In this document: piece after piece, positions 1 through 64,000 of the stretch
Numbering within the stretch: position 1 is the stretch's first letter
How the letters are laid out: every line of letters begins with the position of its first letter
Assembly: GCF_902652985.1 (NCBI RefSeq)
Contig: NC_047025.1
Coordinates: 12,400,001-12,464,000, forward strand
Length of the DNA stretch: 64,000 nucleotides
Origin: Pecten maximus
Taxonomy: Eukaryota
Direction: 5' to 3'
The notes under the pieces: generated by a model
The model's input: only the letters and a program-made list of their open reading frames with translations
Databases searched by the model: none
Told to the model about the DNA's origin: nothing
Translations under genes and position numbers: made by a program

Positions 1-453
1 TGGATTGGTATAGCACGTAATAATCGTGATTACTTATTATGTCATAACGGTTTTGGTGATGACTACCACTATTTATTTCAATGTAATAATGCTTTACTGA
101 CAGAGTTAAGGCACAAATACATTCCCAATTATTACTATAAAATTCTAAGTTTAACTAAAATGGGAGGCATGTTTGAACTTTTTAGCGAATCATTATTATC
201 TAGAGTGAGTAATTTCCTCAAAAATGTAGAAAAACTTTGTATTTCTTTTTATTGCTTATAAATACTTTAGTACAATGTTTATACATTCTCGTATTTTCAC
301 GTTATTACCCTGTAAACTAAGTACATTGTTTTGTCATATTGACCTCTTTTTACAAACTTTGTGTGTCCTGAGTGAATAAAACATCTTGAATCTTGAATCT
401 TAACTTTTATGATGAAAACAGTTTATTACATTAAATACAAATTGTTTATTTAG

Positions 454-3400
454 GGCGAGATCGACTGGAAATCTTCGCCTGCCCCGCCCCCATTCACGGC
501 CCCGCCCCTCCCTCCACGGAACGACACCAGCCGGATGATGTATGTTTGGGTGTCAGACTTCATGTTAAACAGTATGCTCTATCAAGGCCAGCTGCACAAA
601 TTCTTTGCATATAACCTCACAGCACAGGACGTGAGTTTTTTACCCAGAAAAACCGTTTATAATGAAAATGCTAAAAAAAGATGAACGATCCCAACCTTCT
701 CTTAGTATTGTCATTATAAAAGATCAATATAGTCAAAGAGATATGTGTTAAAGGGATATATATTTTGTTCCGTGTATCACAGAACATAACTCCATCTAAT
801 AGGATACATTATTTGTTTGTGTATAATGAAAGAATGACGATTTAGAAATATATATTTTCTCTTGATTTGTTTTTCTTTTTTTTTCACTATTTTCTATCCC
901 TTAGGGATTTGCTTCAAAAAGAATATTGAAGAGTATAGTGAAAACAGATGGTAATACAGGGAGTAACATTCCAATAGGCAGTCTTCAAAACACTTTTACA
1001 GTCATACAGCTTTTATAGTATTTATTCTTCAACGTGGATATAACCAAAACGAATTAGCTGTGTATTACTTATGCGATTATAAAACATAAGTAGTGTTGAT
1101 ATGTTTCTATTGTGTTTCATCATCTAATTATATTTGCAGCTTCCTCTTGCCAACCGTTCGGCTTTAAATACGACGTGTCACACACTCTTGTGTATTGGCA
1201 ACCTAATACCACAGGTTCGTGTTCAATTGTTATTCCAATATCATGAACGTGTTAAAGATATAATGAAAATATGTGTTTAACAAAGTTGAAATTGCATGGT
1301 GACATATATTCTATATATATATAATTTATATGCCGGCCCTGGCAAGTTCATATTGCCGAATCTCAGTTGAAAGGGGATTGGATGACTTTATCTTTGAAAG
1401 CTAAAGATTATCTATTACACAGACAGACATATTGGCTGACGGACGGATAAAGAAGAAAACTATAACCTTTTACCAGGAAGGGATTGAAGTCATCTCTACT
1501 GTCATCCTTATTCATTTAACATTACTGGTTTACATTGAATTATATTATATGCATCACGACACAGAATTTCATTTATTGTACAGTTGCAGAAGAGTTATCC
1601 GAACTGCCAGGTTGATCTTCACATGCGCAGTGCGTCTGTTCCAAGTGTTGCTGCTACTCCAACGGATGTTCTTGGTAGCGCCAGCGGTATCATTGACTTT
1701 TATGCGCGTCCTGTGACGGGAAACAACCGTGGAAATAGATTATTTAGATACTCTATCAGAAATACACCAGCCTACCTCTTCACGCTCAATGTAGTAAGTA
1801 CTCATATCTTAAGCCAATTAAACCAAACTGGAATGTTTGAACGCGTTGTCTATGCCTTTTACTTCTGTGTTTGTTTGTTGGATGAACAGCCAAGGTCTTT
1901 TGAGATAGGTTCAATTGTAGTAGTTTGTGATTACCTCATTGAACAACATTTGGGAGGCCCGTCGCATGCCATCAAGTGTAATAAGGGTGAAATGTCATGC
2001 TCTTTAACACAGACCAGTCAAGTTTACAGCTTTCTGAGAAACACAAACCCCCGCGGGTAGGGAGTTTGGAACCACGCACCTCGAACTTTCACATGAGATT
2101 ACGTGGACGGCTCTCCAACCGATTGAGCTCTCGCGGCTAAAAATCAATTGTTGCAAAAGTCACATGTGTCACATCTTTTAATATACATCAGAATATCTTA
2201 AAGGTATTCATAGTTAACTTTTTCTATTGTTATTCCAATCTTGTTGACTATGATAGTATGATATAATTTACTTTGGTCCAAAGTTTTCGCTTTTTTTTCT
2301 TTTTTTTTTTTTTTTTTTGTCGAACTTTATATTGCACATACATGTATAATAATCATCCTAGTCTAGTGTCCTAGCATAGGGAAAAGGGCCGATAGTAAGT
2401 TGATTGACATGATATGTTTCCTCTAAGAGGCACTTGATTAAGCGGAAGTGATGTCTTCAAAATGTGTTTTTATCTCTAGACCATGAGTACCGCTGCAGAT
2501 GTTCAAGTGAAGAACGAAACAATTTACGGGAAGTTACGGGACGTGAAGTGAGTATTTTGAACTTCAACCCGTTGAAAACATTGAATGCGGAAATTTGTTT
2601 TGATATACAAAATCTTAATATTAGGGAGCCGTAAGCATAAAGTATTGTACAACCAGAATATGGTGTCATTTCAGTTTGATATCTCTATAATCCAGTTGAA
2701 TATTTCACTTACTTTAACCAAGTACTAAAACGGTTAAAACCGATCCAATTGAACTTATTATATTGATGAAAACCTCCTCATGTTGTGTATGTCTAAATTA
2801 TAGCTAATTTGAAATTAAAGTTTTACCTGCATTATTCTTGCATGGTCATGCGAGTTATTTCTGTTCTCTGAAATCGCCATGAAGACTTGATTGGTCCGCC
2901 CTAGATGCTATTTGCCAATCAAGCAGATATATAATTAAATAAATATGGGAAAACGGAATTATCACAACATGTAGGAAATCAATAGATTATTCCAATAATT
3001 ATAATAAATTACTTAATAAGGCATTTGTTACATTTCAGATTCGGTGTGAAAGTGGTGAAAACAACAATTAAAGACATCAATGTAAGATAAAAGTAATAAC
3101 TCATCCTTTGTTTTATGTTAGACTTGTGTTTTTAGAACACAAACATGGTGATGATATTTGACCAACATAAGGAGTTTACTAATCAGCTGAGTTACATACG
3201 TCTAATTAAGGATTGAATAATGTTATGTTGAGGTGTATGGGGGTATAAACCTCAATAGGTCTTGAGACAAATTTTATGAACTGCGAATTTTATGAATTGT
3301 CTCAAGACCTATTGAGGTTTATACCCCCATACACCTCAACATAACTTTATTCAATCCTTATATTTATATTTTTTTGATATTTTGTACAATATTTTGTCTT

Positions 3401-5460
3401 TGACAAATAGGGACTTGTGCTAGTATACCACAGAACTTACCGAAATGTACGTCATCACTCTTCGTCTACATATGGTTAATACTTTCAGGATTTCTTTCGC
3501 GAACAAACTTAATAGCGAATCAAAACAAATATTAGTTTTAAAGGAATTTATTTCATATAAATATGATCACTTTTGAAAAGGAATTAAAAAAATATAGTCC
3601 AAGCTCGACAAATGTATTCCTACGCCGGACTTGATATAGTTCATTGAAAAATGACTCGAGTTAACTGTGGTAGGTTCATTGAGTCTGAATTGAGTGGAAA
3701 TATAAATATTAATAATTGAATTGTAAGCACTGACGGAATAGTGTGAATCTTGAAAAATAGACTTCGACAGATGTTCGTTTCGCATTGTTATTAGTGTGGA
3801 TGCCATGTACTAATATTAGCTGACATTTAATATAAATTTGCCCCCAGTACAGAAAATAAAAATGACGTAGTGAAAACTATGGCGGTATACATTACGATTA
3901 TTCTTCAATGTCCTTATATTTTATTTTACTCAAGTACCTTAGGTTTAAAGTTAGTATCATTTCATAACTATTTGAATAGGTAACAGTAAAGTCATTTTAC
4001 ATCCATCAGAAATTAAGTTAAATTAGACCGAATACTTGCATTTTGTTTTATATTTATTTATTGATAATCATTTATTGTGGTTTCTCAGAATGGAACGAAA
4101 GTTTTGAACAACCGGACCCATTTTTATGTAAATAGAAACATCCATAACTTATGATATAATGATCTGAGATCAATTATGTATTTGATCATTGATAGAAGCT
4201 ATTTTTGTGCTGTGATTATTTTCCCCAGGACAAAGCCTTACAATTTATCATCGACATTGCCCTGAACACGGTTGTCATACCAAAGATCAATTGTAAGTAC
4301 ATAATTGAATATGTTTCTTAAAACTATTAGATTTTATTGAGTTGCTATTTTTCTAATTTACTTTTACAATTTCTAAAACGTGTAATGCATTTTTTCGGTT
4401 ATAATAAACTCTCTTTACACTGTTATGTTAGTGTGGTACGAATGTAGTATATATGTGACACTCGTTTGATTCACGTTATCAATAAGTACGTTTGATTCAC
4501 GTTATAAATGAGTACGTTTGATTCACGTTATCAATAAGTACGTTTGATTCACGTTATAAATGAGTACGTTTGATTCACGTTATCAATAAGTACGTTTGAT
4601 TCACGTTATCAATAATTACGTTTGATTCACGTTATCAATAAGTACGTTTGATTCACGTTATCAATAAGTACGTTTGATTCACGTTATCAATAATTACGTT
4701 TGATTCACGTTATCAATAAGTACCTTTGATTCACGTTATCAATAAGTACCTTTGATTCACGTTATCAATAAGTATGTGCACGTTAAAAGCAAATATATAT
4801 AATCATACTTGTTTTTCTATTAATCTGATGTCTACATTGGGATCGAAAGACATTTCAAATCCATAGCCAATAGATTATATTATGTTTATATATATTATGT
4901 ATATAGAGTACATATACATTGGTCTTGGCTGGATGGCTTCTGCCAAGTCTTTGTTGACGTTAAAAAATATAGAAGCAAGTTATCGACAAACGTCAAGGAA
5001 CGTCACATGTATATATTTTTTTTAAATTCTGTTCTGTAAATCACAGCTATTGGGGCGAAGGGACTTGCCTTGCCAACAATTGAAAATGTCCACTTCGTCA
5101 ACCCCAGTCTGTCACTGATGCAGGTATGTTGTAAGACCTTTGTTCGATAAATCAAAGAATTCAGTTTGGTATATCAAATAAAGAAGCATAGCTTCAAAAC
5201 ATATTTACTAGTAATTTGTTTAATTGACTTTACAAACACTGAGTGTGTTATCCTGAGTTGCAAGATCTCAAATTTCACAAAATTTAATCTTTGCTAAATA
5301 TACCAGCAAGCACAGACAAAGATGCGCCGCCATTTCCATACATAAGATTCAATGGAATAATTCCGTTTTATAAGTCTGATGCTTTTCTCGTTTGACTTAA
5401 CTATATTTGTATCAACAGAGAACTGTGCTCATATCCACGGACCTCCATTACGCCCCCTGA
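454..5460 (+). CDS. LBP/BPI-family lipid-binding protein, C-terminal half (5' exons lie upstream of the window)
   Basis: Eight phase-compatible GT-AG exons: 454-630, 1140-1214, 1584-1793, 2480-2547, 3039-3081, 4229-4292, 5047-5123, 5419-5460 (TGA). Translation GEIDWKSSPAPPPFTAPPLPPRNDTSRMMYVWVSDFMLNSMLY...LNTTC...CIGNLIPQLQKSYPN...VVIPKINSIGAKGLALP...LISTDLHYAP* follows the BPI/LBP C-terminal domain pattern. Confidence 0.9.
1870..2140 (-). mobile_element. Probable degenerate tRNA-derived SINE in BPI intron
   Basis: Minus strand has an A-box-like AGCTCAATCGGTTGGAG and a degenerate B-box-like GGTTCCAAACTCCC at about 2060-2135; no intact cloverleaf. Confidence 0.4.
3207..3360. repeat. ~155-bp palindromic (fold-back) element
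   Basis: TAAGGATTGAATAA...GGTCTTGAGACAA and its reverse complement TTGTCTCAAGACC...TTATTCAATCCTTA form near-perfect arms of about 65 bp. Confidence 0.85.
4463..4773. repeat. 26-bp minisatellite, about 12 copies
   Basis: Unit GTACGTTTGATTCACGTTATCAATAA repeated head-to-tail in a BPI intron. Confidence 0.95.
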
Positions 5461-5816
5461 CATCAAACATCATGACTACTTGTAAGGGGAGGCTACTTGT
5501 GAAGAAAAGTAATAGAAGTTATTTCCGAAAACAATTTGTCCAGCCAGGTCTGGAATATCAATAATGTCTCATCATGTCTCTATATTCCTGAATTCATATT
5601 AATGCAAATTAAGAATAATGTATGTTTTCCTTTCTACATTTTTTAATTTCTTCATTGACAAGTAATATGAATATACAGGGTTTCTTTTATTTCCATTATA
5701 TTTTCTTTCTCGTTTAAGTTTGATTAATATTTTATCATTTCTATTAAGTCAAGTTAAATATGAAGGATATGAGAGATCATCTCAACAGATACGTTCCACG
5801 TCAGCTCTGTTCCACG

Positions 5817-8800
5817 TCAATCGGTAACGGTTATGTTCAACTTGAAACACAGAAATTCTTCTTCGTCTTGATTTTTGATTTTTCCGTGAACCTTGAAAGA
5901 ACCCTGGCAATTAGAACAATGCTAATGTTTATAGAATATTTAAGGATTAACTGAAAGTTTTATATTTTGGAGATATTACACAAAAAATGGAGTGGACTCT
6001 AAATAAACCTCGAAGATGAGAACACGCTCCGAGTTTTTGCAGTATAGCTCCATAACATAAAAAGTATATGCAAGTCAATCCTTATGATTTAATTTACCAT
6101 AGACAATACATGTGAAAATCTACTTTTATTTGTGTATTCTTTTCTCTTAGGAATGATTACGCGATTAAGAGTGACATAACTAACGGTGACGTCATTTTTT
6201 ACTTTATGGTCTGATAACATCAGCCAATGGAAATCCTTGTTACAATCACGATTGAATTATATACTTGTTAATACCTTAAATTGAAATGTATCTTGTATAT
6301 TTTGGAGTTTTCCAGAATACACAAAACAGTATTTATGTATGTATGTTTTATATTACAATACCATTGACTATTGGCTTGGCTTTCTTTGATTACGATTTCA
6401 CTTTAGTTATTATTTTACTGTCATTGTTGTAATACTCGATTCCATGATAATTTGTTTTATGAATGTTGTATGAAATTGAATTCAATTTTGTTTTCTAAAT
6501 AAACAATAAATAAAACATGAGCATGAGATGTCCATATTTGTTTGTTTGAAAGCTTATGATATTTATTCAGATATTTATCTCGCTCCTAATCTTAAAATTC
6601 AACAAAGACAATGGAAATAACTTTTAAAAATATATATGTTTGAGCTGGTAATGGATTTTGCCTAAATAACTTACCATCGGAAGTTGTCCAGCACCGCCAG
6701 TGTATGGGACATAATATTTGACTGAAAGAATAATGATACAAATGTATTTCATACTAATTTATTGCTACACTGATATCATTTTTATACACAATCATGCATT
6801 ACGTTTCGTTCTTCAGCCAATATTTCCTCAGTTGTCCAGCATTCATTATACGTTGTGTCATTCAATCGGAAATGTCATTAAAGTGAAGAAAATATTGATT
6901 TAAGAGAACATTAATATTGATATTAATTTTAGTCTATGGCTGTTAATTGTTTAGATCGTTTTTCATATATTGATTGAAATCAATAAAATGTGATATCTTA
7001 AAGTCAAATCTAGTCTTTAGTCTTCGGTGTATTTGACTATAATAGCTTGCTTCAGTCTAGCTTGTTAAGTCATGAACTAGTGTTTGGGTTACCTACCTGA
7101 CTTTTTAATAGGACACGTAATATTCACCTTCTTCACTAACTTCTCACAAGTAAAAGGGTAGTTAAATTCAAAGATACGATGCTTGACATCTGCCATGTAA
7201 ACGTCACCAAGTAAAACTCCAGCAGAAACATCGACAGCTGCAAATATGAACATCTGTTTCACATGTCTCTAACTATAATAACGCTGATAACTGATAATCG
7301 ATCACTTTATATTAAAACACTGAAACGCATGAAGCAAGAAAATGTCTGATACGTCAATAAAAACACTTATTCGCAACAATGAGTCCCGTACAGAACAATG
7401 CAAGGGTGATATCTGTCCATTCAACCTTGACCAATAACCATGATCGAGTGTAGAACTTGATGCAATGATGTCATGGTCTGGTGCAAAATCTGTTGAAAGG
7501 TTACAAAGATACGTCAATGATTCAGAATGATACGGGAAGAACGGACTTGGGTAACCCCCCCCCCCCCCCCCCCCCCAAAAAAAAAGTACTGTGGGGAATA
7601 AACATTCACCGCTTAATCCTACTAGTCACGTGTTACAATATAAAACTGGCCATTACCCTGTCGAAGTGGATGCAGATAATACGCGTTATTAGTAATGTTC
7701 AAGTGTCGTTTGTCATTTTCTACAAATAAAAACTATATAAAATCATCTTACTCTTACGGAACACGTTATTATAATTGCACAAACATATGTTGGAACTCAA
7801 TCCTCTTCCCAAAGTAGAAAATAATAGAAGAGAAGTCCGAAGAATATGCTCAAACTCTTATCGTATGCTTAAAAAAGATGTTATCCCGAAAAGGCATAGT
7901 ATCAAAATGAAACATGATTGATTATTCATGGAGGACACTCAGAACCACCTACTCTTTTCGTGAAGTAGGCTGTCTCGTAAATACAAAAAGTTGTTTCACC
8001 TATAAACGTACAACATAATTTTACTTAACATGTTTACCTTATTCTGTAGTGAAATTTTGTTATTTTTATACTGAAGCTACGTGAAATACTACTATTTCCA
8101 TACTGAAGTTAAGTGAAATACTACTGTTTACATACTGAAGCTACATGAAATACCACTGTTTGCATACTGAAGCTACGTGAAATACTACTGTTTATTCTGA
8201 AGCTACGTGAAATACTACTGTTTTCATACAGAAGCTACATGAAATACTACTGGTTTTTTCTGAAGCTACATGAAATACTACTGGGTTTTTTTCTGAAGCT
8301 ACATGAAATACTACTGTTTCCATACTGAAGATTAGTGAAATACTACTGTTTTCATACTGAATCTACGTGAAATACTACCGTTTTTACACTGAAGCTTCGT
8401 AAAATACTACTGTTATCATACTGTAGCTACGTGAACAACTACAATTTTCATACCGAAACTACGTGAAATGCCACTGTTTTTATTCTAAAGCTACATCAAA
8501 TAATACTGTTTTCATACTGCAGCTACGTGACATGCTACTGTTTTCATACTGAAGCTACCTGAAATGCTGTTATTATCATATAGAAGCTATGTGAAATACT
8601 ATCGTTATCATACTGAAGCTATGTGAAATACAACTGCTATCGTACTGACGTTATACTGAAATACTACTTTTGACATACTCAAGCTACGTGAAATACTACT
8701 GTTTTCATACTGAAGCTACGTGAAATACTACTGTTTTCATACTGAAGCTACGTGAAATACTTTTGTTTTTCTTCTTAACCTACGTGAAAAACTACTGTTT

Positions 8801-9482
8801 TCATACTGAAACTAGGTGGAATTCCTAAAAATGGACTGAAATACCCCACTCGTATGGTTCACCAGGAATATTCTGTGGGGAAAGTAATTTTCAATTATTA
8901 AGATTCGTGTTCGAATTTGTTTAATACGTACGTGCAGTGATGTTGACGGCGAAGGCGATATCCTGTTGTCTACCGGGGCTTTTCGGATACCAGCTGAGGG
9001 AGGCTGTGACGTTAGGGGGACCTGTCAATCAAGTATAAGATAAAGAGCCTACTATATTTCTGTATTTTGTGTTCATTTGTAGGCGTTAATTCTTAGCAAA
9101 CAAGCAACTATTCCGGTGTTTTTTTTTAGTATGTGTGTTTATTTTTTAACTGTAACTGTTTAGATATCAAAGTTGCATTGCATGATCTTGGAGTGTCTAA
9201 AGAGACATTGATACTATTAATTATTCTAAAGCATGAATCGATAAAACCTTTGATAATTCAGAATTGTTATTTTGTTTGTTTGGTTGTTGTTGTTTTTTAT
9301 AGCGATTTATTGTCAGTATTACCACAAATTTCTGCATGTCCAAAGGAGTTTTGACTGTAGCTCTGTTTAGTTATAACGTAACTCTCCAACACGTCCACCT
9401 CCTCCATTCGCTCGACAAACTGAGCAGATGCCCCGACAAATTGGCACGCCAGACATACGATTATCAGGATGAACACTCCCAT
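5817..9482 (-). CDS. Secreted ML-domain (MD-2-related lipid recognition / NPC2-like) protein, 174 aa
   Basis: Coding exons 9482-9323, 9021-8932, 7237-7097, 6721-6675, 5903-5817 total 525 nt with matching phases. Signal peptide MGVFILIIVCLACQFVGASA; ML-like pattern EICG...WYPKSPGRQQDIAFAVNITA...FTCEKL...TCPIKKS...GSFKVHGKIKNQDEEEFLCFKLNITVTD*. Probable 5'UTR exon donor CAG|GTAAGT at 10740. Confidence 0.85.
8045..8815. repeat. 32-bp minisatellite, about 24 diverged copies
   Basis: Unit CATACTGAAGCTACGTGAAATACTACTGTTTT, in an intron of the ML gene. Confidence 0.95.
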
Positions 9483-11089
9483 TTCAGTTTACAAGTCCAC
9501 TGAATAGAGAAACAAAATAACTGAAGTTCACTTGTTAAGTCCACGTATGTGGAAACAATATATTTGAGATTCTCTAGATGTCTCTTGCACTACGCCTGTT
9601 ACAATCGTGATAACTTGGATTGAAATTGGAGATACATTTTCGTTGATAACAAAGATGAGGCAAGGAACAGAGGTAATACCCGGGTTATTTGAACGCTTGC
9701 TTTGAATGGTAGAGTAGAGTATCACCACTTGGCGAAACTCTTCCTTATGGTTACTGCTTGTTTTAAAAGTGTTGTATGAACAACTGACAAGAGTGTATTA
9801 GTTACCTTTTCTCGTGGAATTGATTTTGAACATTGTTAAAAGTGTCGCATTCATAGAAAAATTCAAAAGGAACCCAGCTATAGAAGGTACCGCTTTCATT
9901 TTTTCTTAGTAAAATAAATATAAGTTTCTCTTTGAATCGATATTAGTTCCAAGAAATATAAAAATAGAATAATAAATGAATAAACAAGAATGGTTAAAAA
10001 TGAGGAAACCAATACATATCGACGTAAAATGATATAGGCTTACAATTCATCTTGTAATTAAAATAAAATCATAATTAAAAGGAGGTAATGAATAAACACA
10101 ATCGCATCACAAATATCTTGATAGAATATATCATAAAAATCCTGTAAAATTGAGGGTATATGATTACAGGACATGAAGTAAATTTAAAAAAAAAAAAAAA
10201 AAGTATTTTATTTCAAATATCCATGTTTCTGTTAACCTACTTATAGCAAGGCAGTAAAAATATATTAAATAAAGATTAAAGCATATGTTAATTGTCAGTT
10301 TCGTTAATTAGTAGAACCAAAATATATCTTTACTTTCCATACAGGTCAATTAGGGTGTATATACTTATATATTGCAGTTGACAATAATGTCCCTTGTTCT
10401 GATTGATTAAGAGATCGTCACGTGCAAATTGATCTGTAATATACTTGATGTATATATATATCAGATGGATTCCATAATCCTAGTTAATAAATTTTAGAGG
10501 ATAACGTATGATTATGTAATCAAGGCATTTAATTTGTATTTGAGTTAATGTATTCAAGCAAGACAATAGCCATATCACTTGTAAATACGTACAACAATTG
10601 TTATATAAAAAAGAAGACTTTTGATTGGTTAATATTACCAACCAGCTCTGTATGTACAGCATAGTGACTGAAATAATATGTCATTAATTGATAGATATAA
10701 TTACTAAATTGAACATGAATCTTGAAGCAGATTACTTACCTGACAGGCCGACTGGTACGTCTTGATAACTGCGTTCACTGTTGACACTAACAAAAGACTT
10801 GCTTCCTCATGAAGTTAAATAAGGCCTAACTATTTGGTAACATGATCTGAAACAATGTGGCCAACAATTTACGTAAGAATACGGAATTTCCTAATCAGGA
10901 AGAATATCCGAGATAAAAGTATCGTTAGAGAAAGACTTGTTTTAAACTTTTATAATCGCCCCGCCCAATGAGGAAATAAATGATGATACCGTTCACAGGG
11001 AAATACTTGTGACAGATAGGCGAATATAGTTTCTACTCAACAGTTACCTGTAACATAATTTTTAAGTAAAAGACATTTTCCCGGTGGAC

Positions 11090-12960
11090 ATATATATTCA
11101 GATTGAATATCTCACTATTGAGGTACCTTATAAAAAGGAGTATATATCACAGACATTAGATAAATTGTTCATAATGATATTTCATAATAGCCAAAAGGTA
11201 AATGAAGTTAGGAAACGTGTGGGAAATAACGAACAGTATAAGTTTAATTCAGAGGTATTGGAGAAAGTTCAGCAGGTACGTAGGGCTTTAAACTTAGATA
11301 AAAGAGTATTCAGTTGAACTGCTTGAGGATTAAACCACCAAGTTAACGAGCGCAATAAATTGATTAGAATAGCCACTTCACAGGATTGGTGAGGGGGGGG
11401 GGGGGGGGGGGGTGAACGAATATGTTACTAACCCATTGGCGAGTGACTCTGATGATGGTCGGGAAATCGCTAACTGCAAAACGATTAAAAGGTTGAAAGC
11501 TAGAAGACAAAAGTTCAGATATGGAAGACCGAAATTTTAGACGAATTCAGCCATGATAGTTATACTCGTTCTGGCTTTGATAGTGGGAATACGTTTTGTC
11601 GTGACCAACAGAGCTCAGGGCCATGGAGATGTTTTTGCCTGTGGAGAATTCGGGCATTTCCGGAGAGAGTGTCCCGAAACCCCCAGGAGCGGGAATTGGT
11701 ACCATGTAGGATACTGAAGTAAGACAAGTGGTAAGAGATAAAATAAACTTGTTTCGGGTGATGTTAAGGGATGGAATGATGGCAGCAATAGTCATGACGA
11801 TGACAGTACATTCACTGATGATTATTTTGAATATGAACAAGGCACATAAGCATAGAGCTTTCATTTAGAATGCATTTTTAGATTGAAGATAAGTGAATTA
11901 GTACCGAGGTCTAATACAACTCTAGATCCACTAACAGCTCCATGATTCTTAGAACAGCGTTGGTGTTTATAGAGAAGCAATGTTGGCTCGTCATAACATT
12001 TAGTCAGGTTTTCACCGCATAGATGTGTTTCCTGGTATACTCAGTTGAGTGTTTTGAAGATACCACTTCGGCGAATAGAAAAGGCGCGCAGGGGTATTTG
12101 ACATATTGTAGTTTGGTTGTAATGATAGGGCAGAATACATGAAAGCGTTTTGTTTGACAGATAATTTCAAATGGCATTGTGTTAGATAACATTACACAGG
12201 TAATGACCAAATGTATATCTATGTGTATGGTACAAGCTCATTCTTGTCTTGAACGATTTATTTTAGATAAAGAATAACTTTGTCAAATGCAGTTCTGATC
12301 GAAACATCTTGACCGTATCGATGTCAAAGAAATCTGTTAAATCCCTCAGTGCATTAGAATAGTCTTCTCAGACACGAGTCGAACTGGGTTCAGTTGCTAA
12401 AGTAATGACTCACCAGAAGTTGTATCACACGTGTCATGGTCTACGTATGAGGCTGAATTCAATATCTAGAGTAATGATGGTAGTTGTAGATTTTTTTTTT
12501 AAATCGTTAGTGCATCTGATGAGAGGCTTTAGAGTTAAATGGTTTTCAGATAACGACACTGTGGTAATGATAGCAAAACAAGGTTGCATAAAGTCTTTTT
12601 AAAGGATATAGCGTTGGATATGTGTCGGTTAATGGTGCAAAATCATCATATCTCATTAGAAATATAATGGGTCCCAAAGGAGGAAAATGAGAGAGCTGTT
12701 TTAATAGGTAAACGTGTGGATTTTGACGACTAGTTTATGGTTGAGTGTGATTTTTTTAAGTAGCTTGATCCGTGGGGTCTATATAACATCGACTGGTTCG
12801 CATTGTGGTAAGAGTACTGTATAGCCATTTTATTCCATGTACCAGAATCTAAGTCCTCAAGGCATTGACACTTTTCGGCAGATTGGGCCGGGAAATGGAT
12901 GGTATAATCCGCATGTATACTTGATTTCTAACGTCATTATAGAACTTATTCAACGGTTAT
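11090..12960 (+). mobile_element. Degraded Ngaro/DIRS-type (tyrosine-recombinase) retrotransposon relic
   Basis: Broken frames give gag-like ERNKLIRIA...EYVTNPLASDSDDGREI (about 11350-11470) and RNase H / downstream motifs IVFSDTSRTG, VKWFSDN, WVPKEENERA, DFDD*, WGLYNIDWFA, GIDTF...WYNPHVYLI (about 12360-12930), with many stops and frameshifts. Confidence 0.75.
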
Positions 12961-13723
12961 ATAATGGGTTATCGGTTTTGTGGTTATTTCTATTACCCAT
13001 GTTATGGGCTTCTAAGCTCATGAGGGTTGCCGGAAGCTTTGATCATTTCGGCCATTAAAACACTATCTTTTGTTTTTATTTTTCATGATTTCATTGGTTT
13101 GTAAATGTGTTTGGATATTCATCATCCTGGGTCAATGCCAGTATACCAGACAGATTATTTAAACGGTATCGGCGTTGGATGTTGGAAACCGCAAAGAAAG
13201 GATCTATTGAAGACAATATCCATGAGAGTTTGAACGTTGTATCCACCAGCCGTGTCTACCAAGGATTGTACAAAAGACTATAAACACATTTGAAGAAACG
13301 CCCCCCCATTCCTCATTTTCTGTGTGTATTTCTGTCTATACAATTAGGTGCCGTAGGTCGTGAGTTCAAGGTCAGGTTAGGGCACGGGTATTTATAAGAA
13401 CAATGTAGCTTACTCACTGTGTGATGTTGATCCGAAGGTTAAGGTTTTAATCTATATATGAACATTCACGGTATAGCGATTATGCAATGCAACTGAAATA
13501 AGATATGCCTGGCGGTGCCTCCATTTTTTAAAGATCGGGAAACTTGTTCATTAATTGAGAAACAGTAGATAATCAGGAACTAAATAATATCTATACAAAT
13601 ATTAAGTATAACTATAAAGTTTATCCAACATTAATTCCGGGTGAAAATAAACAACCAACAATTATCCTTTTTAAATGATTAAAGTATCCTTTTATTGGAT
13701 TTAAAACAAATTGATTACACCAG

Positions 13724-15677
13724 CTACCTCAAATCTGTGCGAGGTAGGCTGCACAGCCAATCTGAGAACCACAAAGGAGCCAATGAAAGGGGCCAATACA
13801 TAAAGCGACAATCATATCCCACGCGGTACCGCGCATACGGATACATAGCGAACAGCGCGTGCACCATTGCATCGGTGACCTTCGATAAATCTGTGTCTTG
13901 GATGTTAGGCAGGTGTAGAATATTTTCTCTCCCTGTAACGCACAGATAGATTGAAATAAATTCTCTTGATATAGTATACATTGTAATGAAAGAAACATTA
14001 ATATATTTCAATGCTGGGGTATATGTTTTCGTGAAAAAAATGATAATCTCAAGGCGTGAAGTTATGAGACTGACAATTTTTGTCTACTGATAGTTGATAG
14101 TATTCCAAAATATAGAATATTAACTCAATACCATAAATTGTTACAAAATTTTGAAATAGTTCTCTTTTTTATTTCAAACGTAGGTAAACTTAACTTACTT
14201 ACATTGATTGACAAATTTACTTCCGTAATATTTTCTGATTTTCTTTGGAAGACTGACGTAACGGTCTCGAATTTTCTTCGCCATCATTTCTGGCAAAACG
14301 ATCGAGGTCTGGAAAGACCCGGGTTGTATGAGATGTGCTGACATATCAGTGTTGTAGAACTCCCGCCTGTAACAATAAGCAAGGATATGACCTAGAATTG
14401 CATGGCGTCTGTCGTTCATGAAACAAAAGACGCTTACTGCTCCCGGAACACTTATTCATATCTTATCGTGGTCTCCACGCAGATTGATATCTTATTTTTC
14501 TCATTTTCTCATTTTTGTAGTTAGAAATTCGTTTTATTTTGCATTTCTGTATTCTCTCTTGATTTTTTTCAGTTGAAAACCGATCCACGCTCACCTGAAC
14601 GTATCCGTGAATGCTTCCACACCCCACTTAGTTATGTTGTATGCACAACCTCCTGGCCAGGCGTACAAAGCGGTATCACTTGATACGTTAACCACCCTTC
14701 CAGCTCCTTCACGGAGAAGTGGAAGACAAGCCGTGGTGACGCTGATGACGCCGTGAAGGTTGACGGCAAACGTCAAATTGTAATCGTCCTTGGTGAGCCA
14801 CTCCAGTGGAGCCGAGATTGGAAATATGCCCGCATTGTTTACCAATCCTCCGAGACCTTGATACATCCAAAAAAGCATTCATATAAAACAACAAACGTAA
14901 TGCTGACATGAAAACGAAACTGTGATTTTAACTCAGAATCGAAAAAGCGATCGGGGGGGGGGGGGAATATAAACAAACAAAGATTTTCATGGAAATCCTT
15001 GAAAAAGTACAAAAATAAGGCGTTCCGGAAGAGTAATTAATTCATATTTGATGAATGTTTTGTAAGTGATGTTATAGCCCAATAATATTGCAAACGAATT
15101 TGGATGCAATTGATATATTATCGCTCATTTCATTAATTTTCTGTCAAACCTACTTTTAATGCGCCTGTAGATTCGAATATATGATAGATTTGTTATTAAA
15201 CTTACAAAACAAATTTTTTTTATACCCTTCACATGCATTCGCAAACATACCTCAAATAAGTTTTGCAGTTACAATTCCCTTAAATTCCAGACAACCATTA
15301 ATTCAAAAGTCTAGTATAGATCTCACCATAAACCCGCCTTACCTTGACCTTCAGGAATGGTATTGGTCATGTACTCTACTGCTTCTGCAATCGACTTTTC
15401 ATTCGTCACATCTAGAGAAATAGGTTTTAATCTTTTGGAGCATTTCTGTTTCAGTCCTATCTCGGATTTCTTGTTGAGACATCCCGCAAACACATGCACC
15501 CCTGCCTTGTCAAGCTGTGTGGCAAGAAGGCGTCCGAAACCTGAATCGCAGCCCGTGACCAATACATAGCGTTGGTTCCAATCCGTTAGTCGCAGATTTC
15601 GCCGGTATTTATTGAATACGAAACAACACTACAAAGATGGCACAACATGTCAACGTCATTAAAATAGTCCCGAACAT
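13724..15677 (-). CDS. RDH/SDR9C-like short-chain dehydrogenase, copy A (1-nt insertion in exon 1: pseudogene or assembly error)
   Basis: Exons 15677-15343, 14856-14595, 14366-14203, 13932-13724. Motifs VTGCDSGFG, LVNNAG, YNITK, RYRVGYD. Exon 1 is 335 nt versus 334 in copy B (extra base near 15620). Confidence 0.85.
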
Positions 15678-16977
15678 GGTGTCCGGTATACCGATCTGTC
15701 GACCCGCCAAGATAACCCTTATTGTCGCTTTGGCGCTGACACTACCGCCCGATATCTATAAACGGATCACCGCATAGTTCAGGTTCCTGTAACCGAGAGG
15801 TTATCTCGTACCGGTAATCATTTAGAATGTTTATATATATTTTTAATCCTCTTGATTATACACACAATATGTATGCGCACGTCCAATGTAAGATAAATAT
15901 TATTCAATATCTTTAAAAAAAAACTCACAGCACCAGATAGGCGTTTGATACGGTACATCATTTGTTTAAGGCAACATAAGTGAAATAATACATATGTCTA
16001 ACCTAACCTGTTTTGTCTTTATAGCCACAATTATAAACTGCTTAATTTAGTACATATGCATCTTATTATGAATCAACAACAGGGGTTCCTAATAAATGGT
16101 ATGATATACGAGATGGGTCGCACATAATGATGTATATATTTGCGACCCATCTCAAAGCATATCATTTGTAACGAACCCTGTGAATACGGTACCGGTCTAC
16201 ATGTATTTTGATTATACTATAATGTACAATGCATATAGGACTTTGGTACGTTGGCGAAACGCAAACACACTTTAACTAGAAGAGGAAACCCTGTGGTATA
16301 ATCAACATCTCAAATTCCAAAGAAGCAATGCAGAAAATAGTAGTGAAACTCATGACTATTGCTCCTCTGATCCAGGCTCTTCCTCGGTCGCATCCCGACT
16401 ATCAACACTTAAATATGTTTATTGCATCTCTACTATACTTTTTTGCCGCGTTAGAGTGAAACAGGAGCGATGACTATAGTCTAAACTTCAAGGGTTTGAT
16501 ATCTCTTTAGGTCATTATAATTTAGAATGGTCGCTGGTGCGTGGAATCGTCTTGAACGCAGCAAGAACCTGACATGGGCGTCTGAGGACGTTATCAATTT
16601 GACCACGTCCCCGCAGTGCGGTATTTATATATGGTCTTCACGCGAGTGTGATGGAGGCTTTAGGAAATTAATCAAATGTGGTTTTACAACAGTGAAATGA
16701 AGAATTACGGTATACCGGGTAGGATTTGATTACATTGCTTCTAACAAATTTAGTTGTTTTAGCCAATGTCCGATTGGTGTTTCATATATCTAGAAAAAAT
16801 AACACGGTTTGGTGATCCGAGCGTTAGCAATATAACAGTTGGAAACGTGGGTCTGAACTCCCTGGTCCTAACAGCCTAGCGCCTTATCCACAACATATTA
16901 ATTGATACATAACCGTCAATCGCCGTATCTTATCATGGTGACCCAATGTCGCAAGGATCGCCGTTTATTGAGTTTAG

Positions 16978-17565
16978 AAAAAGTAAAAGGAATGTAAATA
17001 TAAGCGTTAAACTGTTTTTGTATGGTATTTATGATGTGTTTGAATGCCAGAGCTTTGCAAGCAAACAACATAGCACAGTATGATTTGTTTGCTTGCAAAG
17101 CTCTGGCATTCAAATAGATCATAAATACCATACAAAAACAGTTTAACGCTTATATTTACATTCCTTTTACTTTTTTTATTTTTCAAATGCTTTCATATTT
17201 AAAATTCATAATTCCCACCTTACCGACAGTCAGCAGATTTTTTTGTCAGTCGTTGAAACAGCCGGAACATGGTCGCGTGTTTTTTGGCAAAAAATAAAAG
17301 GACATGGAAAATTAAAAGAAAATCATTTAATTTGTTAATCATTTTTTATCAACGTAATGCGCAAATGGCATATTTTCTATAACACATAATGTAGACAAAA
17401 TGATTAGTCGTTAAACTTAATTATCCTCGATATTGTAGTTCCGGATTGTGTTGTATTAATACGCCGATAAGTGTAGCGCGTGATGGATGGCATTTAACCG
17501 TACATCAATGCAAGAGCTCTCAACCAGACTATATAGTGACAATGCCAGACAAATGTAAATATTTT
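16978..17565. mobile_element. ~590-bp insertion beginning with a ~200-bp palindrome
   Basis: Arms about 16978-17067 and 17084-17175 are reverse complements. The block is absent from the paralogous site near 28545. Confidence 0.75.
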
Positions 17566-19411
17566 AATTTATATTTTGGATATTTGTCTGAAATCTTCCT
17601 ATTAGTTGCTTATCCCTGACCTCCAGACCGGCGTTGTCGCGTCTTCTCCTGACCAATAAGCGCTGGGGGGAATTTTTCGTGCCGAGTGAACAGTTACCAC
17701 ACCGGACACCGCTTTCAGTCCACGGATTTCCTTAGATCAAGGTTTCTTGTAGAAAGAAATGATTGAATTTCACACAAAGTAACTGCTCGCCAAATAACAT
17801 GCAATTTGATCTTCTGTAAAATAGCTAACAAGAAGAAAGACAAAGGTAAAAAAAAAACTTATCAAAATAACAGAAACACCAATAGCAGAATTCCCTTTAG
17901 CATGGTGATTCATTGTGATAACTTTTCACCAGCTCTACATTTCACGTGCAACTATCCAGTATTTCAGAAAGACAACAGAGGATTACAGGAGATTCAGATT
18001 GATCTTGGTGGCCACCATTTTATTATCTTCATTGTTTCTACCAAAGTTTGATCTGTTCTGTACCTTGATAGTTTTCCCTTATTGACGTTCAGATTTCATG
18101 AGTGTATGAAGGGTATTTAAAAGTATAAATTTCTGAAAACTGGTAGGTATTTTTTCTTCCCCGTCCCGATCAGGAAAAGGCATGCTTGGAAATACAGACT
18201 TGAAATTTTCGTTGGTAACCTTGCGTTTAGATTATTTTCTTTTTTGATTTTTGATTTTGGGTGGTTCTTGTGCTCTGGCTAATATTTTTGAAAAATAGTT
18301 GAATCAGCAGTTTTGCTTGATGATCTGTTTTGTGTTTTTGATGGGAGAGAATGACATTGTGTTAAGAGTTTTCAGCAGTATTACGGAACAATCTTTTTAT
18401 TCCGAGAATCATTACTACATTATGTGGTGTATATGTTTGCATGCAGGTCTTATGAGTAGCGGAGAGACACGCATACGCACATCCAAATACAGATTACATC
18501 GGGATGATTCGTGGATTATTGTAAATAAAACGGGTTCGTGGTTGTGTCCGGTGTGTTATTTCGAATTACACTTGAAATCAACTGGTATTCCTTCCAACTG
18601 ATACTCAGTATTTGGAAATCTTAAATCTCACTAAGTTGGATTCTGAAAGATACGTCCTCAGGAAGGTAAATAAGCCAATATCGTATTCAGGATTCCGTGA
18701 GTTACTCTAGAAACGTTTTCAGCGGTCACCTCGGACATTAAGAAAATTGGTTTCATATCATGAGTGCTGGAGTTCGAGGTCGGAAACTGCAAAGGATGGA
18801 TACATTAGAGACAATATCCATGATTGTTTGAATATCTGTATCCACCAGTAGTGTCCACCAAACATTGTACAAAAGGCTATTAACACATTTGAATAACAAT
18901 TGAGAGTTAGATACCTGAAGAACCGCCCCTCATATTCCATTAACATTTTCTTCGTTTCTCGCAATATGTAGTATCTAGTCACATAAATATATGTACACAA
19001 CGCATTGGTATAAGCTGTTTGTATTTCTGTCTAGACGGTTAGGTGACGTAGATCGCGAGTTGGAGGCCAGGACTGGTCTTCCTTCGTCATTTGTATTAAC
19101 ATGTTATATATCTAATTATTAGCACAATGTATCATATCACTCTGTGATGTTAATCCGCGTTTCAGCGATTATACAATGCAACATAAATAAGACATGTCTT
19201 GTTTTATCTCCAATTTGCAATGACCAAAAATTTTGTGCATCAACTGAGAAACAGTAGATAATCAGGAACTAAATATCTATATAGATTCCAAGTATGTCCA
19301 TTATAATGTTTATCCAAGATTATTTCTGGCTAAAAATAAACACACACAAAGATTATTTCAAAATAATGGAAGTTTCCTTTAATTGGTTTTAAAACAAAAT
19401 AATTTCAACAG

Positions 19412-22400
19412 CTACCTTAAATCTGTGCAAGGTAGGCTGTACAGCCAATCCGAGAACCACAAAGGAGCCATTGAAAGGGGCCATGACATAAAGCGGCAAT
19501 CATGTCCCACGCGGTACCGCGCATGCGGATACATAGCAAACAGCGCGTACGTCATTGCATCGGTGACCTTCGATAAAGCTGTGTCTTGGATGTTAGGCAG
19601 GTTTAGTATATATTCTCTCCCTATAATCAAAAGATAGATTGGAATAAATCTTCTTGATATAGTATGCTTAGTAATAAAAGAAACAATGATATATTTCAAT
19701 TCAATCAATGAATTTAAAAACAAAACAAAATCTATTACTTTTATTTTCACGGTAATTTTTTTATTGAGAAATAAAAGGACTAGAAAATTACAACTTTTAC
19801 AGTACATAAAACTAAAGAAACTGTCAAAATGGAGACAAGATGTACATTTCATTCTTCACGAACTATTTATTTACATTATAAATCATTTTTACATCATGTT
19901 CAGAAAATATATTTTGAAACGATTTCGGTATTATCCAAAAATAATATTAAATCAATACCATTTATTCCTAAAATTTGAAATAGTTCTCTTTTTTATTTCA
20001 AACATAGGCAAAATTCACTTACATTGATTCACAAATTTACTTCCGTAATATTTGCTGATCTTGTCTGGAAGACTGACGTAACGGTCTCGAATTTTCGTCG
20101 CCATCATTTCCGGTAAAACAATCGAGGTCTGAAAACCGCCGGGCTGAATAAGGTGTGCGGACATATCAGTGTTGTAGAACTCCCGCCTGTAACAATAAGC
20201 AGGTATTGACCTAAAATTACCTGCTGGGTGTCGTTCATGAAACAAAAGACGCTTACTGCTACCGGAACACTTAAGTCTTGTTCTTATTTTGTCATGGTCC
20301 CCGTGCAAATTGATATCTTTTTCGTATTTTTTCTCATTTTATCATATTACAGTTAGAATTGTGTTTTATTTTGCATGTCTGCATTTTCTCCTGATTTTTT
20401 TTTTTTTCTTTTTTCTTTTTTTTTTCAATCGAAGACCAATCCACGCTCACCTGAACGTATCCGTGAATGCTTCCCCCCCACTTGGTTATGTTGTAGGCAC
20501 ATGTTCCTGGCCTGACGGACAATGCGGCAACACTTGATACGTTAACCACCCTTCCTGCACCTTCGCGCAGAAGTGGAACACAAGCCGTGGTGACGCTTAT
20601 GACACCGTGCAGGTTGACGGCAAACGTCATATTGTAATCGTCCTTGGTGAGCCACTCCAGTGGAGCAATGATTGTAACTACACCAGCATTGTTTACCAAT
20701 CCTCCGAGACCTGGACACGTCCAAGGCATTCATATAAAAACAAAAATGTAAAACTGACATGAAAACGAAAATGTAAGCCTGACATGAAAACGAAAATGTA
20801 AAACTGACATGAAAACGAAACTGCGATTCTTACTTCAAATCAATAAAACGCTCGAGGGCGAAATATGAGCAAAACATAGATTTGCATAGAGATCATTGAA
20901 AAAGTACAAGAATGAGACAGGCGTTCGGGAGAAGTAATCGTCTTCTGTTTCTTTGTCTACTCCTAAAAATGACAACATCCTCTTAGTGAGTCCGTTAAAA
21001 GATAGCTTATTCTTAATGAATATGGATTCGGCATTCGCGAAGCTGATACTTGACAGGTTAGTTTAACTTTAGCATATAATTCTAGCGTATCAATATTGCA
21101 TAATAATGATAATATTGTTTATTAAAATTTCAGTTATAAAAGTTACACAAGAAAAATATCAGATGAAAACTGAATTGAGAATATTGAATCAATAGATACG
21201 CAAGTAATCTACATTTGTATGTCTTCTTCAGACATTTCCAGCATAAATAAAATGATTAATTATAACTGCAATGTCCAGATAAAAAGGGTACAAGTAGTGT
21301 TTTTTAAACTTTACTCATTTTGTACAATTCGACCCAGACTACAATAAGCTGCAACTGTATGTATAGCATTAATTTTATTTTATTATATCGCATTTATTTT
21401 GAAAGAAGCAAAGGGCTGATAGTACTAGTGCTACCAAAAAGGAGAGCAATTTCATCAATCCTTTTGAGTAAGTTTCATATATATGTATTTGCCTTGTCTG
21501 ACATTTAGAAATTAATACATCCAGGTGTCCGGTAAATGTATCACTTCCAGAACAGCTCATATTAGTGAAAGAAATATATAGTATTGTAAGATGAAGAATA
21601 ACATGGGAGGGGGAGGGGGTTGATAAAATGTTTATACTTGTGGTATGTGTTCAACTTGGTGAGGCAGTATGTTATTTTGCGGAAGTTTCACATTGACTAC
21701 ATTTGACCTACATCAAAGAAAAAACTGCTTCATGTCTTCTACAATATGTGTTACTGAAACCTCATACTTTGGTATGTGTTCACCTTGTTGTTATGTATAA
21801 AAAGTAGGTCATTCAGACCTTTATCTCTTTCTATGACTCACAAATCCATCATCAGTGCATAATGGCATATGATTTCACATTCGGTGCACGACTACAGTTC
21901 ACTGAATGTTTGAATACCTTGCAGTTGTTAAAAGGAATGGTCTTGTGTAGTAGGTGGTATGTTGTTTACTAATCCTTTGTACTATCAAGCAAGATTTTTT
22001 TTCATATTAACCATAGATGTCAGTGGAAATGTGGATGACCTAAACTCTGATAATGAGGATTATGATCCAAGCTTTGACATCACTCTCAGGTATAGAACAA
22101 TTCAAAATGGAAAGTAATTGTGCTGACTAATCTTTCACAATAACATCTCCTGTGTACAGTGATTGTTTTCTTTCTAAATGCCAGTTGTCAATAACCTGTT
22201 CAAGCATTAACATGATTTAAAATCATTATGCAAAACCATATTTTTCATATTTGACTGACACAAAAAGGGGTAAATTTCTGTTAGTGAATGTCATCAATAA
22301 CCAAACTATAGTGTTCTCATACAGCTCTGTTTTGGAGGGGCAGTTTCATTTGAGAAGTTATATTTCTGTTATTGCTTTGTTTATCATGATCATTGTCTTG

Positions 22401-25400
22401 TCAAGATATCTGATCTCTCAGTTAAAAGTTATCCTTTGAAACATGCTTACCATTTAAACAGCCATGTGCAGTTCTGCTATATGTTTTAGGTCTGATTAGT
22501 GTGAAAACTTGGCTGTTTGGTGATGTAGCATTTAGACCAAAATCAGTAGCTCTAGCTGGACTGGCAGAAGAGGAAGAAAAAGAGGTATCTAAAGACTGAT
22601 GGAACCATGAGAGTCACACATAATGACCGATGATAATCATAATGCTTCCTGACCTTCAGCAAGATTGAAAACATATTGAAAGGATGTCAACCTGAAACAT
22701 ATTAATTGTGACTCATGAACAGTATGTGTGTATGAAAAGAACAGTGTATGTAACAAGTATGGTGTATGTGTCAAAATTTGATAAATTTGATGTTTGTGTT
22801 GAGTATGGTTTATGTGGGAGTATGGTGTATGTGTCATAAGTTTGGTAAGTATGATGTATGTGGTAAGTATGGTGTATGCGCCATAAGTATGATAACGTTG
22901 CATGCATGAAAATAAGTGTCCATGGATCTGGCTATTGTCATCTGTACTGACACTCTTTTAATGAAATATATTCGTCTACAGATGTGATTGAAATAGATAT
23001 GCCAACAATTAAAAAACTAGTCCAAGAAACTATTATTGTGACTTGCCTTCTTCTTTGGTATAATGTTGATGTATGATTTGTAAGTACAACATTTGCTAGG
23101 CTGTATCATGTAGCGATACAGCCAGCTTACAGCAATGAGAGTATGGAGTGTATATATAGTGTATAGGTGCCAACCATAAATATTTGACAAGTTCTGGGGT
23201 TCTTGCATTATTTTACATGTATATCAATTCATAGCGAGGAGGAGGGGGAAGGGGCTATAGATTTCCTCCCCGTCTTACTGTCTGTCTCAGTTTTCCAGTT
23301 TTCTCAGTCATGCTTCAAGGTATGTTTGTGAAAGTTGGTATGTAACTTCAGTATGAGTAGGTACAGATCAAATTTGAGTTCACAGTTATGACTCAGGGTC
23401 ACCATTACTGTTTTACGGTAGGGGACATGGACATGTATTGCTTCAGCAATACTCTCAGAATGCTTGTTTCTTCTAAACTTCCTGTGCATTGTAATGTACT
23501 AAAAACAACATCACATATCCGTATCCATGCACGAATATGTGTGAATAATTTGAAGTCGTCATTATATCAAATACATTAGTGAACAAATTGCGAAAATCAT
23601 CATCATTGTCTGTGGTGAGCATATTTGAACAAAGCAACATCATCATCAATTGTAGTGTCAGGGGTTTTTCCTCACTGATTTGGGATTGGGTCTTTATGTC
23701 TCTTTTTGGGAAGAAAATTGTTGAATTTAGAAAGGTTTTTTCAGCTGTAATCAGAAAATTTTAGGAATTTGGCTTTAAAATGAAATAATTTCAATTGAGA
23801 ATGAGCTCAAAAAGCCCTCAGAAAAAGCCCTGAGGTGAGCATATTTTGACAACTCATCATCATCATCCAAACTAAATAACCACATCATTATATCCATACT
23901 TATCGCACTGAGACAAACGTTTGTTAAATAACATATAAGAATAATATATCAGTTAATCAATCCTGGATGCCTTAAAAACTGATGTATTGTCCAAAGTCAT
24001 CAGGGTGGACCTGTCTCCATTTTTTAAACTGTACACCTTGGGAAATTGCTGTAAAACCAAGGGAACAACAATATGTTGATATGTTAATCCTCTATCACAT
24101 ACTGTGCATGATATACCATGTCTTTCAGACTACTACAAGCTCTACCTTGTCCCCTTCCACAAGCACTGAGAAGCTGGTGATGGTGTCTATTGTATAATAT
24201 ATAATTAGCTAACATGGTGTTGATATGAATTAAAACCAAAGCTATTAAAATGTTCTTATACATAATGTAATAATATATAATGTAACACTAAAAAAGAAAA
24301 CTTGATGCACGACAGAAAAATAGAAAAATACTGGACCAACTCATTACTTTTGGCATTCATTCTTTTTAACATGTTCAACATGTACCTGGGAGGCATAGAG
24401 CCATATACATAAGTCACAAGTTTTTTTACTTGCATGTATTTATATCAAATCTATTGATGCCAGTTGAATGGAAAGCAGTATCTATTTTAACAGAGAAGTC
24501 ATCAATTCCTGTGCATATCTGCAAAGAATACAGTAACATTCATGTTAAACATCTGAAAGAATACAAAGAGACAATAAGTTTATTTTTGCTCTGAGGCCCC
24601 ACTAGTTTAGCGCCAGCGATAAACAAAGTTGATTATCGCACGACAAAGCCACAACAAAACGATTTACTAAGGTTGATTTTTAGATATATATTATGACATT
24701 ATGGAATCATTTCATGCAAACAAAAATTACAGAAAGACGCAAAAGTAAGTGTCATGCCTAAGACATGTTTTGTTTACACTTGCCTCGTGATCCATTTTTC
24801 TTTGCGACGGAAATACATGTAAATGTCTTCGTCACGTGACGGACCATGTGACCTATTCGGCTTTCCTCGTAATAAACCGACCGTGCTCGTTTTTACAAGC
24901 AACTCTCAAGATAAACAATATATATCTTATTATTCATAGGCCAATTCTACAATTCCTGAGGTTGAAATCTAAGGTAATAGTCCTTTGAATAATGTTTGTG
25001 TAGGTGACGTTATTTATAGCCCCAAAATATTGCAGACAAATTCAGACGCAATTCATGTATTTATACCCATTTAATCTCGAACCTACTCTAAATGCTAACT
25101 GTAAAAAGGTGGTTATTAAGGCAGGTTCAAATGTAGGATGTATTTGTTATGAAACAAAAACATATTCTTGGTTATAACACGTTATGTAGCAACCGTTCAC
25201 ATACTTTCGCAAACATAGTTAAAAGAATTTAAATTACAGCAGTTTTGCACTAAATTTTTAATTTGTGACAATTTTATTCAAACTTCTGATTTAAAAAAAT
25301 GTTTGACATTTAAAGGCGACAAAAATACTTCGTGGTGATGAAGTAAATCATCATAGATAAAAGAGACTTACGTCTAGCATAGATCTCACCATAAACTCGC

Positions 25401-25739
25401 CTTACCTTGACCTTCAGGAATGGTATTGGCCATGTACTCTACTGCTTCTGCAATCGACTTTTCATTCGTCACATCTAGAGAAATAGGTTTTAATCTTTTG
25501 GAGCATTTCTGTTTCAGTCCTATCTCGGATTTCTTGTTGAGACATCCCGCAAACACATGCACCCCTGCCTTGTCCAGCTGTGTGGCAAGAAGGCGTCCGA
25601 AACCTGAATCACAGCCCGTGACTAATACATAACGTTGGTTCCAATCCGTTAGTCGCAGATTTCGCCGGTATTTATTTAATACAAACAACACTACAAAGAT
25701 GGTACAACATGTCAACGTCATTAAAATAGTCCTGAACAT
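19412..25739 (-). CDS. RDH/SDR9C-like short-chain dehydrogenase, copy B (2-nt deletion in exon 2; ~4-kb insertion in intron 1)
   Basis: Exons 25739-25406, 20710-20451, 20186-20023, 19620-19412. Same SDR motifs. Exon 2 is 260 nt versus 262: CCACACCCC is replaced by a C7 run near 20473-20479. Confidence 0.85.
21020..24990. mobile_element. ~4-kb degenerate insertion in intron 1 of SDR copy B (probable DNA-transposon remnant)
   Basis: Absent from the paralogous intron of copy C (GATAGCTTATTCTT...AATGTTTG contiguous near 31990). Contains a + strand exon-like piece DVSGNVDDLNSDNEDYDPSFDITL|GT (about 22017-22089). Family not identifiable by eye. Confidence 0.55.
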
Positions 25740-27471
25740 GGTGTCCAGTATACCGATCGGTCGGCGTGCCCTAGATCAGATAACCAACATAATCGCTTTG
25801 AAGCTAACACTGCCGTCCGATATCTATAAAGGGGTAACCGGTTATCATTCAGCATGTTTTTATGTTTTTAAAGTCCTCTTGATTATACACACAATATGTA
25901 TGCGCACGTCCAATATAAGATAAATATTATCAAATATATTTTAAAAAACCATGACAAACGGATAAGCTTTTGATACGGTACATCACTTGTTTAAGGCAAC
26001 ATAAGTGTAGATAATCTATCTTAAAGAGGACATGTTTTGTCCATATAGTCACATTTATAAACTGCTTGATTTAGTACATATGCATCTTATTGTGAATCAA
26101 CAACAGGGGTTCGTCATAAATTATATGATATACGAGATGGGTCGCACATAATGATGTATATATCTGTGGCCCATCTCAAATCATATCATTTGTAACGAAT
26201 CCTGTGACCCGGTACCGGTCTACATGTATTTTGATTTAACTATAATGTATATAGGACTTTGGCACGTTGGCGAAACGCAAACACTATATAGAAGAGGAAA
26301 TCCTGTGGTATGATCCACACCACAAAGGTACACAAAACAGGGAGAGTAACATCGTTCTGTCAGGTCTAACCTGAAGTTTTTTCTGGAAGAAGACTTATAT
26401 AGGCTTAACCTGTTGTCTGATTCTTTTAATAATGCTGTATTTGCATGCATAAATATTTTTATGTATTATATATGTATTGTTAATAAAATATTTTGGAATG
26501 AAAATAGTAGCGATGGCTACAGTATATATAAACTTCAAGGGTTGGATATCTCTCTAGGTCATTATAATTTAGAATGGTCGCTGGTGCGTGGAATCGTCTT
26601 GAACGCAGCAAGAACCTGACAAGGACGTAATCATTTTGACCACGTTCCCGCAGTGCAGTCTTCATACTACTAAATGTAGTTTCACAACTGTGAAATGAAG
26701 AATTACAGCATTACCAAATGTTACAGCCAATTCTTACAATTTTTACATGTCCCGCTTAGTTTTGTGCTTACGTCATACTTTCAATTTCTTCTAACATACG
26801 AGAACGAGGCTTGCATGGACACATGTTCATCAGTTTTCGTAGTCTGTCTTGATTCTTGTTCTCGTTCTCTTTTATTTTTCTGTGCCAAAATATCAGATAT
26901 GTAGAAGAAACTATTAATTTGGTGAGTTAATTAACCAACAGCACCCTATATATTGTTATGGGCCTGTTATGTATTATGCATAGTATTAGCTCGCGGCATG
27001 TATTTTGAGTGTTTATGAATTCGTTTGATTATCGTTTCTAGTGAGATTCATATCATATGCCAGTTGGTAAATACCATATCTATGTAATCATGTACAATGC
27101 TAGAATGTCGTCGTATAATTTACAAAGTCGTCTGTATAATTTGACGTTTATTCATGTGTCATTTATTTCATCAATAATTTTGGTGATTTTCACAACGAGT
27201 ACTGTTTATTGCATTGTCAGACTAAAAATACGTCAGAATAGTAATCATAGATTAGTATTGTTATTAGTTGTCAAAATATCAATAAGTAGAACTTAGTCAC
27301 GGTTAATTTATCATCGATTCAAGGGAGATATAAGTTTAGTTTCGTACGAGTTACTTCCCTTTTATTAATTGATGGTTGAATAGGATATTATGTACAACAC
27401 TGCTAGTAAGTGAATGCTGTGAACTATTCTATATGGGAATTATTATTTTCTAGAGCATTTGGTTATATAGT

Positions 27472-28045
27472 ATATATAGTAGGACGAGGATATTTTGCAA
27501 TTGAATTAATAACGAAGGCCGCAGGCCTGAGTTATTAATTAAAATTGCAAAATATCCGAGTCCGAGTTGTATATCCTGCAACAATACACGAGTCAAAGTT
27601 GATTATTTCTATTCTACCATGTACTGTTTAGTTCTGAGATCGACCTCTTTTGAATAGAAAAACAGCAAAGAAAAAAAAATTCTTGAGTATTGCATAAATT
27701 GTTGATGAAATATACAGGCAATACAGTACTACGATCAAGACAATCTATGATATGGCAATGATTTTGAAAATTAAAAAAAAAAAGGATAAAAAAAAGGGGG
27801 GGGGGGGGGGGGGGGGTTCCGTAGGATTCGAACTCGCGTCGTGATAAAAATTTATTGAAAGACTAACCCATTAGCCAACTCGGCTATAGTAACCTTTTGG
27901 TAAACGGGTGAATATTAGATATATAAAATTGTTACAGCCGTGACTCCCGGCCGTGTATTATTGGCACGAGCGTGGGTTATTGGAAAATAATACATGGTTT
28001 TAAACCAATCAAAACTGGCGTTGCAATGCAAACATGGTAGAATAG
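27472..28045. mobile_element. Non-autonomous element with terminal hairpin and internal tRNA-like A/B boxes; partial inverted copy at about 37955-38095
   Basis: Hairpin GGATATTTTGCAATT..TTAATAAC-loop-GTTATTAA..AATTGCAAAATATCC; subterminal CTATTCTACCATGT / ACATGGTAGAATAG; minus-strand TAGCCGAGTTGG and GTTCGAATCC at about 27820-27887. Confidence 0.7.
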
Positions 28046-30483
28046 ACCATATTGTGTTCTGTAATGGTCATATTGATTTATGTAGGTCATTTTTATTATA
28101 GGTTGTTATACAATATTTTAAGACATGTAAATACTATTGTTTGTTTCATGTGTTTCAGTAAATCGTATACTGTATGGCATCAACTGTTAATAAACTTCCC
28201 TAGGATACATACAACGCATTGACAATTAATTTTCTTCGGTGATATCGTCGACACACCAACATTACATTGCTTTGAACAAATTTAGTTGCTTTAACTAGAG
28301 ATATAACTAGAGATATTCATATATCGCTTCCGACAATGTCCGATTGGTGTTTCATATATCTGGAAAAAATAGCACGGCTTAGTGATCCGAGCGTTAGCAA
28401 TATAACAGTGGGGAAAGTGTTTGAACCCCCTGGTCCTAACAGCCTATAGCCTTTTCCACAACATATCAATTGATACATTACCGTCAATCGCCGTATCTTA
28501 TCATGGTGACCCGATGTCGCAAGGATCGCCGTTTATTGAATTTAGTTTTATCTATATTTTGGATGTCTGTCTGAAATCTTCCTATTAGTTGCTGATCCAT
28601 GACCTCCAGACCGGTGTTATCGCGCCTTCTCTTGGCCAATAAGTACTGGGGAAACTTTTACGTGCCGAGTGAACAGTTACCACACCGGACACCGCTTTAA
28701 GTCCACACTGACCAACATGTTATGGGTCGGTCACACCTGGCATTTTTTGTCTCGTGGATATGCTCCCGATAATATTTAGCCTATATCGTGTCGATAAACA
28801 CACGTTTTTATAATTTAGGAATTTTTATTTCGGATTTCTTTAGATCAAGTTTTTTTGTACAATGAAATTATTGAATTCCAAACAAAGGAACCGCTCGCCA
28901 AATAACACGCAATTTGATCTTCTATAAAATAATAAGTAAGAAGAAAGACAAAAGTATAAAACAGATCAAAAAAAAAACAATCACAGTAGCATAATTTCCT
29001 TTAGCATGTTGATTCATTTTGATAACTTTTTATAAGCTTTACTTATCACGTGAAACTATCAGAAAGTATTTCAGAAAGACAACGGAGCATTACAGGAGAT
29101 TCAGATTGATCTTGGTGTCCACCAATTTATGATCTTCATTGTTTCTACCAAAGTTTGATCTGTTCTGTACGTTTGCAGATTTTCCCTTATTGACGTTCAG
29201 ATTGAATTACTGTATTGAGGGTATTTAAGAGTATAAGGGTAATTTTATTCTCCTTCCATATCAGGAAAAAGCATGCTCCGAAATGCAGACTTGAAATTTT
29301 CGTTAGAAACCTTGCGTTTGAATTATTTTCGTCTTTTTGATTTTTGATTTTGGGTTGTTCTTGTGCTCTAGCAAGTTTTGTGAAAAATAGTTTAATCAGC
29401 AGTTTTGCTTGATGATTTATTTTTGTGTTTTTGATGAGGGAGAATGACATTGTGTTGCAATTTTTCAGCAGTGTTACTGAACACTTAGTATGTATTCTGA
29501 GAATCATTACTATATGTTTGCAGCAGGTCTTAGGAGTAGCGGAGAGATACCCGCACTGAGAGGATTAGATATACGTATACGTACATCCAAATACAGATTA
29601 CATCGGGATGGTTCGTAGATTATTTTAAGTAAAACGGGTTCTTGTTTGTGTCCGGTGGGAAATTTCGAATTACATTTGAAATCAACTGGTATTCCTTCCA
29701 ACTGATACTTAGTATTTAGAAATCTTAAATCTCACTAAGTTGGATTCTGAAAGATACGTCCGCAGGAAGGTAAATAAACCAATATCATATTCAGGATTCA
29801 GTGACTTATTCTAGAAAAGTTTTCAGCGGTCGCCTCGGACATTAAGAAAATTGGTTTCATATCATTAGTGCTGGAGTTCGAGGAAAGGAAGGATATATTG
29901 GAGACAACATCCATGATAGTTTTAATATTTGTATCCATCATTAGTGTCCACCAAGGATTAAAACTATTAACACATTTGAATAACAATTGATAGTTCGATA
30001 CTGGAAGAACCACGCCCCATATTCCATTATCATTTTCCTCGTTTCTCTCAATATGTAGAATCTATGTTTAAGAAATAATATCTGCACACATAAATATATA
30101 TGTATATGACCCATTGGGCGATTAGGTGTCGTAGATCGCGAGTTCGAGGTCAGGACTGGTCCTCCTCCGTCATTTGTATTAATATGTTATAATCTAATTA
30201 TTAGCACAATGTATCATATGCACTCTGCGATGTTGACTCGCGTTTCGGCGATTATGCAATGCAACTTAAATAAGTTGTCTGGTTTTATCTCCAACTTTCA
30301 ATGATCAGAATACTTGTTCATCAAATGAGAAACAATAGATTATCAGTAACTAAGTCATATCTATACAGATTGCAAAGTAGTTTACCCTATGAAGTTTGTC
30401 TGGCTGAAAATAAACCAAAACAATGATTCATTTAAAATAATGAAACTTCCTTTAATTGGATTTAAACAAATTAATTTCAACAG

Positions 30484-32713
30484 CTACCTTAAATCTGTAC
30501 GAGGTAGGCTGTACAGCCAATCCGAGAACCACAAAGGAGCCAATTGAAAGGGGCCACCACATAAAGCGGCAATCATACCCCACGCGGTACCGCGCATGCG
30601 GATACATAGCAAACAGCGCGTGCGACATTGCATCGGTGACCTTCGATAAATCTGTGTCTTGGATGTTAGGCAGGTTTAGTATATTTTCTCTCCCTATAAT
30701 CAAAAGATAGATTAGAATAAATCTTCTTGATATAGCATGCATGGTAAAAAAAAAAGAAACATTAATATGTTTCAATTAGAGGGCTTGTGATTTCAGCAAT
30801 GAATTAAAAAAGATAAATAGATAAAAGGGTGTATTTTTAAAAGTGGAAATTATTACACTGGCCATTTTTCTTTCAATTCAATTTTCATCATATTTTTTCT
30901 TGATTTTTTTTCTATGAGAAATAAAACGAATAGAAAATTACAACATTTACAGTACATGAAACTAAATGAGATAAACTGTACATTGTATTCTTCACAAACT
31001 ATCTATTCACATTCTAAATCAGCTTGTACATCATGTTCAGAAAGTATAAAATCAATACCATTTATTCTAAAATTTTGAAATAGTTCTCTTTTTTATTTCA
31101 AACATAGGTAAAACTCACTTACATTGATTCACAAATTTACTTCCGTAATATTTGCTGATCTTGTCTGGAAGACTGACGTAACGGTCTCGAAACTTCTTCG
31201 CCATCATTTCCGGTAAAACAATCGAGGTCTGGAAAGCGCCGGGCTGAATAAGGTGTGCGGACATATCAGTGTTGTAGAACTCCCGCCTGTAACAATAAGC
31301 GGGAATTTGACCCTATAATTGCCTGCTGGGTGTCGTTCATGAAACAAAAGACGTAATTTACTGATACTGGAACATTTGCACATGCAAATTGATATCTTGT
31401 TCGTATTTCTTTCTCATTTTTCAGTTAGAATTACGTTTTATTTTACATATCTGCATTCTCTCGAAGACTAATCCACGCTCACCTGAACGTATCCGTGAAT
31501 GCTTCCACACCCCACTTGGTTACGTTGTAGGCACAACCTCCTGGCCAGGCGAACAATGCTGCATCGCTTGATACGCTAACCACCCTTCCAGCTCCTTCAC
31601 GGAGGAGTGGAAGGCAAGCCGTGGTGACGCTGATGACGCCGTGAAGGTTGACGGCAAACGTCAGATTGTAATCGTCCTTGGTGAGCCACTCCAGTGGAGC
31701 CGAGATTGGAAATATGCCTGCATTGTTTACCAATCCTCCGAGACCTGGACGCGTCCAAGAAGGCATTCATATAGAAACAAAAATGTAAAACTGTCATGAA
31801 AACGAAAATGTGATTCTAACCCAGAATCGATAAAACGATCGAGTGCAAAATATGAACAAAACAAAGATTTCCATGGAAGTATTTGAAAAAGTACAAAATA
31901 AGGAGTTCCGTAAGAGTAAGCGTCTTCTGTCTCTTTGCCTATACTCTCAGTAATGGCAGCATCCTCTAAGTGAGGCCCTTACAAGATAGCTTATTCTTAT
32001 AATGAATGTTTGGATAGTTGACGTTTATAGCGCAAATATTCCTGACAAATTCGCATACAATCGATGTACTCAGACCTGCTCTAAATTCTAACTGTATAAA
32101 AATATGGCGATTACGGTAGGTTCGAATGTACGATGCATTTGTTCTGAAACAAAAACATGTTCCCGGTTACAATGCGCTATGTAGCAACCGTTCACATACT
32201 TTCGCAAACATAGTTAAAATAATTTACAGCAGTTTTGCACTATGTTTTAAATTTCTGACAATTTTATTCAACTTCTGATTAAAAAGGCGACAAAAATACT
32301 TCGTGGTGATGTAGTTAATCTTCATAGATAAAAGAGATTTGCGTCTAGTATAGATCTCACCATAAACCCGCCTTACCTTGACCTTCAGGAATGGTATTGG
32401 CCATGTACTCTACTGCTTCTGCAATCGACTTTTCATTCGTCACATCTAGAGAAATAGGTTTTAATCTTTTGGAGCATTTCTGTTTCAGTCCTATCTCGGA
32501 TTTCTTGTTGAGACATCCAGCGAATACATGCACTCCTGCCTTGTCAAGCTGTGTGAGCAAGAAGGCGTCCGAAACCTGAATCACAGCCCGTGACCAATAC
32601 ATAGCGTTGGTTCCAATCCGTTAGTCGCAGATTTTCGCCGGTATTTATTGAATACAAACAACAACTACAAAGACGGCACAACATGTCAACGTCATTAAAA
32701 TGGTCCCAAACAT
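30484..32713 (-). pseudogene. RDH/SDR9C-like short-chain dehydrogenase, copy C (four 1-nt insertions: pseudogene or unpolished assembly)
   Basis: Exons 32713-32377, 31744-31483, 31286-31123, 30693-30484. Three extra bases in exon 1 give an early TAA, and there is one extra base in exon 4 (GCCAATTG versus GCCATTG in copy B). Confidence 0.75.
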
Positions 32714-33719
32714 GGTGTCCGATATATCGATCGGTCGGCCTGCCTTAGATAAGATAACCCACATAATCAAATGGCGTTAATACTACCGTCCGATATCTAT
32801 CAAACGGGTAACCAGACAATTCAGGTTCCTGTAACCGAGAGGTTATCTCGTACCGGTGATCATTAGCATGTTTATATAAAAAAAGTCATCGGTAATATAC
32901 ACACCATATGTTTACGTACGTCAACTGTGAGATAAATATGATTCGAGATCTTTAACAAGAGCTTACATGATAGGCTCGTCACTGGAAAAGCTACCGCAGG
33001 AAATTGAAGCGTCACTGACGGGGGAAAAAAAGTCTAATATATGTTGAACATTACTGCTTCTTGTTGTAGTGAACAGATTCTTAGAGGAATTAAAAAAGAA
33101 AACTTCTTGCATTTTCTACACATTGCCAATATTTGGCAATAAAAGGGGCATAACTCTGCGAAAATAATCGCGCAACTCCGAGTTATTGTGCCTAAGACTA
33201 TTTGTAGCAAGTTTCATTAATAATCCGTTGATAAATAAAGGCTAGAGAGCGCTAATAAGAAAAAGTGAACGGACGGACGTACATACAGCGCAGGGTATAC
33301 AATAATACGATCCGTCAACAACGAGCGTATAAAAACCCTGACAGTACCTGATCGGTGTTTGATACCGTACCTCACTTGTTTCAGGCAAAGTAAGTGTAGA
33401 TAATGCATATCTCTAAAGAGGACATGTTTTGTCTTTATAGCCACAATTATAAACTCATTGCTTTAGTAAATATGCATCTAAATATGAATCAACCACAGGG
33501 GTTCGTTATAAAGTATATGATATACGAGCTGGGTAGCACAGGATATGGTTTTGCTACCCATCTCATATATATTATTTGAAACGATCCCCTGTGATACGGT
33601 ACTGGTCAACATGTATTTTGATTCTTACTATAATAATACGACACTGACACGTTACCGAAACGCAAATACGATTTGAATAACTATACAAGAGGAACCCCTG
33701 CGGTGTAATCCACCACAGG

Positions 33720-33960
33720 TACTTGTGGACATGAATATGATGTTTTTAATAAAAATATTACAGTATAGACGAGTAAATTATTGTATTACAATCGCATGCT
33801 TAATTTGTAAAAAAAAATATATCGTTCCTTGGCCTTAGTATTTATAAGGCCAAGGAACGATATTTTTTTTTACAAATTAAGCATGCGATTGTAATACAAT
33901 AATTTACTCGTCTATAATGTAATATTTTTATTAAAAACATCATATTCATGTCCACAAGTA
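33720..33960. repeat. ~240-bp near-perfect palindrome
   Basis: TACTTGTGGACATGAATATG...GTTCCTTGGCCTTA / TAAGGCCAAGGAAC...CATATTCATGTCCACAAGTA with a loop of under 10 nt. Confidence 0.95.
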
Positions 33961-34039
33961 AATGTACATTGAATGATCTTTATAGGTTCCATGTCAGATT
34001 GATCTTCTATTTTTCCCTTCCTCTTACTAATCTGTGTAA

Positions 34040-34787
34040 ATTGAGAAACATATATCCTTCCAGTACTTTTCAAACAAGGGGAACCTATATATATGAAATT
34101 TGAGATTTAGCGATAATGGCTGTCTGTTGGCCATGTTGTTTTCAGATTCGTCCTAAAATGCAATAAAAGGGATCAAGGGGAACCTACATATGAAATTTGA
34201 GGAAGGTCCCTTCAGTACCTTCTGTAAAATAGCGATAACAAACATCAATCGTCAAAATCCAAGATTGCTGCCTGTCGACCATGTTGTTTTCAGAAGGTTC
34301 CAAAATGCAATATGCATAACTAGGGACCAAGGGGAGCCGACATATGAAATTTTTGAAAGACCCCTTTAATACTTTCTGAAAAATTGCGATAACAAACTTC
34401 AATGGTCAAAATCAAAGATGGCTGCCTGTCGACCATGTTGTTTTCTGATCGATCCCAAAATGCAATATGCACACTTAGGGATCTAGGGGAACCTACATAT
34501 TAAATTTGAGAAAGATCCCTTCAGTTTTTTCTGAGAAATAGCGACAACAAACTTCAATTGTCGAAGTCCAAGATGGCTGCCTGTCGGCCATGTTGTTTTC
34601 CGACTGGTACCAAAATGCATAATGTGGGAACCAAGGGGAACCTACATATGAAATTTGAGAAAGATCTCTTCAGGACTTTCTGAGAAAGAGCGATAACAAT
34701 GTTTACGGACGGACGGACTGACGACAAACCACGGACGCAGGGCGATTTGAATAGCCCACCATCTGTTCATCTGATGGTGAGCTAATA
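34040..34787. mobile_element. Helentron/HINE-like element with internal tandem repeats of about 140-150 bp
   Basis: Recurring GGAACCTACATATGAAATTTGA...CAAGATGGCTGCCTGTCG(A/G)CCATGTTGTTTTC units, then a (GGAC)n microsatellite and terminal stem-loop TAGCCCACCATC...GATGGTGAGCTA. Confidence 0.7.
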
Positions 34788-35836
34788 AAGATTTACGATA
34801 TGCCAAGTACGATCTAGTTACATTGCTTTGAACAAAGCTAGTTGCTTTATTCATATATATAGCTTCCGACAATGTCCTTAGGTGTTTTATAGAATTTAGC
34901 AATATAACAGTGGGTCCAAAACCCCGGTCCTATTTAAACAGCCTAGCGCCTTATTCCACAGCAACATATCCAACTCAATACTAGCGCCTTATTCCACCGT
35001 AACATACCAGACCCAATCCTTATGTTGTCAATCGTCGTATCTTATCATGGTGACCAGAGGGTCTTGGTTTATTGAATTGAATTTATATTTAGAATGATTC
35101 CTTAAGTTGGTTACCAACCTCCGGATCGCCGATATCCTGCCTGTTTTATGTTGATAAACACGTTTTTTGTTGTGATTTAGTAATATCTATTTCGGATTTC
35201 TTTATGTCGGAAGTCTTTTTTTTTTAATTTCACTCAAAGTAACCGCATGCCAAATAACATACCTCTGGATCTGGATCTTCTGGAACTTGAAGGTAATAGA
35301 CAAAGATACAGAACAGATCGAAATACTTCGTCACACCAGTAGCAGAATACCCTCCAGCATGGCGATTCAGTTTTACATGTAATAACTTTTTTATAAGCTT
35401 TACATATCACGCGAAACTATCCAGTATTTCAGAAAAACAACGGAGCATTACAGGAGATTCAGATTGATCTTCGTGGTTCTACCAAAGTTTGATCTGTTCT
35501 GTACATTTGTAGTTTCTCCTTAGGACATTTTACAGACAAAATATCAAAATTAGTCTTTATTATACTGATGATATCCAAAGGCGTTTCTCCTTAGACATTT
35601 TACCTTCAAAATATCAAAATTAGTCTGTTAAGACTCCTATCTTGAGATATCCAAAGTCAAACATTTACAACTACAGCGGACAAATGGAAACCTACAAACT
35701 AGAATCAACTGTCAAAATCCAAGATGGTTGTATGTCAGCCAGTCTGTGGTTCTAATCTCGTTGTCATTATCAAAATGGAACAATCATTTCCGAAGCCCCA
35801 CTCGATTTGCACTCTTCTCGGAAGAGAAGCCTTTTA

Positions 35837-37728
35837 CAGCGCTGCGCGCTGAAGTGTGTACGGTACTTTTTCAATAGTAGTACAGCAACTGTTGATTGTA
35901 TTGAATCGCCAACCGATAAGCTTGAAACAATGTATCGACCTTCCTGATTGGTTCTGTGCCAAAAGGGGCGGGGCGAACACGGAGTATGTACTGTACCAGG
36001 ACCGTGGCTGTGTATACACACGTGTGCGATTATATATAATTACATGACTATGCAAAACAACGACAACTTTTACGTTAAGTTTTAAGCATTTAATAAAGAT
36101 CTGGTACTCGTTGAATACATGGGTTGTTACACACATATATATGCCATGTTGTTATGAACAACTTATATGATACCTTCCGTGATTATACATATCCACACTG
36201 TCGGAAAAATCCAGACATGAACGAAGCAGGGAAATCCAGAGCATCTTAAATACTTGGCTTACATTTCTTTTTGAATTCGATGAATTCCATAACATCTTGA
36301 GTCACCTTTTTACTTTTCAGTGGTTTCCGTTTGACGATGGGCGCTAAAGACTTAGTCGCATAAAAAATCTTCATAATTTTGCGACATCCTGATTAGACAA
36401 ACCGGTCTTATCACTGATGGCTGAATATGAGAGTCCTTCTGAATGTAGATTATAAACAGTTTTTTCTCGTTTTTTTATCTTCACTTTTCCCTCTGGTGTA
36501 AACACGGCCCTTGGAATTTTACATGTTTGAAGTAGTACGTTATATGCGTACCGTCGTGTACACCGTCTAGACCTATAGTTTCCCTGTTTTTTTGTCAGAC
36601 ATGTAAGTAACCAAGGTGATTTGCATTACATGTATAAGCTCACAACTACATGTGTATAACTGCAACTTGCAATGTTTAACCAGCTTAATTTACAATATAT
36701 CTAATTTTTATACATTTAAATGTTTATTATGCAGATGTTCTTTCAATATGGACAACACAGTCAGTGTATTTTGAAAATTACGCACGTATTGATTGATGAT
36801 CGTCAAGCTAACCAGCCCTTCGAACTTTGTCACCAGCTGACCAGGTCGACCCTTCAGTTCAGGGATATATTTTCCCAATACACTGATTTGAGAGTGGGAA
36901 AGTCCATTGTATAGGGTAGATAGCATTTGCACTTCCTTTCACACCTCGTGTACAAGCTTAACTATCTGGGTCACGATAGCGATTCAGTTTACATGTAATT
37001 TGGAAGGGTCAAACATCAGACAAAACTGGGTTCCGGTGCACAGGGGCTTGGCACGATGGTGATGACGTTCCATATATGTATGTATAGTATATACATAAAG
37101 AATACATGGTCAGTGTCTTAAAATATAAGCTGTATTTTGGCGAGGGTAAAGAAATCGCCACTTTTGTCTTTCTGTCCCGAGCCAGAAATACAGCTTATAT
37201 TTTAAAACACTGACTATGTATTCTATTTATCCTCCAACAGTCATGAAAATAATCATCAAAAATAATCATTTTTATGTGAAACGGTGTCAAATATCACAGA
37301 AATATGTTCGTCTTTTAAACGTAGTTTCACTTTGAAGTAGGTCAGTCGAACTGACGCACGTGCTAAGATTCCAAAATACAGCTGTTTTCCGTCACTGCCG
37401 TATATACAGCAAAAATATATATACGATGGGTGTATTCCGACAATGCGGTGGCAGTTGCAGGATAAATTCATATATGGACCTTCATTTATAAACTTGTCAC
37501 TGAATATTTCACTCGAAGAACATTTTCATAACCCGCCATTCTCGCAAGTTTACTCATGTGCACACGAGTGCTGAGAAAGGTGTGTGCATTCAGTTCGACC
37601 AATCAAATCAACGCTTACTCAGCGCGATCGACTTTGTTAGAGTACTGTCGATACACAGTAATGTAGTACCAATACCTGTCGGTACTTGTGTTACACTTTG
37701 ACCGTACACACTTCAGCGCGCAGCGCTG
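35837..37728. mobile_element. 1.9-kb TIR element with TA target duplication (Tc1/mariner-like ends) containing a nested palindromic element
   Basis: Perfect 28-bp TIR CAGCGCTGCGCGCTGAAGTGTGTACGGT at both ends, each flanked by TA. Confidence 0.8.
37099..37467 (+). mobile_element. Palindrome-headed ~370-bp repeat, copy 1
   Basis: Hairpin ACATGGTCAGTGTCTTAA..TAAGCTGTA / TACAGCTTA..AACACTGAC; body flanked by TTTATCCT / AGGATAAA; highly similar to 62183-62569. Confidence 0.8.
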
Positions 37729-38169
37729 TAAGTAGATCGCATTCTGTTATATGTAAATCGAGTATACCGGAAGAATATAACCCAAAACAAACAAGTTTTT
37801 TCAGTTTTCTCAAACACTATGACACAAACATATGCATGTATGTGTCATAAATCCTTCTCAAACTCGACACTCGCACACCACTCGGTGACTCGCACACTTA
37901 AACATGGTCGCCGCCATCTTGGAAGATGAAATATCCAACGAGAAATAGCAATATAATATTTATTCTACCATGTTTGCTATGTATGTAACGCCAGTTTTGA
38001 TTGGTTTAAAACCATGTATTATTTTCCAATAACCCACGCTCGTGCCAATAATACACGGTCGTGAGTCACGGCTGTTACAATTTTATATATCTAAATTTTT
38101 CTTAAACAAGGACTGATAGAACGGACGACAGGCAGACTGTTGAATGGTCATATGACCATGGGTTCAAAA

Positions 38170-38205
38170 TAACACAACACATAACATATTCTGTAATATT
38201 TTATT
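38170..38205 (-). terminator. Probable PABPN1 polyadenylation signal
   Basis: Minus-strand AATAAA at 38205-38200 followed by GT-rich TGTTATGTGTTGTGTT. Confidence 0.55.
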
Positions 38206-39230
38206 AACAATTCCACTGCGTACATTTTTTTCACATAACTTGTATAGTTTCCTTTCTTTCTTTTCATGTTTCTTTTCAATTTCCCTTACATTTTTTTCAA
38301 TTCATGAACTTTTTTGCTCTTAATTCCTTTTTGCCATTTTTTATTTTCTTTTTTATTATCTTTTTTTTACAACTACGCTTTTCTACTGCCTTTGATTTTC
38401 TTTTTTTTTTCTTTCTCTTTTTTTTTAAATTTTTTTTTTCTTTTTTCCAGTAGGATTTCAGATGAAAATAGGTCTGCCATAGAAATGGCCTTAAACAGAA
38501 CATATATTGAGGACCTTCACAGACGCCCGAAAGCATCAGGACTCTGCAACCTGAAAAAAAGCTAAATCCTGCATTAGTTCACAGAATCTGCAAAGCTTTA
38601 CCACATTAAAATAGAACGGTTTATCAATAAAATAACTAAAATAAATTTGGAATATCAAATTTACATAAAATGTTACTACATACCCTTATATCATAAAAAT
38701 TGGTAAAACATTTTTGAAGTTAGTAGTTCTAAAATCATGATGAAATGGTATTTTAAGATAGTGGTTTCATTGAATTTAATGTGCTGGTTTTATTTGTTTA
38801 CTCCTATAATATGATAAATTAACTCTTTTTCCCTTTTTGAAACTTTCTGATTTCTTTCACACACATTTGCATACCGAAGACCAAATCAATTGGTCCAGAG
38901 ATTCTATTTTGTTTCTTCATAGTTAAAGAACTAAGAATGAATAAGAATCAAGACATTAACTGTTTTAAGACTAAATTTCTTTTTTAATTTATCTTGAACA
39001 TCATTTTATGTGGTATCCCGAATAGTTAACTTACTTGGATCTTTTTTAAATACTTGAGAGTGATAACTTATTTATTTAATATTTTTCATCAGATATTGAT
39101 TATTTCATTAATATTGCTCAATTATCTCCAAAAATTTCTTTCTCAAGATATATATCTTTACAAAATTTCATATCCAAATATTAAGCCTTTCTTTTCCTTG
39201 TTGTCAGTAATCTTAATGGCTAAACTTGCA

Positions 39231-42200
39231 TCAGTAAGGAGAAAAGTATGAGGCCCGTCTGTACCGACTGAAACATAAAATGAAATTGAAAGTAAGAACA
39301 AGATAGATAAGCATTGATCAAAACTATTCCGGTCATCAATCTTGAACATGCAATATCACAATGTCAACACTCCTATCACTACAATACAGTAATCTATTAT
39401 CCATGTCTTTGAACACTCCCCCACCCCCTTGTGTAAAATCTCCCATTCAGTTAATCAAGGTGTTTCAAATTGGCACATCAAACAAAACATTTTCCTCTTT
39501 TCAGTGCTTTTTGTGAAGTTATCAATTCGAAAAATATAATCATCACTGCTATATAAAACACTGAAAGGACAAAGAAGTGTCATTTCAATTACCTTTCTGA
39601 CAAAACTTAATTTTTGAGATTTAAAAAAAAATCTGTTTTAATGAATGCTAAGTTTGAAGATCCTGTTAAGTTTCTAGATGACAATAATTCATTTCATAGG
39701 AGTCTATCTTGTTTCTGAAATAGAATGTGATCATACACTGTAAAATAACAATGCATAAAACAAGCATCGCCAATAGGACAGCAAGGGCCGTGCTTTGTAC
39801 CTAAAGAGGAGGACCATTGGTCTGTGTAGAGAAAGAGAATAGGGCAACCACTTGAGTCTTTATACAAAAAGAATAAGATTACTTTAAGTCATCACATTCT
39901 CAGACTGTATTCTTCACAAAAACTCCACATGTGCATACAAATAAAATTTAAAGTAGGGCTGTAACGAGTACCCGGGTGACCCCTCTTGGGTCAGTTTTGA
40001 TCCCGACCCGGGTTTGAAATTGTGTACCTGAACCCCGAAACTTTGTACTAACATAGTACTAACTACTATGGTTCACAGAAGTACACATATAGTTCAAAAT
40101 ACACAGTAGCCTTGACACACCTGAGTTATTACGGTAGAGCTGTGTTTCCAGTCATGCGCATAACAAACTGCGCGTATGTCAACCAAACAACATGACTTCC
40201 TTGATTGAAGTGCGACTCAATACAATGTCTTTTCATCAGAGTACATATCATGACTTCATCAGTAATGTTCTACTAAGAAGTAAGAACTATTCAAAGTATT
40301 CATTTAACACAAACAAATCCATGTTCATAATATCAAAGGCTTCTCCTATTCTATTCTAAATGCCCGTACAGGGCTACAACTTACAAGTCTACAGCCAACA
40401 GGACACCGGGTACGAGTCGGGTTGTAAAGACCGAGTACCCGGGGCAAAGCATTTGTACCCGTGACAGCCTTAATTTAAAGGGGTAGTAGCTTGTCAGTAC
40501 ATCCATTCCCAATATATATACTTTCAGCAGACTTGAAAAGCCCTCCAGTTGAACTCAACAATCTACAGAACAGTTGACATTTTTCCTGACCAAATGGTTT
40601 TGTAAGAGCTATTTAAATTTGTATTCAAAAACATTTGACCTGTGACCATATATAGCTGCCAATGTGTTAACGTTATTTTCACTGCATAGCCTTCGCTTCA
40701 AGAAGCTACCGCAGACATTTATATCATGCAGAGACTTCGGTTTTCATTTGAAGAAAATGCAGAAAGAAAGCTTCAACATGGCATATACATGCTAGTAGTG
40801 TGAAAGAAGAGATAACAGTGAAGACTCTGTAGATCTAACCAATAGCAGATTATATATATGACTAGCATTTCCAATGTATATACATACGTGAATCTGCCCC
40901 TTGGTCGTGGTGAGTAACCTCCATATGGAGACCCTCGGAACCCGCCACTACCTCTCCGATACCCTCGGCCACGAGGAGGTCGGTTTGTTGAACTAATGCC
41001 AGGTCGGTTTGTTCTTTTTACAGTCACCTACAAAACGACAGCTTGTGTTTAAAATTTCAACAAGTTCAAGATGGCAATTTGCCAATGCAACATTTTCACT
41101 TATAAACAAGAACATCAATATCTCCCTCCAGTGTATGTACCCATCAACGAACATGCAGGAAACTTTAAGTTCAGATATGGCCACCATAGCAAAGTTTTGA
41201 TCAACAATTTTCAACATAACACTGATCCTCACAATGTCTTACAGACTGCCACAAATTATAACTATCCACAAAGCTAGAAATGTGCCCTGAATCACAAGTA
41301 TGTTTACCTTAATTTGTCTTCCCCTAAACAGTGAATCGTCCAGCGCTTGTGCTGTGGCTACAGAGTCTTTATCAGCAAATTCTACATATGCAAAGCTGTA
41401 AAATAAACAAAGGCACTTACTTAATGAAGCAATAATTTACAGAAAATTGTGTGATTATAGAATTGAATTTACCGCTTGCTAGAACGTTAATGAAATTACA
41501 TACAAGCCAGGTTGCTTAACAAAAGGACTTCATTTTCTAATTAACATGTAAACAAGTAACACTCGACAGAAAAATATCAGTTGTGTTGGAGTCAGGTTAC
41601 AAGGTGGGGGTCAGACTAGGGGGTGGGGGTCAGGTTAGGGGGCGAGGGTCAGGTTAGGGGCTGGGGGTCAGGTTAGGGGGTAGGGGTCAGGTTAGGGGGT
41701 AGAGGTCAGGTTAAGGGGTGGGGTCAGGTTAAGGGCTGGGTGTCTTACCCTTTAGGATGTCCTGTAAATTTATCGCATAAAATTGTCACTCTGTTCACGG
41801 ATCCACAACCATGGAAGTGCTGTTCCAGTTCTTCAGCTGTAGCTCCATAATCTACCTAAAATGATGAAAAAGCTATGAAGAATACCTGTTTAGCGCACCA
41901 GAGATGCACACCATTATCATATTCCCTACCAAAACTCATGTCTTACATTACAGCTATTTCAAAACATTTGTTGGGGAGTGGGGACTATATTCGATATTCA
42001 AAAGTTTTCCTTGGACCCAATAATATATACAATTCAACAACTGACACATATTGATTAAAACAGTTGCACTCCTATATATAGCTAAACAGTAAACACATTC
42101 AATTTTTAGTATTTAAGATCATGAAGATTTGGGTTTTGTACTCCTTATGTTATATTCATATTATATGCAACACACAACTCTTAATCAGAGACTTTTAGGT

Positions 42201-45200
42201 TGTGTTAAAATATAAAATTCTTTTCTCTATAAAAATATACTTAATAATGCATTGTATTCAAGATCAGCTGCAAGTTGAAATCATCACTACAGCGTGTAGC
42301 TCCTTAGTCTAACATGTAATGAACATCATCTCTTGAATACCAATGTGTGAAGTATTTATAGCTTATCCATCATGTCTGTAATATATGTACTATTCTAAAG
42401 TCTGTCTATCAAATGTTTCTGTGTTTCAAATACCAGTTTATAGTGGCATTTATCAATATTTTCTTCTTCATAATACAAACTCTAGTATGAATTCAATAGT
42501 TCATAATAAAACTCATTGTACTCCCTAAATTTAAGCCTTGTTTTGGTTCAAGATCAGCTCAGGTTAAAATCATTGAATGAAACTCTTTAGTCTAACATGT
42601 GGAAACATCATTTCTCAAACCAAACAAAGTCACAAAATCTTTTTTTTTTAATGAGTCTTGTGACAAATGAGCTACTGTAAGTACAGAAGAAGACCAGAGA
42701 AGTATATACAATTTCAACATAATTGTAAACAGATCCATACAGCGGTTCAACCAATTGTAGACTACACCAACTTGAGTTACTTCAGGACCAGTCAGCAAAA
42801 GACCTCACTCAAGAGTATTCAGTTCATCACTTACAATCACAACATGCTTATTTTCAATAACAAGGCTATTATATATATCAGCGTCATAAATCAGTGATTA
42901 TAGTCATAGATTTCTATTGATATTTTATACATAAAGATACATATCTTAACAAATCTGAATTATGGTTCAAGATCAGTGAAAGTTTAAATCATAGCCATAT
43001 CACAGCTCTTTAGTCTAACATGTGTAAACATCATGTCCTGAACCATACTGTCCATTAGATAGTTGTACATTGTCGGTTAGCTTGTATGTAAATAGATTTT
43101 AAATCCAACATCCAAACTGAAGCTATGCAGGTAATACAATTACAAATAAATCAATTTCCTATACTCCGAGTAGACATAAACTAGGGCTATTCCTTTATAA
43201 TATAAAAGCATCCCTATAGCTTTTGAAATTAAGACAGGACCCCAATTATTTTCAAGAATTTCATCTGAACTATACAAAAAGGACCCCCCCCCCCCCCCCC
43301 CCCCCATTTACAAAATTAGCCAGTGTGAAACCCAAGCATACAGTTGTATATGATTTTTTTAGTTCCTATTCATAGTATTCTATTAATGTAACAAACTTTC
43401 AAAAATAACAAATTTTTATCTGAATGCCTTGAACTTATTTCAATTTTACAAATCAGTGTTTTTTGTCTTTTTAAAACTTCGTTGAATTCTTTTAACCAAT
43501 GAGAGAAATGAAGATTGGTTCAAGATCAGCAAAGTGTTGAAATCATAGCTACTGTGTAACTCTTTAGTCTAACATGTGTAAAACATCATCTCCTGAACCA
43601 TCTCACAAGTTTGAATACAACTTTCTGCTACAAGCACTGGCATAACCTTCCACTCATATCAGAATCAAAATGATGATAATACTAATATTGAAACCAAAAT
43701 AAAAGATGGACCAGGATTTCCATGCCGCTAAAGACTGTACAGTACGTCACATGTACGCCAGAAGCTGTCCAGGATGGAAAATGTGACGACAATACTTAGA
43801 AGTTTAGTTGCCATTCATAGTATTCTATTCATAAAACAAACTTTCAAAAATAGCAAATGTTTATCTTAATGCCTTGAACTAATTTCAATTTTACAAATAA
43901 TTGCTTACTATTTATAAAAACTTTGTGGAATTCTTTGAAAAAATATATACTTTATAAGATAGACATTGATGACAGTGAGAGAAATGAAGATTGGTTCAAG
44001 ATCAGCAAAGTGTTGAAATCATAGCTACCGTGTAGCTCTTTAGTCTAACATGTGTAAAACATCATCTCCTGAACCATCTCACAAGTTTGAATACAACTTT
44101 CTGCTACAAGCACTGGCATAAACTTCAACTCATATCAGAAGCGAAATAGTGAAGATACTAATATTAAAACCAAAACAAAAGACTGTACAGTGCGTCACAT
44201 GTATGCCAGAAGCTGTCTAGGACGGCAAATGTAACGACAATACTCCAATGGATTCCACAACGGGTTTCTTTTTGTAACTTACATTTCCAACATAAACCGA
44301 TCTGTTATCAGCTTCAAGTTTTTCTTCAACTGTAGGGAATCCAGCTGTGGGGAAAAAAATCAATAGCATTTAACATTAAAATGTAAATTTGTACTCTGTT
44401 ATTGAACTAATAGTGTACTTACAAAATCTAAACTTGGCAATACATATTTAATTCTCATTCCTCTAGTCATTCCTTCAACCTACAGCTTACTATTATACTA
44501 TTTGGACTTTTAAATTAATCTTTGTTTTTGTGATTAATAGGAATCTGGAAAACTAAATGAAAGCTGACATCAAATATAAAGTAAAAGGAACAAGTATTTA
44601 TCCTTTCCAAATCTCACAAGTTTTAATAGAATACCAATGCTTCCTCCGAAATAAAATACATATTATGAATTATTACTTTTGAACACCATTTTGACACTCA
44701 GTCAAAGATTTATTTCCTTGAAAAAGGGTAGGGGCACCCTTATTAGGGCAGGCACCCTTATTAGGTCAAATACGGTATTTGTAAACATTATCTCATTTGT
44801 TGGTGATGTATACCAGCAGTGGTGGCTGTTGTTGGGGAGGTGATGTTCATTTGTTTTTCCACTTCATTCTGCATTTCTTTCAATTTCTCTGCTTCCTCTT
44901 CCATCTCTTTCACACGGGCCTTGATAGCCTCCAACTCCTAAAATATAAATCAGAAACGTTGAATAATTGTTTACTATATCAGGTGGGGGAAACCACCAAC
45001 TTGTGTATAATACCAGCCTAAGCTTTTTCTTAGGGCCACTAAAGGCACTTATAGCATACGCAGGATGGCAGTATATATCAATTCTAAAGAATATATCATA
45101 CCATCTCCTTTGATTCCAACATTTTGTTTGCCGAGAATTCCGTTTTAAATCACCCTGTCAAGCCTATACATATCAAGACACTAATTTGGAGACAAGGGCT

Positions 45201-46213
45201 CTTTGTAATAGTTTTGTCAGTTATTGTGGGAACACTAAAACCAAGTCCAGATGATTCAGATTATCGATAGTCAAAATTATTTGGACTGTAATTGAAACTG
45301 TAACGTAACAAAAGCAACAGATGAATTAAAATCTCATTGTTTTTGGGCGGTGTATACGTACTTGGCCATTGAAATTATATCATTTTCAGGGACTGGGATA
45401 GAATTTTTAGAGCCACTAAGCATTGTGCCTGGTGACAATAGTACAAGCCTCGCACTATTTGAAATCCACTCGGCACCAAATAACAAACTTGTAATTTCAC
45501 CTAGATTTAAGTTTAGACTTTATTATAATTATTGCACATGTCTTTGTGTGTGCATAAATCTAAGTATACATTAATTAAGTTAATAAGATTTTTGTTATGA
45601 AATAAAGAAAACGACAAAATCATATTTTTAATTTTTTAATTTCACAAAAATTTTGTTGTTAGGTGAGCTTGATTTTTGTGTTTAATATGTCATTAGGCGA
45701 GCTGATTTTTCTATGATTTTGTGTAATATGCAGAGTCGTTGGATTATTTTTTCCATATCAATTTATTTCAAATGTTCAAACACTTCCTGTGTCCATTACA
45801 TTTGATTTTACATGTTTCATTGTTTGTATACTAAAATTGTATATCAAAAGAGGAAGACGCTGGGGTTAGGTTAAAATATATGTGGACCTGCTGCTAGTTG
45901 ACAATTGTCTGAATTAGGCCAAATTACGTTTTGGCTGCACAACTACGTATACACACTAGACTAGTTATTGATCCCCAATTTTAAACTATCGAAAATGGAT
46001 TTGCGATTACATTCCGGAGTCATTTTAACACAAATCGAATGCCTTTAAAGCATCTTGACACCTTCCTGACTTACATACCGGATCCTCCACGGCCGACTCG
46101 TCTTGGTTTGTTGCTGTAGCATCATGATCACCGTCTCCTCCTTCAAACTGCTGTGCGTCCGGATCGAAATCCGTTACAGAATCATCTGCGAAATCAGGTT
46201 CTTTATCGGCCAT
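39231..46213 (-). CDS. PABPN1: Nuclear poly(A)-binding protein (PABPN1/PABP2), 230 aa
   Basis: Exons 46213-46079, 44937-44814, 44344-44283, 41855-41749, 41395-41308, 41027-40888, 39267-39231 total 693 nt. Hallmarks [96 protein letters not shown]-rich tail, C-terminal YFSPY*. Probable 5'UTR intron 46227-46347. Confidence 0.97.
39954..40472. mobile_element. hAT-type MITE in the PABPN1 terminal intron
   Basis: Ends TAGGGCTGTAACG / CGTGACAGCCTTA; exact 8-bp TSD ATTTAAAG at 39946-39953 and 40473-40480; subterminal ACCCG repeats. Confidence 0.9.
41591..41740. repeat. G-rich ~18-bp minisatellite (GGTCAGGTTAGGGGGTGG), about 8 copies
   Basis: Directly visible; abuts the 5' splice site at 41748. Confidence 0.9.
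42254..42340 (-). ncRNA. Box C/D snoRNA, SNORD104/snR58-like, copy 1
   Basis: GTATTCAAGA-G-ATGATG(C)-TTCATT-ACATGTTAGACT(guide)-A-AGGA(D')-GCTACA CGC TGTAGT-G-ATGATT(C')-TCAACTTGCAG-CTGA(D)-TCTTGAATAC; perfect 10-bp terminal stem; sense to the host gene. Confidence 0.85.
42542..42624 (-). ncRNA. Box C/D snoRNA, SNORD104/snR58-like, copy 2
   Basis: TTTGGTTTGAGA-A-ATGATG-TTTC-CACATGTTAGACT-A-AAGA-GTTTCATTCA-ATGATT-TTAACCTGAG-CTGA-TCTTGAACCAAA; 12-bp stem with two G.U pairs. Confidence 0.85.
42961..43047 (-). ncRNA. Box C/D snoRNA, SNORD104/snR58-like, copy 3
   Basis: TATGGTTCAGGA-C-ATGATG-TTTA-CACATGTTAGACT-A-AAGA-GCTGTGATATGGCT-ATGATT-TAAACTTTCA-CTGA-TCTTGAACCATA; 12-bp terminal stem. Confidence 0.88.
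43516..43600 (-). ncRNA. Box C/D snoRNA, SNORD104/snR58-like, copy 4
   Basis: TGGTTCAGGA-G-ATGATG-TTTTA-CACATGTTAGACT-A-AAGA-GTTACACAGTAGCT-ATGATT-TCAACACTTTG-CTGA-TCTTGAACCA. Confidence 0.88.
43992..44076 (-). ncRNA. Box C/D snoRNA, SNORD104/snR58-like, copy 5
   Basis: Same as copy 4 except two internal-stem-loop bases (GCTACACGGTAGCT). Confidence 0.88.
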
Positions 46214-47877
46214 GTTTCATTAATATCTGAAAATATGTATTTGAAAATGTACCAATACATGTACAAATGAAGTATAGCGATGAAATTGCCTTCCTTGATC
46301 CTATTTCATTTTGGATGATGACGGATTTACATTATACATTAATCTACCTGTTATTCTTACGCCGGCCGGTGTCCTTTATGTTGCAACCAATTGAAGAGTT
46401 CCAATGTTTTTATCGATATACTCTAAGAGTTACTTCCCTTATAACAAAACACTCCCCGTTTTTGAGGTGGTCAGACCGAAATTTACAGAGAAAATGTTAT
46501 TGCAGGTGGCACTATTTCTTTTTTTATATCGAACATGAATTTTGAAAGTGAAATTGTTGCATTTTACGGGTTTTTCCCATGGATTTCACTTTTTACCCTC
46601 AGGTACCAGAGAGTTTGTTGAGGACTGTATTTTTATACGTTTTAGGTGAATTGGCTATTTATATATGTTATACGCTAATTTTTGATACACTGTACTTCAC
46701 CAAAGATTTTTTTTTATATTTATAAGCATGGACGCGTATATATAATATACGTCACTGATCAAAATAAACAAGGCAGTATATCATACAGAAACTCGATTAT
46801 CCCATGAACATATAGATCTTATATCTAATATATAAGAAAGTTACATATTTTAGAAAATTATATACTAAAACATAAATATGATTCTAAGAGTTCTCTACAT
46901 TCTCCATATTAGGCCTTGAGAATTCTACCCGCAGCTTGTATTTATCCATATGCACTGATTGATGCCTATGTCACTGTATGTGTACTTTAAAACCATAAAA
47001 ACTGGAAGCAGAAACTCGCATCTGACGATACTGTAAATTAGAAAGGATTTGATGTTCAACAACGAAAGAAGACTAGAACACACCAAACAAAAGTCATATT
47101 TATAGCCCAGTTTAATTACCCCTGTCTTTAAAGTTAATTCCCAACTAAATCGATGGAAGGATTAAGACAAAATCCAATATGATCTTACACGTGTACGTTA
47201 TCATCAACACAAACCAGAGACTTATATATCAGATATATACAAGCTTATGCACGAACTAATAAGAGTCGTTTTAAAAATTTTGAAGAAACGTTTTGCTTTC
47301 AAACTTTTTTTTCGAAGCCTAATTTAATTTTTCAATTATTGTAGGTAGATAATTAATTCACAACGACCGCATACCACTGTTTAACACTTTCAGAACGTTG
47401 TTCGGCATTCTGATGAACGTTTTGTTTAATTGTATTTGTTCAAAAGTTGACGATTAAAAACGTTAAATAGGGCTGCAATTTATTTGCAAACGACACTAAT
47501 TGGAAACACAGGGACTTGACACGAATTCCTAACCAACAGTCCATATATATATAAATAATACAAATATGTATTGAGGTTGGGAATCCGTGCCAAGTCCCTG
47601 TAATTGGAAATGAAGCATTACAGAATGACGTTTAATTATTGGACATTATAATCTGTTGTATTAATTGGATTATGAAGAGGGGACGTGTGCAATACCACGT
47701 CATTGTCTTTATTTAATCATTATTTAAATTGTAAATATTTCATTCCGGTATAGCGGATCCTGTACTGGTAATAAACCTACCTTATTTTATAATTGACAGA
47801 TATACGTAAGATATCCACCTCGGGGCGTGGTCTAGCATACTGTGAATTTATATGTGAATGGTTACATTTTGTCAATG

Positions 47878-50268
47878 ATCACCGGGTGATACCGGAAGTT
47901 ACGAATCCGACGGGGAGTATATACAAATCCGACGGGGAGTATCTACCCGAAGGGCGTAAGGACATGGCTGGGGTTTTTTAACAGTGATACATGGCATTTT
48001 AATATACTATCGGAAATATGATGATACCCACGGAATTCTACGCTATCTCCTTTATACATATCAGTAATTCGTTAATCTCATAACCTTGCCGTGTTTGATT
48101 GATGCTCAATATTATCCGGCTGCCCTACTGTCAAACGACGAATTTGTTATGATTTTTGTCAAAAATACCCAATAATCGCGATCAAAACACGATGGACAGA
48201 GTTTTGGCATTAAACATTGACTACAATAAACTATTAGTAATCAACAATTTGTTTGGATTACAGCTATAAAGTACCTTAATCGGCTAATTATAATGACACG
48301 AAAAAATTCCGACGGGGAAAATCTCTCTCCAATATCTGAATCCGACGGGGACTATCAGTTCACAGGCTTTCATTTGATTTTCATTCAGATATCAAATACT
48401 TGTAATCAATATGACACTTGATTTCATTTTTTTCCAGATTATCCTAGATTTACCCAGTTATCGAAAGATTCTGGTGTTTTACATTTGATCCAGTGACTTC
48501 TTGCCCGTTAACGTTCATTCTTATTTTTGTAGGATTAATAAAACGTTTATGTTTTGGAGTTAACGAAATTGGATTTAACCCCTTTTTTGGGGGCGCGTGA
48601 AGCCACAACGTGTTACGTGTTGGCATTATCCTGAAAATTAAACGAAATAAGTGTTGACGTTATTAAAGTCTCTACTTCAAAATTCATTGGTGAGGGGTTA
48701 CATAAATTGATATTCCATATTTGATCAACAATAGTTCGAAAACGAGCACATTGACATATGATTTTTCGCCATTTTCTGCTATGGCATGACATCCGATTTC
48801 CAAAAATAGATACGAGAAAACAAGTTTAATACAGGAAAATTCTGGCTTCTGAGAGGTGTACAATTCCTGTTATCATTTATATGATATTTGTCAATTGGAC
48901 ATTTTCACGTGTACATACAACATATCAGTAATACGTTACATACAGGATTGAATCATAGAATCTCAAACAGTGAATTGTTTTGCAATCTATGATACGACAT
49001 TTAAGCGTCCGAGAGAGACAGCAGCTCCTGGGAGTAGAACAGCGCAACAATATGTAATGCATCTAACGTATAGAGTAATTGACGGGCACAATTGCAGATT
49101 TAAATGATTTCACTTGGCTTATACGGAGAGGTTAGAAACATTTTCTGTTAGATGCGCATGCTCCTTGGAGCTTTATTCATCAAATTGTTGTATATAGTTT
49201 TTTTGTTTTTGTTTTGTTTTTTTAGTTTGTTAGCAGTTTCGCTAATTCTGGACACTATCATAAGTGGAATTGAGCTTCATAAGATCGAACGCAACTGGAC
49301 CCATACAGTTTTCAGTTAGACTTATTACATTTTGATAACGTGTAGCGCAATACACACACTGTACGATGCTTGACATACTTGTACATGTATATATTTACAT
49401 TTACACTGCAGCCCTACTATATAACTTTACCAAGCTCACTTGAAGGTTACGAGTCCATAACGTCATTACTATAGTGACGTCATAATTGTCACGTCGGCGA
49501 TAACGAAAGATGGCTGTTGAAAAGGTGGTTCCGTCTTTGACAGTAATAATTTGTTCATTCATCGTAGCAGCAAAATTCCTGGATATAGTCTTTAAAAATC
49601 GTTGTCAAATGTAAGTATAAGCATTGAACTGCTTTCATTTGGAAGTTATGGGCTGATGAATGCCAACTGGACAAAGGCAGCATGAAGCACTAGCGCACTT
49701 CATTAAATTTGCCTTTGTCCAGTTGGCATTCATCAGCCTATAACTTCCAAATGGAAGAAGCTCAATGCTTAAGTCGCGACTTTGTGTACTGATATTCCCC
49801 GTCGGATTCAGATATTGGAGAGAGATTTTCCCCGTCGGAATTTTTCGTGTCATTATAATTAGCCAATTAAGGTACTGTATAGCTGTAATTCAAACAAATT
49901 GTTGATTACTAATAGTTTATTGCAGTCAATGTTTAATGCCAAAACTCTGTCCATCGCATTTTGATCGCGATTATTGGGTATTTTTGACAAAAATCATAAC
50001 AAATTCGTCGTTTGACGGTAAGGCAGCCGGATAATATTGAGCATCAATCAAACACGGCAAGTTTATGAGATTAACTAATTACTGATATGTATAAAGGAGA
50101 TAGCGTAGAATTCCGTGGGTATCATCATATTTCGAATAGTATGGTAAAATGCCATGGATCCCCATAAAACATACCCAGCCATGTCCTTACGCCCTTCGGG
50201 TAGATACTCCCCGTCGGATTTGTATATACTCCCCGTCGGATTCGTAACTTCCGGTATCACCCGGTGAT
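47878..50268. mobile_element. 2.4-kb structure bounded by ~480-bp inverted repeats (CACTA/EnSpm-like non-autonomous element, or two inverted MITE copies)
   Basis: 47878-48360 is the reverse complement of about 49787-50268; ends ATCACCGGGTGATACCGGAAG; internal TCCGACGGGG subterminal repeats. Confidence 0.75.
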
Positions 50269-50309
50269 GATGATGTAATTGGCGAAGGAATATATTTCAT
50301 TTGTTCTGA

Positions 50310-53300
50310 CTATCTGACTCCGTCGATAGTCAGAATTCCGAGCGTTATCAGAGTATACGTCGTGCGGCATCCGTCGTCCGTCTGACGTGAAGTTTTCCAT
50401 TTTTTCATTACCAAGAGTTTCAAAGTCATAATATTTAGGCGATAGGTTCCTTGGACGAGGTCTGACAAAGATTGCCAGGGGAAATTACATTAACCCATAG
50501 CGAAGGGCACGGGGTCATTTGGTGGGTGATAGGTTCCTTAGACGAGGTCCGAAAAATGCGTAGAGAAATTATCTTGACCTATAGCAAAGGTCACAGGGGT
50601 CGAATTTGTTGACATTTAAACGTCTTCTTCCCACAATCTAATACACTTAATATAATCATGATATTTGGTTGAAAGGTTCCTAGGATGAGGCCAGCAACGT
50701 TTCCAAAAAGAAATTACTTTCACCAATATTCAATGTCACAAGGGTCAACATTTAAATGACTTCTTGTCACAAACCAAAAAGTTTCAAATTTGCTAAAAAG
50801 TTAAAAGGAGTTTTGCTAACAAACCGAAAGGCCTAGAAGCATGGTATTTAGCTGGTAGAGCCCTGTGAAGGAACCCCGCAATGCGTCCAAAAAGAAACGA
50901 CATTGAGCGCTATTTATGATCACAGGCGGTAAATTTGTTGAACTATTCAAACGACTGTTTCTTACAAACCAAAAGCATAGAGTCATGATATCTGACTCTT
51001 TGGTTCCTGGGATAGAGCCCTATAAAGGATGTGAAAAGAAATGGCCATGACCCCTTCTCAAGGTCACAGGGGTCAAATTTGTTAAAACATTCAAACAGCT
51101 TCTACTCAAAAAACAAAATGCCTAGAATCATGATATTTGGCTGGTAGGTTCTTGGTACGGAGTCCAATAAAGGATGTGAAAAGAAATGGCCATGACCCCT
51201 TCTCAAGGTCCCAAGGGTCAAATTTGTTAAAACATTCAAACAGCTTCCAAAAAGGCTTATAATTATGATATTTGGCTGGTAGGTTCTTCTAATGACACGC
51301 ACCAAAGTTTGCAAAAACAAATTACCTTGATCTATATTCAAAGGTCATAGAGGAAGATTTTTTGGTTTGTAAAATACTAGGATGACACCACATAAAGAAA
51401 TTACTTGAACTGTATTCATGGTCACAGAGGTCAAATTTGTGAGAGAAAAAAAATATTGAGGTTCTTCAAAATGGTGGCCATAGTGAACATCTTGGATTTC
51501 TAACAGACCTGACAAAAACACTTACTCAATATGTCTGGTAACTGCCATCTTAACCTTACTACCAAGATTTACATTTTGTTTCAGAAACAGATAATTGCAC
51601 AATTATGTTTCAAAATGGATGTCATAGCTACCCATGACAAAAAATATTTACACCTTCTCAGGAAAGTCTCAGTACCATTTCAATCATCAAACCCCGGTGA
51701 TGGAGCTTGAGCAGATGAAGTTTAGATTTTTTCCCCCTCAAAATGGCAGCTATTAGCCATTTTTGATCAATTCGAAAACATATTGGGTAATGCGAGTGAA
51801 AATATATCAAACTCTTTGAACTGGAGCCAGATGTTTTTGAGATATATTTTTTCAAGTTTGCAACCATCTTTCTTGGATTCCCAACCAATCCAAAAGCTAA
51901 CACTAGGTCAGAACCATCTATGGATCATTCTTGGGTCTGAATTTCAGTTAAGACCATACACAACACATCAATAGATGTCCTGTCTGAATACACCTCGTCT
52001 TCATACAATTAACTTTCTATCAATTCCAAAATTTCAAAATGGTGGCTATGACGGCCATCTTGAAAATTGGCATACGGTAGGTTCAAAGGTTAAAACTTCA
52101 GTTCCTATACTCAACTTATAAGGGATAGTCCTATCATGATATTACTATCTATTCAGGAGAAGAAGTGATAAAATATACAAGAGTTGTTGGAGAACAGCAT
52201 AGCTTGTCTCGCAAATGTTTGACAATAAATAATCAAAATATATTGATTGGAATGGTTTCGCAAATTGCATTAATTATATTTATATTGTTTACCTGATCAG
52301 ATTGTTTTGTGAATTCATGCAATTTTCAAAACCATACCATTTTATATATATATATAAATTATTTATTCATAAACATTCGGGAGACAAGCTATGCTGTTGT
52401 TAAATGAATATATTAAATACAAATGTAATTGCTTTTGGACATATTTCTTCAATTTTTTGACAAAATATTATCCTAATGAGAGTTGTCTCCCTTGAAAAAT
52501 GTGGACCAGTATAAATTGTCTATTGTGAGCATTTCCACATTGTTTTATTTTCAGTTTCACCCCAAGAAGGGATAGTGTAATTCCATAGGGACTCTTTTAC
52601 CAAATATCAGCACCCTAGTACATCATAAAGTGACGTGTTAATAGCTTTCAACATTTGCACACAAATTTTTAAAATGTGTTTTTTCCCCAAAAAAATCTTT
52701 CAGTTTAACTCCGACAAGGGATAGTTTAACCCCCACAGGGAACCTAATACCATGTATTACTATGGCTTTCAACACTCACAACATAAACTTAACACAAAGT
52801 CCAAAGATTTAAAAGCAAAAACAAAAAAACACAGATTTAAAAAGAAAAAATCAATTTTTTTTTTAAAGTTTTACTCCAGGAAGGGATTGTCTTACTCCAT
52901 AGGGACTCTATTGCGAAATATCAGCACCCTAGTACAATTATAAAGTGATGTATTAATACCTTTCAACACTTGCACCAAAAGCTAAACGCAGAAATATTCT
53001 TTCAACACTTGCACCAAAAACTTGACGCCAAAAATTTTCAAAAAACTGTTTTTTTTTCCAAAAATCTTTTAGTTTAACTCCGGCAGGGTATAGTTTAACC
53101 CCCACATGGACCATATTACCATAAATTACTATGCCTTTCAACACTTGCACCAAAAATTTAACATTTTAAAAACCAACACCGACGCCGGAGTGACGACATA
53201 AGCTCTCACTCTTCTTCGAAGAGACGAGCTAAAAAGACATGGTGTCAATTTCATATGAAGTTCCTACTGTTCAGGATCGATTACAGACCAAGCCTACTCA

Positions 53301-53430
53301 ATCCTCTGTGTTTACCATTATCCCTTCAGGAGGAGTAGTGATAACAAGACAGTTTAAAACAGATGGACAGACGAATGCATAGACAATGTGCCATGATTAA
53401 AGCTCAACTTTTCAGCAGTAGAGCTAAAAA
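50310..53430. mobile_element. Cluster of degenerate Helentron/HINE-like elements with internal tandem repeats
   Basis: CGTCGTCCGTC microsatellite near 50372; ~130-bp units containing TGACC...AAGGTCACAGGGGTCAAATTTG; terminal stem-loops AGCTC...GAGCTAAAAA near 53201-53235 and 53402-53430. Confidence 0.6.
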
Positions 53431-56085
53431 CAACAAAGTATTTAGTAGATTATGAAGTTTTGCTACTTTAATGTTTAACTTCAAATGAACTCTTCATAGA
53501 TTCTCTAGATGTCTTTGCAGAACCAACAACATGTATATTAAATTCAAAATCTGTAAGTTACTTATATACATGTAAATGATACAGTTTTTGTAGAAAATCA
53601 TTTTTGAGGTGATTTTTTCTTTCAATGAAAAGTGTAGCTTTTGGTTTCATCATCTGCCATAAAATGTTAACAAGCATAACTGAATTTCTAAAACTAACGG
53701 TTGATAATGAATATAAATTACGTTATTTAACTAAGCAAAGATGAATTTTTCATAACACACTGCATACTAGAGTCTATGAAAAAAAACTCTTTTCTATAAA
53801 GCATAATTCCAATTTGATCAGAATAAATTACCGGTATCACACATGCTTGTATTGACTGTCATGGTAAAATTAAATTATTCAACACTTCAGCACTACATTA
53901 AAACACTTGTAAAAACACAAGGAACCTGAAGAATCACAGTCCAATCTAACTTAAACACCCTCCTGTTTCTGTGGTTCTGCATTGAAATTGGTCTTTTCAG
54001 GTTCAGTTAACACGAAAACAAGATTTTGTCAAAGTTGTCTCTTAATACACTTCATCATTACATACACAAGTGGTTTCTAAGGCAGGTTAGAAAACCACTT
54101 GTATATGCATTATATAATTAATCATTATCAATTTAAAACTTGTCCTCAAAATTACTTTACTTTTTTACTGTTCATGTACAATCTCTTCAAGATGGCTTAA
54201 AATTGTGATCGTTATCCTTGTATTATTAACATGTTGTAATTATAAAACTGGGAAAGGTAACTCTTATTTGAGTAAAGTTGCTTCATCTCTGACAAAAAGC
54301 AATTATATTATGTTCAAATGAAAATTATTAAAATAAACTCTTTATATATTTTTATACAATAAAATGTTTTTTACACAAATTACCACCCTCCAAGAGTTTA
54401 TCTAAAGTCAATGGTCAGAAAAATCAGGTTTCACTGTACTGTGTAAAGTTTCGCTCTAATTGGTCAAAAACAAAACAAAAATGTATTTTCACAGCAAAAT
54501 CGTATATTTTCACTGCTCATCGCTGCAGTGAAAATGCATGTTTTATCAGTTTGATAAATTTCTATATTTCCCTGGCAAAAAATGCAATAATGTTTATACA
54601 TGACTTTTCCATGACTAGTATGGTATGTACACAGTCAACTTCATCAGACAAATGACAAGGGCAAGTATGTAAGTGTACACATACACAAGCATGTGCACAC
54701 AAAGGTGTTAAATGTGTACGAGTTGTCTTTGAAATTTGAAGATCCATGTCAATTTCAGCTATGCTGTTGTGTTATATTACAACACTATGGTGTTGTATTG
54801 TAATTGGACAGAATTGACTCGATTCTGTATCTCTTTGCCTATTACCTGGTCATATATGTGCAAGTGTGCCATCATTTCAATAGAAATAAGAAAGACCAGA
54901 ACAACAACATTTTTGTAGTTCTGAATAGACCTGAACTGTATCATGGTATAGATCTATGAATTGAGAAAAACAATACCCCAGAAAAAAGGAAGCATTTTTC
55001 ATGGTCCCCTTGAAAGCCATTATAACTTACTGTGTATGTGTGTATATTATTATATATACATATAACTTTACATATATAAATTTTGAATATACATATATAC
55101 AACACTTTCTTATCTCTCCTATTTCATCATTATCACCATCACAGGGTCTTGACACAAATTTTCGACCCACGGTTCATATATATTTTTTAGAGTATCTACA
55201 TGGACTGTGATCACTGTATTATGGAAATACATCACAGATAAGTTGCAATTGCTTGTTGCTCTTCAAGTTTATCAATTGTCATTAATGGAATGTCATTCCT
55301 ATGAATGGTATCTGCTAGCTTTAAGCAATGCAGTTCATGTATTATAACCCTTTTGACACGTTAAAGAAACCTAAATATGTCTGTAACAGATATACAGTGT
55401 TCCAGGTAATTGATTGATGGGCAATATTTCTACCAAAACTTTTGAAACACGAGGGCTAGGGGTAAAATTTTATTTCATATGTCATTAGTACCCAAAAGGT
55501 TACACATACAGTCATAACATGGTCACTTAATTTGAACATTGTGGGGTAATTAACACAATTTTTCAGGTGCAAATTTTGATGGGTATTTCAAGCATGCATG
55601 CAGCTTGACTTGTATTGAATACATGTTGGCAAAGTTTGATGATTTTGAATCGACATCTTTAATAGCTTTCATAAGGAAAACTTAAACAGTAATTACAGTA
55701 TTCACATTTTAGATTTTTCAACTTATCATATTAAAAGCATGCAAATGAAAATGAGAAAATCAAAGAGACACTATGAATCCATTTCCAACAATTACTGCTA
55801 TATACATGTATATATGTTAAAAATCATTCATCAAATCACCAATGTACAAACAAATACCAGTTATTGTTCTCACACCTGCTGTTGACATCAGATGAAAAAA
55901 AATGTTGACCAATTCCTGACGGAAAATAACTAAAACGGCCCCACTTGAAAGCAGTCGGAAAAAATATATCACAACACTTGCATTAATTCAGCCTCGCATT
56001 CAAGGAAATATGCTGCATTTCTTAAATCTGTATGCGACATCTTCTGCTTAAATAATTACACTCTCTTATGTTAGCTAAATTGTAT

Positions 56086-58591
56086 TCATTTCTTAGCACT
56101 GTTTCCGTTTTTTCTTTTTGAATTTTTCCTGTTAAGTCGAGATGATCTAAATTTAAGCAGAAACCTGTCTCTTCTTGATTTAATGTTTGAAATAAACCTC
56201 CTTCCTGCAGCTTTCATTTTTCTAGTCCTCTGCACATTGGCAGTCCTTCTTTTCGCCCTTGCGTTTGCCCTGCTTTGTTTGAACTTCATCGTGCCCTGAT
56301 CTTTAGCATCCTTGACTCCTTCCTTAAAGAGGCTCCTTAATTTATCTTCTTGCTTCAAAGGAGGAATTTTTGCAGTCTTCCTCATGTACTTGATGGCCAT
56401 ATTTGTGCCACCAATGGTTACTGTGTACCTAGCCGGAGTAGCTAACTTGTACATCAGGTATGCGAGTGCCACATTTCCAACACTTGATGACTTAAACGGA
56501 TTTGTAATTGTTTCACTGAAGCCCAAATTCTCTAGAATTGCCACAATGTCCACTCCACTGAAAATTCAGAATAAATTGCTTAAAATTTTGTAAAAATTCA
56601 GAATTGAATGAAAATTAATACATTTTTTTAAACTATTGTTCAAATCATGGCCTGGACAGTTCAGACTCTGTTCATTTGGATTTTATCAATACATTTCAAA
56701 TAATTAAGTGTATGGGTTCAATGATAAAAGTCACATTCCTAGCTTGCAAACCCTCCATGTTTTAGGTTATAAGCACTTTGATATATGTAAAATGTGTTAT
56801 AACCAGTGTTTTAACCGTAAGTTCTACAATCTACTAGATATGAAGTTTTTGATCAATATATATGTTTTGTCAAATTAAAGAAGTCTTATCTATATTCCTC
56901 TGGTTGGTATAAAGTACACTATATATCCTACACTTATTGACTACTAATACAAAGTACTGCTGTAACAAATTTTGAAGATTTCCTATATCCTCTGTAAAAT
57001 AGATTTTTTAAAAACATCTTTTATAACAGGAATAGGAAACAAACATATTTTTGGTTTTGCCTTATATGTCATATAGATGTCATATAGATATTTACCTATC
57101 TACAATCCCGTAGAAACTTCCAAACCAGACACATGATGTTAGCAGATGCACGCCAATGAGAACCTTTCCATGTTCCTTATAAGTTTTCTTAAATCTCTGC
57201 ACCAAAGAGAGTTGTTCTGTGGGTTTCTCAATGTCCTTTCCTTCTTCAACAGGTTTCTCAACACCTTTTTGTTCTTGTGCTTTTTTACTTTCGTCTGTGG
57301 AATTTTGGTTTTGTTTCTGCCTTTGTTGTGTCTGCACACTGAAACGTCTGGAAATGATGTGATTCTGATAGCGATTCATCTGTACATTGTTCACATCACA
57401 GTGATCAGATCCAAACAAAGGTATACTTCTCCGACATGTTAATGGGTTTTTGCTGAAGGAATCTGATGGGTGCAGTTGCAGGCTCACCAAGACTGGACGT
57501 GTCCTTTCTGAAAATGAAATTGTGTTGTTTATATTGGACTCTTTCTAAATTCACTGAGAATTTACAAGAAATATGAATTAGGTAAAGAGGAAATTTAATC
57601 AAAATTGACATGATATTGAAAATAAATCACTCCTAAGTTACATATAGAAGTGTTAAAATACATAATTGATAATAATTAACATGACTTGTAGTACTTAGCA
57701 AATTGGCTACTATTGCCAATTTTATTTCCCGGGAAAGCTGGCGATATATTAAACCTATGTCAGAAATAGCTATATGTAGGTCAATTACCTACTCCTATGA
57801 TATAAGAGTTTGCTGGTCAGCCGATTTATTATTATTATTGTGCTGACTGTAACCAGGCGCCTGTCAAAATTTTCTCGTTGCGTTGAATTATGATGTCCAG
57901 ACTACTATTGAAAATAGCCTGGTAAATAAGCTAGACCATGTGTCCCAGAAGGAGAAGCATCTACTGGCCTGCTTCTTCAATGACACTGGTCATGCAAATC
58001 TTGGTAATGTCCTTTTAATGCCAGGCTCTCAATATAAGAACAAGGGTGGCACCAACAGAACTAGCATAACTGCTCTTATTCCACTAAAACTAATTACCAA
58101 TACCATTACAATTTTTGAGTCTGCGATTACATATGTATTGTCAGCGGATTCAATGACCTATTAATGTTATATATATACGATGAACCCTACAATACAGTAT
58201 TGACTAGCCCGAGTTTTTTCTGGCCCTGACACAAAGTCTAGTGTACATGTCAACGCCAGAGAAATTTCGGGCTAAGTATTGACAAGTATTTCATATATTT
58301 ACACACACAAACACACCTCTCTCTCTCCTCCCCTCACAATCACCGTCAGTGGCACACACACCAAAACCGTAACAAGAACAAAACGTCAGATGTGCCAACA
58401 TTACCATGTACTACAGTTCCTGGACATCTAAGTGCGCGCGTGTCTTGAGTCACCGTCTTCAGAGATGTCCATATCCATGGACGCGCCCTAACGAACTCTC
58501 CGGGGTCGGGGACATGTCCAGTTCGGGATATAGGCTGTCGACATAAATGTTGGACCGTTCTGTGAACGGAAACACGAGCTGAATTAAACAT
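56086..58591 (-). CDS. FAM210A: FAM210A (DUF1279 mitochondrial inner-membrane protein), 356 aa
   Basis: Exons 58591-58405, 57507-57096, 56557-56086 total 1071 nt. Arg/Ser-rich presequence-like N-terminus; LSLVQRFKKTYKEHGKVLIGVHLLTSCVWFGSFY...SGVDI...ALAYLMYKLATPARYTVTIGGT matches the FAM210A signature. Confidence 0.92.
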
Positions 58592-59300
58592 ATTACTTAA
58601 ATACCTTATATATCATCACCTTCATAAGAGAAACAACACTTTAAAATGATGCAAGTTCATAGAGAAATGACAGCGAGATAAGACTCGATTCTAAGGTGTT
58701 CGATGCCCGGGAATGTCATCCAGCTAAATATGCTAAATACTATATGGTCAAGCACATCGTTTATCGACTGTATTATCCTGATTTCATTTGAGTGTTATTT
58801 GGGTTTTTCTTTTCTACTTTCTTCACTTAGTTTTAAATAAGAATGCAAATTGAAAGTTTAAACCATTGGTACGTGTTTCCAAGCCATTTGATAGACGAAT
58901 AGATATAAACAACGGAATATTGATGTTGAAAATGTACCGGAAGTTGTAGAGTCGGGTCGTCTGCTCCTATACTATCCTACATTCCCTAGAATTATATTTT
59001 TAGGTACAAGATGCAATCGATTCGTTCTTCGTGGATTTTTTCCAAATCTATTTTTGTCATCCCGTCTTTTTTGGGCAGGCGCGTTCATTATTATCTCATT
59101 AGATGTCCCTGGTTTGGAAGAAAATAAAACGACTGAAAATTGACTTTTGACAAACAATTGCAAAATGACTTGCGCAAGTCTAATATAGACGGTAACAGAT
59201 CTATCTAACCGATAAATATTTTCGGTAAAAAAGTGGTGTTGTTTTAGGTGAAGTCATTGAAGTGGATAGCATTTTTGGCCATGTGGTAAACAAACTATCA
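58592..59300. promoter_or_regulatory. Probable bidirectional promoter between FAM210A and RNMT
   Basis: CpG-richer stretch between divergent genes; ETS-type CCGGAAGT at 58937-58944; 14-bp palindrome GACTTGCGCAAGTC at 59167-59180. Confidence 0.5.
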
Positions 59301-60069
59301 CAAATAGGATAGGCAGTGATTTTACTACAACATAACCTATTTATTGTAACAATATTTACGATTTTATTCGTGTATTTTATTCAATTTTCTGTGCCAATGC
59401 TAACTCCCATACTTTTAAACATTAAAATGAATAATTATAAATAATTCTTGTTTTACGACATCAGTTTTGATTTCCATCATAAACATCCCGACCACGAGAA
59501 AGAATAAAGAATATTGTGAAGATCCGCTTTCAGCTGTATGTGTGTTCCTGACGAGCTAAATAGTGGCAGGTTCAGGTTGAGCACTTAGGTACGACGTTTA
59601 CACACATATAAAAGGCGTGTAAATGTTATTTCTGTATCAATATGTCCGTATAATGCGTCAATATGAGAATATCATGGTTGCAGTTTTTGCCCATCTATTA
59701 TCTACCAGTTAAAATTAAAAAAAAAAAAAAAAAAGGAGATAAAAACCGCAAGACTAACGTTTACGTGGGTTTGTAGTTCATTTTCTGCGTTGATATTTAC
59801 CATCTGATGATCACCTTGCAAGGTAAATGTTCTATTTATAAAGGTGTTGGATTATTAAAAGGAGCAATCTGTAGGTCAGATTTACTATCATTAGACAATT
59901 GCAAGTTTCACCACATGTTTAGTGTTGCATTATAAACTTAGCTAGAAATGCTTATTCCTTATATCAGAGACATACATGTCTCTGCTTATATATAGGTATG
60001 TCTGGCTTATTTAATAATATCATATGTAAGATTCTATCATCCAATCACGGGTTCGTTACAAATCATATA

Positions 60070-60536
60070 CAGACAAAAACCTGTATTAAGCGGCCACCCA
60101 AGGGACCGACAGATATTGGCTGCTAAGGCAGGTGGCTGCTTAAACCAGGTTGGCCAGAAACGGCCTGTTGCCTAATTCTTTTTTCAACAGATTATTGAAT
60201 TTATCATATTACAATGCACTTATTGATATTGATAACTCTATACAATTTAACATGTATAGTGTATTTTGAAAACCAACAAAGATAAAAGTTTTGATGAATT
60301 TGATAAAAATACTTGGTCATATGATCATCGCGGATGTCTACTTCCGGACAAAATGGTCGCTTAATACAGGACGATGCGACGACTCGGGGCAGATGTTTGT
60401 GGCCGTTGGCCGCATTAGACAGGTGGCCGCTTATTTAAGGTTAATTATATAGTGTTTTCCATCGGGTGGACCACAGACTGGCCACTTAAGGGAGGTGGCT
60501 GCTTATTCAAGGTGGCCGTTAGAGCAGGTTTGACTG
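60070..60536. mobile_element. Tc1/pogo-type MITE nested in a small hairpin MITE
   Basis: TA|CAGACAAAAACCTG...CAGGTTTGACTG|TA with repeated AGGTGGC(C/T)GC motifs. Flanks (CACGGGTTCGTTACAAAT / ATTTGTAATGAACCCCTGTG) are halves of the hairpin repeat seen near 16080, 26104 and 33496. Confidence 0.75.
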
Positions 60537-61671
60537 TATATATATGTGTGACCAATCTTATATCATTTGTAATGAACCCCTGTGCCGTGGTCCAATCAAG
60601 TGCCTACAAGTAGCTTATAGTTTACATATAACATGGTTTTACAAGCATCATAACATTGGCATGTTACTGTGGTTTCACTAGGCATATTCCTATTTGGCAA
60701 TTAGGGTTTGAATTCCAGATTAGGGGTGAAAATACCTTGGGCTACCTGACCAACAATGTGGGTTTTTTCCAGATACTCTAGTTTAATTTCTTTCAACAAT
60801 ATTACTCCTTGCGCTCCCATATGATCCAACAATATTGATGAGTGTAGGTTGACCTTATACTTGTTTTGCAATTGTTGTGAAATACATGTATATAAAGTTT
60901 ATATAGTAAACCACAAACTTGATATGCTGTGTCTTTGCTAGGCCTCAATCTATACCAATACATGTATATATAAATAAAAAACAACATAGATCTAGGATTA
61001 AACATGTAAAATGTTTACTGCTAACTTAATAGCATTCAACGTAATGCATTTAAGTAGTTAAGCATGTTCAAGTTTATGTTTAGTATATTAAATTATTGTT
61101 TAAATCATTAATTGGTGTTTTTACACATTAGCTGGTCTTTTTGTTTTGTTTTTGTTCTGCTTTTTTGCCATGAACAGCTCCTGAATGGACATCCTATGAT
61201 ATGGGTTCTAGAGCATTCTAGAAATTCCCACTAGCTTGAACTAGTAAGGTGACCTATATATATAGGCCTACATGTATACTCTCCAATTTTACATCACACA
61301 AAATTATTCATGTGAATTTATATTTACTTAATACAGGTGTATGATCCTTTGAAAAGGATTGGAAAACTTTGACTTCACATGATATTGGCCCCAGGATGGC
61401 AGAATCAAATGTAAGTACATATGTATGGACAAACAGGAAAGAGATAATTAATTTAAAAATATTTTTTGAAGTGACCACAAAAGTACATGCATTGACCTGA
61501 CATGGCAAAACAGGACAAGTAATATTTGTCAGTGACAGAAACTCCCAATTTAAAATATGAGATGCCTGTTCCTTTTTATTTTTTGTAAAATTGGTCATGA
61601 CCATGAGACCTTTCTTATTAAAGTCATCAAGATTCTTTTTCGTTTTGATTTGACATTGTCTGTCATTTTAG

Positions 61672-61821
<150 letters not shown>

Positions 61822-62182
61822 TAAGTCAAATGTAATAAGTAATTAGATAAAGCCATGAAAAATATTGAAAACTCTTTTCTTCAAGATGAAGAGTACCATT
61901 TTAGTTAAGAGACACAGTTTATGACAACAGTTTAACCTCCTCCTGCAATGCAGTGGAGATGGACAGCAAACTTGAAAAATGTCTGGAGCAAAACAATTTC
62001 AAAAACAATGAAGCATTATTTTATACCGATTCGCTTTAAAATATACTTACCAATCAGCGGAATTATGAACTCAACTAACTGCTAGTATATAAGTGCTTTT
62101 CTTGAACCACGGAAACTTGTTTTAAGTGAAGTTGACTGTACTGGGCATATCATGTGTCAAATCAGTATGACTACTATATATA

Positions 62183-62569
62183 GAGAAAACATGGTCAGTG
62201 TCTTAACATATAAGCTGTATTTTGGCGAGGGTAAAGAAAGACAAAAGTGGTGAGCCTTGGCGAGCCACTTTTGTCTTTCTGTCCCGAGCCAAAAATACAG
62301 CTTATATGTTAAGACACTGACCATGTATTCTATTTATCCTGCAACAGACATAAAAATAATCATCAGAAATAATCATTTTGAAGTGAAACGGTGTCAAAAA
62401 TGACAGACATATGTTCGCCTTTTAAACGTAGTTTCACTTTGAAGTAGGTCAGTCGAACTGCCGCACATGCTATGATTCCAAAATACAGCTGTTTTCCGTC
62501 ACTGCCGTATACAGCAAAAATATATACGGTGGGTGTATTCCGACAATGTGGTGGCAGTTGCAGGATAAA
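62183..62569 (+). mobile_element. Palindrome-headed ~390-bp repeat, copy 2
   Basis: Same hairpin and body as 37099-37467; the ORF track shows the same spurious peptide (GSDGKQLYFGI...) at both. Confidence 0.8.
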
Positions 62570-62781
62570 CATGTATATATATATTGTGTGTCCTATATTC
62601 ATCTATACTAGTATACATACACATTTTTTTCTATAGGTCGATACAAACTTTTCAGACATCACCCTTTCTACTATTTTCTCTCCACTTTTTTTGTGAACTG
62701 TCAATGGTCCAGTAATCATACTCATAATTCAGATTTAGGCCTGTAAGATATATACAACAGGAGGACTGCAGAATAAAAATA

Positions 62782-63818
62782 CAGTCAAACTTCGATGTTT
62801 CGAAGTTCAAGGGACTAGCAGAAAAACTTCGAAACAGCGGGACTTCGAATTATTCATGGTTGACAATAGATCGATGTTTTCTTGATAATGACCATATCTG
62901 TTAACGTTATATGTCCTCGGTGTCTTCGTGTTGATCGTCGCCTGTCAGGCTCACATCGAAAAGTTTAGTTAATTTATACCTCAAACACAACAAAACAAAA
63001 TTATTTTCATTAATTATACCTAAGCATTTTATTAATTAAACAAAATATGTATCGGTTACAAAACACTTATATCGCGTTTAACAGATAAAGCAAAATAAGT
63101 ACAATGCACACTTACGTAAGTCGTTAGGCTTTTCTGCTAAAGACACATGCGTTTACGTTATGTGCATATAAAATACGGAATGCCGATCGATTGGAGAATG
63201 CATGATTGGATGACAAATAATCGATTTACTTGGATATTTATGTATAAGTTTGAAACGGGACACTTTGAATATGAGTGAAGCCATCGCTAATTGTTTGTGT
63301 TTAAAATTGGTCCGGTTGTTTTACAGTTCCGTAAAATTTACTCACCGACCGCTGATTTCAATGGCGGCGGAGATTATCAGAGACGACTACCGAAAATTTT
63401 TACCGGAGTGATTAAATGTCATGGCTTCTAAATACACCTTTTATTTATCAATTTGGTGTGATTATTAATTAACCCCATGACCGGGAGTGACAACACACGC
63501 TATCGTTATCCCTATTGTCAGTCAGGGCATTTGGGGGAGAGGTGTGAAATCTTGCCGCAGGGGTCACGACAAACACCTGTCCAGTGGTCAGCACAGGTAA
63601 ATCTTTTGTTCGAATCATGAGATGTCAATTACCTATAAAATCATAGCTAACGGGTCATGAAAAAAGTTTGATACATCGAAAACTTCGATTTATAAAAATT
63701 TGAATCATACATAGTTTCGTTAGTAGTGTTATATAGTGAGAAAATTCGGGACCAAGCAAAAAGTTCGATACAGCAAGAAATTTGAATCAACGAAGTTCGA
63801 ATCATTGAGGTTTGACTG
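62782..63818. mobile_element. ~1-kb Tigger/pogo-type MITE in RNMT intron
   Basis: TA|CAGTCAAACTTCGATG ... CATTGAGGTTTGACTG|TA, with subterminal TTCGA repeats. Confidence 0.85.
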
Positions 63819-64000
63819 TATATATAAATGCTAGGTAGGCACAGGAGAAAATGTGTTTACCAGTATGATGTGGTATTGTTTTATCTAAATCTCTTGTTTG
63901 TGGCCCCAATTTGATAAACCCAGAGTCTTGTTTGGGTAGGGTTATTACTGGAATAGCCTTCATCGTTTTAGAAACAATGGTACATTTACTGTAGTCTATG

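Follow-up and report, generated by a model that had tools for sequence, protein, structure and literature searches.

We conclude that an intron of the PABPN1 homologue of Pecten maximus very probably carries a five-member family of box C/D guide snoRNAs, duplicated in tandem within that intron. Box C/D snoRNAs are stable RNAs of about 70-90 nt that are bound by fibrillarin, Nop56, Nop58 and 15.5K, and they have a C box (consensus RUGAUGA) near the 5' end and a D box (CUGA) near the 3' end. The analysis covered a window of 64,000 nt (contig NC_047025.1, positions 12,400,001 to 12,464,000), and all positions given here are those of the window. All five units would be transcribed within the PABPN1 pre-mRNA, in the following order.

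Anatomy of the five units

43992..44076, minus strand: unit u5, transcribed first, with the 5' splice site 206 nt away; 111 bits with covariance model R1
43516..43600, minus strand: unit u4, 98% identical to u5; 109.6 bits with R1
42961..43046, minus strand: unit u3, 12-bp stem, fold z -3.2; 99.7 bits with R1
42542..42625, minus strand: unit u2, 12-bp stem including two G.U pairs; 82.2 bits with R1
42254..42340, minus strand: unit u1, transcribed last, with the 3' splice site 398 nt downstream; 91.6 bits with R1

The units are 84-87 nt long (n = 5) and lie on the minus strand, sense to the PABPN1 homologue. All five were found where a sequence-only reading had placed their starts (42254, 42542, 42961, 43516 and 43992), and its description of them as sense-strand is correct relative to the host, which is also on the minus strand. 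Every unit has the C box AUGAUGU, which matches six of seven consensus positions, and the D box CUGA. The C' box AUGAUUU is invariant across the units at all seven positions, and the D' box is degenerate, reading AAGA or AGGA, in which GA alone is canonical. A terminal stem of 10-13 bp is present in the single-sequence folds of all five, with three compensatory pairs in u1 relative to the other units. This stem would join the C box and D box and allow assembly of the snoRNP.

Within the window, this combination of features is confined to the five units. A scan of the 64 kb for a C box, a D box and a stem of at least 7 bp returned exactly these five, compared to zero or one in 20 shuffles, and the 12-mer ACATGTTAGACT occurs five times, always on the minus strand, a count reached by none of 100 shuffles. 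No sixth unit was found in the window by R1 with filters off. A match of 21 nt within the upstream intron (44611-44631) was rejected as a sixth unit because it does not extend into a unit.

The host intron and its transcripts

40890..46213, minus strand: PABPN1-like coding exons, extent read from the ORF list and the sequence
44283..44345, minus strand: upstream host exon, from its translation; covered by spliced contigs
41856..44282, minus strand: intron 3 of the PABPN1 homologue, 2,427 nt, housing all five units; from spliced contigs
41749..41855, minus strand: downstream host exon, part of the RRM, from its translation and a match to Pfam RRM_1 (E 7.6e-5)

Host protein searches were run exon by exon, each exon singly. 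The downstream exon matches chains 3ucg and 3b4d of polyadenylate-binding protein 2 in the PDB (E about 1e-19) and is present in a single copy in the genome; used as a query, this RRM exon matched many ORF calls of the exon-plus-intron kind in other animals. The first host exon begins MADKEPDF at 46213, and an arginine- and glycine-rich exon finishes near 40890. In translation, the exons on either side of the five-unit intron read ..VYVGN and VDYGATAEE.., respectively. Four runs, each from an independent study, contain a spliced contig that skips exactly 41856-44282 and has minus-strand GT..AG ends, confirming the intron ends that had been read from the sequence. The loose ends of the spliced contigs agree with the neighbouring PABPN1 exons, and the contigs of the four studies indicate that the host PABPN1 mRNA is expressed and spliced. 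These transcript data are assembled contigs, which resolve neither small RNAs nor RNA ends and in which gaps prove nothing. Five units in one spliced intron, on the strand of the host, constitute an intronic snoRNA gene cluster, defined as at least two snoRNA genes in such an arrangement. The literature that we searched contained no description of PABPN1 as a snoRNA host.

Conservation, covariation and duplication history

The pattern of change among the copies follows the functional anatomy of a box C/D snoRNA. Invariant columns make up 33 of 36 in the functional elements compared to 6 of 31 in the linkers (p 1.4e-9). Over both helices, 93% of cells are paired, compared to 27-42% with the partners slid, and six pairs have changed on both sides; for the terminal helix, 95% of cells are paired and five pairs have changed on both sides. 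Identity from unit to unit is 80-98% (z 13-38), and the 150-nt flanks are no more alike than background (z -1.1 to 1.9), apart from those of copies 4 and 5. The compensatory changes in the terminal stems and the divergence of all spacers except those of copies 4 and 5 had been proposed earlier, and both withstood this analysis. So did the proposal of purifying selection, given that the boxes and guide are nearly invariant and that linkers and spacers have diverged to background levels. Such comparisons among the copies support the interpretation that the five units are box C/D snoRNA paralogues under purifying selection.

Stepwise tandem duplication inside the intron would have given rise to the five snoRNA genes. 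The most recent step left a recognizable repeat:

43358..44250, minus strand: youngest tandem duplication, period about 445-476 nt, from which u4, u5 and their flanks derive

Direct-repeat families D2, D4 and D8 within this segment are 88-94% identical, and the flank alignments agree. Between u4 and u5, the youngest pair, 2 of 85 sites have changed, compared to 44 of 263 in their flanks (Fisher p 3e-4); u1 is the most diverged copy.

Duplicated snoRNAs are often not expressed (SnoBIRD, PMC12309372), and it could be that one or two copies are functional and the rest are young silent duplicates, or snoRNA pseudogenes, that look intact. The recent origin of the u4 and u5 pair is compatible with this explanation, as is u2, which is without the internal D'-C' hairpin and has the weakest fold of the units (z -0.6). 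However, the flanks of u1, u2 and u3 are unalignable, marking these copies as old, yet every box, guide and compensated stem has been kept. In addition, none of the marks of a snoRNA pseudogene, namely mutated boxes, a weak terminal stem and a silent host, is seen here, the host being expressed. We therefore regard silent duplicates as quite improbable and favor a family in which all five members are constrained.

The guide and its predicted target

In each member of this family, an element of 12-13 nt upstream of the degenerate D' box would pair with 28S rRNA. With the 28S rRNA encoded in this genome, the guide forms 12-13 Watson-Crick pairs, the duplex of u5 being 13 nt long, and its partner there is 5'-AGUCUAACAUGU(G)-3'. 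This exceeds the minimum of 10 nt expected of a box C/D antisense element adjoining D or D'. The target GGAGTCTAACATGT is located in the tandem rDNA, at a locus that Rfam labels LSU rRNA, which upholds the earlier suggestion that the 12-mer is antisense to LSU rRNA. Counting upstream from D', the fifth nucleotide is a G that faces the C of AGUC*U, and under the fifth-nucleotide rule this C would receive 2'-O-methylation by fibrillarin. The predicted methylation residue is the C in GGAGUC*UAACAUGUG (GGAGUC*UAAC) of LSU rRNA; an alternative reading of the D' box as CUAA would shift the predicted target by two residues downstream, to the second A of CUAAC. In the segment of 10-11 nt upstream of the D box, no second guide was found; its sequence differs from copy to copy, and its complementarity to rRNA is scattered and reaches 7-9 nt at most.

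The pairing supports a predicted target at the C of GGAGUCUAAC, the site of yeast snR58, human U104/SNORD104 and plant snoR58Y. U104 Cm1327, snR58 Cm661 and AtsnoR58Y Cm674 are equated in one table, and this cytidine is methylated in yeast, human and Arabidopsis (PMC3511168). The sequence-only reading had arrived at the SNORD104/snR58 cytidine by the D'+5 rule, and the guide does point there. Judged by guide complementarity alone, the units would be functionally equivalent to snR58/SNORD104. The predicted site is an ancient one, also guided by snR58, U104/SNORD104, snoR58Y/snoR64 and the fly Me28S-Cm788.

Known relatives

At gathering thresholds, no Rfam family matched anywhere in the window. 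An Rfam match to SNORD104/snR58 had been anticipated and did not materialize, with RF00289 and RF01199 unmatched even at E values up to 10. The best sub-threshold matches are to plant snoR64/Z200 (RF00267) and fly Me28S-Cm788 (RF00539), which have the same guide as the units and for both of which the gathering score is 45 bits. The top match, of u5 to snoR64, reaches 35.5 bits with an E value of 1.6e-4, which is significant for the 2.7 kb searched at a score under the gathering threshold. The plant family shares a full-length architecture with the units: terminal stem, C box, the guide CACAUGU.AGACU, D' box, internal hairpin, C' box and D box. Its D' box is CAGA, at the position of the degenerate D' of the units, and its guide has a C in place of the U found here, matching plant rRNA. 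Me28S-Cm788 shares a 5' module comprising the C box AUGAUGU, a short linker and the guide ..AUGUUAGACUA, and in both the D' box ends in GA (AUGA in the fly). The units score only 23-25 bits against this family, however, with the 3' half unaligned.

Like the units, snR58, U104/SNORD104 and Arabidopsis snoR58Y (Rfam clan CL00077) are single-guide box C/D RNAs, and the predicted target cytidine is the same (Cm661/663 for snR58, Cm1327 for U104 and Cm674 for snoR58Y). The gene arrangement differs. The yeast snR58 gene is independently transcribed and human SNORD104 is single-copy in a non-coding host, whereas the guide here occurs five-fold in one protein-coding intron. The literature searched made no mention of Me28S-C788, or of snR58 together with SNORD104 or C663.

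A pattern scan of metagenomes yielded 80 loci, none with PABPN1 exons, among which one (L089) is the sole true homologue. This orthologue is single-copy, its stem is only 7 bp long, and an SF3B3 exon follows about 67 nt downstream.

Uniqueness in the genome

The assembly seems to hold no source of the guide other than these five copies. Further copies in the 918-Mb assembly were found neither by DNA search nor by covariance model or pattern search. The genome-wide covariance search scored 150 of about 318,000 candidates, so that diverged copies elsewhere are not strictly excluded. The guide pattern has nine other matches in the genome, a number comparable to that given by the reversed-pattern control (5+4); these loci have no snoRNA features and were rejected. 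A weak covariance-model match on C4 was also dismissed as an extra copy, being a palindromic repeat.

Terminal inverted repeats of 10-13 bp and the presence of several copies could also be expected of a mobile or satellite-like repeat, such as a MITE or SINE, that resembles a snoRNA by chance. The genome-wide scatter that had been named as the sign of a MITE is absent: only five copies exist in 918 Mb, in a single intron and a single orientation, and their conservation pattern tracks snoRNA functional elements. The absence of the unit elsewhere in the assembly argues against a mobile repeat, and we give this explanation almost no credence beside a snoRNA family.

Possible routes of release from the intron

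Box C/D snoRNAs canonically lie about 70 nt from the 3' splice site. The units lie 398-2,136 nt from it, and because no unit is at about 70 nt, assembly is probably stem-assisted and independent of splicing. The contrast with the metagenomic orthologue, with its short stem near an exon, is in keeping with long stems making up for position in this intron. In this scheme, the spacers of the excised intron would be cut endonucleolytically, and exonucleases would then trim the internal copies free. The sequence-only reading had invoked endonucleolytic cleavage or cryptic splicing, and neither gained support. The whole-intron junction was the only one seen in the contigs of the four runs, with no sign of cryptic or nested splicing, and the spacers contained no cleavage signals and no unusual processing hairpins (fold z -1.5 to +1.1, the best local hairpins at about the first percentile of shuffles).

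Another possibility is that the main stable products are of the sno-lncRNA type, trimmed to two flanking snoRNPs, instead of or besides five free snoRNAs. The default exonucleolytic pathway yields such products from two-snoRNA introns (PMC11028025). Contigs from three runs of three studies fall in the u2-u1 interval (42272-42569, 42373-42649 and 42361-42592), and the neighbouring intron stretches are bare in those runs. Yet these contigs are shallow, one of them overruns the 5' end of u2 by 24 nt, and in a fourth run other parts of the intron are covered. RNA ends are unreadable from contigs, which could represent ordinary pre-mRNA signal. We consider products of this type unlikely to predominate and retain five individually released snoRNAs as the preferred explanation.

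Intronic snoRNA clusters in other organisms and implications

"Intronic snoRNA clusters" are a standard category in reviews (PMC11028025, PMC12205218), and rice and Drosophila have them (PMC3089462), so the novelty attributed to the arrangement in the sequence-only reading was overstated. The clusters of rice and Drosophila likewise contain several snoRNA genes per intron, sense to the host. Those of Drosophila are mainly H/ACA (PMC3089462), whereas the present cluster consists of five copies of one C/D guide and is found in the protein-coding gene of a lophotrochozoan. As in this intron, more than one C/D snoRNA per intron is found in human SNHG29 (SNORD49B/A) and in the Prader-Willi sno-lncRNAs; there, snoRNA-ended long RNAs have been demonstrated, whereas here the contigs give a weak hint. 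With more than one C/D snoRNA in an intron, exonuclease trimming alone cannot free all of them (PMC11028025). The literature searched said almost nothing about the organization of molluscan snoRNAs. The packing described here is unusual for an animal, yet of a known kind, and it reveals neither a new RNA class nor a new mechanism.

A broader proposal is that within-intron tandem amplification of snoRNAs is a general habit of this genome, implying a metazoan pathway for the endonucleolytic cutting of polycistronic intronic precursors or, alternatively, the production of snoRNA-capped long RNAs; we regard this as doubtful. PABPN1 has roles in nuclear poly(A)-dependent RNA decay and in snoRNA 3' maturation. 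If snoRNA-capped RNAs came from the PABPN1 gene, a feedback loop would be conceivable.

For Pecten maximus, the analysis provides a credible gene set for a guide that dates to the last eukaryotic common ancestor. Few animal introns are known to depart from the rule of one snoRNA per intron, and this is a clear case from a lophotrochozoan. The intron could serve as a natural system for learning how several C/D snoRNPs leave one animal intron, with endonucleolytic release and the formation of snoRNA-ended long RNA as the two candidate routes. It could likewise show whether a long terminal stem can take the place of a canonical location close to the branch point.

Array intron and host gene

Five box C/D units, u1-u5 (numbered by plus-strand coordinate), lie in one intron of the PABPN1 homologue. 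The starts proposed for them by a sequence-only reading proved correct: all five are on the minus strand, and the boxes and the guide could be read in each. Transcription runs from u5 through u4, u3 and u2 to u1.

Box C/D units of the array intron (window coordinates)
42254-42340, minus strand: u1, box C/D unit, last in the transcript
42542-42625, minus strand: u2, box C/D unit without the internal hairpin
42961-43046, minus strand: u3, box C/D unit
43516-43600, minus strand: u4, box C/D unit
43992-44076, minus strand: u5, box C/D unit, first in the transcript

Read 5' to 3', a unit opens with a 5' stem arm and the C box (G/A/C)AUGAUGU, which a linker of 4-6 nt separates from the guide element (C)ACAUGUUAGACU; an A and the D' box (AAGA in u2-u5, AGGA in u1) follow. 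Next come a short internal hairpin, which u2 lacks, and the C' box AUGAUUU. A variable segment of 10-11 nt then leads to the D box CUGA and the 3' stem arm. The 12-mer ACAUGUUAGACU occurs five times in the window, always on the minus strand, a count reached by 0 of 100 shuffles. A generic scan of both strands of the 64-kb window, which required C and D boxes next to a stem of 7 bp or more, returned exactly u1-u5; the same scan on 20 shuffles gave 0-1 matches.

The exons on both sides of the array intron were translated. The downstream exon, which is single-copy in the assembly, matches Pfam RRM_1 and, at E ~1e-19, chains 3ucg and 3b4d, the RRM structure of polyadenylate-binding protein 2 (PABPN1). 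Other exons on the same strand fit the PABPN1 layout of an acidic N-terminus, coiled coil, RRM and arginine-/glycine-rich tail. The proposed intron (41856-44282, GT..AG, minus strand) was confirmed by assembled contigs from four public runs in four studies, which skip exactly 2,427 nt. Because all four hold this junction, the intron is real and its PABPN1 host is expressed. The next PABPN1 intron has its 5' splice site at 41748, and a few bases past it a 19-nt minisatellite begins (41588-41742; plus-strand GGGGTCAGGTTAGGGGGTN, 8 or more repeats). In the upstream intron, 44611-44631 matches the sequence just 5' of u4 and u5 at 19 of 21 nt without extending into a unit, and could be an older duplication remnant or chance (E 0.009, small search).

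Constraint on the units

Pairwise identity between units is 80-91%, rising to 98% for u4/u5 (alignment z 13-38). As the earlier reading held, the spacers have diverged except at copies 4 and 5: the 150-nt flanks on either side show only background similarity (z -1.1 to 1.9) apart from the young u4/u5 duplication. Even in that pair, 2 of 85 positions differ within the unit, and 44 of 263 flanking positions differ outside it (Fisher p 3e-4). Of the 36 columns in the C, guide, D', C' and D elements, 33 are invariant, compared to 6 of 31 for the linkers, internal hairpin and C'-D spacer (p 1.4e-9). The named structure has 93% of its cells paired, compared to 27-42% when partners are slid by 1-3 columns, and the terminal stem is predicted in all five single-sequence folds. 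Compensatory stem changes, also claimed previously, were found as changes on both sides at six pairs, including the three already named, at which u1 has A-U/U-A/G-C and the other units have G-C/G-C/U-A. Judged from these alignments, the pattern is that expected of purifying selection on a working C/D snoRNA, which supports the selection proposed earlier. Blanket gene conversion would not be expected to produce such a pattern.

Guide, target and family membership

The assembly has 52 occurrences of the target GGAGTCTAACATGT. Forty-nine are on small contigs, mostly in tandem at ~7.2 kb spacing, and the remaining three are single matches on large contigs. One tandem locus is LSU and 5.8S rRNA by Rfam and reads ..ACCCGUCUUGAAACACGGACCAAGGAGUCUAACAUGUGCGCGAGUC... 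Aligned to this 28S, the guide forms 13 Watson-Crick pairs in u2-u5 and 12 plus one G.U in u1, as anticipated for a guide antisense to the organism's own LSU rRNA. With D' taken as AAGA/AGGA, the fifth nucleotide upstream of D' is a G opposite the C of AGUC*U. The same geometry is seen in sub-threshold Rfam relatives, plant snoR64/Z200 (GACUU-CAGA) and fly Me28S-Cm788 (GACUA-AUGA). This agrees with the snR58/SNORD104 cytidine as the predicted target; a published comparative table lists the site as Cm674 (AtsnoR58Y), Cm1327 (U104, RF00289) and Cm661 (snR58, RF01199), and dates it back to the last eukaryotic common ancestor (PMC3511168). A second guide was sought in the C'-D segment, which is short, copy-variable and without meaningful rRNA match; the RNA therefore carries one guide.

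No Rfam family reached its gathering score for the units. The best match in E-value mode was snoR64/Z200 (35.5 bits against a gathering score of 45, E 1.6e-4 in 2.7 kb), and Me28S-Cm788, with a gathering score of 45 as well, reached 25 bits. Even in this mode there was no match to the models of SNORD104 and snR58, which the sequence-only reading had put forward for comparison. Because no gathering score was reached, the units are filed as box C/D snoRNAs and not as model members. By guide and target they can be regarded as functional equivalents of the snR58/U104 group, though not members by model score, and are probably its orthologues.

Copy number in the genome

A DNA search of the 918-Mb assembly found the unit only at the u1-u5 sites. 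R1, a covariance model made from u1-u5, recovered the same five units in the window with filters off, and again over the whole genome, where 150 of ~318,000 first-look candidates were scored and the count is a lower bound. One weak extra R1 match was a palindromic repeat. The pattern of C-box core plus guide gave 14 genome matches, u1-u5 and nine others, none of which resembles a snoRNA; the reversed-pattern control also gave nine. The possibility of a MITE-like repeat, raised earlier, is rejected because the DNA search, the R1 search with its 150 scored candidates and the pattern search place the unit in this intron alone. As far as these searches reach, the assembly has no source of this guide other than the PABPN1 intron. 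At L023:1491-1598, on C10 (~17.7243 Mb), UGAUGU is followed by CACAUGUUAGACUGA, the same 13-nt guide beside a canonical CUGA. This locus has no convincing D box or terminal stem and scores 16 bits with R1, and its guide match is probably due to chance.

RNA contigs and release from the intron

Low-depth contigs from three runs in three studies cover the u2-u1 interval (42272-42569, 42373-42649 and 42361-42592); these runs have no contig over adjoining intron stretches, and assembled contigs cannot show RNA ends. Contigs of a fourth run cover 41885-42431 and 42978-43242. The u2-u1 signal could represent a snoRNA-ended fragment, a processing intermediate or simply pre-mRNA. The u4-u3 spacer contains a homopolymer at 43276-43300 (poly-C on the plus strand, poly-G in the transcript), and very deep short contigs there in run X1 were dismissed as a low-complexity artefact, not expression.

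Reviews give as the standard animal route that the intron is spliced out and debranched and then trimmed by exonucleases as far as the snoRNP borders, an intron mostly holding a single snoRNA; splicing-independent production is known for some snoRNAs, and snoRNA-ended long RNAs are possible from an intron with two (PMC11028025; PMC7038934). With five units, the product of trimming alone would be a long RNA with u5 and u1 at its ends, so endonucleolytic cuts would be needed to free the inner copies. The spacers contain no conserved or unusually stable hairpins, and nested splicing was absent from the contigs of the four runs, in which the whole-intron junction is the only one.

The only true homologue in a metagenome scan (L089:565-637, contig Ga0123355_10053968; 41.5 bits) is an orthologue with the same guide, whose D' box is AUGA and whose stem has 7 bp. 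Its 6.5-kb contig carries one copy, ~67 nt ahead of an exon that belongs to an SF3B3 homologue. This distance is reportedly the canonical snoRNA position, from the work of Hirose and Steitz. In contrast, the 3' ends of u1-u5 lie 398, 686, 1,105, 1,660 and 2,136 nt upstream of the 3' splice site, respectively, and their stems are 10-13 bp. This comparison lends some indirect support to stem-assisted assembly of u1-u5.

snoRNA arrays and mobility

"Intronic snoRNA clusters" are a standard review category (PMC11028025, PMC12205218). PMC3089462 cites examples from rice and Drosophila, those of the fly being mainly H/ACA by its description. The papers searched have almost nothing on molluscan snoRNA gene organization, and none names PABPN1 as host of a snoRNA. 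Elsewhere in the assembly, L148:1993-4971 (C11, ~17.612-17.615 Mb) contains five H/ACA-like units of ~140 nt at 360-950 nt spacing, each with a hairpin, AUAUCA hinge, hairpin and ACA; their spacers have diverged, and the units have no Rfam match. The PABPN1 array may thus be one case of a recurring trait of the genome, and its snoRNA belongs to a known ancient group. The host of this snoRNA differs between lineages, PABPN1 here and the SF3B3 homologue on the metagenome contig, which fits what is known of snoRNA mobility (PMC3511168).
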